From: Selenomonadales bacterium
GTDB lineage: Bacteria; Bacillota; UBA994
Assembly (NCBI GenBank): GCA_018335585.1
Contig: JAGXRZ010000053.1
Location: 25,189 to 89,188 of the forward strand
Length of the DNA stretch: 64,000 nucleotides
Reading direction: 5' to 3'
Shown one piece after another: positions 1 to 64,000 of the stretch. The translations under genes and the position numbers were made by a program. Every line of letters begins with the position of its first letter. Position 1 is the first letter of the stretch. The notes under the pieces were generated by a model. The model saw only the letters and a list, made by a program, of their open reading frames with translations. It made no database searches and was not told the origin of the DNA.

Positions 1-270
1 GAAGAGTTCTCTCTTAGCTGACAAGTATTCTGCCGTTTTGTCCATCATCCCCGAAGGGCCAAGGCGTTGCCAGTCTGCCTCATTCGCTGGTATATGTGCA
101 GACTGCGCAATCGCCAGTAGTAGCTTGGTCAGGGCAATTTTCTGGACAGGATTTCCCCCCAGAGCAGATAGTTGATGGTCGCTGAAAATTGCGCCAAGGC
201 TTACTAGGCCCTTCCCTACAACAGGGACCCATGGCTCATCCACCAGATTAAACCTCTGCGATAAGGGCAT
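1..270 (-). CDS. cse1: Cse1/Cas8e (CasA) large subunit of type I-E Cascade, N-terminal part only; the gene continues beyond the window start
   Basis: Reverse-strand translation from ATG ~268-270 gives MPLSQRFNLVDEPWVPVVGKGLVSLGAIF...LTKLLLAIAQ, which resembles the CasA N-terminus (nLLidnWiPv...ALalLvcigQ). It lies immediately downstream of cas3 on the same strand, which is the type I-E gene order. Confidence 0.6.
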   Translation of the reverse strand, partial: MPLSQRFNLVDEPWVPVVGKGLVSLGAIFSDHQLSALGGNPVQKIALTKLLLAIAQSAHIPANEADWQRLGPSGMMDKTAEYLSAKRELF

Positions 271-271
271 C

Positions 272-2851
272 TTAATTTCCTCCTCTCTTCTTAACGCCAT
301 ATCCCAAACACGAATCATAGCTTAACTCGAAATCCTCGTTGGCAATTGAACCGTCTATCCCTCGCACCTCGTCGCTCTCGAGCACCATTGCCGCCCGAAA
401 GGGGCTTTCCTCGTGGTCCCCCAGATACACGTAATCCCTTAGCCAGGAAATAGGTTTTGTTAAGACAGCAGGGGCATGATAGGCCGGAACAGTCACCGTG
501 TTTTTCAGCAAGACTGCGGCGATCCTGCGCCGCTCAGCCGGACTAGGGGATTGCGGCAGCATCAGCTCGGAGTTGTCCAAGAAACGTACTATTACTCCGT
601 TTTCCACGTTCACCTGCTTCTTCATCAACAGGACTTCCACTGACTCCATCTCCGAGTACCTGGTAGTGGCTTGGCTCTCCGGCAGTGTCTTCCCCCCCCT
701 CGATACACCGTACAGGGCCAGCCGAGACAGTTTGTCGCGCTCTTGCTCCACTAGGTGCTTGCTACGCGCCATGTCCCCAGTTTCGGTACGATCTTGGTAA
801 GTGGCCTCTAGTAAAGGTCGAATCCCCCCCGGCAACCTGACAATCTGCACATCCTGCCATACCTCAAGTGTCCGACACAGAACATAGGGGCTATAAACAG
901 CGGCTGATTTACCTAAGGTGCTGTGATTATCGATTGCCTCATGCAGGAAGGGGGCCAAAACCCATGCCTCACGCCTTGCTGCCTCTGGTCGGATGGAGTC
1001 ATTTTCACGATGCCTCCATAGCCGTCCCAACCGCTGAAACAGCATATCCGTAGGACATAGCCGGCTAACTAGGAAGTCAGCGTCGATATCCAGTGACTGC
1101 TCCAATACTTGGGTGCCTACCAAGATCCGCCCCTTCGCTTGCCGCAAGCTGTGTCCTTCCTTGCCGAAAAGACTGACCCACCTCCCCTCGTTTGCCTGTC
1201 GGTCTGTTTTGAGGAAGCGGGAGTGCAAGAGCCCGCATTCGAGCTGCAGCTCCACTGCCTTGGCTGCCAAGCCGCGATATCTCTGCTGGGCTTCGTCTAC
1301 GGTGTTCTCAATCCAGAGAACCTGTTCGCCTCTATCGGCCCGCAACAGAGCCTCATCAACGGCATCGTCGTCGCTATTGACAATGCGCACGTTTACCTCG
1401 GCATCCTCTAATTGTTCTACCCCTTGTTCCTGGATCTCCCCACCTGCCGGGCAACTAGTAATAAGGGGATAGGGGGAAATGGCCTCCTCTTGCTCGTTGC
1501 CCTTAGATGACACGCCGAGAATATTGCGCCTCTGATTATCTGTCAGGGTTGCGCTCAGGATAATGACCGTACAGTGCAGTGCTCGAAGCGAGCCGACCAG
1601 CTCTTTGAGAATGGTACCGGTATAGCTGTCATAGCTATGTACCTCATCGAGGATGACAACCTTCCCTGCCAGGCCAAAGGCCCTGACAAAACCATGCTTT
1701 ACATTCATCACAGCCATTAGAGCCTGATCTACGGTACCCACGGCAAAGGGAGCCAGAAGCCCGCGCTTGGAGCTGTTAAACCAGGACCGACCCGGAGCAC
1801 CGTCTTCACCCAGCTCCGTGTCCCGCAGCCACGCTAATCCATGCAACAACAGCGAGCGTCGGTTAGGGTCTTCCTCGTCCAAGATGCTGCTCAAAAAGCT
1901 ATTCATCCTGTCGTAGACCTTGTCTGAGGTTAGTTGAGTCGGGAGTGCGAAATACACCCCTGTTGCCCGCCCGCTCTCTAATGCCTTATAGGCCGCATAA
2001 AGAGCGGCTTCTGTCTTGCCTATTCCCATAGGGGCCTCTAAAACATAGACCCCCCAGTCATTTACCCGCTCTGCAAACCGCCTCTGGACATCGCGCGGAG
2101 CAAACCCACCCATGGATTCAAAGACTCTCTCAAAAGTAAGACCGCGGCGAACCCTAGGCGTGACAAAGCCTGCCTTAGTGACAGCTTCGGAAATGCGTTT
2201 CTGCACTGAATGGCGATCCCCGTGCACCCATGTCTCTGCATCATCGAATAGGGCGCCGGAACCAATCCAATCCGCCACACTGGTTAACCCCGCAAGGATA
2301 TCTGAATGAAGAGAGGTTGGTATGATGGGCCAATCCACATTCAAAGACTGCCTCAGGTTATCCAGTAGCTCTATGCGCTGTTTCTGCCAGGCAGGTCCAC
2401 CATACACTTCTGCATCAGGCTGGTGTGTATTGTGTGGAGTGTAGCCGTGATGCCTTCCCACAATCTCTGAGATATATCCTGGACACTGAGAGGTAGCTGC
2501 CTGGCTAACAGCAAAATGGTAGCCTATCTCCTTATCCCGAGCAGGCTGTGTGAACCCGAGTACCAGCCCGATCTCCCGGTGGATCTTCTCCTGAAATGCC
2601 GGACTGACTTTGCCCACATCGTGTGCCGCGGCAACCAGTTCGCTGCCTAGGGGGAAGAGGCTTTCCCTAAGGCGCGCAGGCAAACGAGATAATAGCTCGC
2701 GTGCAACTAGGCCTACCACTCGGCAATGCGTTTCCACAGATGCGCCCGGCCTGTTATCTAGCCCCTGACGAACAGTCTTTGCCAGGCACTTACTGAGAGG
2801 CAAAACGCTGATTTTGGAAGGCCCCGGCTGCTTGTTTCTAGGCTTCAACAT
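272..2851 (-). CDS. cas3: Cas3 CRISPR-associated nuclease/helicase (N-terminal HD domain + DExH helicase)
   Basis: 859-aa ORF. HD motifs (H...HDVGK), helicase motif I APMGIGKTEAAL, motif II VILDEVHSYD, and a C-terminal Cas3 domain. Confidence 0.85.
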   Translation of the reverse strand: MLKPRNKQPGPSKISVLPLSKCLAKTVRQGLDNRPGASVETHCRVVGLVARELLSRLPARLRESLFPLGSELVAAAHDVGKVSPAFQEKIHREIGLVLGFTQPARDKEIGYHFAVSQAATSQCPGYISEIVGRHHGYTPHNTHQPDAEVYGGPAWQKQRIELLDNLRQSLNVDWPIIPTSLHSDILAGLTSVADWIGSGALFDDAETWVHGDRHSVQKRISEAVTKAGFVTPRVRRGLTFERVFESMGGFAPRDVQRRFAERVNDWGVYVLEAPMGIGKTEAALYAAYKALESGRATGVYFALPTQLTSDKVYDRMNSFLSSILDEEDPNRRSLLLHGLAWLRDTELGEDGAPGRSWFNSSKRGLLAPFAVGTVDQALMAVMNVKHGFVRAFGLAGKVVILDEVHSYDSYTGTILKELVGSLRALHCTVIILSATLTDNQRRNILGVSSKGNEQEEAISPYPLITSCPAGGEIQEQGVEQLEDAEVNVRIVNSDDDAVDEALLRADRGEQVLWIENTVDEAQQRYRGLAAKAVELQLECGLLHSRFLKTDRQANEGRWVSLFGKEGHSLRQAKGRILVGTQVLEQSLDIDADFLVSRLCPTDMLFQRLGRLWRHRENDSIRPEAARREAWVLAPFLHEAIDNHSTLGKSAAVYSPYVLCRTLEVWQDVQIVRLPGGIRPLLEATYQDRTETGDMARSKHLVEQERDKLSRLALYGVSRGGKTLPESQATTRYSEMESVEVLLMKKQVNVENGVIVRFLDNSELMLPQSPSPAERRRIAAVLLKNTVTVPAYHAPAVLTKPISWLRDYVYLGDHEESPFRAAMVLESDEVRGIDGSIANEDFELSYDSCLGYGVKKRGGN

Positions 2852-3699
2852 GCTGGTCTCCTCCCATTCATTCCTGTCGCTCTAACTCCACGACAAACCG
2901 TACTCAGGTCCCCAGCGAATATGGCGTGTCATGATGCAGTCTGCCATGGGCAGGATCGCCATGACGCGAAGTGAATGTTGGGTTGCGCAGTCCTATTTGA
3001 ATTCTACATATGGTATATATTTCATCATTGATCATCAACATCCTGCTCAAAATCCTGCTCACTTTTGATAAAAGCAATGTCAACGTTGACATGAATGTTG
3101 GGGTTGCTGGCTGTGTTAATGGCGCTCTCTAGCTTTGGCCTGTCCAAAAACTAGTGCCGGACCCATTGACTGAACGTCGGCAAGTCAAAAATGAAAAGAA
3201 CTGCCGCCGCAGTCACCCTTAAGCTGTACTCTATGCTCCAGGAGGCGGTTGACCGTGAGTGATCGACTGCGAGAGCTATGCCGCCAAATGCGACTGGGGA
3301 ATCTGGCTATGCTTATTTAACCAAGTAGAGTATGCCGACAAAAAGCAGCACCTTACTGAGCTTCTGGAGATAGCTCACTAATGGCCGCTGACACTGCCCG
3401 TCCGCCCTTTGAAAAGCAAAATTGTTCATGCCGTCCTAGATCCACAAGGGCGGGAACAAGCAATTCCATTTGCATGCCTCGTTTTTTCTTCGCTCGCCGT
3501 TCATAGGCGGCCTGCTTCTCTCAACGCTCCTGTTCGTACTCTATCACTTCCCCAGTGATAGTAGATGCACTCAAAGAAATGACCTAGAGCAGCAGTTGAT
3601 CGCTACATCGTGGGTCGCTGCAGCGTGTTTCATAGACTAGCCACAAGTGGTAAACTACTATCAACAACCCCCTCCACCACATCCCAAAGGAGGCCCGAC

Positions 3700-3912
3700 A
3701 TGCTACCCCAAGCCAAATTAGATCGCCTTAACGCACAGGCGCAAAAGCAAAAGGAAGGCCAGCTCACCCCGGCGGAACAAAACGAGCAGAAGCTTTTACG
3801 CGCGGAGTATATACAGAGTTTTCGCAGCCGAGTCGCGGCCGACCTTGAGGCACAGGGCATGGAGCAGAAGCCTGCGCAGGGCTGTGCCTGCGGCTGCCGG
3901 CATAAGCACTGA
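3700..3912 (+). CDS. DUF896/UPF0291 (YnzC-like) small protein with a Cys-rich C-terminal tail
   Basis: SD AAAGGAGG 6 nt before ATG 3700. MLPQAKLDRLNAQAQKQKEGQLTPAEQNEQKLLRAEYIQSFRS matches the YnzC family pattern. The ORF-track entry 3610..3912 is an N-terminal over-extension. Confidence 0.55.
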   Translation: MLPQAKLDRLNAQAQKQKEGQLTPAEQNEQKLLRAEYIQSFRSRVAADLEAQGMEQKPAQGCACGCRHKH

Positions 3913-3992
3913 GCAAGCTGCGCTTTCGGCTGGCAATAAGCGTCTTTGCGGCAGGAGTGGCTGCTCTGCGCAAGCAGAGCGGCCTATTGATG

Positions 3993-4105
3993 TTTGTGGC
4001 TTGTGGCTTGTCGCTTGTCGCTTGTGGCTTGCGGCTTGCGGCTTGTCGCTCAAAGCTCACCGCTCACCGCTCACAGCTCCGTTCACACTCAGTTCACATT
4101 CACCT
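3993..4105. repeat. Composite heptanucleotide tandem-repeat array (locus A): (GGCTTGT)x7, (CGCTCAC)x3, GTTCACA units
   Basis: Direct reading: gtggcttgtggcttgtcgcttgtcgcttgtggcttgcggcttgcggcttgtcgct caaagctcaccgctcaccgctcacagctc cgttcacactcagttcacattcacc. Confidence 0.9.
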
Positions 4106-4154
4106 GATAAGCTACTAGCACCGAAGCGCACGCGGCCCATACGACAGTCTGGGG

Positions 4155-4838
4155 GTGAGTGAGATGGCTAAAATTCTCTTGGTAGACGACAACGCCAACA
4201 TACGCAAACTAATGGAGATCTACCTGGTGCGCGAGGGCTTTTTAGTCTTTCATGCCGAGCACGGCAAAGAGGCGCTAGACCTCCTAGCGCGCCAGCACAT
4301 CGATTTGATTGTGGCCGACATTATGATGCCGGAGATGGACGGTTTCGAGCTAACGGCTGCGCTGCGCGGCGCGGGTTTCACCGTGCCCATTCTTATGGTT
4401 ACAGCCAAAAACACCTGGCCGGACAAGCGACAGGGGTTTCAGAGCGGGGCGGACGACTACCTGACCAAGCCTGTCGATATGGAGGAGCTGGTCTTAAGAG
4501 TGCGAGCGCTCCTTCGCCGGGCGAGAATCAGCAGCGAACAGCAGCTGCGCATCGGCGACATCGTCCTCGACGCCGAGACGTTGGCGCTGCGCCACAACGG
4601 ACAGGAGCACACTCTGCCGCGCAAGGAGTTCCAAGTGCTCTTTAAGCTTTTGTCTAGCCCCGGCAAAATCTTCACCCGCCAGGAGCTGCTCGACGAGTTT
4701 TGGGGGCTCGACAGCGAAGTGGACGAGCGCACGGTCGATGTGCACATTAAGCGCCTGCGCGACAGGCTTGCCGATGTGAGCGAGTTTGAGATTGTCACCG
4801 TGCGGGGGCTTGGCTACAAAGCTATGCGGCGCGCATGA
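4155..4838 (+). CDS. OmpR-family two-component response regulator
   Basis: KILLVDDNANIRKL receiver domain; C-terminal winged helix (RTVDVHIKRLRDRL). Confidence 0.9.
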   Translation: MSEMAKILLVDDNANIRKLMEIYLVREGFLVFHAEHGKEALDLLARQHIDLIVADIMMPEMDGFELTAALRGAGFTVPILMVTAKNTWPDKRQGFQSGADDYLTKPVDMEELVLRVRALLRRARISSEQQLRIGDIVLDAETLALRHNGQEHTLPRKEFQVLFKLLSSPGKIFTRQELLDEFWGLDSEVDERTVDVHIKRLRDRLADVSEFEIVTVRGLGYKAMRRA

Positions 4839-6172
4839 TCAGGCGCTCAATTTATCTGCAGCTGGTGGCGATGCTTATCGGTATAGTTTTTATCAGTAAT
4901 GTGGTCGTCATGTTTACGTTTGTCGTTACCACCGAGCGCGGCATGCTCGCCGAAATGGAGGATGCCCTGTCCGAACTGACGACGCAACTGCGGAACCTGC
5001 ATGCGGCCGGCGCACTTCCTGCCGAACGCATTCCGCCGATGCTGCAGACTGGCTATTTTCGCGCCAGTGTCTACAGCAATCTAGACGAGGTGCGCGCGGC
5101 CAAGCTCGTGCGCCATTTCTTTAGGCCGGAAGACCTAGACCAGCTCGCAGCAGTCGGCGAGGTGCGAAGTTCCATCTATAACCGCATGACCTTCCGCCTG
5201 CCTGCCACCATTATGCGCTTAACCGGTACAGAGGGTGAAAGCTATCTCTTCGTGCATCCTAACTTAGGGAAGCTAGCGGCTAACTTTCGCCCGGTTATCA
5301 TTAGGATGAACTTCGTCTCATTGATTGTCGGCTCAATCATGGTGCTCATAGCCGCTAAATACATCGTGCGCCCTGTAAAAGAGCTTAGCGAAGCGACTAA
5401 GCAAGTGTCCCAAGGCAACTTCGAAGTGAACATCAAGACAAAGCGCCGCGATGAGCTAGGGCAGCTCGTAGCCGGGTTTAACGCCATGGCCAAGGCACTG
5501 CGCGGCATAGAGATTTTACGCAGCGACTTTATAGCCGCCATTTCGCATGAGTTTCGCACGCCTCTCACCTCTATTAAAGGCTTTGCCAAGCTTATCGGAG
5601 AAACAGAGAGCAAAGAACTGCGGCAGGAATACGCGGCTATTGTCGCCGACGAAACCGACCGCCTCGCCGCTCTTGCCAGCAGCATTCTGCAGATGAGCGA
5701 GCTAGAAAGCGGCGTGGGAGACTTCGCGCGGCAGTCGTTTCGGCTCGACGAGCAGCTGCGCCAGGTAGTTGTGCTGCTTGAGCCGCAGTGGAGCAAAAAG
5801 AACTTAGACTTGGCGGTAGACCTTGCCGCCGTAGATTACTGCGCAAACAAAGACCTGCTCTTTCAGGTCTGGCTAAATATCTTAGATAACGCCATTAAGT
5901 TCTCGCCCAACGCAGGCCGCGTGGAAGTTGTGCTAACCGCAGACAAAAACGCCGTCGCCTGTGTCATTAGGGACTTTGGCCCCGGCATCAAGAGCGAGAA
6001 CCAGCGCCGCGTCTTCGAGAAGTTCTACAAAGGCGATAAGGCGCGCGGGAGCCCGGGCAGCGGCCTGGGGCTATCGATAGCCAAACGCATCGTGGAGCTA
6101 CATCAAGGCGAGGTGTCTCTAAGTAGCGCGCCCGAGCGCGGCACAACTGTCACAGTAACGCTGCCCCTTTAG
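4835..6172 (+). CDS. Sensor histidine kinase (TM-HAMP-HisKA-HATPase)
   Basis: H-box ISHEFRTPL; N, G1 and G2 boxes (DNAIKFS, DFGPGI, GSGLGLSI). Overlaps the response regulator by 4 bp. Confidence 0.9.
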   Translation: MIRRSIYLQLVAMLIGIVFISNVVVMFTFVVTTERGMLAEMEDALSELTTQLRNLHAAGALPAERIPPMLQTGYFRASVYSNLDEVRAAKLVRHFFRPEDLDQLAAVGEVRSSIYNRMTFRLPATIMRLTGTEGESYLFVHPNLGKLAANFRPVIIRMNFVSLIVGSIMVLIAAKYIVRPVKELSEATKQVSQGNFEVNIKTKRRDELGQLVAGFNAMAKALRGIEILRSDFIAAISHEFRTPLTSIKGFAKLIGETESKELRQEYAAIVADETDRLAALASSILQMSELESGVGDFARQSFRLDEQLRQVVVLLEPQWSKKNLDLAVDLAAVDYCANKDLLFQVWLNILDNAIKFSPNAGRVEVVLTADKNAVACVIRDFGPGIKSENQRRVFEKFYKGDKARGSPGSGLGLSIAKRIVELHQGEVSLSSAPERGTTVTVTLPL

Positions 6173-6203
6173 TTAAGCGCCCAGAACGTCAGGAGGTTAT
6201 GTC

Positions 6204-9200
6204 ATGTCCTTACCCGCATTCGCCACATCGCGCCGCATCACGGTGTTGATGCTTGTCCTCATTACGGTAGTTATCGGCGTGATGTCTTACACGCGTACAC
6301 CCGTAGACTTGTTGCCTAACATGAACTTCCCCATGGCCGCCGTCCTCGTCTCCTTCCCCGGGGCTGCGCCGCAAGAGGTAGAAACACTTGTGACGAGGCC
6401 GCTCGAAGGGACGTTAGCGACCGTCAGCAACATTCGCGAAGTGTCCTCCACTTCGTCTGCCGGGCAGGCGACCATACTCCTGTCGTTTAACTGGGGCACT
6501 AATATGGACTTTGCCGCGCTGGAAATGCGCGAGAAGATTGACCTCATGCGTCGCCTGCTGCCGGCCGAAGTTGGCGCACCGACGGTAATGAAGTTTGACC
6601 CTTCGCTTATGCCAATAATGGCGGTTGACTTTGGTTCCGACACCCGCACCGGAGCAGAACTGCGCGACCTCGCCGATAGGGTGCTGGCTTCGCGCCTCGA
6701 ACGCGTCGCGGGAGTGGCCTCGGTCTCCGTTAGCGGCGGTCAGCAGACGGGCATAGAGGTGCGCCTAGACCCTGCTAAGCTCGAAGCGATGGGTATAACG
6801 CTCGCGCAAGTTACCGGGGCGCTCCGCACCGCGAGTCTAAACCTCCCCGGCGGCACCCTCAGCGTCGAGGGGCAAGAGTACCTAATCCGCAGCGTAGGGC
6901 AATTAACTTCTTTGAGTGAGATAGAAGACCTAATCGTAGGGATGCGCACCATCCGAACAGTGCGCACGGTTCCTGCGGCAACCGCGCTGACCATGCCGCA
7001 ACTTCCGCCCGGTTTGGTTATCCCGGGCCTGCCTGCGACCCCTTCGCCTACGCCGCAACAACAGGTTACTACCACAACCGAGCCTGTATACTTGCGGCAA
7101 GTCGGCACGGTGGCCGAGGTAAACGTATTAGGCAATACGGTCACGTTGCTCAACCGGTTGCCGAGCGTTTCCATTAGGCTGCACAAGCAGTCTGATGCTA
7201 ACACCGTCTTGGTGGCCAACCTAGTGCATGCCGAGCTCGAACAGCTGCGCGCGGATTTTGCCGACCTTACTATAGTCCCCACGCAAGACCAAAGCCGCTT
7301 TATTGAGGCGGCCATCAGTGCGGTAGGGCAGAACGCGGCCTATGGCGGCCTGCTGGCTGTGCTAGTTCTCCTCGTCTTCCTAAAGAGCGTTGCCCCAACC
7401 TTAGTAATTGCCATTGCCGTGCCGGTATCCGTTGTCGCTACCTTTGCGCTGGTCTACTTTGGCAACCTAACCATTAACATGATGACTCTCATGGGGCTAG
7501 CCCTAGGCATTGGCATGTTGGTCGACAACTCCATCGTAGTCTTAGAGAATATCTATCGTTACCAAGAAGAAGGCGCCGACCGCCTCACCGCTGCGCGCAA
7601 AGGCACCGAGGAAGTGGCCATGGCGATTACCGCCTCTACACTTACCACGGTGGCCGTCTTTCTGCCCGTGGCCTTTGTGGGCGGCATTACCGGCATGATG
7701 TTTAGGGAACTTGCTCTGACGGTGAGCTTTTCGCTCTTGTCGAGTCTTGCCGTCGCCCTAATAGTAGTGCCGGTTCTCTCGGCTACCATATTAAGGACAA
7801 GGCCGAGTCGGGCCGCGACAGGACAACGCCGCCTGAACCAGTACCAGGCGTCGCTAAAGTGGGCGCTCGGGCACAAGGCAGTAGTGGCGCTACTTACTTT
7901 GGCTTTGCTCGGGGGGAGCCTCCTCACCTTCGGTCGCATCGGCGGCGAGTTTATCCCCACTATGGATCAAGGTGAACTCAGCGTCACGGTGACGTTGCCC
8001 GCAGGCAGCGCCGTAAGCGAGACACAGGAAGTCGCTACCGTTGTCTTAGACGATTTGTTGGCGCGCCCCGAGGTCGGTTCGGTGTCGACGAGTATCGGCG
8101 GGGCAGGCGGCGGGCGCATGATGGGCATGGCCGCCGGACGCGCAAATCGCGCCACAATGACGGTGGTGCTTAAGACGGGTTACCGCAGTGCCGATATCGC
8201 CGCAGAGATAAACGCCAAGTATGCCGACTTCGCGGACGGCACCGTGCGCGCTTCAGCCGCGGCAGGCATGGGCGGGGGAGGGGGCATGGGTCTTGGCGGC
8301 AGCACTTCCGTTGTCGTTAACCTGTCCGGGCCTACTCTCGCCGGGCTAAGGCAGTACGCCGACCAAATTAAGGAGGCAGCCGCAACAATCGAAGGCATTA
8401 CGGAAGTGCGCGATAACGCCGGCGTCGGCGCGAACGAGCTGGTGGTGCGCGTAGACAGAGAGAAGGCGGCGCGCCTCGGTTTGGCTCCGACTGCGATAGC
8501 CGGTGCCGTGCGCACGGCGTTCCAGGGCGAGAACGTCTCCCGCGTCTCGCGTGACGGGCGCGAAATCGACGTCAACGTCAGCCTAATAGACTCCGCTCGC
8601 CAAAGCATAGCAGACCTCGAAAACCTAATTGTGGCCGCACGCGAGGGGCAGGTCGTTAGGCTTAGCCAAGTGGCATCTGTTGAACAGGCTGTCGGGCCGG
8701 CTTCGATTAACAGGCGGGCTAACCAGCGCTACGTCGCGATTACGGCTACCGTTGAAGGGCGCGACCTGCGGAGCGTGACGCGCGATTTGCAGGAAAGGCT
8801 CGACGCCTTAGAGCTCCCGGTGGATTACCGCGCCGAACTCGCGGGTGATGCGCTCGAGATGAACGAAGCCTTCAGCGGCCTAATTACCGCGCTAATCCTC
8901 GCTGTAGTGCTGGTGTATATGGTCATGGCCTCCCAGTTTGAGTCGCTGCTGTACCCGTTTATCGTCATGTTTACCATGCCGCTCGCGGTTATCGGCGTGC
9001 TGCTGGCGCTGTTCTTTACCGGCCAAACGTTTAACGTACCCTCGATTATGGGCGTTATCGTGCTGGCGGGGATTGTAGTTAACAACGCCATTGTCTTAGT
9101 CGACTACATTAACCAACTGCGCGCCCGCGGCCGCAGTGTGCACGACGCCATTATCGAGGCGGCGGGGGCAAGGCTTCGCCCCATCCTGATGACCACGACA

Positions 9201-9362
9201 ACTACAATCCTTGCGCTCGTGCCCATGGCTGTTTTAGGCGGTTCTGCCGCAGAGATGCAGCGCCCCCTAAGCATCGCTATTATCGGCGGGCTGACGATGT
9301 CGACGCTGCTTACGCTCTACATTATTCCCTTGGCGTATGACTTAGCGACGTTGAGAGAATAA
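6204..9362 (+). CDS. RND (HAE1/AcrB-family) efflux transporter, SwrC-like; no membrane-fusion protein gene adjacent
   Basis: 1052 aa with AcrB-like N-terminus and 12-TM topology. It contains Pro/Thr-rich and Gly-rich low-complexity insertions in the periplasmic domains. Confidence 0.85.
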   Translation: MSLPAFATSRRITVLMLVLITVVIGVMSYTRTPVDLLPNMNFPMAAVLVSFPGAAPQEVETLVTRPLEGTLATVSNIREVSSTSSAGQATILLSFNWGTNMDFAALEMREKIDLMRRLLPAEVGAPTVMKFDPSLMPIMAVDFGSDTRTGAELRDLADRVLASRLERVAGVASVSVSGGQQTGIEVRLDPAKLEAMGITLAQVTGALRTASLNLPGGTLSVEGQEYLIRSVGQLTSLSEIEDLIVGMRTIRTVRTVPAATALTMPQLPPGLVIPGLPATPSPTPQQQVTTTTEPVYLRQVGTVAEVNVLGNTVTLLNRLPSVSIRLHKQSDANTVLVANLVHAELEQLRADFADLTIVPTQDQSRFIEAAISAVGQNAAYGGLLAVLVLLVFLKSVAPTLVIAIAVPVSVVATFALVYFGNLTINMMTLMGLALGIGMLVDNSIVVLENIYRYQEEGADRLTAARKGTEEVAMAITASTLTTVAVFLPVAFVGGITGMMFRELALTVSFSLLSSLAVALIVVPVLSATILRTRPSRAATGQRRLNQYQASLKWALGHKAVVALLTLALLGGSLLTFGRIGGEFIPTMDQGELSVTVTLPAGSAVSETQEVATVVLDDLLARPEVGSVSTSIGGAGGGRMMGMAAGRANRATMTVVLKTGYRSADIAAEINAKYADFADGTVRASAAAGMGGGGGMGLGGSTSVVVNLSGPTLAGLRQYADQIKEAAATIEGITEVRDNAGVGANELVVRVDREKAARLGLAPTAIAGAVRTAFQGENVSRVSRDGREIDVNVSLIDSARQSIADLENLIVAAREGQVVRLSQVASVEQAVGPASINRRANQRYVAITATVEGRDLRSVTRDLQERLDALELPVDYRAELAGDALEMNEAFSGLITALILAVVLVYMVMASQFESLLYPFIVMFTMPLAVIGVLLALFFTGQTFNVPSIMGVIVLAGIVVNNAIVLVDYINQLRARGRSVHDAIIEAAGARLRPILMTTTTTILALVPMAVLGGSAAEMQRPLSIAIIGGLTMSTLLTLYIIPLAYDLATLRE

Positions 9363-9378
9363 TCTGGGGCTCCTAACG

Positions 9379-9518
9379 GGCTTTGAGCTTTGAGCTGTGA
9401 GCTGTGAGGGAAAAGGTGCAGTGTGTCTCTGTGTTCTCTGTGCCTCTGTGGTGAACAACTCCTCCCCGGTCGTCTCCACGCAGTGCTAAGTGCGAAGTGC
9501 TAAGTGCTAAGTGCTGTG
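9379..9518. repeat. Composite heptanucleotide tandem-repeat array (locus B): CTTTGAG/CTGTGAG, TCTCTGTG, (GTGCTAA)x5
   Basis: ctttgagctttgagctgtgagctgtgag...gtgtgtctctgtgttctctgtgcctctgtg...agtgctaagtgcgaagtgctaagtgctaagtgct. The CTTTGAG/CTGTGAG units are the reverse complement of the CTCAAAG/CTCACAG units at locus C. Confidence 0.9.
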
Positions 9519-9566
9519 GTTAAACCCCGCCCTGCGTGATACAATAGGCAGAGCAAGCTGAAGCGG

Positions 9567-10601
9567 GTGACGGCATTGCGCATTCTCTGCCCAGAAGAGC
9601 ATACGACCAAAGATAAATACATTGCCGAGGCGGCTGCCATTTTACGAAATGGCGGCCTAGTCGCATTTCCTACCGAAACGGTGTACGGGTTAGGCGCGCG
9701 GTTTGACTCCCCCGCCGCCATTGCGCGCCTCTTTGCCGCTAAGGGCAGGCCCCCCGATAACCCCCTGATTGCGCACATCTCGCACCCCAAACAACTTACC
9801 GAACTGGTTTCCCATATGACGCCTTTAGAGGAGCGCCTGATGCTCGCCTTTTGGCCCGGCCCGCTGACATTAGTGCTCCCCAAAACCCAAGCCGTACCCG
9901 CGCTCGCTACGGCAGGCCTTTCTACTATCGGCGTGCGTATGCCGGCCGACGACATTGCGTTAGCGCTAATTTCTGTAACCGGTGTGCCAATTGTAGCCCC
10001 GAGCGCAAATCTATCCGGTCTACCAAGCCCCACTACGGCCAGGCACGTAGCGCAGGATTTAGGCGACCGCATCGATGCCTTGCTAGACGGCGGCGAAACG
10101 CATCTAGGACTAGAATCCACGGTGGTGCAGGTGCGCGATGACGTCATTTATATCTTGCGTCCCGGCAGCATTACGCGCGAAATGTTAGCCGAGGAAACCG
10201 GTGCCGCGGTACAGGGTGCATGGGGAGAAAACGCTCAGGAAGCAGGCGCGCCGCTTGCCCCGGGCATGAAGTACAAGCACTACGCGCCGCGCGCCGCCGT
10301 GATTGTGTACGAAGGCGAGGCGGTTAAGCATATCGCTGCCGACGCAGAGCGCGAGGCGTCACCCCCCGCCGTAATTGCTTTTGCAGACACTTTGGCTGCC
10401 GTGCCGGAGCACGTCGCCCGTTTTACCCTAGGCGACCGCGGACAAGCAGACACAGCCGCAAAAAGGCTTTACGCTTACCTCAGAGAAATAGACGATTTGG
10501 GCCTTACCCGTGTGCTAGTCGAGGCGGTGCCCCCGCGCGGACTCGGTGAAGCGGTTATGAACCGCCTGCACAAAGCTGCGACACGTATCAAAGGGAGGTA
10601 G
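9567..10601 (+). CDS. tsaC: L-threonylcarbamoyladenylate synthase (YrdC + Sua5 domains)
   Basis: GGLVAFPTETVYGLGA motif; Sua5 C-terminal domain; first gene of the ywlC-ywlE-rpiB-glyA-upp synteny block. Confidence 0.85.
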   Translation: MTALRILCPEEHTTKDKYIAEAAAILRNGGLVAFPTETVYGLGARFDSPAAIARLFAAKGRPPDNPLIAHISHPKQLTELVSHMTPLEERLMLAFWPGPLTLVLPKTQAVPALATAGLSTIGVRMPADDIALALISVTGVPIVAPSANLSGLPSPTTARHVAQDLGDRIDALLDGGETHLGLESTVVQVRDDVIYILRPGSITREMLAEETGAAVQGAWGENAQEAGAPLAPGMKYKHYAPRAAVIVYEGEAVKHIAADAEREASPPAVIAFADTLAAVPEHVARFTLGDRGQADTAAKRLYAYLREIDDLGLTRVLVEAVPPRGLGEAVMNRLHKAATRIKGR

Positions 10602-10605
10602 ACAT

Positions 10606-11082
10606 GTGAAGGTCTTGTTTGTGTGCACCGGAAACACGTGCAGGAGTGCTATGGCCGAAGCCATCTTTAAGCGCTATGGCGGACACGAGGTGCGCTCGGC
10701 AGGCGTAGCGGCAGACGAGGGAGCAGAGGCCTCGCCGGGTGCGGTAGCTGCTCTTAAAATTAAGGGCTTTAGCTTAAGCACGCACCGCGCACAGCTGCTT
10801 AGCCAAGAGCTGGTGGAATGGGCAGACTTAATCCTGACCATGACGCGCAGGCACAAAGAAATTGTCACGGGCAAGTTCCCCGCCGTAAGCGCCAAGACGT
10901 TTACCCTAAAGGAGTTTGCGCGCGACGAGGCCACGCAAGCGGACGGCGAGCCAGACATTTACGATGTGCTAGACCCCTTCGGGCAAGACGAGGCCACCTA
11001 CAACGCCTGTGCGACAGAAATCGACAGCCTCGTCGTGCTGGTAGCAAGAAAACTCGGCCTGCCGTCGAATATGGTAGAATAA
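10606..11082 (+). CDS. ywlE: Low-molecular-weight protein arginine/tyrosine phosphatase (YwlE-like)
   Basis: VLFVCTGNTCRS P-loop (CX5R). Confidence 0.85.
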   Translation: MKVLFVCTGNTCRSAMAEAIFKRYGGHEVRSAGVAADEGAEASPGAVAALKIKGFSLSTHRAQLLSQELVEWADLILTMTRRHKEIVTGKFPAVSAKTFTLKEFARDEATQADGEPDIYDVLDPFGQDEATYNACATEIDSLVVLVARKLGLPSNMVE

Positions 11083-11136
11083 GAGCGGCGATCCGCCGGA
11101 GGCCCGAGCCGCCGGGCAGGGGGTAAGGAGGATACG

Positions 11137-11589
11137 ATGCAGATATCACTGGGCAGCGACCACGCCGGTCTAGCATTAAAGCAAGAGATAGCCATGTTTC
11201 TCACGCGCGTCGGTCACACCGTGCTCGACAGGGGCACAAGCACAGAGGCCTCTGTCGATTACCCGGATTTTGCGGCGCTCGTGTGTAACGACATACAGAG
11301 CGGCGCGGCCGAGCGGGGGATACTTATCTGCGGCACCGGCATAGGCATGAGCATTGCCGCGAACAAACACGCGCGTATTCGCGCCGCCCTCTGCCACGAC
11401 ACTTTTTCTGCCCGCGCCACGCGCGAACATAACGATGCGAATGTGCTCTGTTTAGGGCAGCGGGTTATCGGTCCCGGGCTGGCGTTAGACATTGTCGCCG
11501 TTTGGCTGGGAGCCGAGTTTGTCGGGGACAAGCACCTGCGGCGCCTAGAGAAGATTGCCCTGCTTGAGCAGGGTCAAAGCGAGCGCTAA
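11137..11589 (+). CDS. rpiB: Ribose-5-phosphate isomerase B
   Basis: [15 protein letters not shown]...[14 protein letters not shown]. Confidence 0.85.
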
Positions 11590-11630
11590 GAATCAATGTA
11601 CTAGGGGAAAAATGTAAAGGAGAGAGAAAC

Positions 11631-12869
11631 ATGAGTTTACGAGCTATCGACCCAGAAATCGCCGGTGTGTTAGAGCAAGAACTAGTACGCCAGCAAGACC
11701 ATCTGGAGCTTATCGCCTCGGAGAACTTCGTAAGTAAAGCGGTTCTTGAAGCCATGGGCTCGGTGCTGACCAACAAGTATGCCGAAGGTTATCCCGGCAA
11801 GCGCTACTACGGTGGCTGCCACGTCGTCGACCGCGCGGAAGACCTAGCGCGCGACCGCGCCTGCAAGCTCTTTGGGGCGGAGCACGCCAATGTGCAGCCG
11901 CACTCAGGCGCACAGGCCAACATGGCTGTGTACTTTGCCTGCCTTTCCCCCGGCGACACGGTGCTCGGCATGAACCTATCCCACGGCGGGCACCTCACCC
12001 ACGGCAGCCCCGTAAACTTCTCCGGTCTCCTCTATAAGTTTATTCCCTACGGCGTCGGCACGGACGGTTTTATCGACTACGCAGAAGTAGAGCAGCTCGC
12101 GCTCGCTCACCGCCCCAAGCTCCTCGTAGCCGGTGCTAGCGCTTACCCGCGCGTAATCGACTTTAAGCGCCTGCGCGAGATTGCCGATGCCTGTGGCGCG
12201 CTCTTTATGGTAGATATGGCTCATGTCGCCGGTCTCGTCGCCACCGGGCACCATCCGAGCCCCGTGCCGTTTGCGCACTTTGTGACTACCACAACGCATA
12301 AGACACTGCGCGGGCCGCGCGGCGGCATGATTCTGTGCACCGCCGAATGGGCTAAGGCTATCGACAAAGCCGTCTTCCCCGGCATGCAAGGCGGACCGCT
12401 AATGCACATTATTGCGGCTAAGGCCGTGTCTTTCCTAGAAGCGCTGCAGCCCGAGTTCCATGGCTACCAAGACCAAGTAGTTAAGAATGCCGCCGCGCTG
12501 GCCGCTGCACTTAAGCAGCGCGGGTTCACCTTAGTTTCCGACGGGACGGACAACCACCTGCTCTTAGTAGACCTGCGCAGCAAAGGCCTAACCGGCAAAA
12601 AAGCCGAGAAAGTACTCGATACCGTTGGCATTACCGTCAACAAGAATACCATCCCCTTTGACCCCGAAGGTCCCTTTACTACGAGCGGCATCCGCATCGG
12701 CACGCCAGCCATGACTACGCGTGGCATGAAGGAAGCGGCCATGGTGACTATTGCCGACTTAATTGCGGATGTACTCGAGAACCCAGGTGACGACGCCGTG
12801 CTTGCGCGCGTGCGCGCCGGAGTGGCTGCGCTTTGCGGTCAATTTCCGCTGTATAAGAGCGCCGAATAG
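11631..12869 (+). CDS. glyA: Serine hydroxymethyltransferase
   Basis: Full-length 412-aa SHMT; PLP lysine motif [14 protein letters not shown]. Confidence 0.95.
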
Positions 12870-12880
12870 GAGGAGTCCGC

Positions 12881-13510
12881 TTGAACCGCGTGCACCTAGT
12901 GGCGCATCCCATGATTCAGCATAAGCTGACCTTCATCCGCGACAAGAATACTGGCTCCAAGGAGTTTCGCGACTTGGTGGAGGAAGTGGCCATGTTTCTC
13001 GCGTACGAGGTGACGCGCAATCTCCCCCTCGCCGAGTGCGAAGTAGAAACGCCTGTGGCCAAGACTAAATCTAAAGTTATCGCGGGCAAAAAACTCGGCA
13101 TTATCCCCATCCTGCGCGCCGGCCTCGGCATGGTCAGCGGCATCCTGCGCCTTATTCCGGCGGCTAAAGTAGGGCATATCGGCATCTACCGCGACCCGGA
13201 AACGCTGCAACCGGTAGAGTATTACGTCAAGCTGCCAAGCGACGTAGCGGAGCGCGAGTTAATCGTGGTGGACCCGATGCTCGCGACAGGCGGTTCGGCC
13301 GTAGCCGCGATTAACTTTCTCAAGCAGCGGGGCGCGCAGTCCATAAAACTCATGTGCCTTATTGCGGCACCCGAGGGCATCGAGAAGGTTCACTGCCACC
13401 ACCCCGAGGTCGACATTTTTACCGCCGCCATTGACTCGCACCTTAACGAACACGCCTATATCGTGCCGGGTCTCGGAGACGCGGGCGACCGGCTCTTTGG
13501 CACTAAATGA
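12881..13510 (+). CDS. upp: Uracil phosphoribosyltransferase
   Basis: [28 protein letters not shown]; PRPP-binding site [11 protein letters not shown]. Confidence 0.9.
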
Positions 13511-13947
13511 CGCGGCCTAGCTGGGACGAATACTTTATGGCCATCACCCGCACGGTGGCCGAGCGCAGCACCTGTCTGCGCCGCCGCGTAGGTGCCGTGG
13601 TTATCCTGGATAAACGCATCCTCACTACCGGCTATAACGGCGCGCCGACGGGGCTTTCGCACTGTCTGGACATCGGCTGCCTGCGCGAGCAACAGGGCGT
13701 GCCGTCAGGGGAGCGACACGAGCTCTGCCGCGGACTGCACGCCGAACAAAACGCCATCATTCAGGCCGCCCTCTCCGGTGTGTCCATCAGGGGCGGGACT
13801 ATCTACACCACGCATTTCCCGTGCGTCCTCTGCGCCAAGATGCTCATTAACGCGGGCATCAAGCGCGTGGTGTACGCCGACGGTTATCCCGACCTGCTTA
13901 GCCGAGAACTTCTCACAGAAGCGGGCTTGCTGGTCGAGAGTATTTAG
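13507..13947 (+). CDS. dCMP/cytidine deaminase-family protein (ComEB-like)
   Basis: Zinc motifs HAEQNAI ... [17 protein letters not shown]. Confidence 0.8.
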
Positions 13948-13963
13948 CGAAGGGCGGCAGGTC

Positions 13964-15142
13964 ATGGCCATCAAAGTCTTTACCGTGTTTGGGGTACGGC
14001 CGGAGGCCGTGAAAATGGCCCCGGTCATTAGCGAGCTCGGGCGCTATCCTGAGTTTAGCGTTTCCGTGTGCGTCACCGGACAGCACCGCGCCATGCTAGA
14101 CCAGGTACTGCGCCTGTTTAGTATCGAGCCAAAATACGACCTAAACATTATGCGTGAGAGACAGACATTGCCCGAAACGTTTGCGCGGGCGCTTACCGGG
14201 CTTGACGAAATCTTTCGCGCCGACCGCCCGGACATTGTGCTAGTCCACGGCGATACGTCTACAACGCTCGCCGGCAGCCTGGCCGCTTTCTACAACCAAG
14301 TGCCGGTCGGGCACGTCGAAGCTGGGTTGCGTACGCACGAGAAGTACTTGCCTTTCCCCGAGGAAATAAACCGTAAGCTCACGGGCAGCCTAGCCGACCT
14401 GCACTTTGCTCCTACGCCGACGGCGAAGGGCAATCTGTTGCGCGAAGGCGTGCGAGAAGAGAGCATTTTCATTACCGGCAACACCGTCATCGACGCGCTA
14501 GCTACAACCGTGCGGCCGGATTACGAGTACCACGACGCCGCCTTGCGACAGGCGCTCGCCAAGACTACGGGACGATTGCTCTTAGTAGAAGTGCACCGGC
14601 GCGAGAACTGGGGCGAGCCGATGCAGGCCATGTGTTTGGCTTTGCTCGATGTGCTCGCGGCCTTCCCGGACTGCCGCATGATTTTTCCGGTTCACCTTAA
14701 CCCTGTGGTAAGGGAAGTGGTAATGCCTCATCTGGCGGGGCATCCGCAAATCACCCTGCTTGACCCGCTCGATACCGACGACTTCCACAACTTGATGGCG
14801 CGTTCTTACCTTATACTTACCGACTCAGGCGGACTGCAGGAAGAAGCCCCGGCGCTAGGCGTGCCGGTCTTGGTGATGCGCACCAGTACCGAGCGCCCCG
14901 AAGCCGTAGAGGCAGGCACCGTGCGCATCGTGGGGACGTCGCGCGCCGGGATTGTGGCGCATGCGAGCGAGTTGCTGGAAAGCAAAGCCGCCTACCAGTC
15001 CATGAGCACGGCGATTAACCCCTACGGCGACGGCCGCGCCGCAGGCCGCATTGCTCAAGCGTTGCTGCATTTCTTTGGCCGCACGCCGGAACGGCCAGCG
15101 GAGTGGAGAGGTGCCCAGTGCTCAGTGCCCAGTGCCCAGTAG
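13964..15142 (+). CDS. wecB: UDP-N-acetylglucosamine 2-epimerase (non-hydrolysing); the last ~10 codons come from the heptad repeat array
   Basis: MAIKVFTVFGVRPEAVKMAPVI at ATG 13964, in frame with ORF-track entry 13592..15142 (the upstream part of that entry overlaps the deaminase and is spurious). The C-terminus ...GAQCSVPSAQ* is encoded by the GTGCCCA repeats. Confidence 0.85.
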   Translation: MAIKVFTVFGVRPEAVKMAPVISELGRYPEFSVSVCVTGQHRAMLDQVLRLFSIEPKYDLNIMRERQTLPETFARALTGLDEIFRADRPDIVLVHGDTSTTLAGSLAAFYNQVPVGHVEAGLRTHEKYLPFPEEINRKLTGSLADLHFAPTPTAKGNLLREGVREESIFITGNTVIDALATTVRPDYEYHDAALRQALAKTTGRLLLVEVHRRENWGEPMQAMCLALLDVLAAFPDCRMIFPVHLNPVVREVVMPHLAGHPQITLLDPLDTDDFHNLMARSYLILTDSGGLQEEAPALGVPVLVMRTSTERPEAVEAGTVRIVGTSRAGIVAHASELLESKAAYQSMSTAINPYGDGRAAGRIAQALLHFFGRTPERPAEWRGAQCSVPSAQ

Positions 15143-15327
15143 TGGTAGCTGGCTCCTAGCTCCTGGCTCCTGGTAGAAAGACCCGCACTCCCCAGTTCAT
15201 GATTCACGATTCACGATTCATGATTTCTAACGCCTCAAGCCTAACGCCTCACCCTCTCAAAGCTCAAAGCTCAAAGCTCACAGCTCACAGCTCAAAGCTG
15301 GCGGCTGGCGCCTGGCGGCCGGCGGCC
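15111..15327. repeat. Composite heptanucleotide tandem-repeat array (locus C): (GTGCCCA)x4, (TGGCTCC)x3, (TTCAYGA)x4, (CTAACGCCTCA)x2, (CTCAAAG/CTCACAG)x6, (CTGGCGG)x4
   Basis: Direct reading of 15111-15327. Every block is built from 7-bp units. The module order is near-identical to locus E. Confidence 0.9.
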
Positions 15328-15338
15328 TACTCCCCCTG

Positions 15339-15367
15339 TTGCCTGCCACGGACAAAATGTGTAGTAT
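15339..15367 (+). promoter_or_regulatory. Candidate sigma-A promoter of the V-type ATPase operon (TTGCCT-17-TAGTAT)
   Basis: -35 TTGCCT at 15339, 17-bp spacer, -10 TAGTAT with TGtG upstream; about 55 bp before the first ATPase gene. Confidence 0.4.
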
Positions 15368-15421
15368 AGTGTGGGCGATAGTACCGAATTATTAATCCGT
15401 TCCCGAAGGAAGGTGATGACG

Positions 15422-15745
15422 ATGCAGGATGTTTTGCAGAAGATCAAACACGCCGAAACACAGGCCGAGCAGATGGTGCAGGCAGCTAAGGCGGAAGCCG
15501 CCAAACGCTTAGAAAAAGCCGAAGTTGAATACGAAGCGATAGTTAAGCGAGCGGTGAGTCAAGCTAAGCACAAAGCCGAGACAATAATCGAGCAGGGGAT
15601 GGCCGGCGCCGCAGCTAGCGCAGAGGAGATAGTGCTGCAGTCTGACGCCGAGTGCGCTGCCTTGCGCCAGCGAGCAAGCTCGCGACTAAACGCAGCGGTA
15701 AAGCTGATACGAGAGAGGATAATGACGCGCGATGGCCGTAGCTAA
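15422..15745 (+). CDS. V/A-type ATPase small coiled-coil stator subunit (G/H-like)
   Basis: Short Ala/Glu/Lys-rich coiled-coil protein opening the operon. SD GAAGGAAGGTG before ATG at 15416/15422 (start ambiguous by 2 codons). The ORF-track entry starts at 15371. Confidence 0.6.
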   Translation: MQDVLQKIKHAETQAEQMVQAAKAEAAKRLEKAEVEYEAIVKRAVSQAKHKAETIIEQGMAGAAASAEEIVLQSDAECAALRQRASSRLNAAVKLIRERIMTRDGRS

Positions 15746-17705
15746 AATGAAAAAAGTGCATATCGTCGCCCACTTGTCCCGCAAAACGGAGCTTGTGGCG
15801 GCGCTGCAGGAGTGGGCCGTACTGCAGGTAGCTGTCGCCGAACAAAAAGAACGTCATCACAACGTGCAAGCCGGCGCGAGCGCAGTTTCCGCCAGTGAAG
15901 CTGAGGCCCTGCAAGCAGAAATAGGCCGTGCTCTAGTCTACCTGAAGCGGTTTGACAGCTACAAAGAAGGTTTAATCGATAGCTTTATGGGTCTTAAGGC
16001 TGGCGTTTCGCCGGAGTTAGACGCACAGATTCGCGCTAGTTTCGACGCACGCACCGTAGCACAAGCAACGCGCGAGTACGACAAGCGCCTCACCGAGATT
16101 GCCTCCGAGCGGCGGCAGCTGCAAGCCGAACAGAGCGCGCTTTTGGCGTGGTCTAGTCTTAAAGTAAGGCTTAAGGCCGAGCTTAGCGGCACGGTAAACA
16201 TGGTGTTTGGCACCGTGCTACAGAAGGACATGCCGGCGTTTCTTGCGCGCTTGGATGTTGAGTGTGCAGGGCTGTACCACGTCGAGCAAGTGCAGTCTGC
16301 CGGCAATAAGCTAAACCTAGCTATTGTATACCATCGCTCTGTGTCGCCCGCCGTTATTAAGGAAGCTATCTTTACGCCTGCCGCTATCAGCACGGGGGAA
16401 GAGACACCGGCGGAAGCGCTGCTAGACGTACAGACTAAGCTACAAGCACTTCTGGCCGAGGCCGCAGCCATTGCGGCGGCGAGCGTGCGCCTAGTGGACG
16501 AGAAGCTAAAGCTTCAAGTAATGTACGACTACTATGGGTCGCTAATGCAGCGTGAGCGGGCACAGGCAGCCACGCAGGACACGCGGCAGACTTTTTGGCT
16601 CGAAGGCTGGACTGACGTCGACTCCGAGGCGCGCCTGACCGCAGAGCTAGCAGAGCGTTTTCCCGATGTCTACGTGCGCTTTGAGGAAGCACCTCCCGGC
16701 GAAACGCCGCCTATTAAACTTAAGAACGCGAAGTTGGCTAAGCCCTTTGAGATGGTCACAAACATGTATGGGTGGCCGATGTATACCGAAGTCGACCCGA
16801 CGTTCGCCTTAGCTCCGTTCTTTGGCTTCTTTTTCGCCTTAGCTTTAGGCGATGCGGGATACGGACTGTTAATCCTCGCGGCATGCTGGTGGTTTGTTAA
16901 GAAGTACAAGCTAGACTTAGGTTCAAGCAAGTTCTTTAGCCTCTTCATGCTTGCAGGGCTGATTGCGGTGCCGGTAGGTCTTGCTGTCAACGGGTTTTTT
17001 GGCGACCTCTTAAACTATGTGCCCATTCCAATGATCCAAGATATCAGGCAAAGCTTAGTCTTGATTGACCCGATTTCTAACCCCATGGGACTGATGGCTT
17101 TCTCCGTCGCTCTAGGGGTAATCCACATCTTGCTTGGCATAGGCCTAAAAGCCTATATGAGTTGGCGCAGTGGAGATACAAGGGGAGCGGTGTTAGACCA
17201 AGGATCATGGCTGTTTTTGCTGCTCTCGCTGGTCTTGCTAGCTTTGACGAGCGTTTTACCGGGGTTAGGCGGCATGGTTGGCCTAGCTCAGAGCGCTTCG
17301 TTGCTTGGCGCAGTTATAGTAGTGGCTACCCAAGGAAGAGGAGCAAAGGGTATTTTAGGTAAGCTTGGCCTAGGTCTGTATTCGCTGTATGGCGGAGTAG
17401 GTTACTTCAGCGACGCGTTGTCCTACACCCGTTTGATGGCTTTGGGGATGTCGAGTGCCGTCATCGCTATGGTTATAAACACCATCGCCATGATGTTGGT
17501 GCCTATACCTGTGGTGGGTTGGCTGGGGGCATTGCTCTTGTTGGTGGTGGGGCATCTGTTCAACTTGTTGCTTTCTGGTTTGGGCTGTTTTGTCCACTCG
17601 GCACGTCTCCAGTTCGTTGAGTTCTTCACCAAGTTCTTTGAAGGTGGGGGCGTGCCTTTTAAGCCTTTCCAGCGCGAGTCGAAGTTCACCGTCATTAGGG
17701 GCTAG
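15732..17705 (+). CDS. ntpI: V/A-type ATPase subunit I (a-subunit, membrane stator)
   Basis: 657 aa: long hydrophilic N-terminal domain followed by multi-TM C-terminal domain; MAVAKMKKV start. Confidence 0.85.
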   Translation: MAVAKMKKVHIVAHLSRKTELVAALQEWAVLQVAVAEQKERHHNVQAGASAVSASEAEALQAEIGRALVYLKRFDSYKEGLIDSFMGLKAGVSPELDAQIRASFDARTVAQATREYDKRLTEIASERRQLQAEQSALLAWSSLKVRLKAELSGTVNMVFGTVLQKDMPAFLARLDVECAGLYHVEQVQSAGNKLNLAIVYHRSVSPAVIKEAIFTPAAISTGEETPAEALLDVQTKLQALLAEAAAIAAASVRLVDEKLKLQVMYDYYGSLMQRERAQAATQDTRQTFWLEGWTDVDSEARLTAELAERFPDVYVRFEEAPPGETPPIKLKNAKLAKPFEMVTNMYGWPMYTEVDPTFALAPFFGFFFALALGDAGYGLLILAACWWFVKKYKLDLGSSKFFSLFMLAGLIAVPVGLAVNGFFGDLLNYVPIPMIQDIRQSLVLIDPISNPMGLMAFSVALGVIHILLGIGLKAYMSWRSGDTRGAVLDQGSWLFLLLSLVLLALTSVLPGLGGMVGLAQSASLLGAVIVVATQGRGAKGILGKLGLGLYSLYGGVGYFSDALSYTRLMALGMSSAVIAMVINTIAMMLVPIPVVGWLGALLLLVVGHLFNLLLSGLGCFVHSARLQFVEFFTKFFEGGGVPFKPFQRESKFTVIRG

Positions 17706-17740
17706 TGCCTATAATAAGGCTCAATATACAATGAAAGTAA

Positions 17741-18232
<492 letters not shown>

Positions 18233-18259
18233 AGAGCGGCTCGATAAGGAGTTGATCGT

Positions 18260-18856
18260 GTGTCTATAGAGAATATCGTCGCTAAGATTCTCGGCGATGC
18301 CGAAAGGCAAGTTCAAGCCATCCACGCCGCCGGCTATGCCGGCGAAGAAGCCAAGCTAGCCGAGGCCAAGCAGGTGGCTGCCGCACAGGCCGAGGGCCTT
18401 GTCACCGGGGCCGAGGCGCGCGTGGCCGAAGAAGGAGCGCGTTTGCTTACAGCGGCGAGACTTGAGGCCAGAAAAAAGCTGCTTGCGGTTAAGCAGTCGG
18501 TTATGGAAGAAGCCTTTGTCGCGGCCCTAGCGGAGCTCCGCGCCTTGCCGGTAGAGGAGCAGAGGAAGCTAATTAGCGCGATGCTGCTTGACGCCGCAGA
18601 GACCGGCGCAGAGCAGGTAGTGTGCGCCAAGGAAGACAGCCAGATTTTCACGCCCGCCTTTATCGCCGAAGTTAACGAGTCTTTGGCCGCGCAAGGCAAA
18701 CGGGGCGAGTTGACGTTAGCCAAAGAGCACCGCTCAACCGGGGGAGGGTTCTACCTCCTAGGCGAGAACCTCGAAATTAACGTTACCTTCCCGACTCTGC
18801 AGAAGTCTGTGCGGGAGCAGCTCGAACCGGAAGTAGCAGCGGTGCTGTTTAGTTAG
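18260..18856 (+). CDS. ntpE: V/A-type ATPase subunit E
   Basis: 198 aa; Ala/Glu-rich N-terminal coiled coil and globular C-terminus; position between K and C. Confidence 0.75.
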   Translation: MSIENIVAKILGDAERQVQAIHAAGYAGEEAKLAEAKQVAAAQAEGLVTGAEARVAEEGARLLTAARLEARKKLLAVKQSVMEEAFVAALAELRALPVEEQRKLISAMLLDAAETGAEQVVCAKEDSQIFTPAFIAEVNESLAAQGKRGELTLAKEHRSTGGGFYLLGENLEINVTFPTLQKSVREQLEPEVAAVLFS

Positions 18857-18892
18857 TGTCCACACTAACGCGCCCGTGAAGGAGTGAAGACT

Positions 18893-19903
18893 ATGTCCAT
18901 TTCACATGACTCTCGCTACGCCTATGCTGTCGGCCGCATTAGAGTCCTAGAGACCCGACTGCTCGATATGGCAAAACTAAGCCGCATGATCGAGGCCAAA
19001 AATGCCGACGAGGCCATGCGCATTTTGGGCGAGACCGAATACGCCGACTTAGTGTCGCGCGCAGCCGGTCCGCACGACTATGCGCAGGTTACGGCCGGGG
19101 AAATCACGCGCGTCTACAGCTTAATGAAAAAGCTCCTGCCGGATGAGCCACTGGTAGACCTCTTCTTAATCAAGTACGACATCCATAACATGAAGGTGGC
19201 GTTAAAGGCTCATTTCCAAGGGAAGAGCTTCGATCACCTCTTGATTGACGCGGGGCTGGTTCCGGCTAAGCTCATGACTTATGTCTGCCAACAGGAGAAG
19301 TTTCCCGGTGTGCCCGAGGAGTATTACGGGTTTGCCGCCGCTGCGGCGCGTGCCTACGAGGACAGCAAAGACCCCAAGGTTATAGACGTCGTGCTTGACC
19401 GTTTGCAGTATTCTCACACGATAGCGTTTGCCGAGCAACATGGCTACGCCTTTCTGGCGCGGTTGCTCGCGAGCCAGGCGGACCTTGCTAATATGAAGAG
19501 CCTCGTGCGGACAAAACGCTTAGGGCGTGGGCGAGATTTCCTCGCCGAAAACCTCCTCGCGGGGGGAACGATGCCGCAAGCCGCGTTTCTGGAAGCCGTG
19601 ACAGAGGACTATCCCGCCATTGTCGGGCGCTTTAGTGGTTCGCCCTATCGAGCGGTAGTCGAGCAGGGCATAGGCGCTCTCCTTGAGGGGCGCGGTCTGA
19701 CGACGCTAGAGAAGCTAAGCGACGGTTTTCTGACGGAGCTATCCCGCAAAGCACGCTTTCAGGCTTTTGGCCCGGAGCCCATAATAAACTATATACTGGC
19801 TAAAGAGAACGAAGTAAGAAACATCCGCATCATTATGATTGGCAAGTTGAACGGTGTACCCAACGAGGAAATTCGCGAAAGGCTGCGTGAAGGGTATGCA
19901 TAA
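18893..19903 (+). CDS. ntpC: V/A-type ATPase subunit C (d-subunit)
   Basis: ~336 aa; SD GAAGGAG before ATG 18893; position between E and F. Confidence 0.75.
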   Translation: MSISHDSRYAYAVGRIRVLETRLLDMAKLSRMIEAKNADEAMRILGETEYADLVSRAAGPHDYAQVTAGEITRVYSLMKKLLPDEPLVDLFLIKYDIHNMKVALKAHFQGKSFDHLLIDAGLVPAKLMTYVCQQEKFPGVPEEYYGFAAAAARAYEDSKDPKVIDVVLDRLQYSHTIAFAEQHGYAFLARLLASQADLANMKSLVRTKRLGRGRDFLAENLLAGGTMPQAAFLEAVTEDYPAIVGRFSGSPYRAVVEQGIGALLEGRGLTTLEKLSDGFLTELSRKARFQAFGPEPIINYILAKENEVRNIRIIMIGKLNGVPNEEIRERLREGYA

Positions 19904-20231
19904 GATTGGCCTGATTGGCGACAGCGATACCATCCGCGGCTTTAGCGCGCTAGGCCTTGCTACCTTTGAAGTCATCGACCGCGCTCAAGCGGTGGCGGCA
20001 GTCGAAGGAGTCTTAAAAGGCGGCTTTGCGGTCGTGTTTGTTACGGAGCGCATATATCCTCAGGTGGAATACCTGATTCGCGCGGCCCGCGAGAGCACCT
20101 TGCCTATTTTCACCGTGATTCCCGACAATCAGGGTAGCACCGGACTAGGACAGCAACGTCTCCGCAAGATGGTGGAGAGGGCTATCGGAGTAGATATTCT
20201 TTTCAAGGAAGAGGGAAAGACGAATGGCTAA
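19896..20231 (+). CDS. V/A-type ATPase subunit F
   Basis: [21 protein letters not shown], ~111 aa; ATG overlaps the end of subunit C; immediately precedes the catalytic A subunit. Confidence 0.75.
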
Positions 20232-21972
20232 TACCACACGGCAGGAAGGCGTTATTGTCAAAGTCTCCGGGCCCTTGGTCATTGCCGCGGGTATGTCACA
20301 TGCGCGCATGTATGACATGGTTATGGTCGGAGAGAAGGGCCTCATCGGTGAGATAATCGAAATGCGCGGCGACAGCGCCTCTATACAAGTCTACGAGGAA
20401 ACAGCCGGCGTAGGCCCGGGCGAGCCTGTAGTCTCGACCGGCTCGCCGCTTTCGGTCGAACTAGGCCCGGGGCTGATGACCTCGATTTACGACGGCATTC
20501 AGCGCCCGCTCAATAAGATTGAAGAGCGCGCCGGCGCGTTTATTACCCGCGGCATTCAGGTGCCGAGCCTAGACCGCGAGAGAAAGTGGGACTTTTCCCC
20601 GGCAGTCGCGGTAGGTGCACAGGTACAGCCGGGCACGGTGCTAGGCACAGTGCGCGAAACCGTACTGGTAACACATAAGGTAATGGTTCCACCGGGACTC
20701 TCCGGCCGCGTGGAATGGATACACAGCGGGCAGGCGACCATTACCGATGACGTGGTTCGCCTAGGAACAGAAAGCGGCCCCGTGTCGCTGACCATGATGC
20801 AGAAGTGGCCGGTACGCAAAGGCAGGCCCTACAGCGCAAAGCGCACGCCCGCAACTCCGCTCACTACCGGTCAGCGCGTTATCGACATGTTCTTTCCCGT
20901 CGCTAAGGGCGGCGTAGCCTGTGTGCCGGGGCCTTTCGGCTCGGGCAAGACCGTTGTGCAGCATCAGCTTGCCAAGTGGGCCGACGCCGATATCGTCGTC
21001 TACGTTGGGTGCGGCGAGCGCGGCAACGAGATGACGGATGTATTGATGGAGTTCCCCGAGCTGCACGACCCCAAGACCGGCGAGCCGCTCATGGAACGCA
21101 CGGTGCTTATCGCCAATACGTCCAATATGCCGGTAGCCGCGCGCGAGGCGTCGATATATACCGGTATAACCATTGCCGAGTACTACCGCGACATGGGTTA
21201 TTCCGTCGCGCTGATGGCCGATTCCACCTCCAGGTGGGCCGAGGCGCTGCGCGAAATGTCCGGCCGTCTTGAGGAAATGCCGGGCGAAGAAGGGTATCCC
21301 GCTTATCTTGGCTCGCGCGTAGCCGAGTTCTACGAGCGTGCCGGCACGGTCGCCAACTTAAACGGTTCGGAAGGCTCGCTTACCGCGATTGGCGCGGTCT
21401 CGCCCCCGGGCGGCGACTTGTCGGAGCCGGTGACGCAGTCGACGCTGCGCATTGTAAAAGTCTTCTGGGGTCTTGACGCGAGGCTGGCAGAGTCCCGCCA
21501 CTTCCCCGCCATTAACTGGCTTTTAAGCTACTCGCTTTACGCCGAACGGCTAGACGAGTTTTTTGCGGCTAATGCCGGCCCGGAGTGGCCGACTTACCGC
21601 CGGGACGCCATGCGCCTGCTGCAAAAGGAATCGGAACTCGAAGAAATCGTGCGCTTAGTCGGTATCGACGCCTTGTCGCCTACGGACAGGTTGGCGTTAG
21701 AGACGGCCAAGTCCATCCGCGAAGACTTCCTGCACCAAAACGCCTTCCACGAAGTAGACACTTACACTTCCTTGCCCAAGCAGTATCGCATTATGCGCTT
21801 AATTCTCACCTTCTACAAGGAAGCACAGGCAGCCATGCAGCGGGGGATGCCGCTAGAGCGCCTGCTAGAGCTCCCGGTCAGGGTAGAGATTGCGCGCTCT
21901 AAGTACCTGCCGGAAACCGAGATTGACCGTTTTGACACCATCGAAGCCCGTATCCGCGAGCAACTAAAGTAA
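20224..21972 (+). CDS. ntpA: V/A-type ATPase catalytic subunit A
   Basis: 582 aa; P-loop GPFGSGKT; the non-homologous insert typical of A subunits. Confidence 0.95.
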
Positions 21973-21986
21973 GGAGGGGAGCAAAA

Positions 21987-23366
21987 ATGCAGAAAGAGTA
22001 CCGCACGATAACTGAGATATCAGGGCCCCTCATGCTTGTCGACAAGGTTGAGGGCGTAAAGTACGAGGAACTAGTCGAGATTGAGCTCCCAAGCGGCGAA
22101 ATTCGCCGCGGCCGCGTGCTCGAGGCTATGCGCGGCAAGGCGCTTGTGCAGATTTTCGAAGGCACCTCAGGCATTAACATGGAGAAGAGCAAAGCGCGCT
22201 TCTTGGGCAAGGTTATCGAGCTGCCTGTATCGACCGATATGCTCGGCCGCGTCTTCGACGGTTTCGGCAACCCCCGCGACAACGGACCGGCCATTATCCC
22301 GGACAAACGCTTAGACATTAACGGCAACCCCATTAATCCGTATGCGCGCGCCTACCCTTCGGAGTTTATCCAGACGGGCATCTCGACGATTGACGGCATG
22401 AACACGCTAGTGCGCGGACAGAAGCTGCCCATCTTCTCGGGCTCGGGCCTCCCGCACGCTAAGCTAGCAGCGCAGATTGCCCGCCAGGCCAAAGTGCTCG
22501 GCAGCGACAGTGAGTTTGCCGTAGTCTTTGCCGCCATGGGTATTACCTTCGAGGAAGCCGACTACTTCACCAGCGACTTCCGCAAGACGGGCGCTATCGA
22601 CCGCGCCGTGCTATTTATTAACCTAGCTAACGACCCGGTTATCGAGCGCATTGCCACGCCGCGTATCGCCCTAACCTGCGCCGAGTACCTCGCCTACGAG
22701 AAGGGCATGCACGTTCTCGTAATTATGACCGACATGACCTACTACGCCGAGGCGTTGCGCGAAATCTCTGCCGCCCGCAAAGAAGTTCCGGGACGCCGCG
22801 GGTACCCCGGGTACCTGTACACCGACCTCTCCACGCTGTACGAGAGAGCGGGACGCATTCAGGGTCGGCCGGGCTCCATTACCCAGATTCCGATTCTCAC
22901 CATGCCGGAAGACGACAAAACGCATCCCATCCCCGACCTTACCGGCTACATTACCGAGGGACAGATTATTCTGGGGCGCGAACTGCATCGCAAGGGCATT
23001 TACCCGCCGGTTGACGTGTTGCCGTCTCTCTCTCGGCTTAAAGACAAGGGTATCGGCACGGGCAAGACGCGCGAGGACCACAGCGGTGTGCTGAATCAGC
23101 TGTTTGCAGCTTACAGCCGCGGTAAAGAAGCAAAAGAACTCGCCATTATTCTCGGTGAAGCCGCGCTCTCAGATGTAGACAAGCGCTTCTCTAAGTTTGC
23201 CGATGAGTTCGAGCAGCGCTTTGTCAACCAAGGTGAGTACGCCGACCGCGACATCGCCGCTACTTTGAATCTTGCCTGGGAACTAATGGCGCTGCTTCCG
23301 GTGACGGAACTTAAGCGTGTACGCGAGGAGCACATCAAGAAGTACCTGCCGGCCGAAGCGAGGTAA
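21987..23366 (+). CDS. ntpB: V/A-type ATPase subunit B
   Basis: 459 aa, B-subunit family; no canonical P-loop. Confidence 0.95.
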
Positions 23367-23371
23367 CAGCG

Positions 23372-23992
23372 GTGAACATTAGAGTCAACCCGACTCGCAT
23401 GGAGCTCCTGCGCCTAAAAAAGCGCGTGCGGGTGGCCAAGCGAGGACACAAACTGCTAAAGGACAAGCGCGATGAACTCATGAAGAGCTTTATGTCGCTC
23501 CTGCGTGATGTCAAGCGCTTGCGCCTAACTGTCGAGCAGAAACTGCGGCTTGGCTATCAAAGCTTCCTGATAGCCCGGGCCGTAATGACGCCGGAGATAC
23601 TCGACGAGGCCATCATGTTCCCCAAGCAGCACGTCGAGCTCTCGGTGACCGAGAAGCGAATGATGTCCGTTACCGCCCCGGTGTTTGGCTTGCGCCAGGA
23701 GGGCGATGTCTACGCCTACGGCATGGCCGGGACTTCGGGCGAGTTAGATATGGCGCTCGGCGTTTTTGCCGAACTTCTGCCGACGCTGATTGAGCTCGCG
23801 GGTATTGAACGTGCGCTTGAGCTCTTGGCAGAGGAAATCGAGCGCACGCGGCGCCGGGTCAACGCCTTGGAGTACGTGCTTATCCCGACGCTAGAGGAAA
23901 CAGTGAAAAGCATCTCTATGAAGCTATCCGAGCAAGAACGCGGCGCCATCTCGCGCCTGATGAAGATTAAGGACGTAGTGCGAGCCAAGTAG
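23372..23992 (+). CDS. ntpD: V/A-type ATPase subunit D (central stalk)
   Basis: 206 aa coiled-coil protein closing the operon; GTG start. Confidence 0.8.
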   Translation: MNIRVNPTRMELLRLKKRVRVAKRGHKLLKDKRDELMKSFMSLLRDVKRLRLTVEQKLRLGYQSFLIARAVMTPEILDEAIMFPKQHVELSVTEKRMMSVTAPVFGLRQEGDVYAYGMAGTSGELDMALGVFAELLPTLIELAGIERALELLAEEIERTRRRVNALEYVLIPTLEETVKSISMKLSEQERGAISRLMKIKDVVRAK

Positions 23993-24037
23993 CAGCGTAC
24001 GCGGACGCCGTAGCCTAACTGCAGAAAAACGGCCTGC

Positions 24038-24078
24038 CGCTGTTTGCATGGTGGCAGGCCTTTCGCGTGTGGTATATT
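24038..24078 (+). terminator. Stem-loop after ntpD (GGCCTGCC...GGCAGGCC followed by TTTCG)
   Basis: aaaaacggcctgccgctgtttgcatggtggcaggcctttcg; the 3' T-tract is short. Confidence 0.4.
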
Positions 24079-24129
24079 GTTCCTTCCCCCCGTCAATAAT
24101 TATCAGCACAGGGGAGGGAATATAAAAAC

Positions 24130-24849
24130 ATGGCGAAAGTAATAGTTGGGCTTCTGGTGATACTGTTAGGTCTGTTAGGGAGCGCGTTGGCGACACAGGT
24201 GTCGGTTCCTAATCTGACGAACTTAGAGCGGGCTTTTGCTGCTACTGGCGCAGCGCGACTTGAGGTCAGCATGAACGGCTGGGCTCTGCTTGCGGCAGGG
24301 GAGAGAACGCCGTCGGAACTTAAGCAGCTACTGCAGACGGCAAGCCAAGCGGCCTTTGCCGGCGTTCCAGCCGAACTGCATTACTCCGAAGAACCGGACA
24401 TGCGCATGGCCTCGCTTGCTTTTACGGCGGGACATCTGCACATAGAGGCCAATATACAGGCTTTGCCCGACGCAACTTATCTGGTGGCGACGGTGCGCTC
24501 CGGCGAGGCTGACGTGGGAGAGCTAGGCCAAGTACTGGCAAGCTTCTTCGCGGCGGCGGACGCTGCGCCTACGGTTACCGCGTGCGTGGTGGGAGTAGTG
24601 CAGGGTCGCCTTTCCCCGCAGACGGCTGAAAGGCTCGTGGGGGCAGTATTGCGGGTTTTGGCTGCGAACATGTTAGACTTCTACAGCGACGGGAGCGTCG
24701 TGAACCTTACAGCTTATAGTCGCATGCTACCCGCCGGGTTAGCCTTTGGAGGGCGAAAAACTAATTTGTCGTTAAGCATGCGCTACAATGAACAAGATGG
24801 CAACACGTGGGTGTGGTTGTCCTGGCCTACTTGTGCGGCCATCATTTGA
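24130..24849 (+). CDS. Secreted hypothetical protein, YwmB-like by position
   Basis: Signal peptide MAKVIVGLLVILLGLLGSALA; sits between the ATPase operon and murA, as ywmB does in Bacillus. Confidence 0.45.
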   Translation: MAKVIVGLLVILLGLLGSALATQVSVPNLTNLERAFAATGAARLEVSMNGWALLAAGERTPSELKQLLQTASQAAFAGVPAELHYSEEPDMRMASLAFTAGHLHIEANIQALPDATYLVATVRSGEADVGELGQVLASFFAAADAAPTVTACVVGVVQGRLSPQTAERLVGAVLRVLAANMLDFYSDGSVVNLTAYSRMLPAGLAFGGRKTNLSLSMRYNEQDGNTWVWLSWPTCAAII

Positions 24850-24909
24850 AGGAGCTTGTGTTCCGGGCATAATAAACTTGTGCCGTACACGGCAGGAAGG
24901 AGGGATATT

Positions 24910-26160
24910 ATGCCAAGTATATTCGTGCGCGGTGGCAACGAACTGCGCGGCCGTGTAGAAATAAGCGGAGCAAAAAACGCCGTACTCCCCATATTGGCGG
25001 CAGCGCTGATGGCACCGAGCGGCGTCACACAACTTGAGTCTGTACCCCGTCTCATGGATGTACTGACCATGGTCGAAGTGCTCGAGCATCTAGGCGTAGA
25101 AGCAGAGTGGCGCGAAGGTGTACTAGAGCTAAATGCCGAGCGGCTCACGGCGAGCGAAGCACCATTTCACTTGGTCAGCAAGATGCGCGCCTCTGTCCTA
25201 ATTATGGGGCCACTCCTTGGGCGCCTAGGGAAAGTTCGGGTGTCACTCCCCGGCGGCTGCGCCATCGGGGCACGTCCGCTCGATTTGCACCTTAAGGGCT
25301 TCAGTCTGCTCGGAGCAGACATTGTCCTAGGGCATGGGTTTATCGAAGCCACAGCCAGACAACTTACCGGCAATACTATTTACCTAGACTTTCCGAGCGT
25401 TGGTGCTACGGAAAACATTATGATGGCCGCCTGCTTCGCGCAAGGAGTAACGACGATTCAGAATGCCGCCGAGGAACCCGAAATAGTCGACCTCGCCTGC
25501 TTTATTAACAGCATGAGCGGCAGGGTCGAGGGAGCCGGGACAGACACTATCGTAGTACACGGACGACGCTCGCTCCATGCGCAGTCTTACCGGGTTATCC
25601 CCGACCGCATCGAAGCAGGAACTTACATGGTGGCGGCAGCAATCACGGGTGGCGAACTTATCCTTGAGAATGTTATCCCAGAGCACGTCATAAGCCTCAC
25701 TGCCAAGCTACGCGAAGCCGGTGTTACCGTCCACAGCTTGCTTGACGGCATGCATGTCAAAGGCAACGGCACTATCGAGCCGGTAGACATTAAGACGCTG
25801 CCGTATCCGGGGTTTCCTACCGACATGCAGCCGCAGATGATGGCCCTTCTAACTCTTGCGCGCGGCACCAGTATGGTCACGGAGACGGTCTTTGAGAACC
25901 GATTTATGCATGTGCCTGAGCTGCGCCGTATGGGAGCCGGTATACGCACCGATGGCCGAAGCGCCGTAGTGAGCGGGGTGCGCGCCTTAAGCGGCGCACC
26001 TGTCACCGCTTCGGACTTGCGCGCCGGAGCCGCCTTAATCCTGGCGGGCCTAGTGGCAGAGGGTGTCACGGAAGTGTGTGGCGTCAGCCACATTGAGCGC
26101 GGCTATGTCGGCATCGTCGAGAAATTAAAGTCTCTCGGCGCGGACATTTGGCTGGAATAG
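24910..26160 (+). CDS. murA: UDP-N-acetylglucosamine 1-carboxyvinyltransferase
   Basis: [28 protein letters not shown]; SD GGAAGGAGG before ATG 24910. The ORF-track entry starts earlier at 24856. Confidence 0.9.
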
Positions 26161-26324
26161 CTCACAATAGTTTTTCGATTAGGGGGGTGGCTTCTGCCGC
26201 CTCTTTGTCTTCTGTGCTCAACCTCAGGCCACTTAGTTTCACGCGATACTATCATAGGCACGTGATAGTATTGACAACATGCCTATAATATACCAATATG
26301 GGGGTAGAGATGGAGGGAAAGTGA

Positions 26325-26966
26325 ATGATTCATAAGCACCGAGGGGATTTGGGCCAAGTGCCTCTTCTCTTAACGGCGTTTTCCATCATTATGGGCGCGA
26401 TTTATGGATTTAACGTCCCGCGTTTCGGAGATCCTATTTGGGCTACCGTGCCTTGGGGCATCGCTCTGGTGAGTCTGGGCATCATGGTTTTTGCGCTTAG
26501 AACGACTTCGCGTAACGCCTTAAGCCTCGGTCTCCAGTACGTAAGCTTAGGCCTGATAGCAGTGATGCTGATGCCTCCCATAGTGCGATGGTTTGACGGG
26601 CAAGGCTTAGGTGTGCAGGGAGCTACTCCTGTGGCCCATTGGGCGTGGGTAATTCCCCACCTAGTACTGGCACTGCCTTGGGGCATCGCTCTGGTGAGTC
26701 TGGGCGTCATGGTTTTGACGCTTAGAGTGACGTCGCGTAACGCCTTAAGTTTCGGTCTCCAGTACGTAAGCTTAGGTCTGATAGCAGTGATGCAGATCCC
26801 TCCCACAGTGCTATGGTTTGCGTTTGACGGGCAAGGCGTAGGGGAACACGGAGCTACTCCTGTGGGACATTGGGCGTGGGCAGTTCCCCACATAGTCCTA
26901 GCCCTACTAGCCCTGTATACGGGCTACCTCGTGCGCTCGAGGCCTAACGACATTCCGCGAGTCTAA
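26325..26966 (+). CDS. Hypothetical integral membrane protein made of two ~77-aa tandem repeats
   Basis: Repeat 1 and repeat 2 are ~85-90% identical (WGIALVSLG(I/V)MV...TSRNALS(L/F)GLQYVSLGLIAVM...GATPV(A/G)HWAW). The underlying DNA is a ~231-bp tandem duplication. Confidence 0.6.
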   Translation: MIHKHRGDLGQVPLLLTAFSIIMGAIYGFNVPRFGDPIWATVPWGIALVSLGIMVFALRTTSRNALSLGLQYVSLGLIAVMLMPPIVRWFDGQGLGVQGATPVAHWAWVIPHLVLALPWGIALVSLGVMVLTLRVTSRNALSFGLQYVSLGLIAVMQIPPTVLWFAFDGQGVGEHGATPVGHWAWAVPHIVLALLALYTGYLVRSRPNDIPRV

Positions 26967-27013
26967 GTAGGGTTCACTTCGGCATATAGATGTTATGCCG
27001 GAGGTGAAACCGC

Positions 27014-28000
27014 GTGAAAACCCTGTGGCTGATTGCCGCATGTATCATCCTGGCGCTCATCGCAGTGCCCGCGCTCATAGTTTCAGTCTGGGGGTGGCTC
27101 GCGCCACCCCCTCCGCCTGTTGAAAGTCCATATCTAGTCAACGTGCTGCTGACAAGCACAGGGCAGGTAGTAACTATGACTCTGGAGGACTACGTGCAGG
27201 GTGTGGTGGCGGCGGAAATGCCGGCTCTGTTTGCCGAGGCTGCGCTAGAGGCTCAAGCTGTTGCCGCGCGCACCTATGCCGTACGCAGGATGCGGCAGTT
27301 TGGGGGCAACGGGTGCAACCGCCACCCGCAAGCCGACGTGTGCGACGACCCGGCGCACTGCCAAGCTTACTTGCCGCTAGCGGCGCAGAAGCAAAAGTGG
27401 GGCCTGCTAGACTTTGCGGCCAACTACTACAAGATTCGCCGGGCTGTGGAAAGTACGGCGGGTCTGGTCATTACTTATCGTGGGCGCGTTATCGACCCCA
27501 TTTTCCATTCCACCTGCGGCGGACGCACCGAATACGCACACTTAGTTTGGACGAATGAGTATCCTTACTTGGCGAGCGTCGCCTGCAACTTCTGTCAGCA
27601 CTCGCGGCGACTTACGGCAGAGCGACAGCTGACAGTCGCAGAGGTGGCGGAGCTTTTGGCAGCGTGGGACCCTGCCGTGGCTGTAACAGCGCGAGCTCTT
27701 AGGTCACGCACCCCGCCGTTGGCTGTCGTAGAGCGCAGCCAAAGCGGCAGGGTGCTAAGGGTAAGGGTGGGAAACCGCACCATGCCGGGGACAGAGTTCC
27801 GCGCTATATTTGGCCTCGACTCCACGAACTTTGCCTTGGCCATGCAGGGCGAAAGGGTGACGATAACTACCCGCGGCTTTGGTCACGGCGTAGGTATGTG
27901 TCAGTGGGGGGCGGATGGCTTGGCGCGCGAGGGCCGCAACTTTAGAGAAATACTTGCGCATTACTACGGTGGGGTGCAAGTAATCGAGCTGCCACGGTAA
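27014..28000 (+). CDS. spoIID: Stage II sporulation protein D (SpoIID/LytB domain)
   Basis: N-terminal TM segment; SpoIID-domain motifs (VAAEMP...ALEAQAVAARTYA, FHSTCGGRTE); located after murA as in Bacillus and Clostridium. Confidence 0.85.
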   Translation: MKTLWLIAACIILALIAVPALIVSVWGWLAPPPPPVESPYLVNVLLTSTGQVVTMTLEDYVQGVVAAEMPALFAEAALEAQAVAARTYAVRRMRQFGGNGCNRHPQADVCDDPAHCQAYLPLAAQKQKWGLLDFAANYYKIRRAVESTAGLVITYRGRVIDPIFHSTCGGRTEYAHLVWTNEYPYLASVACNFCQHSRRLTAERQLTVAEVAELLAAWDPAVAVTARALRSRTPPLAVVERSQSGRVLRVRVGNRTMPGTEFRAIFGLDSTNFALAMQGERVTITTRGFGHGVGMCQWGADGLAREGRNFREILAHYYGGVQVIELPR

Positions 28001-28058
28001 GCGACGTATAGACTGGTGGTTATTGGCTAACACTTATATTCAGGAGGTGTTAGCTCTT

Positions 28059-28859
28059 ATGAAGTTCATTCTCGCCCGTCTCGCGCGCCTGCGCCTATAC
28101 ACAGTGCTGTTAGTGCATCGCCTGGCCAAGCGGGTACGGGGCGCATCCCCGTCGCGCCTTGTGCGCAGCCGTCGCGCTCTTATCGCCGCCTACATGTTAG
28201 CGATAATCGCCTTAGCGGGGGCCTGGTGGTGGGATAACCCCGAGCGATTCCTCGGGCAACGCCCGCCTTTCACCCCACCCGACCGTCCGGCACCCCCCGT
28301 AGTCAACCCGCCGCTTGGCGACCCTGCTATTCAGCCTGCAGCGGACCCGGCAGGCGAGCAGCCTAAGGGGGCAGAACAAAAGCCGCCTGAACAGCCAGCT
28401 CCGGTAGCTCAGCCGACCACGCCGGCGGTGCCCGCTATAGCCGCGCCCGTGACCGTGAATATAGACACCCTGCACCGACCGGTGGCCGGGGAGATAATCA
28501 AGCAATACGGCTTTCGCTGGTCGGCCACACACCAGGATTTTCGCTACCACCTCGGCATCGGCATTGCCGCCTCCCCGGGCAGCACAATAGTCGCCGCGTA
28601 TGCCGGGCGCATTAAGAGTATCGAGACCAATCATCCCGAGTGGGGGACACTGGTCGTCGTAGACCACGGCGGCGGGTGGCGCACAGAGTACGCAAGTCTT
28701 GCGGCCCCGGCTGTCCGCGTCGGACAAACAGTCACAGCCGGGCAGAAGCTCGGCCAACTCGGCCCCAACCCCCCCGCCCGTAGCGCCGACGCCACTCAAC
28801 TCTACTTCGCCCTCTTTAAAGACGACGAATCGCACGACCCCGCGCCGAAGATGCGTTAA
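28059..28859 (+). CDS. Membrane-anchored LytM/M23-domain protein with a degenerate active site, SpoIIQ-like
   Basis: N-terminal TM segment, Pro-rich linker, then an M23 fold lacking the HxxxD Asp (YHLGIGI) and the HLH motif. This is the SpoIIQ architecture, and the gene is adjacent to spoIID. Confidence 0.55.
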   Translation: MKFILARLARLRLYTVLLVHRLAKRVRGASPSRLVRSRRALIAAYMLAIIALAGAWWWDNPERFLGQRPPFTPPDRPAPPVVNPPLGDPAIQPAADPAGEQPKGAEQKPPEQPAPVAQPTTPAVPAIAAPVTVNIDTLHRPVAGEIIKQYGFRWSATHQDFRYHLGIGIAASPGSTIVAAYAGRIKSIETNHPEWGTLVVVDHGGGWRTEYASLAAPAVRVGQTVTAGQKLGQLGPNPPARSADATQLYFALFKDDESHDPAPKMR

Positions 28860-29139
28860 GAGGGACGGGGAGTGTCGGAGAGGGACGGAGGAGTGCGACA
28901 TCAAAAATGAAATAAACGTGCGACAATTCCTGGGCCTTGTTCTATAGCCCACATGTTCTCCAGCCCACATGCAACCTCCTGGCCTCAAGGGAGGTTGTTC
29001 TCTTTCGCGCAACCAACCCAGCAGCAGGAAACGGGGAAGCTCAAATAGAACAGGTATCAGACGAGCATGCCTATGGCGTTAAGCTGCAAACCGAGCATAC
29101 TATTGCTGCTACAAAATATCGGATAGGGGTGAATCGGCA

Positions 29140-30366
29140 GTGACATCGAGGAACTTTGCTGAACAGAAGCGCGTTATTCGTGAGATTATCAAGGACTTGC
29201 ACCAAGGGCTTTCGCTCGCGGAGGCAAAGCAGAGGATGGAGGACGAGGTTGGCACAATTTCATCGCTAGAAATTGCCGAAGTGGAGCAGTCGCTAATCGA
29301 CGAAGGTATGTCGCCAGACGAGATTAAGCGCTTCTGCAATGTGCATGCCCTGCTGTTTGAGTCGGCTCTGCAAGTGGACTTAACGAACGAAGAAAACCCA
29401 GCGCACCCCGTCAGTCTGCTCAAGCGGGAGAACAGAGAGATTGAGAAACTTACCGCAGCCCTGAGGGAGCTTAGAAAGCAGGCCGAAGCCGGACAAGTCG
29501 CAGGCTTTGTGCGGGAGGCACGCGTTCTGCTCAAGCGAGCGCAAGACCTCGACCTTCATTACACAAAAAAAGAACAGCTCTTGTTCCCTTTCCTCGAGAA
29601 ATATGGCTTTATGGGGCCCTCCAAAGTTATGTGGGGGAAGCACAACGAGATTAGGGATCTGCAAAAGCAGGCCACGGCTGCTCTGGAAGATGTCGATACG
29701 ACTGCGGAGGTCGATGCATTTGTCGCCGAGCGCCTGAACCCGCTTATCGACGAAGTGGACGGCATGATCTTCAAAGAAGAGAACATTCTCTTCCCCGCTG
29801 CGCTAGAAAAGCTTAAGGCCGACGACTGGATTGAGATTCTTAAAGAGAGCGACCAAGTGGGTTACGCCTACATCCGGCCGCACGCAGAGACCACCGAACT
29901 GATCGCCGCGCTTAAAAAAGCCACGGCGGACAAACCGGCAATTGTCGATGGTCAGCTTAGGTTTCCTTCCGGGCTTATCTCGCCTACGGTATTGATGCAT
30001 ATGCTAAACGCCCTGCCAGTGGACCTAACGTTTGTGGATCACGAGGATACAGTACGCTACTTCACCGAGAACAAAGAGCGCATCTTCGTGCGCACCCGCG
30101 CAGTAATCGGGCGCAAGGTGCAGAACTGCCACCCGCCCCAAAGCGTAGACATGGTGGAGAAAATTCTCACTGCGTTTAAAGAGGGCAGCCGCGACAGTGC
30201 GGAATTCTGGCTGACGCTTAAGGGACGCATGCTCTACATCGTCTTCTTCGCTGTCCGCGACGAACGCGGCAAGTACCTAGGCACACTCGAAGTAACGCAA
30301 GACATCACTAAGCTTAGACAACTGACCGGCGAACGGAAGCTGCTTGACGAAGGAGGATATTCCTAA
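29140..30366 (+). CDS. DUF438-family protein with hemerythrin-like cation-binding and PAS-like regions
   Basis: 408 aa; H...E/HHE-like motifs (HNEIRDL, FPFLEKYGF); GTG start. Confidence 0.5.
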   Translation: MTSRNFAEQKRVIREIIKDLHQGLSLAEAKQRMEDEVGTISSLEIAEVEQSLIDEGMSPDEIKRFCNVHALLFESALQVDLTNEENPAHPVSLLKRENREIEKLTAALRELRKQAEAGQVAGFVREARVLLKRAQDLDLHYTKKEQLLFPFLEKYGFMGPSKVMWGKHNEIRDLQKQATAALEDVDTTAEVDAFVAERLNPLIDEVDGMIFKEENILFPAALEKLKADDWIEILKESDQVGYAYIRPHAETTELIAALKKATADKPAIVDGQLRFPSGLISPTVLMHMLNALPVDLTFVDHEDTVRYFTENKERIFVRTRAVIGRKVQNCHPPQSVDMVEKILTAFKEGSRDSAEFWLTLKGRMLYIVFFAVRDERGKYLGTLEVTQDITKLRQLTGERKLLDEGGYS

Positions 30367-31445
30367 CGCCACGCCTTCTCTAGCTCCATCGTCAGCTCCG
30401 CCATTAACGCCGGGACGGTCGTAATTTCACGTATGCGATGCACTTCCGAACCGCAGAAGGCGAAGCCGTCGTGCATCTGCCCTTGCGCGGAGTTAATCAG
30501 GGCGGAGGCAATGCAATAGGGCACTTGGCTGGGGACGCATGGTTTTAGGCAGTTGGTCACGCAGGTGTCTGGCATGCGCTCGCCGCGCGCTACTTCAGCG
30601 AGGAAAGCGCTGCGTATCGCCCGCCCGGGCATACCGACGGGGCTGTCGATAATTACGACGTCTTCGGGCTTTGCTGCGACATAGGCGGCCTTAAACTCGT
30701 CGGGAGCATCGCATTCCTCGGTAGCCACAAAGCGGGTAGACATTTGTGCGCCGCTCGCCCCGAGCCGGAGTATGCGGGCGATGTCGAAGCCCGTGTAAAG
30801 ACCGCCGCCGGCAACTACCGGCACGGCTGCGGCTCGCTCCCCAAGCAACTGCCTAAGCGCTGCCAAAACCTCAGTGAGAATGGTCTCGAGGGAGAATTTG
30901 CCCGAAGTATCGGCTAGCTGTTCGCGCGAGAAGCCAAGGTGTCCTCCGGCTAGCGGCCCCTCCACCACAATCATGTCCGGCAGACGGGCGTGCTTGTTGA
31001 GCCACTGCTTTGTCACCAAGACTGCAGCCCGCGCTGAACTTACAATCGGGGCTATGCATGTACCGGAGCCGGCAACTAAAGCGGGCAGCGACAGCGGCAG
31101 GCCGGCGCCGCTAAAGATTATGTCGGCCTGTGCCGCTACAGCCGCCGCTACCATCTCTTCGTAATCGTTTACGGCTACCATAATGTTGACGCCTACGAGC
31201 CCGCCTAAGGCTATCTCCTTGGCGCGCTGGATATGCCACATTAGAGCTTCCCGGTTAGCCCTAAGCTTGTCTGTAGCGTAAGTGGGCCAACTAAACCCAA
31301 TCTCCACGCCGGAGATTACTCCCACACCCCCTGCCTTAGCTACTGCTCCTGCTAGCCGGGAGAGGGATATGCCGACACCCATGCCACCCTGAACGATAGG
31401 CACGCGCGCCACGTTGTTGCCGAACCTAAGCTCTGGTATTTTCAC
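30363..31445 (-). CDS. NPD-family (nitronate monooxygenase/FabK-like) FMN oxidoreductase, last gene of the fab operon
   Basis: VKIPELRFG...IVQGGMGVGIS; SD AAAGAGGTG 5 nt before GTG 31445. The ORF-track entry extends to 31520. Confidence 0.7.
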   Translation of the reverse strand: MKIPELRFGNNVARVPIVQGGMGVGISLSRLAGAVAKAGGVGVISGVEIGFSWPTYATDKLRANREALMWHIQRAKEIALGGLVGVNIMVAVNDYEEMVAAAVAAQADIIFSGAGLPLSLPALVAGSGTCIAPIVSSARAAVLVTKQWLNKHARLPDMIVVEGPLAGGHLGFSREQLADTSGKFSLETILTEVLAALRQLLGERAAAVPVVAGGGLYTGFDIARILRLGASGAQMSTRFVATEECDAPDEFKAAYVAAKPEDVVIIDSPVGMPGRAIRSAFLAEVARGERMPDTCVTNCLKPCVPSQVPYCIASALINSAQGQMHDGFAFCGSEVHRIREITTVPALMAELTMELEKAWR

Positions 31446-31557
31446 TGCGGCACCTCTTTTACTAAAGGGGAAGCAGGAGGGACTGTCCCTGCTGCTTCCC
31501 CGTTGTGGCTTTCTAGCCATAAAGTTAGACAGCTCTACGGCGCGGAAGTGTCGTTAC

Positions 31558-32796
31558 TTAGCGGCCGTATTTCGTTAGCACCAAGCTGCAGTTATGGCCG
31601 CCAAAGCCAAACGAGTTTTTAAGGGCGGCGCGAATGTGAAGACTCCGCGCACCTTCCGGCACATAGTCTAGGTCGCACTCGGGGTCGGGTGAAGTGCGGT
31701 TGATGGTCGGATGAACGATCCTTTCGTGGATGGATAATGCCGTCGCTATCAGCTCAACCGCGCCCGCCGCCCCCAGCAAATGGCCAACCATGGATTTAGT
31801 GGAGCTGATAGCTAGTCTCTGTGCATGCTCCCCAAAGACCTCTTTTATGGCCTTAGTTTCGAACTTGTCGTTAAGGTCGGTCGATGTGCCATGTGCGTTC
31901 ACATAGTCCACCTCGTGCGGGTTGAGCTTGGCATCAGCTAAGGCTTTCTGCATGCACCGCACAGTGCCTCGAACTTCCGGGTCAGGCGAAGTAATGTGAT
32001 GCGCGTCGTTAGTCGTGGCATAGCCCTTAACCTCGGCGTAGATGCGGGCTCCGCGGGATAAGGCGTGCTCAAGGCTCTCTAGCACCAGTACTCCGGCACC
32101 CTCGCCCATCACAAAGCCGTCGCGCTCCTTGTCGAACGGGCGACTGGCTCGTTTCGGGTCATCATTCCTCGTGCTTAGGGCCCGCGCCGCGATAAAGCCG
32201 GCAATAGCGAGCGGGGTAATGGCGCACTCGGTGCCACCTGCAAGCATCACTTCGCTGTCGCCGCGCTCAATTACGCGGCACGCGTCGCCTACGGCTTGGG
32301 CGCCGCTGGCGCAGGCGGAGACGATGTCGCTCGAGGGGCCCCTGAGGCCAAAGGTAATCGCAATTTGTCCGGCCGCCATATTGCCAATCATCATCGGCAC
32401 AAAGAACGGGCTGACCTTCGCAGGGCCCTTTTCGCGCAGCACGGCGAACTGGTTCTCGAGCGTCTCCATGCCGCCGATGCCTGCCCCTACGTAGACGCCG
32501 ATTTGTGCGGCGTTGTCGGGTGTTACGCTTAGCTCGGCGTCCTCTAAGGCCAGGGAGGCCGCGGCGACGCCGTATTGGGCAAAGCGGTCCATACGCTTGG
32601 CCTCTTTTTTGTCCATGTATTGGCTCGGGTCAAAGTCCTTGACCTCGGCGGCAATCTTGGTGGCAAAGTCCGCAGTGTCAAAACGCGTAATGACGTCGAC
32701 GCCTGACGTGCCAGCTAAGAGCGCCTGCCAAAAGGAGCGGTGACCTGTGCCTATGGGGGACACAACGCCAAGGCCGGTAATCACAACCCTTTTCAT
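31558..32796 (-). CDS. fabF: 3-oxoacyl-ACP synthase II
   Basis: MKRVVITGLGVVSPIG; active-site Cys (SACASG) and His motifs. Confidence 0.9.
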   Translation of the reverse strand: MKRVVITGLGVVSPIGTGHRSFWQALLAGTSGVDVITRFDTADFATKIAAEVKDFDPSQYMDKKEAKRMDRFAQYGVAAASLALEDAELSVTPDNAAQIGVYVGAGIGGMETLENQFAVLREKGPAKVSPFFVPMMIGNMAAGQIAITFGLRGPSSDIVSACASGAQAVGDACRVIERGDSEVMLAGGTECAITPLAIAGFIAARALSTRNDDPKRASRPFDKERDGFVMGEGAGVLVLESLEHALSRGARIYAEVKGYATTNDAHHITSPDPEVRGTVRCMQKALADAKLNPHEVDYVNAHGTSTDLNDKFETKAIKEVFGEHAQRLAISSTKSMVGHLLGAAGAVELIATALSIHERIVHPTINRTSPDPECDLDYVPEGARSLHIRAALKNSFGFGGHNCSLVLTKYGR

Positions 32797-32808
32797 CTGC
32801 ATCTCCTC

Positions 32809-33042
32809 CTAGGCTAGCTTTGCAGATACGTAAGCAACGGCGTCTTCTACGCTCACAATCTTACCCATATCCGCTTCAGGAATGGAAATGCCAAACTCCT
32901 CTTCTAAGCCCATAACCAGCTCAACTAAGTCGAGCGAGTCGGCACCGAGGTCTGCCTTAAACGCGGCAGTAAGCACAACATCCTCCTCTTTTACGGACAG
33001 CTTGTCAGCAATAAGTGGGCGCATGCGATCAAATAGTTCCAT
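32809..33042 (-). CDS. acpP: Acyl carrier protein
   Basis: LGADSLDLVELVMGLEEEFGI phosphopantetheine-attachment motif. Confidence 0.9.
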   Translation of the reverse strand: MELFDRMRPLIADKLSVKEEDVVLTAAFKADLGADSLDLVELVMGLEEEFGISIPEADMGKIVSVEDAVAYVSAKLA

Positions 33043-33062
33043 GTCAACACCTCCTTTCAGGG

Positions 33063-33794
33063 TCATATGTTCATGCCGCCATCAATGGAGAGCACTTGCC
33101 CGGTGATGTAGTCTGCCTGAGGTCCGGCCAGGAACCCGACGGCAGCCGCTACGTCCGCGGGAGAGCCCGCACGGCGGAGGGGAATAGCTTCTAAGAGGCC
33201 AGCCTTAACTTCGGCCGGCAGGGCGTCAGTCATGGCTGTTTCAATAAAACCGGGCGCAACGGCATTACAGGTTATCCCACGACCGGCCAGCTCTTTGGCC
33301 AGGCTCTTAGTCAGACCGACTAAGCCCGCCTTCGAGGCGGCGTAGTTAGCTTGTCCGGCATTGCCACACAGGCCGACTACCGAGGAAATGTTGATGATTT
33401 TGCCGCTCCGCTGTCTAAGCATCACTTTGGCGGCCGCCCGGCTTACCAGGAAGGCCCCGGTTAAGTTAACGTCAATCACAGCCTGCCAGTCCGCTAACTT
33501 CATGCGCAGCAGCAGCGCATCGCGCGTAATGCCGGCATTGTTGACAACTACGTCAAGGCGGCCATAGCGCTTGAGAATCTCGGCAAGCATGGCCTCGACC
33601 CCGGATTCGTTGGCCACGTCAGCCATTACGGCAAGGGCACCACCGCCGTTGCCGGAGAGCTCCTGCACTAAGCTTTCTGCCTGTGCTCGATTGTTGCTGT
33701 AATGCACCACAACCACAAACCCAAGGCGAGCGAGCTCGCGGCAGACCGCCAGACCGATGCCTCCCGTTCCGCCGGTAACGAGGGCAACTTTCAT
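33063..33794 (-). CDS. fabG: 3-oxoacyl-ACP reductase (SDR)
   Basis: TGGTGGIG NAD(P)-binding motif; catalytic YAASK motif. Confidence 0.9.
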   Translation of the reverse strand: MKVALVTGGTGGIGLAVCRELARLGFVVVVHYSNNRAQAESLVQELSGNGGGALAVMADVANESGVEAMLAEILKRYGRLDVVVNNAGITRDALLLRMKLADWQAVIDVNLTGAFLVSRAAAKVMLRQRSGKIINISSVVGLCGNAGQANYAASKAGLVGLTKSLAKELAGRGITCNAVAPGFIETAMTDALPAEVKAGLLEAIPLRRAGSPADVAAAVGFLAGPQADYITGQVLSIDGGMNI

Positions 33795-34726
33795 GCTAAT
33801 GCCTCCAGTAGCTTATCAAGTCCCGCCTTATTTTCTATGCTTAACGCCTTGACTTCTTTGTCGATGCGCTTAACAAACGAAGCCAGTGAATTCCCCGGGC
33901 CCAGCTCGACGAAAGTACGGTACCCGTCGGCAAGTAAGCGGCGAATGGAATCTTCAAAGTGCACCGGCCTACTGACTTGTGCGACTAACAAGTCTGCTAG
34001 CTTTGCATCCGTGTGGTAGTCTGCAGTTACGTTGCTAACTACCGGTAAGCGAAGCGGTGTAAAGTCGGCCTGCGCCAAAAACGCACGCAAAGCTTCCCCG
34101 GCGCCCTGGAGGAGGGCGGTATGGAACGGTGCACTTACCGGGAGCTTTACCGTCCGCTTGGCACCGAGTGCGGCGCACTTGCTTAGCGCGGCATCCACGG
34201 CAGCCGCCTCGCCTGCTATGACTACTTGCCCCGGGCAATTGTAGTTAGCGATGGCCACTAGGCCAAGTCCTAGTTCCTGCACATTGGCGCAGGTCTGCTC
34301 AACTAGTTGTGTCTCTAGTCCCATTACCGCCGCCGCGGCGCCGTAACCTATGGGCACCGCCGCCTGCATGAGCCTGCCGCGCTCGCGTACCAGGCAGACC
34401 GCCTTCTCAAAGCGAAGTGCGCCGGCTGCTACCAGAGACGCATATTCGCCTAGCGAAAGCCCGGCTGTCGCTGTCGGTGTAATGCCATGCTTCTCTAATA
34501 CACGCAGCAGAGCGACGCTTGTAGTTAGAATCGCCGGCTGTGTAATCTCTGTCTGCGCGAGCTGCTCCGCTGGGCCACCCCAAACTACATCGCGCAGAGA
34601 AAAACCAAGGGCCCGGTCCGCCTCGGCAAAGACCTCCGCCGCTTCACCAAACTGCCCGGCAATCTCCTTGCCCATGCCGACATATTGGCTACCTTGACCG
34701 GGAAACAAAAACACTAGTTTTTCCAT
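33791..34726 (-). CDS. fabD: Malonyl-CoA:ACP transacylase
   Basis: FPGQGSQYVGMG; GLSLGEY active site. Confidence 0.9.
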   Translation of the reverse strand: MEKLVFLFPGQGSQYVGMGKEIAGQFGEAAEVFAEADRALGFSLRDVVWGGPAEQLAQTEITQPAILTTSVALLRVLEKHGITPTATAGLSLGEYASLVAAGALRFEKAVCLVRERGRLMQAAVPIGYGAAAAVMGLETQLVEQTCANVQELGLGLVAIANYNCPGQVVIAGEAAAVDAALSKCAALGAKRTVKLPVSAPFHTALLQGAGEALRAFLAQADFTPLRLPVVSNVTADYHTDAKLADLLVAQVSRPVHFEDSIRRLLADGYRTFVELGPGNSLASFVKRIDKEVKALSIENKAGLDKLLEALA

Positions 34727-35649
34727 ATGCCCCTCCCAAGTAACCTCTCCGTTTGTTCGACTAGAGACAACATCAGTTCTTGTGTCGAGAGAATGCTCTT
34801 AACCAGCCCTGCCGACTGCCCGGCCATTAACGAGCCCTTGTGGACGTCTCCCTGCTCGAATGCCAGTCGCAACCTGCCCGCGCCCAGCTTATGTAGCTCC
34901 TCTTCATCGGCGCCTTGGCGCTCTAGGACTGCGATTTCGCGCGTCAGTTGATTCTTTAGCGCGCGCACGGGGTGGCCAATTGAGGCACCGCAGATTATGG
35001 CATCGCGGTCGCCTGCCGCGACGATAGCCTCTTTGTAGTTCGCATGGGCTTCGCATTCGGTGGTGCAGATAAAGCGCGTGCCCAACTGCACGCCTTCTGC
35101 GCCTAGCATGAGCGCAGCGGCGATGCCGCGTCCGTCGGCGATGCCTCCGGCGGCGATTACTGGTACAGTTACAGCGTCGACTATCTGGGGGACCAAGGCC
35201 ATGGTAGAGATCTCGCCGATATGCCCCCCGGCCTCGTTGCCTTCGGCGACAATCGCGTCCGCCCCCATGCGCTCCAGCCGCCTAGCCAAGGCAACGGAGG
35301 CCACCACGGGAATAACCTTGCATTCCGCAGTCTTAAAAGCCTCCATGTAGGGACCTGGGCTTCCGGCACCGGTGGTAACTACAGGCACGCGCTCTTCGAC
35401 GACAACCTGTACTACGTCTTTGACCGCCGGCGACAACAACATTACGTTTACGCCGAAAGGCATGTCTGTTAGCCTACGAATTTTCCTGATTTCCTGCCGC
35501 ACCCATTCGCCCGGTGCGTGGCCGGCTCCCACAATGCCAAGGCCGCCCGCATCGGAGACGGCTGCGGCAAGAGCTGCTGTTGCCACCCACGCCATGCCGC
35601 CTTGCATAATCGGGTACTTAGTACCGAGCAGCGTTCTTACTCTGTCCAT
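34714..35649 (-). CDS. fabK: Enoyl-ACP reductase II (FMN-dependent, FabK)
   Basis: MDRVRTLLGTKYPIMQGGMAWVATAALAAAVSDAGGLGI is collinear with S. pneumoniae FabK. The ORF-track entry is extended at the N-terminus. Confidence 0.85.
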   Translation of the reverse strand: MDRVRTLLGTKYPIMQGGMAWVATAALAAAVSDAGGLGIVGAGHAPGEWVRQEIRKIRRLTDMPFGVNVMLLSPAVKDVVQVVVEERVPVVTTGAGSPGPYMEAFKTAECKVIPVVASVALARRLERMGADAIVAEGNEAGGHIGEISTMALVPQIVDAVTVPVIAAGGIADGRGIAAALMLGAEGVQLGTRFICTTECEAHANYKEAIVAAGDRDAIICGASIGHPVRALKNQLTREIAVLERQGADEEELHKLGAGRLRLAFEQGDVHKGSLMAGQSAGLVKSILSTQELMLSLVEQTERLLGRGIWKN

Positions 35650-35653
35650 ACCC

Positions 35654-36643
35654 TTAGCGCACCTGCCATTCCAATAAGCAGGAGCCCCACGTGAGCCCGC
35701 CGCCAAATCCCACCAGCATAACCTTGTCGCCCGTTCTAAGCCTCACTGCGCCAAACTCTTCGTGCAAAGCAACAGGAATCGACGCAGACGACATATTGCC
35801 ATATCTGTCAAGATTTACAGCGATTTTCTCCGGCGATAGCTTTAGTCGCTTAGCGAAGCCCTCGATAATGCGTAAATTCGCCTGATGAGGTATGTAGTAG
35901 TCGACCGCCTCAAAGCCGAGCCCCAGTTTGGCAAGCAGCTGTCCGCACGCCTCCTCTACTATCCGCACGGCGAACTTGTACACCTCTTGACCGTTCATGT
36001 GCACGTAGTGGCGGCGGCCGTTTACAGTCTCCAGCGAAGCAGGCAAGCGCGAACCCCCGGCGGGTAGTGTCAGCACATCGCCCGCCGTGCCATCAGCCCC
36101 GAGGTGTACCCCTAGTATGCGAGGCCCATTTCCATCCGCGCTTACGACGGCCGCACCCGCGCCGTCGCCAAACAAGACGCAGGTATTGCGGTCTTGCCAG
36201 TTTACAATGCGGGACAGCGTCTCCGCGCCAACTATTAAGACATGCCGCCAACTGCCAGACTCTATAGCCTGCTTGGCAAGCTGTAGCCCATACACAAATC
36301 CCGTACAAGCCGCGCCTAGGTCAAAAGCAATTGCGTTATGTGCACCTAACTGGCCCTGAATAATACACGCCGTAGAGGGGAACAACATATCTGGAGTGAC
36401 TGTGCAAACAATAATCGCGTCAAGGTCTGCGGGTTGTAGGCCTGCGGCTTCAATCGCTTGCTTGGCTGCCGGGTAAGACAAGTCCGAGGTAGCCTGCTCC
36501 GGCAGAGCGATGCGGCGCTCCCTGATGCCGGTCCTGCTCTCTATCCACTCTGCCGTGGTGTCTATGACACTTTCTAGCTCCTTGTTCGTCAAGACACGTG
36601 TCGGCACATACGCGCCGGTGCCTGAGATCACTGCTGTAGGCAC
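35654..36643 (-). CDS. fabH: 3-oxoacyl-ACP synthase III
   Basis: True start is GTG ~36643 (VPTAVISGTGAYVP) with SD GGGAGG. The ORF-track start at 36700 reads through the promoter and operator. Confidence 0.85.
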   Translation of the reverse strand: MPTAVISGTGAYVPTRVLTNKELESVIDTTAEWIESRTGIRERRIALPEQATSDLSYPAAKQAIEAAGLQPADLDAIIVCTVTPDMLFPSTACIIQGQLGAHNAIAFDLGAACTGFVYGLQLAKQAIESGSWRHVLIVGAETLSRIVNWQDRNTCVLFGDGAGAAVVSADGNGPRILGVHLGADGTAGDVLTLPAGGSRLPASLETVNGRRHYVHMNGQEVYKFAVRIVEEACGQLLAKLGLGFEAVDYYIPHQANLRIIEGFAKRLKLSPEKIAVNLDRYGNMSSASIPVALHEEFGAVRLRTGDKVMLVGFGGGLTWGSCLLEWQVR

Positions 36644-36674
36644 GATACACCTCCCATTTCGTTTCACATGTTGA

Positions 36675-36739
36675 AATATCCCTGTGCACACAATGTGCAC
36701 AGGGATATTATACTTACTCGGCGAGCGTTTGTCAACGAA
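36675..36739 (-). promoter_or_regulatory. fab operon consensus sigma-A promoter (TTGACA-17-TATAAT) overlapping a 16-3-16 perfect palindrome AATATCCCTGTGCACAcaaTGTGCACAGGGATATT
   Basis: Minus-strand reading: cgTTGACAaacgctcgccgagtaagTATAATatccctgtgcacattgtgtgcacagggatattt, then SD and fabH. The palindrome spans -10 and +1. Confidence 0.65.
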
Positions 36740-36766
36740 GCAAAAAGCTCCGTCCCTTTTGCTTCA
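36737..36766. repeat. 34-bp hairpin repeat copy 1 (AACGAAGCAAAAAGCTCCGTCCCTTTTGCTTCAC)
   Basis: 9-bp stem GAAGCAAAA/TTTTGCTTC with an 11-nt loop. It overlaps the stop codon of the Schlafen-like gene and abuts the fab -35 element. Confidence 0.85.
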
Positions 36767-38200
36767 CTTGGTGACAAAGCGCTGGTAACGGCTGCGAGGT
36801 CTTTCGGGCATCGTGAGGCGAATTTTCCCGGCATCAATTAGGGGCTGCACTAACTTGGACATCGTGTAGTATTGCGAGAATCCGGTAAAGCGGGTCAGCT
36901 CATCCCTCGACCTCGGAATGCTGCAAAACGTCAGTAACGCTGCCACCTGGTCGTGGCTTGCTTCTCTAATCGCCGCATGTAAGTTGTTTCTGAATGTGAC
37001 GACGAACTCACCCCTTTGGGCTGCAAAAAGCGGTGCAGGCAACTTGGCCTGATCACATTCTCTGCGGATTGTCGGGATGCCTGAATATCGATTCTCTGTA
37101 ACGGAAAGAAGTTCCAGTATGTTAGCAAGAGTCGGGTTGCGGGTGTCAGGACGCACCTTGCCAAGAGAATCGATGGAGATGTTCCCATATAGTCCGCCGC
37201 TGTTTGTCACCTCCATGCGGTCGCTATACATGACGATACGCACTGGGACAGATTCGGAGTGGATGCTGTAATCTCGATGCACGAGCGCGTTTAGGATGGC
37301 CTCGCGAACCGCCAAGGGAGGAAACTCTGGTCTGTCAACTCGCTTGCCGTCATCCCCAATGACGGTTGTTAGTCGTCCATTCCTTCGCACGAAGTCCACA
37401 GCAGCCTCTAACATGTCGGGTATAGGGCCCGTGATTCGCTGATTGGCTATGAAACGCTCGCCGGCAGTACCGGTATCCCCCATGCTCGTCCCGGGGACGA
37501 CGACTGCCGTGATGCACAGCTGCGGAAAGTTTGCCTGGGGATAGTGAGACAGCGCCATGAGGCCAGCTAGTGTAGGGGTTCCGTTCACCGTCACGCCCAT
37601 AAGCTCCAAAATGCCCTCATCAGATACGTTGTCGGCAATATTCCTTCGGTCGAGCTTAACTGCCCTTAAGTATCGCTCCACACGAGTGGGGTCAAAAAAT
37701 GACAGTCTTGCACTAACCACCGGCCGTAGGTCGTCACGGATACGTTTTCGAAAGGCGTCGAAGCTGTATATCTCATATTCACTCATCAGATCATTAGACT
37801 CCCCGACGCGAATGTACGATCCCTTGTTCCGGCCGACCCCTCTGTAATAGACTGGACGTTGGTCGGCGTCGACACTTGGTATTTCAGCCGCGACGACATG
37901 GTGCCCGTCTATCGTCGCAATGGTGAACAATGGGCGAACGATGGGCTCCATCTGTTTGCACTGCTCGGTAACCTTCCTCTGCAAGTCGTGCGGATCATAT
38001 ACGCCAACAGCACTAAAGCCCGCGCGCTCATCAAGACCAAACACAATCACCCCACCGTCATCTTGGTTAGAGAATGCGGACAATGTGCCGAACAGGCGAG
38101 TAGGGCAGCCATCACGGGCAGACTTCACCTCGATGCCCTGTGATTCGGTCTTCTGCGCTTGGATTTGATGCACCAAATCGACTAGCTCCTCAACCTGCAT
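36764..38200 (-). CDS. Schlafen/AlbA_2-domain ATPase with a C-terminal HATPase_c_4/wHTH region (the 'RecG-like putative transcriptional regulator' family)
   Basis: MQVEELVDLVHQIQAQKTESQGIEVKSA at ATG ~38200 with SD GGAGGTG; ~478 aa. The ORF-track entry extends to 38254. Confidence 0.6.
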   Translation of the reverse strand: MQVEELVDLVHQIQAQKTESQGIEVKSARDGCPTRLFGTLSAFSNQDDGGVIVFGLDERAGFSAVGVYDPHDLQRKVTEQCKQMEPIVRPLFTIATIDGHHVVAAEIPSVDADQRPVYYRGVGRNKGSYIRVGESNDLMSEYEIYSFDAFRKRIRDDLRPVVSARLSFFDPTRVERYLRAVKLDRRNIADNVSDEGILELMGVTVNGTPTLAGLMALSHYPQANFPQLCITAVVVPGTSMGDTGTAGERFIANQRITGPIPDMLEAAVDFVRRNGRLTTVIGDDGKRVDRPEFPPLAVREAILNALVHRDYSIHSESVPVRIVMYSDRMEVTNSGGLYGNISIDSLGKVRPDTRNPTLANILELLSVTENRYSGIPTIRRECDQAKLPAPLFAAQRGEFVVTFRNNLHAAIREASHDQVAALLTFCSIPRSRDELTRFTGFSQYYTMSKLVQPLIDAGKIRLTMPERPRSRYQRFVTK

Positions 38201-38219
38201 CTTCCCACCTCCTACCACT

Positions 38220-38346
38220 ATTATGACAACAATGCGGCAAAAATACAACAGCAAACGTTATTTTACGCAACAACAGTCCAAATTAACGCAACAACAGCGC
38301 GAAATAACGCAACAACAGGCCAACTTGAACCACATTGTTGCGTTAA
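38220..38346 (-). promoter_or_regulatory. Promoter (TTGTAT-17-CATAAT, TG-extended) preceded by three 21-bp-phased direct repeats TAACGCAACAACAG and one inverted copy
   Basis: -10 at 38220-25 and -35 at 38243-48 on the minus strand. Repeats at 38265-76, 38286-97 and 38307-18; inverted copy at 38333-46. Confidence 0.5.
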
Positions 38347-38360
38347 CTGAGTTTATCAAC

Positions 38361-38390
38361 GAAGCAAAAAGCTCCGTCCCTTTTGCTTCA
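38361..38390. repeat. 34-bp hairpin repeat copy 2
   Basis: aacgaagcaaaaagctccgtcccttttgcttcac, identical to copy 1. Confidence 0.85.
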
Positions 38391-38450
38391 CACCCATTTC
38401 CGAAAAAATGCTCAGTAGCCCTCCGGCGAGGAAACCAAACCAAAGTCCCT

Positions 38451-40235
38451 TCATGCGCACACCTCCGCCACATCACTTTGGCAGAGCACTTTTCCATGCT
38501 CAAATAGGCTGGCGTAATGTCCCTGTCGTGCCAAGAGCTCGGCGTGCGGCCCTGCCTCGACCACGCGCCCTCCATGTATAACGGCGATGCGATCCACGCG
38601 ACTTAAGAGATGCAGGCGATGCGTGACAATAATCTTGGTCGACGGAAGGCGCAATATGCAGTCTGTCACCAACCGCTCCGTTTTCATATCGAGCGCGGCC
38701 GTCGCTTCGTCTAAGAGCAAAACCGCGGCTCCGCGCAAAATGGCTCGCGCCAACGCTATCCGCTGTCGCTGCCCGCCCGATAGGGTACCCCCGCCCTCGC
38801 CTATAATCGTGTCGTAGCCCTGCGGCAGTGCCTTAATAAACTCGTCCGCTCCGGCCTGTGCGGCCGCCGCCCGAATATCTGTCTGCGTGGCGTCAAGATT
38901 GCCTAACCGGATGTTCTCTGCGATTGAGGTCGGCAAGAAGAAGTCATCCTGCGGGACATACGCCATATGCCGGCGCACGCAGGCGATTGACTCGGCGTCT
39001 AAGGCTTGACCGAAGCAAGAGACGACTCCGGCACTCGGTTGCCTAAAGCCAAGCAGGAGCTCCAGTAAGGTGCTTTTGCCCGCGCCGCTCGCCCCCACGA
39101 TGGCTAACGCCTCTCCGGTTCGCACCTTGAGGCTGAGCTCGCGCAACACGTCAGTCGCACCCGTAAACCCAAACGATACCCTATCGAATTCCACTGCGTA
39201 CTCCAGAGCGGCAGGCGGAGGCGGGCAGACCTTAGGCGGTAATGGCTCCACAGGCAGCTCCAGGACTTCCAGTACTCGTTCCGCCGCTTCACTGGCCGCT
39301 TTAATGTTTGCCAAGCTCTGCGCCACTCCCGAGAGCGGCCAGGTCAAGGCATTAAGCAGGTTTAGCAGTACAAAGAGCTGCCCTAAGCTCAGTCTGCCTG
39401 CGATAACGTCAAGCCCGCCTACGCCAAACAGCACGAGAAAAGGCACGACCGAGAACACTGTCATGGCTGCGTGCATCTGGCCCCGCAGCAAGGCGAGCTT
39501 AGCCGCATTGCCTACGGCGCTTTCCTGCAGGGCACTCATCCGTGCAACAAGGTAGTCGCGCATATTGTAGACCTTGGCAATGACTATTCCGGCCACCGTA
39601 TCTTGCGCGAGAACATTCACCTTAGCTATATCGCTTTGCCATAACTTGAGGACCGCACCCATGCGCCCGCCTAGCCAAGATGCGACAAACATCATGAGCG
39701 GCGCCATCGCCACCGTCAGCAATGTAACTTTCCATGACACGAGCAGCATTACCACCAGCGAGGCGACAAAGCCTAAGCTGCCTTGTGCGAGGTTTGGCAG
39801 GTGGCGCGCGAAGGCCGACCGCACGACTTGTGCGTCATTGCTAAGGCGAGAAACATACTCCCCGCTGTGCGTTTGTTCGAGCGCAGGGATGCGAGCCCGG
39901 CCAAGGTGCATGGCCACTTGCGCGCGCAGGCCGTGCATAACGCTCTCCGCGAGTTCTCCGGTAAGCAGTTGCCGCAGTAGCAAAGCAATGTCTCCGCCAA
40001 CCCAAACCAAAACTAACAGCAAAAACGTCTGCCCAAACGCCTCTCTGTCGGCAAGGATGCCTACATCAATAATTGCCCCAAGCTGCCGAGCTAAGAGCAC
40101 CCCCAGCGCCACTTGCAGAGCGATAACCAGCAACGCCCCAAGCGCTGTGATTCTATGCTGCCTGACGTACCCCCATAGTGCTTGCTGCCCTCGCCTTGGT
40201 TCCTTACTTGCTGCCGCCCGAGGTTTCCCCTGCAT
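38451..40235 (-). CDS. Fused TMD-NBD ABC exporter (MsbA/multidrug-type half transporter)
   Basis: Walker A GASGAGKST; signature LSGGQRQRIALARAI; Walker B LLLDEATAALD; six N-terminal TM helices. Confidence 0.85.
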   Translation of the reverse strand: MQGKPRAAASKEPRRGQQALWGYVRQHRITALGALLVIALQVALGVLLARQLGAIIDVGILADREAFGQTFLLLVLVWVGGDIALLLRQLLTGELAESVMHGLRAQVAMHLGRARIPALEQTHSGEYVSRLSNDAQVVRSAFARHLPNLAQGSLGFVASLVVMLLVSWKVTLLTVAMAPLMMFVASWLGGRMGAVLKLWQSDIAKVNVLAQDTVAGIVIAKVYNMRDYLVARMSALQESAVGNAAKLALLRGQMHAAMTVFSVVPFLVLFGVGGLDVIAGRLSLGQLFVLLNLLNALTWPLSGVAQSLANIKAASEAAERVLEVLELPVEPLPPKVCPPPPAALEYAVEFDRVSFGFTGATDVLRELSLKVRTGEALAIVGASGAGKSTLLELLLGFRQPSAGVVSCFGQALDAESIACVRRHMAYVPQDDFFLPTSIAENIRLGNLDATQTDIRAAAAQAGADEFIKALPQGYDTIIGEGGGTLSGGQRQRIALARAILRGAAVLLLDEATAALDMKTERLVTDCILRLPSTKIIVTHRLHLLSRVDRIAVIHGGRVVEAGPHAELLARQGHYASLFEHGKVLCQSDVAEVCA

Positions 40236-40341
40236 GTGCTACCCCCTTAATTTACAGACGTCTTCTGAGTGCGCGTCGTCATGCCCTCCAAAATATTCTA
40301 CATCTGACCCCCTCTACCTGCCGGCAAATGAAAAATTAAGC

Positions 40342-40371
40342 GAAGCAAAAAGCTCCGTCCCTTTTGCTTCA
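40342..40371. repeat. 34-bp hairpin repeat copy 3
   Basis: agcgaagcaaaaagctccgtcccttttgcttcac, located between the ABC gene and spoIIID. Confidence 0.85.
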
Positions 40372-40432
40372 CATATACCTGCTTCCAGCTCATATATGTT
40401 AAGTGAAGTAGTGAGCTACGGGGGGCGGGAGC

Positions 40433-40687
40433 GTGAATGACCACATCTACGAGCGGGTAGTGGAAATTGCACGGTACGTGGCAGCCACTAAGGCTACCGT
40501 GCGGGCTGCGGCCGACCATTTTGATGTTTCTAAGTCGACCGTACATAAGGACCTGACAGACAGGCTAAAAGCCATTAACACCGGCTTGTATGAAGAAGTG
40601 GCGGAAGTATTAAAGTTTAATAAGGCCACCCGGCATCTGCGCGGTGGCGACGCAACTCGCCGCAAATACGAGCGCGGCAACGCATAA
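40433..40687 (+). CDS. spoIIID: Stage III sporulation protein D (mother-cell DNA-binding regulator)
   Basis: MNDHIYERVVEIARYVAATKATVRAAADHFDVSKSTVHKDLTDRL...RHLRGGDATRRKYE is collinear with B. subtilis SpoIIID. Confidence 0.9.
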   Translation: MNDHIYERVVEIARYVAATKATVRAAADHFDVSKSTVHKDLTDRLKAINTGLYEEVAEVLKFNKATRHLRGGDATRRKYERGNA

Positions 40688-40753
40688 ACGCGCAGGAGAA
40701 TCCCCCTGCTTAGTAGAACTAACCCCTTTGACAGATGGCAAGGGGGTTTTCGT

Positions 40754-41782
40754 GTGTGGTTTAGGGGCAAAGACATCGGCATTGACCTAGGGACAGCAAC
40801 GGTACTGGTTTATGTGCGTGGGAAGGGCATAGTACTTAATGAGCCCGCTGTCGTCGCGATTGAGCGCACGACCAACAGAGTTTTGGCCATTGGCGAAGAA
40901 GCGCGCAAGATGATTGGGCGCACGCCTGGGCATATCACGGCGGTGCGGCCGCTGCGCGAAGGTGTGATTGCTGACTTTGACATCACAGAGAAAATGCTAA
41001 AACACTTTATCCTCAAGGTGTGCGGGGCGAACCCCCTGTTTAAGCCACGCGTAGTCGTGTGCGTTCCTTCCAGTATCACTAGCGTAGAAAAGAGGGCAGT
41101 CGAGGACGCGGCTACTAACGCCGGCGCTAAGGAGTGCTACTTAATCGAAGAGCCGGTGGCGGCAGCGCTAGGAGCCGGCATAGACATATGGAAGCCGCAC
41201 GGGAGCATGGTGCTAGATATCGGCGGCGGCACGACTGATGTGGCAGTTATGTCTCTAGGCGGCGTGGTCATCAGCGACTCCGTGCGCATAGGCGGCGATA
41301 AGTTCGACGAGGCCATGGTGCGCTATGTCAAGAAGCGCTACAACCTCTTAATTGGCGAGCGTACCGCCGAAGAGATTAAGATTAACGTCGGCACGGTCTT
41401 CCCTACGGGCCGCAACGCCAGCATGGAAGTGCGGGGGCGCGACCTTGTTTCGGGGCTACCTGCTTCTGTAACCCTGACTTCACTGGAGTGCTTAGAGGCC
41501 TTTGCCGAGCCTACCAACAACATTGTGGCCTTAGTGCGCACAGTGCTCGAGCGTTGCCCGCCTGAACTTGCCGCCGACATTGTGGACAAGGGGATTATTA
41601 TGACAGGTGGCGGCTCGCTCCTAGACGGCCTAGACAGACTTATCGCCGAAGTTACGCAGGTGCCCTGCAACGTCGCCGATGACCCGGTCTCTTGCGTAGC
41701 GCATGGCACAGGCAAAGCCTTAGAGAACCTCGATGTTCTGCGCGGTGCCGTCAGCGCTTCTCACCGCGACTTGCGGAGGTAA
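40754..41782 (+). CDS. mreB: Rod-shape-determining actin homologue MreB/Mbl
   Basis: [15 protein letters not shown] phosphate-1 motif; 342 aa; follows spoIIID as mbl does in Bacillus. Confidence 0.9.
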
Positions 41783-41787
41783 TAATC

Positions 41788-42246
41788 ATGGACAAACCAC
41801 TGGGTGCGCGCGAGATAATGGAGATAATACCGCATCGCTATCCTTTCCTCTTAGTTGACAGTATCGAATACGTAGTGCCGGGCGAGCGGGCCGTGGGCTA
41901 CAAGAACGTTACCGCTAACGAGCCCTACTTCGCGGGGCACTTCCCAAACTACCCGGTCATGCCTGGAGTACTAATAGTCGAGGCCTTAGCCCAAGTCGGG
42001 GCTGTAGCTCTGCTGTCTTTGCCCGAGAATAAGGGACGCCTAGCGTTTTTTGCCGGCATCGACGGCGTGCGCTTTCGTCGCCAAGTCTTCCCCGGCGACC
42101 GTTTGCGCTTAGAAGTGAGCATCTCATCTATGAAAATGGGTATCGGCAAGGGGGACGCAAAAGCCTACGTCGGCGAGGAGTTGGCCGTCAGCGGACAGCT
42201 GATGTTTGCCCTGGCAAAGGAGGAGTCGTCATCCGCAGAATCTTAA
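41788..42246 (+). CDS. fabZ: 3-hydroxyacyl-ACP dehydratase
   Basis: [26 protein letters not shown]...FAGHFP hot-dog motifs. The ORF-track entry 41692..42246 is extended at the N-terminus. Confidence 0.9.
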
Positions 42247-42929
42247 TTGTCGACGATGAGGAGAACATTCGTTCCGGCCTCAGTTATGCCCTCAAGCGTG
42301 AAGGCTTCGAGGTTTTTGCGGCCGACAACGGTTCGGAAGCCGTAAGGCTTGCGCTTTCGGTTGCTCCGGACGTAATTCTGCTTGACCGCATGCTACCGGG
42401 GCTAGACGGTGTAGAAGTATGCCGTCAGATTAGAGCGCAAAGCAGCGTGCCCATCATCATGGTTACGGCGCGCGACAGCGAGCTCGACACGGTAGTCGGT
42501 CTCGAAGTAGGCGCCGACGACTACATAACCAAGCCCTTCTCGCTCAACATTCTGCTGGCGCGCATCAGAGCGGTGTTGCGCCGCGTAGAGGCAAAGACGT
42601 CTCGCGAGTCTGCAACTGAGGTTGGCATCAGCTACGGGCCATTCACCTTGTATCCCGAAAAGTATGTCGCGCTGTGCGAGGGGGTGGACCTAGAACTAAC
42701 CCCTAAGCTGTTCGAGCTGTTTCTCTTGCTGGCTAAGAGCCCGGGTCGCGTATTTACGCGCGATTTTCTCTTGGAGCGAGTCTGGGGCATCGATTATGCC
42801 GGGGAGACCCGTACGGTCGATGTGCACATCACTTGGTTGCGCAAAAAGCTAGAGCAGGACCCCAGCGAGCCGCGCTACCTCCTAACTGTGCGCGGCGTGG
42901 GCTACAAGTTAGCTGAGCTCCATGCCTAA
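42231..42929 (+). CDS. phoP: OmpR-family response regulator (PhoP/PhoB-type), start codon uncertain
   Basis: (R)[15 protein letters not shown] receiver domain and winged helix. There is no in-frame ATG/GTG/TTG between the stop at 42117 and the conserved N-terminus; a strong SD AAGGAGGAG lies 7 nt before ATC 42231. Confidence 0.7.
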
Positions 42930-44631
42930 GACCTTGGCCGGGCAGTGGGTATTGCTTACGCTGGTAATCCTCACTGTTTCGCTTGCCTTTATGGGCAGTT
43001 GGCAGTTAGCACAGTATCGCCAGCTTGTTATTGGCCGTGTAACCGAGGATTTAACACGACAGGCCTATCTGGCCGAGCAGATAGTGCGAGCGGGTGCCGC
43101 CGCAACCGAGGCACAAGTCCTGGCCATGCAGGTGCGCGCCGCCACGGCAGCGGAAGTGGCACTCATCTCACCCACGGGGCTTGTACTAGCCGACACTAGG
43201 CGGGCGCCGCATACGCTTGGAAACCAGCTAGACAGACCGGAGGTAGCCCAAGCTCTCAAGGACGGCGTCGGCGTTGATACGCGTGCCGACGAGCTACACG
43301 TGGCAGTTTTATCGCGCTTCGCGGACGGCACCCCCAAAAAGATAGTTCGCCTGTCGCTCGGCCTACACGAGGTAGATGCCGCATTGGCACGCGTGCGCCT
43401 GCAAGTGACGGCGTGGGGCATCTTGGTCATCTTGCTCGTCACTGTAGTATCTATGGCCTATGTCGGAAACATCGGCGAGCTCTTGCGCGGCATGACAGCA
43501 GTCGCCGGACGCATTGCCCGCGGACAGACCTCGGAGCGCGCGTCAGCGGAAGGGCCGGAGGAGACAAGCGACCTGGCACGCTCGCTTAATGCCATGGCCG
43601 ACAGCCTGCAGCTAGAACTGCAACATGTGCAGATGTCTGCCGAGCGCTTAGGCGTGGTGCTCGGCTCAACGCGTGACGGCGTAGTGCTTATCGACAAGCA
43701 AGAGAACATCGAGCTACTTAACGCCGCCGCCGAGGCTATGCTCGGGTTTAAGGCAGCCGCTGCCGTGGGGACGCGCGACTCTCTGCTCGAGCGGTACCCA
43801 GACCTCGCCTCGCTCCTCAGGCAGGCGCGCCGGGATCGCATCGCCGTAAACCGGCGCGTGTCGCTTAGCGGCACGGGTGCCGGCGTAGTGCGCGCCGCAG
43901 TAGTGCCGCTCGTATCCGGGCGTATTCTCATCACGCTGCAGGATTTGACCGAGGTGTACCGCGCGGTAGACGTGCGGCGCGATTTTGTGGCTAATGTCTC
44001 GCACGAGTTGCGCACGCCGCTTACGGCCCTAGCGATTATGGTCGAAAATCTCCTGCGCGGGGCAATCGACGAGCGGGAAGTAGCAGTGGATTTTTTGCGG
44101 CGTATGGCAGGGGAAATAGACCGGCTCACGAAAATGGTAGTTGAGCTCTTATTGCTTTCGCGCCTTGAGAACGAACGCGAGCAGTTAATTAAGAGCGAGT
44201 TTCAGGTAAGCGAGTTAATCGCAGAAGTTATTGAAGACCTGCGCGGGCTCTTTGCAGGCAAAGAGCAGCGCATAAAGCATGTCGCGCGGCCAACCGTAGT
44301 CCACGCCGACCGGGCAAAGCTTAAGCAGGTGTTTATTAATCTGCTGGACAACGCCATAAAGTTTTCTCCCGCCGGAAGCGCAATTACGGTAGAGGTAGAA
44401 GAGCTGGCCTCCGGCGTGAAAGTGGCGGTTAAGGACGAAGGTCCGGGCATTCCCGTGGAGCATCTGCCGCGCGTCTACGAGCGCTTCTTTAAGGGGTCCG
44501 CGGCGCGGGGCGGGGGCACCGGGCTTGGCTTAGCCATCGTCAAACACATCATAGAAGCCCACGGTGGGACAGTGGCGGTAGAGAGCAAGACCGTCGGGGG
44601 AGCGACGTTTGTTTTTGTCTTGCCTTTTTAA
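42922..44631 (+). CDS. phoR: PhoR-type sensor histidine kinase (TM-HAMP-PAS-HisKA-HATPase)
   Basis: H-box VSHELRTPLT; PAS region; ATPase G-boxes; immediately upstream of pstSCAB-phoU. Confidence 0.85.
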   Translation: MPKTLAGQWVLLTLVILTVSLAFMGSWQLAQYRQLVIGRVTEDLTRQAYLAEQIVRAGAAATEAQVLAMQVRAATAAEVALISPTGLVLADTRRAPHTLGNQLDRPEVAQALKDGVGVDTRADELHVAVLSRFADGTPKKIVRLSLGLHEVDAALARVRLQVTAWGILVILLVTVVSMAYVGNIGELLRGMTAVAGRIARGQTSERASAEGPEETSDLARSLNAMADSLQLELQHVQMSAERLGVVLGSTRDGVVLIDKQENIELLNAAAEAMLGFKAAAAVGTRDSLLERYPDLASLLRQARRDRIAVNRRVSLSGTGAGVVRAAVVPLVSGRILITLQDLTEVYRAVDVRRDFVANVSHELRTPLTALAIMVENLLRGAIDEREVAVDFLRRMAGEIDRLTKMVVELLLLSRLENEREQLIKSEFQVSELIAEVIEDLRGLFAGKEQRIKHVARPTVVHADRAKLKQVFINLLDNAIKFSPAGSAITVEVEELASGVKVAVKDEGPGIPVEHLPRVYERFFKGSAARGGGTGLGLAIVKHIIEAHGGTVAVESKTVGGATFVFVLPF

Positions 44632-44666
44632 CATTGTTTTAACACTATCTTGTCCTTATCTTAGTG
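44627..44666 (+). promoter_or_regulatory. Pho box: four TT(T/A)ACA-like direct repeats with 11-bp periodicity upstream of pstS
   Basis: TTTAACAttgtTTTAACActatcTTGTCCttatcTTAGTG. Confidence 0.55.
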
Positions 44667-44723
44667 TGCGCGCAGTATGCTTCCCCCTGTGCGCATTAAC
44701 AAATAGGCACGAGGAGGATTACC

Positions 44724-45554
44724 GTGAAGAAGCTTCTATTAGTAGTTTTGGCGTTCGCTGTTGCTTTGGTTGCCATAGGCTGTCAGCGCGAAAAGACCGT
44801 AATCGACGTTAACGGCTCCGACACCATGGTAAATATGGGGGCAGCGCTAGCCGAAGAGTTTATGAAGGCTAACCGCAACGTCGAAGTTGTAGTCTCCGGC
44901 GGTGGTTCCGGTACCGGTATTGCAGCCCTAATCGACGGCAAAGCCGACATTGCGCAGTCTTCGCGCGATATTAGGGAGAGCGAACGTACCAAGGCGCAAG
45001 CGCGCGGCACACTGCACGAGATTATCGTAGCCTGGGACGGTTTGGCGATTGCCGTACACCCCTCTAACCCGGTCAAAGAGCTAACCATGGGCCAGTTGGC
45101 AGCAATTTATAAAGGCGAAATCACCAACTGGAAGCAGGTTGGCGGCAACGATGCAGCCATCGTCCTGTTATCACGTGATACTACGTCCGGTACACACGTC
45201 TTCTTTAAGGAATTTGTGCTTGATAAGGCCGAGTTTGCTCCCGCCACGATGATGATGCCTTCTACCGAGGCCATCGTGCAGGAATTAGCGCAAAACCAAA
45301 ACGCTATCGGCTACATTGGGCTTGGCTATGTTCGCCCAACCGTCTCAATTCTTGGCATTAAGGCGGACGAGGCCTCCCCGGCAGTAGTAGCTTCGATTGA
45401 AGCCGTGCTGGATCGCTCGTACACCTTAGCTCGCCCCCTGTTCTTCTACGTCATCGGCGATATCACCGGCGACCTCAAAAAGTTCATCGACTTTGTAGTC
45501 GGCGCTGACGGGCAAAAAATCGTGCGCGACTTAGGCTTCGTGCCGGTTAACTAA
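44724..45554 (+). CDS. pstS: Phosphate ABC transporter substrate-binding lipoprotein
   Basis: Lipoprotein signal sequence; PBP-like fold; SD GAGGAGG. Confidence 0.9.
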   Translation: MKKLLLVVLAFAVALVAIGCQREKTVIDVNGSDTMVNMGAALAEEFMKANRNVEVVVSGGGSGTGIAALIDGKADIAQSSRDIRESERTKAQARGTLHEIIVAWDGLAIAVHPSNPVKELTMGQLAAIYKGEITNWKQVGGNDAAIVLLSRDTTSGTHVFFKEFVLDKAEFAPATMMMPSTEAIVQELAQNQNAIGYIGLGYVRPTVSILGIKADEASPAVVASIEAVLDRSYTLARPLFFYVIGDITGDLKKFIDFVVGADGQKIVRDLGFVPVN

Positions 45555-45577
45555 AGCAATATCTAGGAGGGTCGGCT

Positions 45578-46435
45578 GTGCCGTACCAACAGAAGCTAGT
45601 CACCTTGGCGGGATACACTGTCCTGCTCTTGACCGCCGCGATATTTCTGTTCGTTGCGGCACAGGCGTGGCCGTTCTTTCGGGAACAGGTTGATCTCAGT
45701 TTCTTTACTGGAGACCGGTGGTTACCGGTCTCCACTCCGCCTTCTTTTCAGATTCGCGGCTTTCTTGTCAGCTCGCTGATGATTACGTCCATGGCCATCG
45801 TAGTCGGTTGCCCGATTGGCATTCTCTCGGCCGTAAGTCTAGCCGAGCTACTGCCGCGCCACGTTAGCGTGCTCTTGCGCTCCGTGTTCGAAATGACGGC
45901 CGGCATCCCTTCGGTAGTATGGGGATTTTTAGGGCTGACAGTGATTGCGCCGTTCGTGGCACGTGTCTTTAACTTGAACACGGGGCTAACCGGGTTTTCG
46001 GCCGGACTGGTCTTGAGCATAATGGTCTTGCCCACCTTGGTTAGCCTTGCGGACGAGGCGCTGCGGGCCGTGCCCCGCGAGTATGCCGAAGCGTCCTACG
46101 CTTTGGGCGCAACGCGTTGGCAGACCATTTGGCGCGTTATTGTCCCCGCTGCGCGGAGCGGCATTATCGCGGCCGTGTTACTGGCCATGGGGCGAGCCAT
46201 CGGTGAAACGATGACCGTCCTGATGGTCGCCGGGGGAAGGCTCACGACGCCGGGCAGCATCTTCGAGCCGATGCGCCCGATAACAGCCCTTATTGCCGCC
46301 GAGGTCACTAATGCGGCGCGCCACAGCGAGCAGTACCACGCCCTCTTTGCCGCCGGGCTCGTGCTGTTTGCCATCACCCTTGCGGTTAACGCCATTGCCG
46401 CCGCAGTAATCGTCGGCAGGAAGGGAGCGGCTTAA
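45578..46435 (+). CDS. pstC: Phosphate ABC transporter permease PstC
   Basis: EAA-loop permease motif ([13 protein letters not shown]). Confidence 0.9.
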   Translation: MPYQQKLVTLAGYTVLLLTAAIFLFVAAQAWPFFREQVDLSFFTGDRWLPVSTPPSFQIRGFLVSSLMITSMAIVVGCPIGILSAVSLAELLPRHVSVLLRSVFEMTAGIPSVVWGFLGLTVIAPFVARVFNLNTGLTGFSAGLVLSIMVLPTLVSLADEALRAVPREYAEASYALGATRWQTIWRVIVPAARSGIIAAVLLAMGRAIGETMTVLMVAGGRLTTPGSIFEPMRPITALIAAEVTNAARHSEQYHALFAAGLVLFAITLAVNAIAAAVIVGRKGAA

Positions 46436-46436
46436 G

Positions 46437-47276
46437 ATGCGGCAAGCATACACCCTGCCAGAGCTGTTCCTACTTGGCGCCCTAGGCTTAGCGCTCTTGC
46501 CACCCCTAGCGGCAGTGCTCTACATCTTCATCCGCGCTGCCGGCGGCATTTCGCTGGAGTTTATCTTTGCTATGCCTGCACAGCGCGGCATTACCGGGGG
46601 CATACTGCCGGCGATAGTTGGGACATTGTGGCTGCTCTTTGGGACGACGCTCATCGTGTTACCCGTCGGCGTAGGGGCTGGCGTTTACCTTGCGGAGTTT
46701 GCGCCACGCAACCGCCTCACGAACCTGCTGGAAATGGCCCTCATCAACCTCGCGGGCGTGCCTTCGGTCGTGTTTGGCTTGTTTGGCTATGCGCTCTTTG
46801 TGCTTATCCTAGGCTTCGGCTCGTCGCTCTTGTCGGCCTCCCTTACCTTATCTGCGCTTACGCTTCCCTTGGTCGTAACCGCAACGCGTGAAGCGCTGCA
46901 CGGCGTGCCGGGGTCGTTTCGCGAAGCGTCCCTAGCGTTAGGAGCCACCCGCTGGCAGGCTGTGTCGACTGTGACCCTACCTTGCGCCCGAAGCGGTATC
47001 CTTACGGGAACATTGCTGGCTTTGTCGCGCGCTGCGGGCGATACCGCCACTATATTGATTACCGGCGCGGCGTTCTTTTTGCCACGGCTCCCTACTTCGT
47101 TCACGAGCCGATTTATGGCGTTGCCCTATCACCTGTACATTTCGGCGACCCAGCTTCCCGGTATGCCGCCCGAGCGCATCTGGGCCACGGCCGGGGTATT
47201 GTTATCCATAGTGCTGATTATGCAGGTTAGTGCGACCCTGTGGCGGGAGAGGGAAAGGAGACTTAAGAAGTGGTAG
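46437..47276 (+). CDS. pstA: Phosphate ABC transporter permease PstA
   Basis: [13 protein letters not shown]. Confidence 0.9.
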
Positions 47277-47281
47277 AGAAC

Positions 47282-48034
47282 ATGCATAAAGTTAGTCTTA
47301 AGGACGTATCGATTTTCTACGGCAAGCTGCATGTCGTAAAGCACGTGTCAGCCGATTTTCCCGAGAAGGAAATCACAGCAATTATTGGGCCTTCCGGCTC
47401 CGGCAAATCCACACTTTTGCGCTCGCTTAATCGCATGAATGACCACATCAGCGGCATGCGCATCACGGGCGAAGCCATAATTGACGGCCAGAATATTTAT
47501 GCTAACGGGGTAGACGTCGTGGCGCTGCGCCGCAAAGTAGGCATGGTGTTTCAGCGTCCGAATCCCTTTCCTAAGAGCATCTACGAGAATGTGGCCTACG
47601 GACCTAAGCTGCAGGGCTTGCGCAGTAAGGCCGATCTCGATATTATAGTTGAAAACTCTTTGCGCCAAGCTGCACTCTGGGAAGAAGTCAAAGACAGGCT
47701 GCATGTCTCCGGCTTTGACCTCTCCGGCGGCCAGCAACAGCGCCTGTGTATTGCCAGGTCGCTTGCCGTAGGGCCCGAAATTCTCCTTATGGATGAACCG
47801 GCTTCCGCGCTTGACCCTGCAGCTACCGCCAAGATTGAGGAGCTTATGCTTACGCTTAAGCGAACGCTCACAGTCATCGTAGTTACGCACAACATGCAGC
47901 AGGCGGCAAGAGTATCGGATCGCACGGCGTTTCTCCTAGGCGGGGAACTCGTAGAATATGATGCCACCAGGAAGATTTTTACTACACCACAAGATAGGCG
48001 CACCGACGATTACATCAGTGGGAAAATGGGATAG
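47282..48034 (+). CDS. pstB: Phosphate ABC transporter ATP-binding protein
   Basis: Walker [10 protein letters not shown]; signature LSGGQQQRL; Walker [12 protein letters not shown]. Confidence 0.9.
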
Positions 48035-48046
48035 GGAGGTTCTGCC

Positions 48047-48697
48047 ATGCTACGTCAAAGTTTTCAAAAGGAGCTAGACGACCTCCATGCGCGGCTATTA
48101 GCCATGGGTGGGCGCATCGAGCAAATGCTGCATCTTGCCCTCGAGGCCCTGCGGACGGGCAATGAGCAGGCGGCTAACCAGGTCGAGGAAATGGAGCTTG
48201 TCATCGACGAGATGGCGGCCGAGATTGATGCGGTGGCTATCGAATTAATCGCCAAACAGCAGCCTGTCGGACAGGACCTCAGGCGCATTATTGGAGCTAT
48301 GCGCTTAGCTGTAGACATGGAGCGGGTCGCCGACATCTCGACTAACATTGTCGAGCAATCTCGCCTTTTGCCGCGGCCTCTCATTAAGCCGCTTATTGAT
48401 ATTCCTAAGATGGTAGACGTAGCCGCGGGTATGCTGCAGGACTCACTCAATGCCCTGATTAATTCGGACGTCAACCTCGCCATTGATGTCTGGAAACGCG
48501 ACGATATCGTCGACGAGCTATGCGATCGCATTATTGTCGAGTTGCGCGGGATGATGACCGCCGACGGCTCAATCGTGCCGAAAGCCTTGCCGCTCCTTAT
48601 TATTGCCATTCAAATCGAGCGCATTGCCGACCATGCTACAAACCTAGCGGAATCCGTTATGTTTATCGCTACCGGGAAGCGCGTAGTCACACTTTAA
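48047..48697 (+). CDS. phoU: Phosphate signalling modulator PhoU
   Basis: Two PhoU repeats (E/DxxxD motifs). Confidence 0.85.
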   Translation: MLRQSFQKELDDLHARLLAMGGRIEQMLHLALEALRTGNEQAANQVEEMELVIDEMAAEIDAVAIELIAKQQPVGQDLRRIIGAMRLAVDMERVADISTNIVEQSRLLPRPLIKPLIDIPKMVDVAAGMLQDSLNALINSDVNLAIDVWKRDDIVDELCDRIIVELRGMMTADGSIVPKALPLLIIAIQIERIADHATNLAESVMFIATGKRVVTL

Positions 48698-48739
48698 GTC
48701 TCAGATTTTGTTGCAGATTCTCTGCCTATAATGTAAGGT

Positions 48740-48790
48740 AGACGACGGGTAAAGCAAGCACCCGTCGTCTATTGTTTTTTTGCAGGATAG
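48740..48790 (+). terminator. Rho-independent terminator after phoU
   Basis: agacgacgggtaaagcaagcacccgtcgtct followed by attgttttttt. Confidence 0.7.
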
Positions 48791-48830
48791 GCCGGGCAGA
48801 AAGCGAATTAGAAACTAAGAGGTGTGTAAC

Positions 48831-49463
48831 ATGCCATACATCGTGGGTATAGCGGGCGGCACCGGTTCGGGAAAATCTACGTTGGCGGAGCGCATGATAA
48901 CCGGTTTTGTCGGGCAGGCGCTCCTGATCCGCCACGATAACTACTACCGTGACCAATCTCACCGTTCCATGGAAGAGCGCATTGTCCAGAACTACGACCA
49001 CCCGGAAGCATTTGAAGATACGCTGCTGACGGCGCACCTCAGCGCACTGCGCGAGGGCAGGTCGGTCTTTGGCCCGCTCTATGACTTTTCTACCCACACC
49101 CGCAGCGAAAAAAAGCAGCTGCTTGAGCCGCGTGACTTAATTGTGGTAGAAGGGATTTTGGCCTTGCACAATCCCGCCCTGCGTTCTCTCTATGACCTTA
49201 AGGTCTTCGTGGACACCGACGCGGATGTGCGCGTGTTGCGCAGATTAACGCGCGACATGATGGAACGCAGCCGCAGTATGGAGTCAGTAATCGACCAGTA
49301 TCTATCTACTGTTAAGCCCATGCATGAGCAGTACGTCGAACCCAGTAAGAGATATGCGGATGTAATTATCCCCGAGGGAGGCCTTAACCCCGCTGCGTTG
49401 GCGTTAATAGCTTCGCGGCTGCGTCACGCGCTAGAAGCAGCTGCCACCATGCGGGGTGATTAG
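48831..49463 (+). CDS. udk: Uridine kinase
   Basis: MPYIVGIAGGTGSGKSTL P-loop; SD AAGAGGTG. Confidence 0.85.
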   Translation: MPYIVGIAGGTGSGKSTLAERMITGFVGQALLIRHDNYYRDQSHRSMEERIVQNYDHPEAFEDTLLTAHLSALREGRSVFGPLYDFSTHTRSEKKQLLEPRDLIVVEGILALHNPALRSLYDLKVFVDTDADVRVLRRLTRDMMERSRSMESVIDQYLSTVKPMHEQYVEPSKRYADVIIPEGGLNPAALALIASRLRHALEAAATMRGD

Positions 49464-49497
49464 AGGGAAGCACAAGGATTAGACAGGGGGATGCAGC

Positions 49498-50061
49498 ATG
49501 AAAGGTTATCTCGAAGTAATCTGCGGCGGCATGTACAGCGGTAAGTCCAGTGAACTTATCCGCCGCGTCAATCGCGCTAAGTACGCGCGCAAGCAAGTGC
49601 AGCTCTTTAAGCCTACGCTTGACGGTCGCTACCACGCCACGCAGGTTGTCGCGCACGACAACCGCAACCACGCGGCCCAGGCAGTGGCCAACGCGGCGGA
49701 GATACTGGCACTGGTCGACGCTAGCACTGATGTAGTCGCAATTGACGAGATTCAGTTCTTCGCCGCAGACGAAACGGTTAAAGTCGTACACGAACTTATG
49801 TTGCGTGGGAAGAAGGTCATCGTCGCGGGGTTAGACCTAGACTTCGCGGGCAGACCCTTTGGGGCCATTCCGCACCTTTTGGCCGTAGCAGACGAAATCG
49901 ACAAGCTGCGCGCTATCTGCATTAAGTGCGGTAACAAGGCCTATATCAGTCAGCGTCTAGTTAACGGCGAGCCTGCCTCGCTGCGCGACCCACAAATCCA
50001 GGTCGGCGGAGTAGAGGCCTACGAAGCGCGCTGTCGGGCCTGCTGGGAAGTTAAGGACTGA
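49498..50061 (+). CDS. tdk: Thymidine kinase
   Basis: GGMYSGKSSELIRR P-loop; C-terminal zinc ribbon CxxC...CxxC. Confidence 0.9.
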   Translation: MKGYLEVICGGMYSGKSSELIRRVNRAKYARKQVQLFKPTLDGRYHATQVVAHDNRNHAAQAVANAAEILALVDASTDVVAIDEIQFFAADETVKVVHELMLRGKKVIVAGLDLDFAGRPFGAIPHLLAVADEIDKLRAICIKCGNKAYISQRLVNGEPASLRDPQIQVGGVEAYEARCRACWEVKD

Positions 50062-50771
50062 CCGGCCGTAAGCTGCATCTTCCACTGTCTGCACAGGGCA
50101 TCTACACAAAGTACCATAGCTACAATTCCCGCCAAAATTACCCCGACGTTTGGCCAGAGCTGAAACTGAATGTTGGCGTACAGCAGCTCGCCGATGCCGC
50201 CGGCACCGACTAATCCTAACACTGTAGCTAGGCGGATGTTCGTCTCTAGGCAGGTGAGGCTTCGGTCAAGCAGATTCGCCGAATTGCCCGTAGCAAAGCG
50301 GCCTAGCGAATAGAGCGTGAGGGCTGTAAGTCCGGCTGTCGGGCCGGCCCCTAAGCCACGCACGAGCACGAGGGCCCACACCAAGGCGTGAACTGCCCCT
50401 ACCCCGCGAAGACACATATGTATCACGCGACTCACACTAGGCGGCAGGACGACGCTCGCACGCACCCAGCCGCTAAGTATAACCGCCCCCGTCGCTATCG
50501 CCGTGCTGAGCAGCGCAATCAGCAGACTCTCGCTCAGCTCGCCGCTGATGCGCCCGAAATAGCCAAAGTTAGGCGGGAACATTTGCATAACGACGCCCAA
50601 CATGGCGCGCGGGCCATCTGCAAGCTGGGCCCATCCGCCTGTAAATCCGGCACCGCCCCAGCGCAGCCCAATCAGCATAGCGCCTACTGTCAGGGCTATC
50701 AGTCCATGGCGTTTGAGTAACGACAGCAGGTTTCCCAAGCACATCTCTCCTCGATCGTGGCCTGCGCACAA
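50019..50771 (-). CDS. PhnE-like ABC permease remnant (orphan; EAA loop apparently deleted)
   Basis: GPTAGLTALTLYSLG...ETNIRLATVLGLVGAGGIGELL matches the PhnE C-terminal signature. The EAA(x)GA(x)Q loop is missing, and there are no adjacent phnC/phnD genes. Confidence 0.45.
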   Translation of the reverse strand: MCAGHDRGEMCLGNLLSLLKRHGLIALTVGAMLIGLRWGGAGFTGGWAQLADGPRAMLGVVMQMFPPNFGYFGRISGELSESLLIALLSTAIATGAVILSGWVRASVVLPPSVSRVIHMCLRGVGAVHALVWALVLVRGLGAGPTAGLTALTLYSLGRFATGNSANLLDRSLTCLETNIRLATVLGLVGAGGIGELLYANIQFQLWPNVGVILAGIVAMVLCVDALCRQWKMQLTAGQSLTSQQARQRAS

Positions 50772-50798
50772 CTCTAGCTCTGCGCAGTAGCAGAATAA

Positions 50799-51446
50799 CT
50801 ACTGAGTTTTGATATTTACGAGTGCATGAGTCACTATCGACACCCATAACCTTCCGGTGCCGAGGCTAAGGGCGCTTTTGTCATTTTGTGGAGCGTACAA
50901 TAAGCAAAGGAGAAGTCCACTCACAAATGCCTGCAAAAAGTTGTCGTGGCGCAAACCGAAAATGACCGTACTAAGCAATATCGCCGGCCATCTCTTCGGC
51001 ATATATTCCGACAATCTGCGGAGCAGGAAGCCTCTAAATAGCAGTTCCTCGGCCAGAGGAACTGTGACCACGCTGGTGAACATGTCGGACTGCATTGGAA
51101 GAAACAGCATGTTGAGCTTGTTCAGGCCTCCGTCAAACAAAAGTCTAATCAAAAAGCCTACCGGCACAATAATACCCATGGGAAGTGTCTTGCGTGAATC
51201 GTTGGTGCCCCACAGCCAGACACTCCCCCATGATCTGCGTCTATAGACAAGCAGGACATAGGCGATAACAAACACACCATGTAAGGTTCGCGTCACATTA
51301 TTGGCAAAAGTAAGGTTAGTTAGTTCAGGCAATCTAGGAACTAATGCCATGCAGGCCAACGGAATGATAACCGCACCAACGACGCTTATGAGTATGTACT
51401 CGCCAATAACTAATAGAATGTTATGCAAGCTATTTCTTTGTAGCAT
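50799..51446 (-). CDS. CPBP-family (CAAX/Abi) intramembrane metalloprotease
   Basis: PLAEELLFRGFL EExxxR motif; FGLRHDNF; second His motif. Confidence 0.8.
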   Translation of the reverse strand: MLQRNSLHNILLVIGEYILISVVGAVIIPLACMALVPRLPELTNLTFANNVTRTLHGVFVIAYVLLVYRRRSWGSVWLWGTNDSRKTLPMGIIVPVGFLIRLLFDGGLNKLNMLFLPMQSDMFTSVVTVPLAEELLFRGFLLRRLSEYMPKRWPAILLSTVIFGLRHDNFLQAFVSGLLLCLLYAPQNDKSALSLGTGRLWVSIVTHALVNIKTQ

Positions 51447-51567
51447 GTCGTCCCCCTATATAACAGCGCTACCTAATTTAGTATATCAAGCTCCGGACGG
51501 TAACACAAGGCAAGCGCGACACTCTTCTCTCACTCCTCCGTCTAGACAAACGAAGGGGTGATTTTTC

Positions 51568-52401
51568 TTGACAAAAATAGTCGTAGACAGTGCGCTCAAC
51601 ATACCGACCGACCTACTTAGCAGATTCGGCATCGGCGTTGTGCCTGTCAGCCTCACCATTGACGGTAAGAGCTACCGCGAGGGAGTAGACGCAACGCGGG
51701 CAGAACTAATCTCGCTTATCGGCCGCTCCGACGCACTCTCGACTTCCCAGCCCTCACCGGGCGACTTCCTCGAAGTGTACGACCGGCTCGGCGGCGAGAT
51801 TGTCTCTCTGCACATCACGGCCAAGGCGAGTGGCACCTACCAGTCGGCGGTGATGGCCGCCGGCATGACCAAGGCCAAAGTCACCGTCGTCGACACTGCC
51901 AACGCCTCCATGGGTGGCGGATGGCAGGCCATAGCGGCTGCGCTGCTCGCGGAGAAAGGCGTCTCGGCAGCCGAAATCGCCGCCAAAGCAGAGGCAGCTA
52001 AAAGAGAGACCTCGACGTTCTTATCGGTGCCCACTATGAAGTATCTCTCGCGCAGCGGGCGGGTCGGCTTAGCCAAAGCCCTCTTGGCGTCACTTCTCTC
52101 CGTCAAGCCGATTATGACGTTTAACGACGGCGTCGTCGAGGTCGTGGCGCGCTCGCGCAGCATGACCGGCGCCTGCAAGGAAATGGCCGGCTTGCTTAAG
52201 GACAAGTATGGCGCAAAACCCGTGGCCGTGGCCGTAATGCACGCCGACGACGTGGCTCTCGCACAGCAGTTTCAGGAGCTCCTGGCTAAATCTCTAAATG
52301 TCAAACTGGCACTTACCACAGACCTTACTGCCTCGCTCGTGGTACACGGCGGCCCCGGCACCATCGCCACCTCCGTCATCCCCTTTGAGTACGTCGAGTA
52401 A
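51568..52401 (+). CDS. DegV-family fatty-acid-binding protein
   Basis: KIVVDSALNIPTDLLSRFGIGVVPVSLTIDGKSYREGVD; TTG start. Confidence 0.85.
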   Translation: MTKIVVDSALNIPTDLLSRFGIGVVPVSLTIDGKSYREGVDATRAELISLIGRSDALSTSQPSPGDFLEVYDRLGGEIVSLHITAKASGTYQSAVMAAGMTKAKVTVVDTANASMGGGWQAIAAALLAEKGVSAAEIAAKAEAAKRETSTFLSVPTMKYLSRSGRVGLAKALLASLLSVKPIMTFNDGVVEVVARSRSMTGACKEMAGLLKDKYGAKPVAVAVMHADDVALAQQFQELLAKSLNVKLALTTDLTASLVVHGGPGTIATSVIPFEYVE

Positions 52402-52412
52402 GAAGCAAAAGG

Positions 52413-52442
52413 GAAGCAAAAGGGACGGAGCTTTTTGCTTCA
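52413..52442. repeat. 34-bp hairpin repeat copy 4 (inverted orientation, preceded by a partial duplicate)
   Basis: agaagcaaaagggaagcaaaagggacggagctttttgcttcac. Confidence 0.85.
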
Positions 52443-52462
52443 CAACCGGCTCCCAGCTCGAG

Positions 52463-52496
52463 GCAGCAGGAAGCTATCCTGCTGCTTTCTGTTTTT
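52463..52496 (+). terminator. Rho-independent terminator after degV
   Basis: GCAGCAGGAagctaTCCTGCTGC followed by tttctgttttt. Confidence 0.7.
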
Positions 52497-52498
52497 GA

Positions 52499-52606
52499 AG
52501 TCGCTTACCGCTCACCGCTTACCGCTAACCGCCCACGGCCCCCCACAAGCGACAAGCGACCGGCGTCCTGCGACATCGCCTTGCACAAGCGACAAAAACG
52601 CCAAGC
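52499..52606. repeat. Composite heptanucleotide tandem-repeat array (locus D): (CGCTYAC)x5 and (ACAAGCG)n
   Basis: tcgcttaccgctcaccgcttaccgctaaccgcccac...cacaagcgacaagcgac...cacaagcgacaaaaacgcc. ACAAGCG is the reverse complement of the CGCTTGT unit at locus A. Confidence 0.85.
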
Positions 52607-52638
52607 AATGTTACAATGTGTGTCGTAGAGGTGATCCG

Positions 52639-53511
52639 ATGATAGAAGCACTGTTTGCCTGTGTCTTGCGTGCTCACAGGACGATGCGCACACATCCGGT
52701 AGCAGTTTGGTTCCCAGCCCTCTTTAGCGTGGCTATGTTTGTCGTATTTCTCTTGATTGCGGTGGTACTAATCCTCCCTATTGTGCCCGATATTCTGACC
52801 CAACCTAACCCTGCCACCCTTGCCTCGCCTGCGGTTGTGCTCGCTCTATTTCCCCGCATTCTGCTCCTAATCGCACTAGCGGTGCCGTTAGTGCTAATCA
52901 CCGACGCAGGGACGCTGTACATACAGGCGCAAGCGGTGCGAGGACAGGATGTCGACACGAGTCACTTCTTCCTTGGCATGCGCAAGCTGTCTTGGCGGTT
53001 ACTTGCCGGTAGGGTCATCGAGTGGACGCTCTATTTGCTGCTCTCGGTCCCTCTGCTTGTGTCCGTAGTGCTGCGGGTCGTGAAGCTCATTGGGCCGGAA
53101 GGCCCTATGATGCTTGCGCCTGAAGAGCCAGTTTTCAGGGCGTTTATGGATTTTCTGCCCCTTGCCTTACTCACCGGCGCGATATATGTTGCCGTGGGCG
53201 TCTTGATGAGCATGTGGGCACGCGTGCTTGCCCTGCGGGAAGTGACTATGTTTCGCGCGCTTATCGCCGGCGCATCGTTTGCCCGCGCACATTTTTTCTC
53301 CATACTACTAGTCTTCATCGGCCAATGGGTATTGGCCTCCTTGCTGCAAAGGGTGCTTGGCGAAGGGGAGCTAGCAGGGATGATTGGGCTAGCCTTAGGC
53401 TATATCCTGCGCGTCTATGCTGGCATGACGCTTATGCACTTATATGAACTTCGTACTGCCGCCACACCGCAATCCGCCGCCGACGTGCAACCAATGGAAA
53501 ACGGAGGATAG
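52639..53511 (+). CDS. Hypothetical polytopic membrane protein immediately upstream of metK
   Basis: [15 protein letters not shown]...; about 6 TM helices. The upstream part of ORF-track entry 52435..53511 is repeat DNA. Confidence 0.5.
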
Positions 53512-53513
53512 AG

Positions 53514-54725
53514 ATGCGACACTTTTTTACCTCAGAGTCAGTGACAGAAGGGCACCCCGATAAAATCTGCGATCAAATTGCCGACGCCGTACTAGACGCC
53601 ATTCTCACGCAAGACAGCACCGCCCGCGTAGCGTGCGAAACGGCGGTCACTACCGGACTTGTCCTGGTCATGGGCGAGATATCCACTACCTGCTATGTGG
53701 ACATCCCGCGTATAGTGCGTGACACCGTGCGCGAAATCGGCTACACGCGGGCTAAGTATGGCTTTGACGCCGAGACGTGTGCAGTAATTACGTCCATCGA
53801 CGAGCAGTCGCCCGATATCGCCCAAGGCGTCAACCAGGCACTAGAGCAAAGGGAGGGTGGCGAGGCGCCCGACCAAGCCTCGAGCACCGGTGCCGGCGAC
53901 CAAGGCATGATGTTTGGCTATGCCTGTGCAGAGACGCCGGAATACATGCCTTTGCCCATTAGTCTGGCCCATAGCCTCGCACGCCGCCTGAGCGCCGTGC
54001 GCAAACAGCGCATTATCCCTTATCTCCGGCCCGATGGCAAAACTCAAGTCACCGTGGAATACGAGGGACATCGCCCCGTGCGGGTTGACACGGTTGTAGT
54101 CTCGGCGCAACACAAACCGGAGGTCACACTCCCGACCATTCGCGAGGACATCATTGCGCAGGTCGTGCGCCACTGCATCCCCGCGCACTTGCTCGACCAC
54201 AAGACAAAGTTCCTTATAAATCCAACGGGCCGATTTGTGGTGGGCGGGCCGCAGGGCGACAGCGGCCTCACCGGGCGCAAAATCATGGTCGACACTTACG
54301 GTGGTGCAGCACGCCACGGCGGCGGAGCGTTTTCCGGCAAAGACCCAACCAAAGTTGATCGCTCGGCGGCGTATGCGGCGCGCTATGTGACGAAAAACAT
54401 CGTAGCCGCAGGGTTAGCGGAGCGCTGTGAGTTGCAGGTCGCCTACGCCATTGGGGTGGCGAAGCCCGTCTCGATTATGGTCGATACCTTTGGCACGGGT
54501 GCAGTAAGCTCAGACAAGCTAGCCCAGATTGTAGGCCGCCATTTTGACTTACGTCCGGCAGCGATTATCGCGCACCTAGGCCTGAGGGCGCCAATCTATC
54601 GCCAAGTAGCGGCTTATGGCCACATGGGGCGCCCTGACCTTGACCTCCCCTGGGAGCGACTTGATAAGGTGGCGGAGTTAAGGCAGTATGTGGGTGCCCA
54701 GTGCCCAGTGCCCAGTGCTCAGTAG
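53514..54725 (+). CDS. metK: S-adenosylmethionine synthetase; the C-terminal 10 residues come from the heptad repeat array
   Basis: [10 protein letters not shown]; GAGDQG; [18 protein letters not shown]. The terminal ...[12 protein letters not shown] is encoded by the GTGCCCA repeats. Confidence 0.95.
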
Positions 54726-54900
54726 AACGGGGGACTCTTGGCTCCTGGCTCCTGGTAGAGGGAGTGCTTAGCGGTTAAAGCGTACGGCTTACAGCGTACA
54801 GCTTACAGCCATCAGCGGACAGCCACTCCGCAGTGGCAGTTCATGATTCACGATTCCTGATTCATGATTGCTCAATGCTCACCGCTCACCGCTCAAAGCT
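54694..54900. repeat. Composite heptanucleotide tandem-repeat array (locus E): (GTGCCCA)x4, (TGGCTCC)x2, (GCTTACA)x3, (TTCAYGA)x4, (CGCTCAC)x2
   Basis: Module order mirrors locus C. Confidence 0.9.
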
Positions 54901-54940
54901 AAAAAGGTGGAGAGGCCAAAGCCTTTCCACCTTTTCATTT
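54901..54940. terminator. Bidirectional terminator between metK and nhaC
   Basis: aaaaaGGTGGAGAGGCcaaaGCCTTTCCACCtttt. Confidence 0.65.
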
Positions 54941-54954
54941 AACCAGATTCCAAA

Positions 54955-56346
54955 CTATTCGTCCTTGAGCTTAGCCATGGAGAACCCGGTGTAGCCGTAG
55001 ATGACATTAATTACTGGCACAAGCAGGTTGAAGAAGGCAAAGGGGAGGTACGCCGCAGGAGCAACGCCTAGTGTCGCCGCCATAAACGCGCCGCACGTGT
55101 TCCATGGAATCAGGGCCGAAGTCACGGTGCCGGCTCCCTCAAGGGCACGCGACAAGTTCTTTGGCGCTAGGTCGCGCTTTGCATATTCTTCCTTAAACAG
55201 GCGACCGGGCAGTACGATGGCGAGGTACTGGTCGGCAGCGAGAATGTTGGTGCCGATGCAAGCCAGCACGGTGCTCAGCACGAGCGAGCCGGTGCTCTTA
55301 GCTGCGGCAAAGACCTTCTTGCCGACAGCCTCTAACATGCCCGTCTTCTCTAGCACGCCGCCGAAAACTAAGGCGCAGACGATCAGTGATACCGTAAACA
55401 TCATGCCGTCGAGTCCGCCACGGTTAAGCAGCCGGTCTACCGCGGCAACGCCTGATTCAATCTCAAAGCCGAAGTGGGCCGATCCGATGATGTCGCCAAT
55501 GGAAGCGCCCTGGAACAAGGCCGCGAAGATGGCACCGACTACCGAGCCGGCGATTAACCCCGGCAGAGCGGGAATCTTCATCGCGATTAGGCCAATAACC
55601 ACCAGTGGCGGTATCAACAGCCAAGGTGAAATAGCGAAGTTGTCGCGGAGGGCGTTAAGAATAACGTTGATGCGCTCGGCGTCTAGTGTGCGCCCAGCGA
55701 ACTTCATACCCAGTACGCCGTAAAGTATCGCAGAAATAGCAAAAGCTGGGAGGGTGGTGTAGAGCATATGCTTGACATGAGCGAACAGAGAGCTGCCGGA
55801 AACAGCGGGAGAAAGGTTCGTCGTATCAGACAGAGGGGAAAGCTTGTCGCCAAAGTATGCGCCCGACACAACGGCGCCTGCCACCATACCGGCGGGGACA
55901 TCAAGGCCGATGCCGATACCGGTAAGCGCAATACCTACCGTGCCGGCTGTACCCCAAGAGGTACCTGTCGCTAACGAGACGACGCAGCAAATGAAGAACG
56001 TAGCAACTAGGAATATACTAGGAGACAGAATCTGCAGGCCGTAGTAAATCATCGCGGGAATCGTTCCGCTTAGAATCCATAGGCCGATTAGCGTACCGAC
56101 TACCATCAGGATAAGGATAGCCTGTAACGTGGCGGTGAGCGTAGCGCGCATGCCGTCCTCTAGTTCTCCCCAAGGTATGCCGAGCATTGTTATAGCGACA
56201 ATGGAGGCTACGATAGTTCCGAAAATAAGCGGGATGTGTGGGTAGGCTTCGTGCACGAGCACAGCATAGGATAGAGCGGCAACCGTCACAACAATAGGAA
56301 TAAGAGCATGGAGAATCGTTGCTTCTTTACGTTGCTTCGCGATCAC
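54955..56346 (-). CDS. nhaC: NhaC-family Na+/H+ antiporter
   Basis: 463 aa, ~12 TM helices, NhaC-like N-terminus. Confidence 0.8.
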   Translation of the reverse strand: MIAKQRKEATILHALIPIVVTVAALSYAVLVHEAYPHIPLIFGTIVASIVAITMLGIPWGELEDGMRATLTATLQAILILMVVGTLIGLWILSGTIPAMIYYGLQILSPSIFLVATFFICCVVSLATGTSWGTAGTVGIALTGIGIGLDVPAGMVAGAVVSGAYFGDKLSPLSDTTNLSPAVSGSSLFAHVKHMLYTTLPAFAISAILYGVLGMKFAGRTLDAERINVILNALRDNFAISPWLLIPPLVVIGLIAMKIPALPGLIAGSVVGAIFAALFQGASIGDIIGSAHFGFEIESGVAAVDRLLNRGGLDGMMFTVSLIVCALVFGGVLEKTGMLEAVGKKVFAAAKSTGSLVLSTVLACIGTNILAADQYLAIVLPGRLFKEEYAKRDLAPKNLSRALEGAGTVTSALIPWNTCGAFMAATLGVAPAAYLPFAFFNLLVPVINVIYGYTGFSMAKLKDE

Positions 56347-56529
56347 TGATTTCCCTCCTTATAATTTTTCACTGAGCGCCTCAATCTCTTTCTATATTGC
56401 GGCCTCCCTCACCTTCTCAAAAAAAATGAATTGTACAATAAAATTTTAACTTGGCGGCCTCAATTAAGCAAGAGACAGATTTAGGATGAGCACTGAGCAC
56501 TACTCCACTGCATACCATAGTGCAAGGGG

Positions 56530-56892
56530 GTGGGGCGCGTGCTCTGGATACTCGTCTTCGTGTTGGCGACAATCCTCTGCGCGCTTTGCGCGGCGAGACA
56601 GACCCGCATAGATGAGCCGCATGCATTAGGTCTAGACTTCGGGGATTCGCCTGAGCTGGTGGAGTATACGCTGCGGGCTATCGCCAAGCGAGCGGAACGT
56701 GAGGGCATCTGCAATCTAAACATCTATCTCGAGGCCCGCGACGAGGAGTGTAAGCGCATTGCCGCGCGCTTGTGTGAGTATATTCCGCTATACTTACACC
56801 TTGGAGCGCATACTGCTGTTCCGGCGGTGCAAGTCGCAGCCTTTGCAGGTGTTAACATGGTGCAGAAAATGAGTTTTAAGTCATTGGTCTAG
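56530..56892 (+). CDS. Hypothetical protein with an N-terminal hydrophobic segment
   Basis: ORF only. No recognisable motif beyond an N-terminal TM or signal segment and several Cys residues. Confidence 0.3.
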   Translation: MGRVLWILVFVLATILCALCAARQTRIDEPHALGLDFGDSPELVEYTLRAIAKRAEREGICNLNIYLEARDEECKRIAARLCEYIPLYLHLGAHTAVPAVQVAAFAGVNMVQKMSFKSLV

Positions 56893-56964
56893 TGAAAGCC
56901 GCTCGGTGCAGGAGATGCGCCTGACTTGTCAAATATAGCGGGTGAGATAAGGTGAGGTGAGCGC

Positions 56965-59130
56965 GTGCTGCAGCTAAAAGGAACTATTGAGCGTGTGGTC
57001 TTCTATAATCCAGCCAATCACTACAGTGTACTGCGCTTTAAGCTGCGCGATAACCAGATTGTTACGGTCGTAGGGCTTATCCCGGGCGCAGCTGTGGGCA
57101 AGGAGCTGGAGCTAACAGGGGAGTACACCTCGCACCCGCAGTACGGCAAGCAGTTTTCGGCCACCGCGTACGTCGAGCGTGCGCCGCTAGAGGCAGTAGG
57201 CATAGAGAAGTATCTGGGCTCGGGGCTTGTCCCCGGCATCGGCCCGGGCACGGCCAAGCGGCTTGTCGCCCATTTTGGGGCCGATACTCTGCGCGTCCTT
57301 GAGCACTCGCCGGAGCGCTTACAAGAAGTGCCCGGACTAGGCGCCTCCAAACGCGCCAAGCTGCTTAACGGTTTGGCAGGGCAGCGGGAAGTGCAAAAGG
57401 TAATGGTCTTTCTGCAGGGGCACGGCATTACCCCGGCCTACGCCAGCCGTATCTACCGCGAGTACGGTGCCGAAACCGAAGCCGCCATCCGCAAAAATCC
57501 TTATCGCTTGGCGGACGACGTGTTTGGCATCGGCTTTCGCACGGCGGACAAGCTAGCGCGCGAATTAGGTTTCCTACCGGAGGAGCCGCGGCGCTTAGCG
57601 GCCGGCATCCGCTTTGTCTTGCGCGAGGCGGAAAACAGCGGCCACTGCTACCTACCCCTCGGCGTGCTAGAAAAAGACGCCGCAGCGGCGCTCGAGGTGC
57701 CGCCGGAGCTAATCGCCCCCATAGTAGAGAACCTTGTGCAGGGCAAACACCTCGTGCGCGCCGTTCAGGGAGAGGAAACCCGCATCTACCGTGTTCCCGT
57801 CTACGCCGCCGAAGTCGCAGTCGCCGGTAAACTGCGCGATTTAAGCCGCCTGCCGGTGCCTTTTCTAAGCGAAAGCCTCGCGGCAGAGCTGCAGGCCTTT
57901 ACCGCGCGCTACGGCATTGCCTTAGTCGAAGCGCAGCGCCAAGCTATAGCCACCGCGCTTAGTCACGGCGTCACGGTCATTACGGGCGGCCCGGGTACGG
58001 GAAAGACGACGCTTGTTAAGGCTCTCGTGCACATTTGCGAGGCGCGGCAGTGGTCGGTATACTTAGCTGCGCCTACCGGCAGGGCCGCCAAACGCCTGCA
58101 GGAGGCCACCGGGCAGGAAGCTAAGACGGTGCATCGCCTGTTGGAATACACGCCGCAACAGCAACACTTTCACTTTGCCCGTAACGAGGAGAATCCCCTC
58201 CGCTGCGACATGTTAGTGCTCGACGAATCGTCCATGATGGACCTGTCGCTGATGTACCACCTGTTGCGGGCCGTCCCCCTAGGTTGCCGCCTCGTCCTCG
58301 TAGGCGACGTCGATCAACTCCCCCCCGTAGGCGCAGGTAACGTCCTGCGCGATATTATCAGCTCGGGCCTCTTGCCGCTCGTACGCCTCGAAGTCATTTT
58401 TCGCCAAGCCAAAGAGAGTCTAATTATTTCTAACGCACACCGCATCAATCGCGGCGAGTTTCCTTATCTGGCCACCAACAGGCGCGACTTTTTGTTCCTG
58501 GCGGAGGATGACCCCGAGCGAGTCGTAGCTTGTGTCTTAGAGGTAGTGCAGCAGCGCCTCCCCAAGCTATACCGCTATCACCCCATCCAAGACATACAGG
58601 TGTTAACGCCGATGCGCCGCACCGCTACCGGCGTGGACAACCTAAATCTCCTATTGCAGCGGGCACTTAACCCGCCCTCTCCCAGTAAGGCTGAAGTACA
58701 GACGCCCGGCACCGTGCTTCGCTTAGGCGATAAAGTTATGCAAATTCGCAACAACTACACGCGTTTCGTTTATAATGGAGATGTAGGAACTATTGTCGCT
58801 ATCGACGGCGAAGATGGCGAGCTGACCGTAGCCTACCCTGAGCGCAACGTCGTCTATGAGCTGACCGAGCTGTCGGAGCTGACGCTAGCCTATGCCTCGA
58901 CAGTGCACAAGAGCCAAGGCAGCGAGTACCGAGCCGTAGTACTGCCCTTTACCACCCAGCACTATGTGATGCTACAGCGTAACCTCCTCTACACCGCCAT
59001 TACACGCGCACGCGAAATGGTAGTTATAGTGGGCAGCAAAAGAGCAGTAGCGATTGCTGTTAAGAACAACAAGCTAGAACAGCGGTACACCGGCCTGGCT
59101 ACGCTCCTCACACAGGGATGGCTGCTCTAA
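56965..59130 (+). CDS. recD2: RecD2 (RecD/TraA-family) 5'-3' DNA helicase
   Basis: Walker A VITGGPGTGKTT; DESSM; SF1B motifs; N-terminal OB/HhH region. Confidence 0.9.
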   Translation: MLQLKGTIERVVFYNPANHYSVLRFKLRDNQIVTVVGLIPGAAVGKELELTGEYTSHPQYGKQFSATAYVERAPLEAVGIEKYLGSGLVPGIGPGTAKRLVAHFGADTLRVLEHSPERLQEVPGLGASKRAKLLNGLAGQREVQKVMVFLQGHGITPAYASRIYREYGAETEAAIRKNPYRLADDVFGIGFRTADKLARELGFLPEEPRRLAAGIRFVLREAENSGHCYLPLGVLEKDAAAALEVPPELIAPIVENLVQGKHLVRAVQGEETRIYRVPVYAAEVAVAGKLRDLSRLPVPFLSESLAAELQAFTARYGIALVEAQRQAIATALSHGVTVITGGPGTGKTTLVKALVHICEARQWSVYLAAPTGRAAKRLQEATGQEAKTVHRLLEYTPQQQHFHFARNEENPLRCDMLVLDESSMMDLSLMYHLLRAVPLGCRLVLVGDVDQLPPVGAGNVLRDIISSGLLPLVRLEVIFRQAKESLIISNAHRINRGEFPYLATNRRDFLFLAEDDPERVVACVLEVVQQRLPKLYRYHPIQDIQVLTPMRRTATGVDNLNLLLQRALNPPSPSKAEVQTPGTVLRLGDKVMQIRNNYTRFVYNGDVGTIVAIDGEDGELTVAYPERNVVYELTELSELTLAYASTVHKSQGSEYRAVVLPFTTQHYVMLQRNLLYTAITRAREMVVIVGSKRAVAIAVKNNKLEQRYTGLATLLTQGWLL

Positions 59131-59780
59131 TGCAGTGGCTACTTGAGCTCGTGTTCCCCCCGCGCGCGCGGTGTGCTATCTGTAGCGAGCCGAGTGAAGA
59201 AGAAATCTGCGCCTTCTGTACGGCCGATATCGCAGCATTTAGGCGCCTCTGTAGCACAGGTCGCATCGCCTTTCCAGGCAATGTCAAAATCGCCGCACTC
59301 TTGCCGTATGAGGGGCGCGTGCGAAAAACAATCCATCGGCTTAAGTTCGCCAACAAACCGGCCATAGCGCGCTCTTTGGCACGAGCTTTTGCGGCAGCCG
59401 CGGTATTACCTAGCACAGGCATCGACCTGGTCACGGCCGTGCCTATGCATAGAGCGAGATACCTAGAGAGAGGCTACAACCAGGCAGAGCTGTTAGCCAA
59501 AGAACTAGCCGCACTGCAGAACTTGCCGTTTAAGCAGGTGCTCGCGCGCACGCGCGCCACGCCGCCGCAGAACACATTAGGACGCAAAGCGCGCGCCACG
59601 AACGTAGCGGGAGCCTTTGCGGCAAAGGAAGACTTGACCGATCGCGGCATTCTGTTAGTTGACGATGTGTGTACTACCGGAAATACGGTACTAGCCTGCA
59701 GAGAAGCCCTTTATAAGGCAAACGCACGGGACGTAGTTATCGCAGCTGTAGCAATATCCCTAGCTCCGGGCCAAGGGTAA
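59118..59780 (+). CDS. comFC: ComF-family protein (ComFC; Zn-finger + phosphoribosyltransferase fold)
   Basis: CAICSEPSEEEICAFC zinc finger; LLVDDVCTTGNT PRT motif. Confidence 0.8.
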   Translation: MAALMQWLLELVFPPRARCAICSEPSEEEICAFCTADIAAFRRLCSTGRIAFPGNVKIAALLPYEGRVRKTIHRLKFANKPAIARSLARAFAAAAVLPSTGIDLVTAVPMHRARYLERGYNQAELLAKELAALQNLPFKQVLARTRATPPQNTLGRKARATNVAGAFAAKEDLTDRGILLVDDVCTTGNTVLACREALYKANARDVVIAAVAISLAPGQG

Positions 59781-59823
59781 GCAACGCTGCTAACGATTCA
59801 AAGCATATTGGGAGGTTACAGTC

Positions 59824-60027
59824 ATGAAGCAGCAGGGGAAAGTTAAGTGGTTTAATCAGCAGAAGGGGTTTGGGTTCATTACTACTAACGCGGGGCAGGA
59901 CGTGTTCGTCCACTTCTCGGCAATCGTGGGCGAGGGCTTTAAGTCACTCGAAGACGGCCAAGATGTGGAGTTCGAGGTCGTAGACGGACCGCGCGGTCCT
60001 CAGGCAACTAACGTCGCCAAGAAATAA
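59824..60027 (+). CDS. csp: Cold-shock protein (CspA family)
   Basis: [18 protein letters not shown]1 motif; [11 protein letters not shown]2 motif. Confidence 0.95.
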
Positions 60028-60029
60028 AC

Positions 60030-60065
60030 TAGGGGCCGAATGCGGCCTCTCTTCTCTTTTTTGCA
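60030..60065 (+). terminator. Rho-independent terminator after csp
   Basis: GGGGCCGAATGCGGCCTC followed by tcttctctttttt. Confidence 0.7.
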
Positions 60066-60171
60066 GGAGTCTTTATCCAAGGTAGCGAATACACCTAAAC
60101 AAAGCTAGGGAGTGTGAACGAGTTCCACGCGAATCGCGCACTTCGTAAGCTGAGAAGGAGGAGTACAGCGT

Positions 60172-60687
60172 ATGCAAGTTAGCGTCAGAGGTAAGAACGT
60201 CGAGGTCACTGATGCACTACGCGACTACGTCTTCAAGAAGGTAAAAAAACTGGACAGGTATTTTGAGGGGGCGGGTGAAACCTACGCTACACTAAGCCTA
60301 GAAAAAGACCAACACCGGGTAGAAGTCACGATTGGGTTTAACGGGCTGCTACTGCGCGGCGAAGAACAAAGCGCGGACATGTACGCCTCAATCGACCTCG
60401 TGGTCGAAAAGCTTGAGAAACAGGTCGACAAGTACCGCACAAAAATTGCCCGCCGTCTGCGCACAGGGGGCAGTCCGCTCCCGGTGACCGAAGAGACGCA
60501 AGATGCGCCGAAGGTCGTGCGCAACAAGCGGTTCCCCATGAAACCTATGCATGTCGACGAGGCCATTCTGCAGATGAACCTGCTCGGGCACGATTTCTAT
60601 GTCTTCACTAACGCCGAAAGTGAGCTGGTAAACGTAGTCTACCGGCGCCGCGACGGCAACTTTGGGCTAATCGAACCACAGGTATAG
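60172..60687 (+). CDS. hpf: Ribosome hibernation-promoting factor (long form)
   Basis: MQVSVRGKNVEVTDALRDYVFKKVKKLDRYF with a C-terminal dimerisation domain. Confidence 0.9.
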   Translation: MQVSVRGKNVEVTDALRDYVFKKVKKLDRYFEGAGETYATLSLEKDQHRVEVTIGFNGLLLRGEEQSADMYASIDLVVEKLEKQVDKYRTKIARRLRTGGSPLPVTEETQDAPKVVRNKRFPMKPMHVDEAILQMNLLGHDFYVFTNAESELVNVVYRRRDGNFGLIEPQV

Positions 60688-60692
60688 AGCGG

Positions 60693-62048
60693 ATGCTCGA
60701 CGTTCTGCTGGTTAAACTTAACTACGAGGCTGTGCTCTCGGTGGACCGCGAGTTTGACCTTGGCACGGCCTACCTTGCCGCCGCATTGCGGCGGCAAGGC
60801 TATGCAGTAGAGATAATTGACGCCTCGCTCGAAGAGCTGTCCTTTGACGAAACCGTGTCCCGCATCCTCGGCAAACCGGCGGCTATCATCGGCCTCAGCG
60901 TCTGGCTGCATCGCCTAGTAGCCGCGAGCGAGCGCCTTATTGCGGAGCTTAGGCAGCGCGGCGTAAGCAGCCACATCACCGTCGGGAGTCACTCCCCGAC
61001 GTTTCTCTATGCCGAACTACTGGAGCACAATCCTGGGCTCGACTCTGTAGTGTGTGGCGAGGGCGAGTGGACGTTGCAGGAGCTAACCGAGCGCGTCTGC
61101 CACAATAAACCCTGGCACGACATTCCCGGTTTAGCCGTGCGCACTGACGGCAGAGTAGTTCTTAAAGTGCGGCCGGCTGTATGCGAGCTTGACGAGTTAG
61201 CGCCGCCTGCGCTCGACTATCTTCCCCACATTAAGCAGCGCGGGCAGTTTATGTCTATACTTACGAGTCGCGGCTGCTACGGCAAGTGCACGTTCTGTAG
61301 CACCAGTCCCTTTTACCGTGCCGGGGGAGGGAAGCCTTGGCGTGCCCATAGCCCCGAGCGTGTCCTAAGCGAAATTGCGGCCCTGTACAGAGAAGGCATA
61401 AGGCACTTCGGCTGGCGCGACGACAACTTTATCGGGCCGGGGCGGGTAGGGCGGGAACGCGCGCGAAGGATTGCCGAGCTCATCATAGAACACAAGCTTC
61501 GGCTCTCATTCTACATGGCTTGTCGCGTAGACGACGTGGAGCGCGAGCTTTTTGCCCTGCTTAAACAAGCCGGACTAAAGCGCGTGTTTCTCGGTGTAGA
61601 GTCGCTCTCCCCGCGACGCCTAGCCGCCTTTAATAAGCTGGCGACGGTAGAAGACAACGAAAAAGCCATGCGCATCCTCGGGGAACTGCAGATACCTTAT
61701 ACCTTGGGTTACATAATGCTGTCGCCGGACACCACTTGGGCAGAATACCGCGAAAGCAGCACGCGCTTAGCAGAGGTGCAGCGCAGCATACCCGGCGCGG
61801 CCGACGCTCTGCAGGACGCCTACAGCGCGGTGGAAATATTGCCGGGGACGGCTATTGCCAGAGAACTGCGCGAGAATAAGCGCCTGTCTGGAGACCACCG
61901 GGCGTACCGCTATCGGTTCGAGGACCCGCGCGTAGCGTTGTTGCACGGCGCGGTCACGACTTTGCGCGCTCTGACGCGGCCGTTAGCGCGAAAAATCGCG
62001 GCAGCGGTACGCGAGGACCGCCGCCGGGAGTTAAGGAGTGAGGATTAA
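60693..62048 (+). CDS. B12-binding-domain radical SAM protein (class B-like)
   Basis: N-terminal B12-binding Rossmann-like region; CYGKCTFCS CxxxCxxC cluster. Starts 6 bp after hpf. Confidence 0.75.
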   Translation: MLDVLLVKLNYEAVLSVDREFDLGTAYLAAALRRQGYAVEIIDASLEELSFDETVSRILGKPAAIIGLSVWLHRLVAASERLIAELRQRGVSSHITVGSHSPTFLYAELLEHNPGLDSVVCGEGEWTLQELTERVCHNKPWHDIPGLAVRTDGRVVLKVRPAVCELDELAPPALDYLPHIKQRGQFMSILTSRGCYGKCTFCSTSPFYRAGGGKPWRAHSPERVLSEIAALYREGIRHFGWRDDNFIGPGRVGRERARRIAELIIEHKLRLSFYMACRVDDVERELFALLKQAGLKRVFLGVESLSPRRLAAFNKLATVEDNEKAMRILGELQIPYTLGYIMLSPDTTWAEYRESSTRLAEVQRSIPGAADALQDAYSAVEILPGTAIARELRENKRLSGDHRAYRYRFEDPRVALLHGAVTTLRALTRPLARKIAAAVREDRRRELRSED

Positions 62049-63153
62049 CTTGCGCATTGCGGCGGTAATCTTTGAGGGCGGTGCGCCGCGCCACGCCGTC
62101 GTGCGGGAGCTCACGCGCGTGCGCCACGGCGTGGTGCTAGATACCATCGCCAAGCTCTCGGCGGCGCCCCGCGTGGACGAGATAATTCTCTGCACTAACT
62201 ACCCGCAGCTTGCCGAGGAAGCGGCCGCGCTTGGGGCTAGAGTGGTTGCAGATTCATCTCCGTTTCACTTTGGCCGAGCCTTGCAGAAAATAGTGCGCGA
62301 AGCGCAGTGTGACGGCATAATTTACCTTGGCGGCGCGGCGGCTCCGCTCCTTTCCGTGGCCGAGTTTGACCAACTAGCCGAGGGCTTGCGCGCCCGTGCA
62401 CCTGTGGTTATTACGAACAACCCGCAATCTGCCGACATTGTGGCTTTTGCCCCGGCGGATGCGCTTTTGGCACTCTCTCCGCCGGAAAACGACAATGCCC
62501 TGGCCACATTGCTTAAAACGGGTGGCCTGACGCGCGAGTTTATGCCGCACTCCGTCGGCGTGCACTTTGACTTAGACACGCCAAACGACGCTTTGGTGCT
62601 GTCCCTTTCGCCACACACAGGCGAACGCACCCAGGCGGCACTGCAGGAACTAACCTGGGACAGCGCGCGCCTCACGCAGGCTATAACCCGCATGCGCGCT
62701 ACACACTGCGAGTGCGCGCTTATCGGCCGCGTCAGCCCAGCGGTAATGGCCCACCTTAACCGGCATACGTTTTTGCGCCTGCGGGTTTTCTCGGAGGAGC
62801 GCGGCATGAAAGCGCTCGACCGCGAAGCGCAAGGCCTGGTCGTGAGTCTGCTTGGGCACTACCTCGCAGCGGTTGGGCCGCGCCGCTTCTTTGCCGACCT
62901 AAGCCAGACCGCAGATGTCGCCTTTATCGACACGCGCGTGCTCTTTGCGCACTTTAAGCTAAAGTTAAGCGAGGACGTGCGCTTTCTTTCTGACCTTGGC
63001 AGATACGAAGAAATATCTCACCCTTGGCTGCGGGAGTTTACCCAAGCGGCGGCAGAGGCCGGCATCCCGGTCGTCTTAGGCGGCCATTCCCTGGTCTCCG
63101 GGTGCATGTGGGTTGTGGCCGAGCATTTAGCCTGCCGTAATGAAAATTCTTAA
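62038..63153 (+). CDS. Hypothetical protein with an N-terminal GT-A/MobA-like nucleotidyltransferase-type fold
   Basis: AAVIFEGGAPRHAV...VLDTIAKLSAAPRVDEIIL resembles NTP-transferase glycine-rich and Asp motifs. Overlaps the rSAM gene by 11 bp. Confidence 0.35.
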   Translation: MRINLRIAAVIFEGGAPRHAVVRELTRVRHGVVLDTIAKLSAAPRVDEIILCTNYPQLAEEAAALGARVVADSSPFHFGRALQKIVREAQCDGIIYLGGAAAPLLSVAEFDQLAEGLRARAPVVITNNPQSADIVAFAPADALLALSPPENDNALATLLKTGGLTREFMPHSVGVHFDLDTPNDALVLSLSPHTGERTQAALQELTWDSARLTQAITRMRATHCECALIGRVSPAVMAHLNRHTFLRLRVFSEERGMKALDREAQGLVVSLLGHYLAAVGPRRFFADLSQTADVAFIDTRVLFAHFKLKLSEDVRFLSDLGRYEEISHPWLREFTQAAAEAGIPVVLGGHSLVSGCMWVVAEHLACRNENS

Positions 63154-63218
63154 GTCCACAAGGAGTCCTGCGTGCAAAGGCGAATACAATTAGAAGTCTG
63201 TCTTGAAAGAGGTGTGCG

Positions 63219-63851
63219 ATGAGTAAAGAGCGGAGTTTAGCAATTGAGGAACTGGTGTGTTCCCTGCAGGGGGTAGACTCAGCGCGGGCTGTGCTAGACC
63301 CAAACGGTGAGATTACCGAACTGCATATTCTCAGCGACCAGAGCCGTAATCCGCGCCTCATCGTGCGTGACACCGAGACTTTACTGCTTGTGCGCATGGG
63401 TATTAACGTGGATCACAAGCGCATTAGCGTCGTGCAATTTGCCGAGCGCCCCGAGGCCGAGGTCAAGCGCATTAGCCTGCGCGGCATAAGCTACAAGCTT
63501 AACCGCGGCGCGGCCGAAGTAGGGGTCACCCTGACACTCGGGGACAAACAAGCTGAGCATACGGCCTCCGGGCCCAATTCGCTGCAAAACCAGCTGCGCC
63601 TTGTCGCAAACGCCACCGTAGGCGCGCTGCGCGAGCTTTTGGGCAACATGGTAGGCTTTGTGGTCGAGGACGTCACGCAGTTTCCCTTTGCGCGTGGCGA
63701 GGTTGTGGTAGTAGGTGTTTCCGTGGTAAGCGGCACCGGCGAGGAGACGCTAGTCGGCTCCGCCTTTGTGCGGAGCGACGCCAAAGAGGCAGTCGTCAAA
63801 GCGACGCTCGACGGCGTCAACCGCCGCTGCCAGCGCTACTTCGGTACATAA
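63219..63851 (+). CDS. Hypothetical protein, possibly two ~100-aa repeats; family not recognised
   Basis: ORF with a good start context; unknown fold. Confidence 0.3.
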   Translation: MSKERSLAIEELVCSLQGVDSARAVLDPNGEITELHILSDQSRNPRLIVRDTETLLLVRMGINVDHKRISVVQFAERPEAEVKRISLRGISYKLNRGAAEVGVTLTLGDKQAEHTASGPNSLQNQLRLVANATVGALRELLGNMVGFVVEDVTQFPFARGEVVVVGVSVVSGTGEETLVGSAFVRSDAKEAVVKATLDGVNRRCQRYFGT

Positions 63852-64000
63852 GTTTTTCACAGGTTTTCGTTTTGGGGGGGCGAAACACAATCAATCTACA
63901 AGCGGAGCGGTGGCCTGTCCGGATTTTAGCGGAGTGGGACAGAGTCAGCACGCAAGGAGGTCTTGGTTGTGAAAAAGGTTATGCGCATTGTCGCTCGTTT

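Follow-up and report, generated by a model that had tools for sequence, protein, structure and literature searches.

Heptanucleotide tandem-repeat arrays in an uncultured Firmicute encode the same C-terminal tail on WecB and MetK

The window, a 64,000-nucleotide (64 kb) stretch of genome from an uncultured Firmicute, was analysed together with short loci from its relatives. Two genes in the window, wecB and metK, run into arrays of 7-nucleotide tandem repeats, designated C and E, respectively. The genes, the blocks of the two arrays and the signals that border them are as follows.

13964-15142, plus strand: wecB (UDP-GlcNAc 2-epimerase), a 392-residue ORF whose final 9-10 codons are encoded by the repeat
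15111-15142, plus strand: C block 1, GTGCCCA GTGCTCA GTGCCCA GTGCCCA followed by GTAG; encodes ..AQCSVPSAQ, with the TAG at 15140-15142
15149-15176, plus strand: C block 2, (TGGCTCC/TAGCTCC)3, ending TGG-TAG (TRF and direct reading)
15196-15225, plus strand: C block 3, (TTCAYGA)4 (TRF and direct reading)
15226-15255, plus strand: degenerate units CTAACGCC/CTCAAGCC of C, also present in the metK array of relative L249
15256-15299, plus strand: C block 4, (CTCAAAG)3 (CTCACAG)2 CTCAAAG (TRF and direct reading)
15297-15326, plus strand: C block 5, (CTGGCGG)4, common to strain L252
15339-15370, plus strand: promoter-like TTGCCT...TAGTATAGT of a V-type ATPase operon, kept in all relatives and forming the right-hand edge of the replaced spacer
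53514-54725, plus strand: metK (S-adenosylmethionine synthetase), 403 residues, the final nine codons encoded by the repeat
54694-54725, plus strand: E block 1, (GTGCCCA)3 GTGCTCA followed by GTAG; encodes ..AQCPVPSAQ, with the TAG at 54723-54725
54726-54738, plus strand: E linker AACGGGGGACTCT (direct reading and relatives)
54739-54758, plus strand: E block 2, (TGGCTCC)2, ending TGG-TAG (TRF and direct reading)
54775-54825, plus strand: E block GCGTACG GCTTACA GCGTACA GCTTACA GCCATCA GCGGACA, missing from C of the window and resembling the middle of the L252 wecB array
54840-54869, plus strand: E block (TTCAYGA)4 (TRF and direct reading)
54870-54900, plus strand: E block GCTCAAT GCTCACC GCTCACC GCTCAAA, the oldest block, found also in L007, L006 and L249
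54902-54939, unstranded: terminator hairpin with a 15-bp stem and a T run, found by folding and conserved in relatives

The tracts returned by TRF at C are GTGCCCA (15111-15140), CTGGCTC (15149-15173), TTCACGA (15196-15225), CTCAAAG (15256-15299) and GCTGGCG (15297-15326); those at E are GTGCCCA (54694-54723), CTCCTGG (54735-54755), GCKTACA (54775-54825), TTCATGA (54840-54869) and GCTCAMM (54870-54900). Array E lies upstream of the terminator hairpin, which sits between the convergent metK and Na+/H+ antiporter genes. This terminator was missed by a simple consensus scan and is clear on folding.

Both ORFs read into a (GTGCCCA)4-GTAG block and stop within the arrays (at 15142 and 54725), each being closed by the TAG that ends its block. 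The two unrelated enzymes have the same tail because each gene continues into a 7-base tandem-repeat array of one type: the C-termini of WecB and MetK read GAQC(S/P)VPSAQ, nine extra residues alike (at the end of the WecB ORF, EWRGAQCSVPSAQ and then the stop). A first-pass annotation of this DNA had proposed that both arrays begin inside the upstream gene, that one peptide ends both enzymes and that the repeat encodes the tails and ends them with its own stop codon, all of which can be read directly from the ORFs. It had also judged that the native ends appear overwritten or extended. Extension, by 8-9 residues, is what the comparison with orthologues supports, and not overwriting: homology extends as far as ...ELRQY(L/V)G in MetK and ...RP.EW in WecB, and only these 8-9 residues are added beyond. 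MetK relatives (91-97% identity) have 393-399 residues and nearly all end in ...ELRQYLG or a close variant, the 399-residue protein carrying another tail (...VGKVERL). The wecB product is identical to P0121, which has PF02350, and its relatives (83-89% identity) have 383-384 residues and the C-termini ...EWTY, ...DWVHY or ...EWKCR. The repeat-free relatives do not have the tail.

Whatever the frame, a 7-nucleotide repeat is translated into one periodic peptide of seven residues, and therefore the two genes need to match only in the phase of the closing TAG, for which the chance is 1 in 3. The identical peptide by itself needs little explaining, and the common tail seems to be a by-product, not something designed. 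Just 15 short hypothetical ORFs, none with a Pfam domain, came from a protein search with (VPSAQCP)6; tails of nine residues are below the detection of this search.

Arrays of the same period occupy five or six of the window's spacers; both orientations occur, and the arrays can precede or follow a terminator. Those other than C and E are listed here.

3994-4102, plus strand: array A, (TTGYSGC)8 (the reverse of AAGCGAC-type units) and then (GCTCAMM)4
9378-9518, plus strand: array B, CTCAAAG/CTCACAG units in reverse complement and then (AGTGCTA)5
52502-52565, plus strand: array D, (CGCTYAC)5 (ACAAGCG)2
56487-56501, minus strand: mini-array (GTGCTCA)2, upstream of the antiporter gene

Array A lies between divergent cas3 and response-regulator genes, ~60 nt upstream of the response-regulator start, array B between AcrB-family and Sua5/TsaC-family genes, and array D 3' of two terminator-like hairpins and 5' of the promoter of the metK-containing operon. 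Apart from 30-32 nt within the 3' ends of wecB and metK, all of the window arrays are in spacers, and they are thus predominantly intergenic. In total, 12 period-7 segments cover 344 nt of the window, compared with none in shuffled sequence (20 shuffles), and zero arrays of period 6 or 8-12 were found in the window. The vocabulary is restricted, with the same heptamer class recurring at different loci in six pairs of runs against 0.11 expected from 1172 heptamer classes (Poisson P = 2e-9). An Rfam scan of the whole window at the gathering score gave zero matches, and a Pfam scan of the array-flanking genes in the window gave no transposase or reverse transcriptase.

A universal heptamer vocabulary was considered and rejected. 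Searches of genomes with (GCTCAMM)3 and of metagenomes with (GTGCCCA)3 matched many phyla among the matches listed, which at first looked special. However, controls on viral contigs, a different collection from that of the genome and metagenome scans, gave 1, 10 and 3 matches for three shuffled-unit heptamers versus 2 for GTGCCCA. The idea was dropped because with only 1172 classes every heptamer class should recur often.

Direct reading of C and E confirms the module order noted in the first-pass annotation: GTGCCCA, TGGCTCC, TTCAYGA and GCTCAMM blocks follow one another in the same order and orientation, and the four heptamer classes are accompanied by the common linkers GTAG, TGGTAGA and CACTCC-CAG. 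(A MAFFT alignment of five arrays gave nothing useful past the first block and was replaced by pairwise local alignments and a segment-permutation test.) In the permutation test, 14-32 of 1000 permutations reach the observed block order of C versus E; this is close to the chance ordering of four shared blocks (1/24), and the window has ten possible locus pairs. Sharing of this kind extends beyond C and E. A GCTTACA...GCGGAMA segment is common to E of the window and the L252 wecB array. The junction GTAGAACGGGGG is kept after the corresponding block in L249, and in the L252 wecB array it is preceded by a GTGCTTC block. A 74-nt stretch with five mismatches links the L249 metK spacer to locus L228, which lies in a spacer a few genes downstream of pyrB/pyrI and has no blastn match to the window, so that linkers are shared by non-orthologous loci; a two-block core of ~75 nt recurs at such loci. 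Because blocks and some linkers are truly common to different loci, C and E are probably related by copying.

This similarity could be taken to mean that C and E are insertions of a discrete mobile module of ~200 bp, (GTGCCCA)-(TGGCTCC)-(TTCAYGA)-(GCTCAMM), which enters genes at their 3' end, preferentially in one orientation, and supplies a tail and stop codon of its own, as had been suggested from the first reading of the window. The shared blocks, order, orientation and junctions of C and E and the recurring core are in keeping with such a module, as is the absence of the wecB array from relatives with 83-89% identity. Moreover, the four large GTGCCCA arrays observed in this lineage all have the sense orientation and lie 3' of a gene. 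Against this, the permutation value is near chance for four blocks among ten possible pairs, and the other arrays do not keep to one orientation or site: B and part of A are reversed, A is upstream of a gene start and D is between terminators and a promoter.

The orthologous sites bear more directly on the question. At the metK spacer, L250 is array-free and L007 has three GCTCAMM units only. L006 has the structure stop-(CTCCTRG)4-TAGAGGGAA-(GTGCCCA)2-GTAGAGCGG and L249 the structure stop-...-(TGGCTCC)3-TGGTAGAGGGAG-(GTGCCCA)4-GTAGAACGGGGGG. In the window, an L249-type (GTGCCCA)4 block with its GTAGAACGGGGG junction is joined directly to the metK ORF; the order of TGGCTCC and GTGCCCA is reversed in L249 and L006 relative to the window, and the TTCAYGA block occurs in the window strain only. 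A further strain with identical MetK (L003) has ~150 nt extra, containing TGGCTCC-like units and (GTGCCCA)6, which is absent from the window, and the gap between the two is flanked by short direct repeats. At wecB, the spacers of three relatives (L251, L009 and L010) are array-free with the downstream promoter conserved, and comparison of these empty sites with the filled sites of the window and L252 shows that the whole 55-70-nt spacer is replaced, with neither inverted ends nor a target-site duplication at wecB. In L252, the WecB of which is 98% identical, both ends of the array are as in the window and the middle blocks are all different.

Comparison of orthologous DNA shows that the arrays were assembled piecewise. 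The unequal age of the metK blocks, their opposite order in L249 and L006, the different middle of the wecB array in L252 and the wholesale replacement of the wecB spacer, which leaves no clean insertion and no terminal inverted repeats or target duplications, make a single ~200 bp insertion module a poor candidate, and we regard it as quite improbable. What survives of the proposal that a repeat element remodels the 3' ends of genes is that the tails and stop codon are encoded by the repeat and that C and E are probably linked by copying; overwriting of the native ends, a unitary module and a preferred orientation lack such support.

The arrays do not differ within the strain. The copy number of E is identical in L001-L004, and that of C in L269-L272 and, for the 77 nt that it spans, in L273, so that no copy-number variation is found at C and E in four or five independent assemblies of the strain. 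This constancy weighs heavily against contingency loci, that is, hypermutable repeats whose changes in copy number would switch or alter gene products through phase variation. The tandem units are not a multiple of three in length and overlap coding sequence, and PMC8262952 reports heptanucleotide repeats driving HMW1A phase variation in Haemophilus. However, the repeats here are at the extreme 3' end, past the conserved residues, where a change of frame merely lengthens the tail to ~25-27 residues, and the genes concerned encode housekeeping enzymes. Phase variation is thus a highly improbable explanation. Still less credible is an origin of the arrays and tails in faulty assembly or sequencing. 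Repeats do assemble poorly, and GCA_964349715.1 has runs of N at spacers that contain arrays in related contigs, but the same sequence was obtained from different samples in assemblies of JGI, ENA and Logan, and the variants in relatives are coherent.

The arrays might instead be functional cis elements under selection (a multivalent platform for an RNA- or DNA-binding protein, a stabilizer of mRNA 3' ends, a Rho-loading site or a terminator-tuning spacer), with the tails being tolerated. Array E is predicted to be transcribed because it lies between a stop codon and a strong terminator. The sense strands of C, D and A are richer in C than in G (C/G 1.3-2.2), copy number is stable across assemblies, such arrays in other phyla often occur, among the matches listed, as inverted pairs around a loop between genes, and the literature on STRRs (short, tandemly repeated repetitive elements) speculates on transcript stability (PMC2670836). 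On the other hand, the same sites in close relatives have no arrays or wholly different ones. Placement is also inconsistent: D and L228 follow a terminator, C has none and A is in a divergent spacer just 5' of a gene start. Array B is G-rich, and the idea of Rho loading through an excess of C over G was set aside as this excess is inconsistent across the arrays. RNA folding of C reveals no excess structure (z = +0.77), the signal at E (z = -3.4) is mostly due to the terminator hairpin, folding brought out no conserved structure apart from this terminator, and there is no Rfam match in the window. We consider a selected function of this kind unlikely, and the arrays probably lack a dedicated one.

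The explanation that we favour, and think probable, is that C and E are members of a lineage-specific family of dispersed heptanucleotide tandem repeats in the intergenic spacers of this uncultured Firmicute, the tails being accidents of array turnover. Each array is a mosaic in which short blocks, every one with 2-8 copies of a single heptamer, are joined by short linkers that mostly start with GTAG(A/G). Slipped-strand mispairing most likely creates the blocks and alters their size, deletion between short direct repeats may remove them, and recombination or template switching across shared units may copy multi-block segments between arrays; the last of these would explain the block types, order and some linkers common to C and E. 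In the case of metK, ~52 nt between two GTAG-GGA repeats were most likely deleted together with the native stop codon and the first TGGCTCC block that they contained, which would have fused the ORF in frame to a pre-existing (GTGCCCA)4 block, the closing TAG of which became the new stop. That this event was a deletion in the window strain, as opposed to an insertion in relatives, is suggested by parsimony, with kinship judged from the identity of a single protein. At wecB, an array starting with a (GTGCCCA)4-type block is likely to have replaced the 55-70-nt spacer at the stop codon.

Several observations fit this preferred explanation less well. Zero slippage events were directly observed in the four or five assemblies. 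The replacement of whole blocks at 98% WecB identity fits simple slippage poorly and hints at more active copying. The block order of C and E beats most permutations, and the four large GTGCCCA arrays downstream of genes are uniformly in sense orientation.

The composite arrays might also be a hitherto unrecognized kind of copy-and-paste element that lacks inverted repeats, which we entertain as a less probable but serious possibility. Its core, (TGGCTCC)n-GTAGAGGGAG-(GTGCCCA)n-GTAGAACGGGG, would have been born at the metK stop region and then copied out, spreading to wecB, to the 3' side of a DegV-family gene and to the L228 locus via template switching or gene conversion and carrying the stop-codon context with it. 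Copying of this context would explain the TAG after almost every block and the same stop in two ORFs. The GTAG-G-rich linkers of the core resemble the native post-stop sequence of L007, which this account terms array-less.

Returning to the favoured explanation of a dispersed repeat family, orthologous sites at several distances document the turnover of heptamer arrays in an uncultured Firmicute through what appear to be block gain, loss and replacement, direct-repeat deletion and sharing between loci. Such turnover may erase a native stop codon and give housekeeping enzymes, at no visible cost, a short tail encoded by the repeat, and for annotation purposes the C-terminal extensions are here real ORF sequence. 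These results reveal neither a new system nor a new function, but bear on the old question of how dispersed heptamer repeats, for example STRRs, spread.

Among known systems, BIMEs combine a small number of motif types, with defined linkers, into mosaics. The arrays resemble the REP/BIME and REPIN sequences of Proteobacteria in that these are short, non-coding intergenic repeats, often 3' of genes and copied around the genome. They fall outside that group, as REPs are imperfect palindromes of ~35 nt mobilized by RAYT transposases, whereas the units here are non-palindromic heptamers with a period of 7. Contingency repeats are generally located in promoters or 5' coding regions. The HMW1A heptanucleotides of Haemophilus influenzae, as reported in PMC8262952, are likewise tandem heptanucleotides tied to genes, but they vary in copy number within populations, while the present arrays are invariant in the strain and are 3' of housekeeping genes.

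Closer parallels come from STRR sequences, which were reportedly described in cyanobacteria by Mazel et al. in 1990. The unit GCCCAGT in our arrays differs from STRR1 (CCCCAGT) at a single position. STRRs have a 7-bp unit and no established function (PMC2670836), and the title of Vioque (1997) places them in the gene for RNase P RNA (PMC7593598). Like STRRs, the arrays consist of 7-bp units in short tandem blocks, with few unit types at many dispersed and mostly intergenic sites (PMC2670836, PMC4692102), and different blocks can stand side by side and intrude into genes. Unlike STRRs, they occur in an uncultured Firmicute (proteins from the metagenome-assembled genomes are labelled 'Selenomonadales bacterium' or Firmicutes) and not in a heterocyst-forming cyanobacterium, the unit repertoire is another one that does not comprise STRR1-3, and two protein ORFs are extended. 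Heptameric simple sequence repeats are more generally over-represented in many bacteria, where they are dispersed, typically have ~4 units and differ between close species, with 7-11% partly overlapping ORFs in Xanthomonas (PMC4692102). The Xanthomonas GGGAATC and Nostoc GGGGAYT repeats (Rehm et al., 2015; PMC4692102) similarly form dispersed, mostly intergenic heptamer arrays of ~4 units; those of Xanthomonas vary in length and sequence at the same sites between close species, and polymerase slippage has been proposed as their origin (PMC4692102). These repeats are G-rich and form G-quadruplexes, whereas the units described here have no G-runs and make up multi-block mosaics with conserved linkers. 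Taken together, the family is best read as a new member of a known, poorly understood class of bacterial intergenic repeat.

The heptanucleotide arrays following wecB (UDP-GlcNAc 2-epimerase, 13964..15142, + strand; array C) and metK (S-adenosylmethionine synthetase, 53514..54725, + strand; array E) consist of short blocks. Reading of the sequence together with Tandem Repeats Finder bears out the description of both arrays in the first-pass annotation.

Repeat blocks of arrays C and E
15111-15142, array C, block 1: GTGCCCA GTGCTCA GTGCCCA GTGCCCA GTAG
15149-15176, array C, block 2: (TGGCTCC/TAGCTCC)3 TGGTAG
15196-15225, array C, block 3: (TTCAYGA)4
Between the TTCAYGA and CTCAMAG blocks of array C: degenerate CTAACGCC units
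15256-15299, array C, block 4: (CTCAMAG)6
15297-15326, array C, block 5: (CTGGCGG)4
54694-54725, array E, block 1: (GTGCCCA)3 GTGCTCA GTAG
54739-54758, array E, block 2: (TGGCTCC)2 TGGTAG
54775-54825, array E: GCKTACA block
54840-54869, array E: (TTCAYGA)4
54870-54900, array E: (GCTCAMM)4

Period-7 arrays cover 344 nt of the window compared with none in 20 shuffles, an excess far beyond chance; no arrays of period 6 or 8-12 were found in the window. The arrays are real and stable within the window strain. The exact MetK and WecB proteins are recorded from NCBI, JGI, ENA and Logan assemblies (under the label 'MAG: Selenomonadales bacterium'), array C is matched base for base in four other assemblies and in the covered part of a fifth, and array E is identical in three others, with a few point substitutions and unchanged copy number in a fourth (L003). 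This recovery from other assemblies argues against phase variation, which is very improbable, and against an artefact, which is scarcely conceivable. In L005 (GCA_964349715.1, contig CAYGHR010000002.1), runs of N lie upstream of the metK operon, in a spacer that has heptamer arrays in related contigs, and ~1.7 kb after metK has no called gene where L006 has an antiporter gene; heptamer arrays may break or mask short-read assemblies.

Both reading frames end at the TAG that closes the first block of their array (15142 for wecB and 54725 for metK). The WecB product terminates in ...EWRGAQCSVPSAQ and that of metK in ...AQCPVPSAQ; a 98% identical WecB variant (P0122) likewise ends AQCPVPSAQ, the S/P difference being one C/T change in one repeat unit. 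WecB homologues of 83-89% identity have 383-384 residues and end ...RPAEWTY, ...PPDWVHY or ...RPAEWKCR, compared with 392 residues in the window. MetK homologues of 91-97% identity have 393-399 residues and nearly all finish in ...ELRQYLG or something close to it, the point at which more distant homologues also stop; the window MetK has nine residues beyond it. Since the ends of the homologues precede the window tails, the native C-termini have been extended, by 8-9 residues, and not overwritten, the first-pass annotation having allowed for either. The alignment with orthologues that it suggested as a test agrees with its account of the tail: relatives without the repeat at the stop codon also lack the tail. 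That the two peptides are identical needs little explaining, because a 7-nt unit yields one 7-residue periodic peptide in any frame; it is then enough that wecB and metK reach the closing TAG in equal phase, for which the chance is 1 in 3. Arrays C and E alike have stops in all three frames within ~80 nt.

The metK spacer varies among relatives. In L250 (91% MetK identity) the array is absent and the reading frame stops in the loop of the terminator hairpin, a run-on (2650-2745) that adds a different five-residue extension (...VGKVERL); from L250 it is evident that this clade has a labile metK stop region. Before the terminator, L007 (95%) has just CTCAAAG CTCACCG CTCAAAG, L006 (93%) has stop-(CTCCTRG)4-TAGAGGGAA-(GTGCCCA)2-GTAGAGCGG... 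followed by (CGCTCAC)2 CGCTCAAAG, and L249 (96%) has stop TAG-GGAAGGCGGGGGGTTGT-(TGGCTCC)3-TGGTAGAGGGAG-(GTGCCCA)4-GTAGAACGGGGGG... and more blocks. The window has (GTGCCCA)4-GTAGAACGGGGG as in L249, but fused straight onto ...CAGTATGTGG of the reading frame. The simplest reading of this junction, with strain relationships judged from a single protein, is a ~52-nt deletion between two GTAG-GGA repeats; with the first TGGCTCC block and the native stop lost, metK would have come to read in frame into a pre-existing block. Four lineages have the GCTCAMM block adjoining the terminator, three have TGGCTCC together with GTGCCCA (two of them in the order opposite to that of the window), and the TTCAYGA block is private to the window strain. 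On this distribution the blocks of array E clearly differ in age, and the array was therefore not acquired as one 200-bp unit. Nearly every heptamer block in this lineage is followed by a GTAG(A/G) and G-rich linker (window 54722-54758 and 15139-15176; L249, L006 and L252). The native post-stop sequence of metK in L007 (GGTAGGGAGGCGAAGTGCTGCC) resembles this linker plus the first GTGCCCA unit, which suggests an origin of the block in the metK stop region.

At wecB, three relatives (83-89% WecB identity) have a plain repeat-free spacer of 55-70 nt, after which comes the promoter-like TTGCCT...TAGTATAGT that is conserved ahead of the V-type ATPase operon; the window has ~215 nt of array in place of this spacer. 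The array of L252 (98% WecB) has in common with that of the window its two ends, (GTGCCCA)4-GTAG-GGTAGC-TGGCTC and (CTGGCGG)4. Between them stand (GTGCTTC)3-GTAGAACGGG, (GCTTACA)3, (GCGGAAA)3 and (AAGCGAC)4, in the place occupied in the window by TTCAYGA, CTAACGCC and CTCAMAG. Given these wholly different middles, whole blocks turn over even among strains this closely related. Comparison of the window and L252 with the array-less relatives revealed neither a target duplication nor inverted ends at the filled wecB site. This result, the replaced middle in L252 and the differing ages of the metK blocks all speak against the proposed ~200-bp insertion module, and a discrete mobile element of this kind is quite unlikely. 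The V-type ATPase operon (V_ATPase_I, ATP-synt_C, vATP-synt_E) follows wecB in the window (15371-17705) and in L009/L010; in Firmicutes the upp-dCMP deaminase-wecB neighbourhood usually precedes the F-type atp operon.

Few heptamer classes account for the exact runs (at least two copies) of the window, and the classes recur across loci: GTGCCCA and TGGCTCC in C and E, CTCAAAG and CTCACAG in B (reversed) and C, GCTCACC in A and E, and AAGCGAC in A (reversed) and D. The six same-class pairs between window loci compare with 0.11 expected from 1172 classes (P = 2e-9). Linker GTAGAACGGG follows a block both at metK (window and L249) and at wecB (L252), and the GCTTACA...GCGGAMA stretch of array E can be aligned with the L252 wecB array. 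A 74-nt stretch of the L249 metK spacer, GGGGTTGY-(TGGCTCC)3-TGGTAGAGGGAR-(GTGCCCA)4-GTRGA, recurs with just 5 mismatches in L228, a spacer with no relation to it that lies a few genes downstream of pyrB/pyrI on a contig without a blastn match to the window. L003, whose MetK is identical to that of the window, has an extra ~150 nt downstream of a DegV-family gene, with TGGCTCC-like units and (GTGCCCA)6; this is missing from the window, and short direct repeats bound the gap. When segments were permuted, 14-32 of 1000 trials scored at least as high in global alignment as the real C-E pair, a frequency to be read against ~1/24 for a chance order of four shared blocks and ten possible locus pairs in the window. 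The description of C and E as two copies of one element therefore holds for the blocks and some linkers, and finds little backing as regards a fixed module.

Genomic context of the arrays
3994..4102, array A: between divergent cas3 and response-regulator genes, ~60 nt upstream of the start of the latter; one block type reversed
9378..9518, array B: between two same-strand genes; CTCAMAG units reversed
Array C: without a terminator
52502..52565, array D: after two terminator-like hairpins, ahead of a promoter
Array E: flanked by the stop codon and, beyond the array, a strong bidirectional terminator
L228 array: downstream of a terminator

Rfam gave zero matches, folding of array C as RNA shows no structure in excess (z = +0.77), the folding z of -3.4 for array E is mostly due to the terminator, and C/G skew is inconsistent among arrays. 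Together with the mixed contexts and orientations, these results fit neither a 3'-UTR element with a dedicated role nor any fixed rule of orientation. A preferred 3'-of-gene orientation, as claimed in the first-pass annotation, is not supported, in view of the reversed units of A and B and the positions of A upstream of a gene start and D before a promoter, but the four large GTGCCCA arrays observed in this lineage all lie downstream of a gene in the sense orientation. A functional binding or stability element is unlikely given the inconsistent positions, the Rfam result and the z value of array C, and the arrays would seem to lack a function.

The Cas3 gene (272-2851, - strand; HD nuclease and helicase) is separated from array A by ~1.1 kb without a long ORF (2852-3990), in which no CRISPR-like repeats were found. 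A 29-nt hairpin, GAAGCAAAAGGGACGGAGCTTTTTGCTTC, has four window copies with zero mismatches, none being expected by chance.

36737-36765, minus strand: hairpin copy
38361-38389, minus strand: hairpin copy
40342-40370, minus strand: hairpin copy
52413-52441, plus strand: hairpin copy

The copies with neighbouring ORFs checked (36737, 38361 and 52413) lie at or shortly past a gene 3' end in the sense orientation; the 5' arm is partly duplicated at 52402-52425 (Tandem Repeats Finder), and the hairpin also occurs in L007. In appearance it is a dispersed repeat of terminator-like or REP-like type. At 38265-38345, in the spacer between the minus-strand genes 36764-38254 and 38451-40235, three copies of TAACGCAACAACAG at 21-nt spacing are followed by an inverted copy, CATTGTTGCGTTAA; this looks like a candidate operator or binding-site cluster.

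Taken together, the arrays probably form a lineage-specific family of dispersed heptanucleotide arrays, with the protein tails as by-products of their turnover. Blocks would grow and shrink by slipped-strand mispairing and be lost by deletion between short direct repeats, and recombination or template switching across shared units may carry copies of multi-block segments from array to array. The metK tail would result from a deletion joining the reading frame to a downstream block, and the wecB tail from an array starting with a GTGCCCA block taking over the spacer at the stop codon, the TAG closing the block serving as the new stop at both genes. The result is a well-documented repeat-encoded C-terminal extension of two housekeeping enzymes, and the useful part is the series of orthologous sites that reveals block turnover.

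Among the matches listed to (GCTCAMM)3 in genomes and (GTGCCCA)3 in metagenomes, many phyla are represented, and intergenic arrays are often paired in inverted orientation on either side of a loop. Such pairs in other phyla, the loop being short, give long repeat-built hairpins in metagenomes (L134, L145, L152, L160, L220, L221, L223, L237 and L238) and genomes (L029, L054, L061 and L128); the same arrangement has been reported for Xanthomonas GGGAATC repeats (PMC4692102). In three metagenome loci (L151, L163 and L242) (GTGCCCA)n arrays of other organisms apparently lie within long coding sequences, one by appearance in a eukaryote-like protein kinase. A special status of these units was rejected: in a control run on viral contigs, the main scans being on genomes and metagenomes, three shuffled-unit heptamers gave 1, 10 and 3 matches versus 2 for GTGCCCA. 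With only 1172 classes the recurrence of any unit is expected, so the 7-nt period is special and the units are not. The arrays resemble cyanobacterial STRRs, a known kind of repeat, and belong to an uncultured Firmicute. STRRs are 7-bp repeats of unknown function (PMC2670836), present, according to the title of a reference in PMC7593598, even within the gene for RNase P RNA. Many bacteria have an excess of heptameric SSRs, which are dispersed and typically of about four units; in Xanthomonas they differ between close species and 7-11% partially overlap ORFs, and polymerase slippage has been suggested as their origin (PMC4692102). The window arrays agree with these published repeats in being dispersed, of about four units and variable between close strains.
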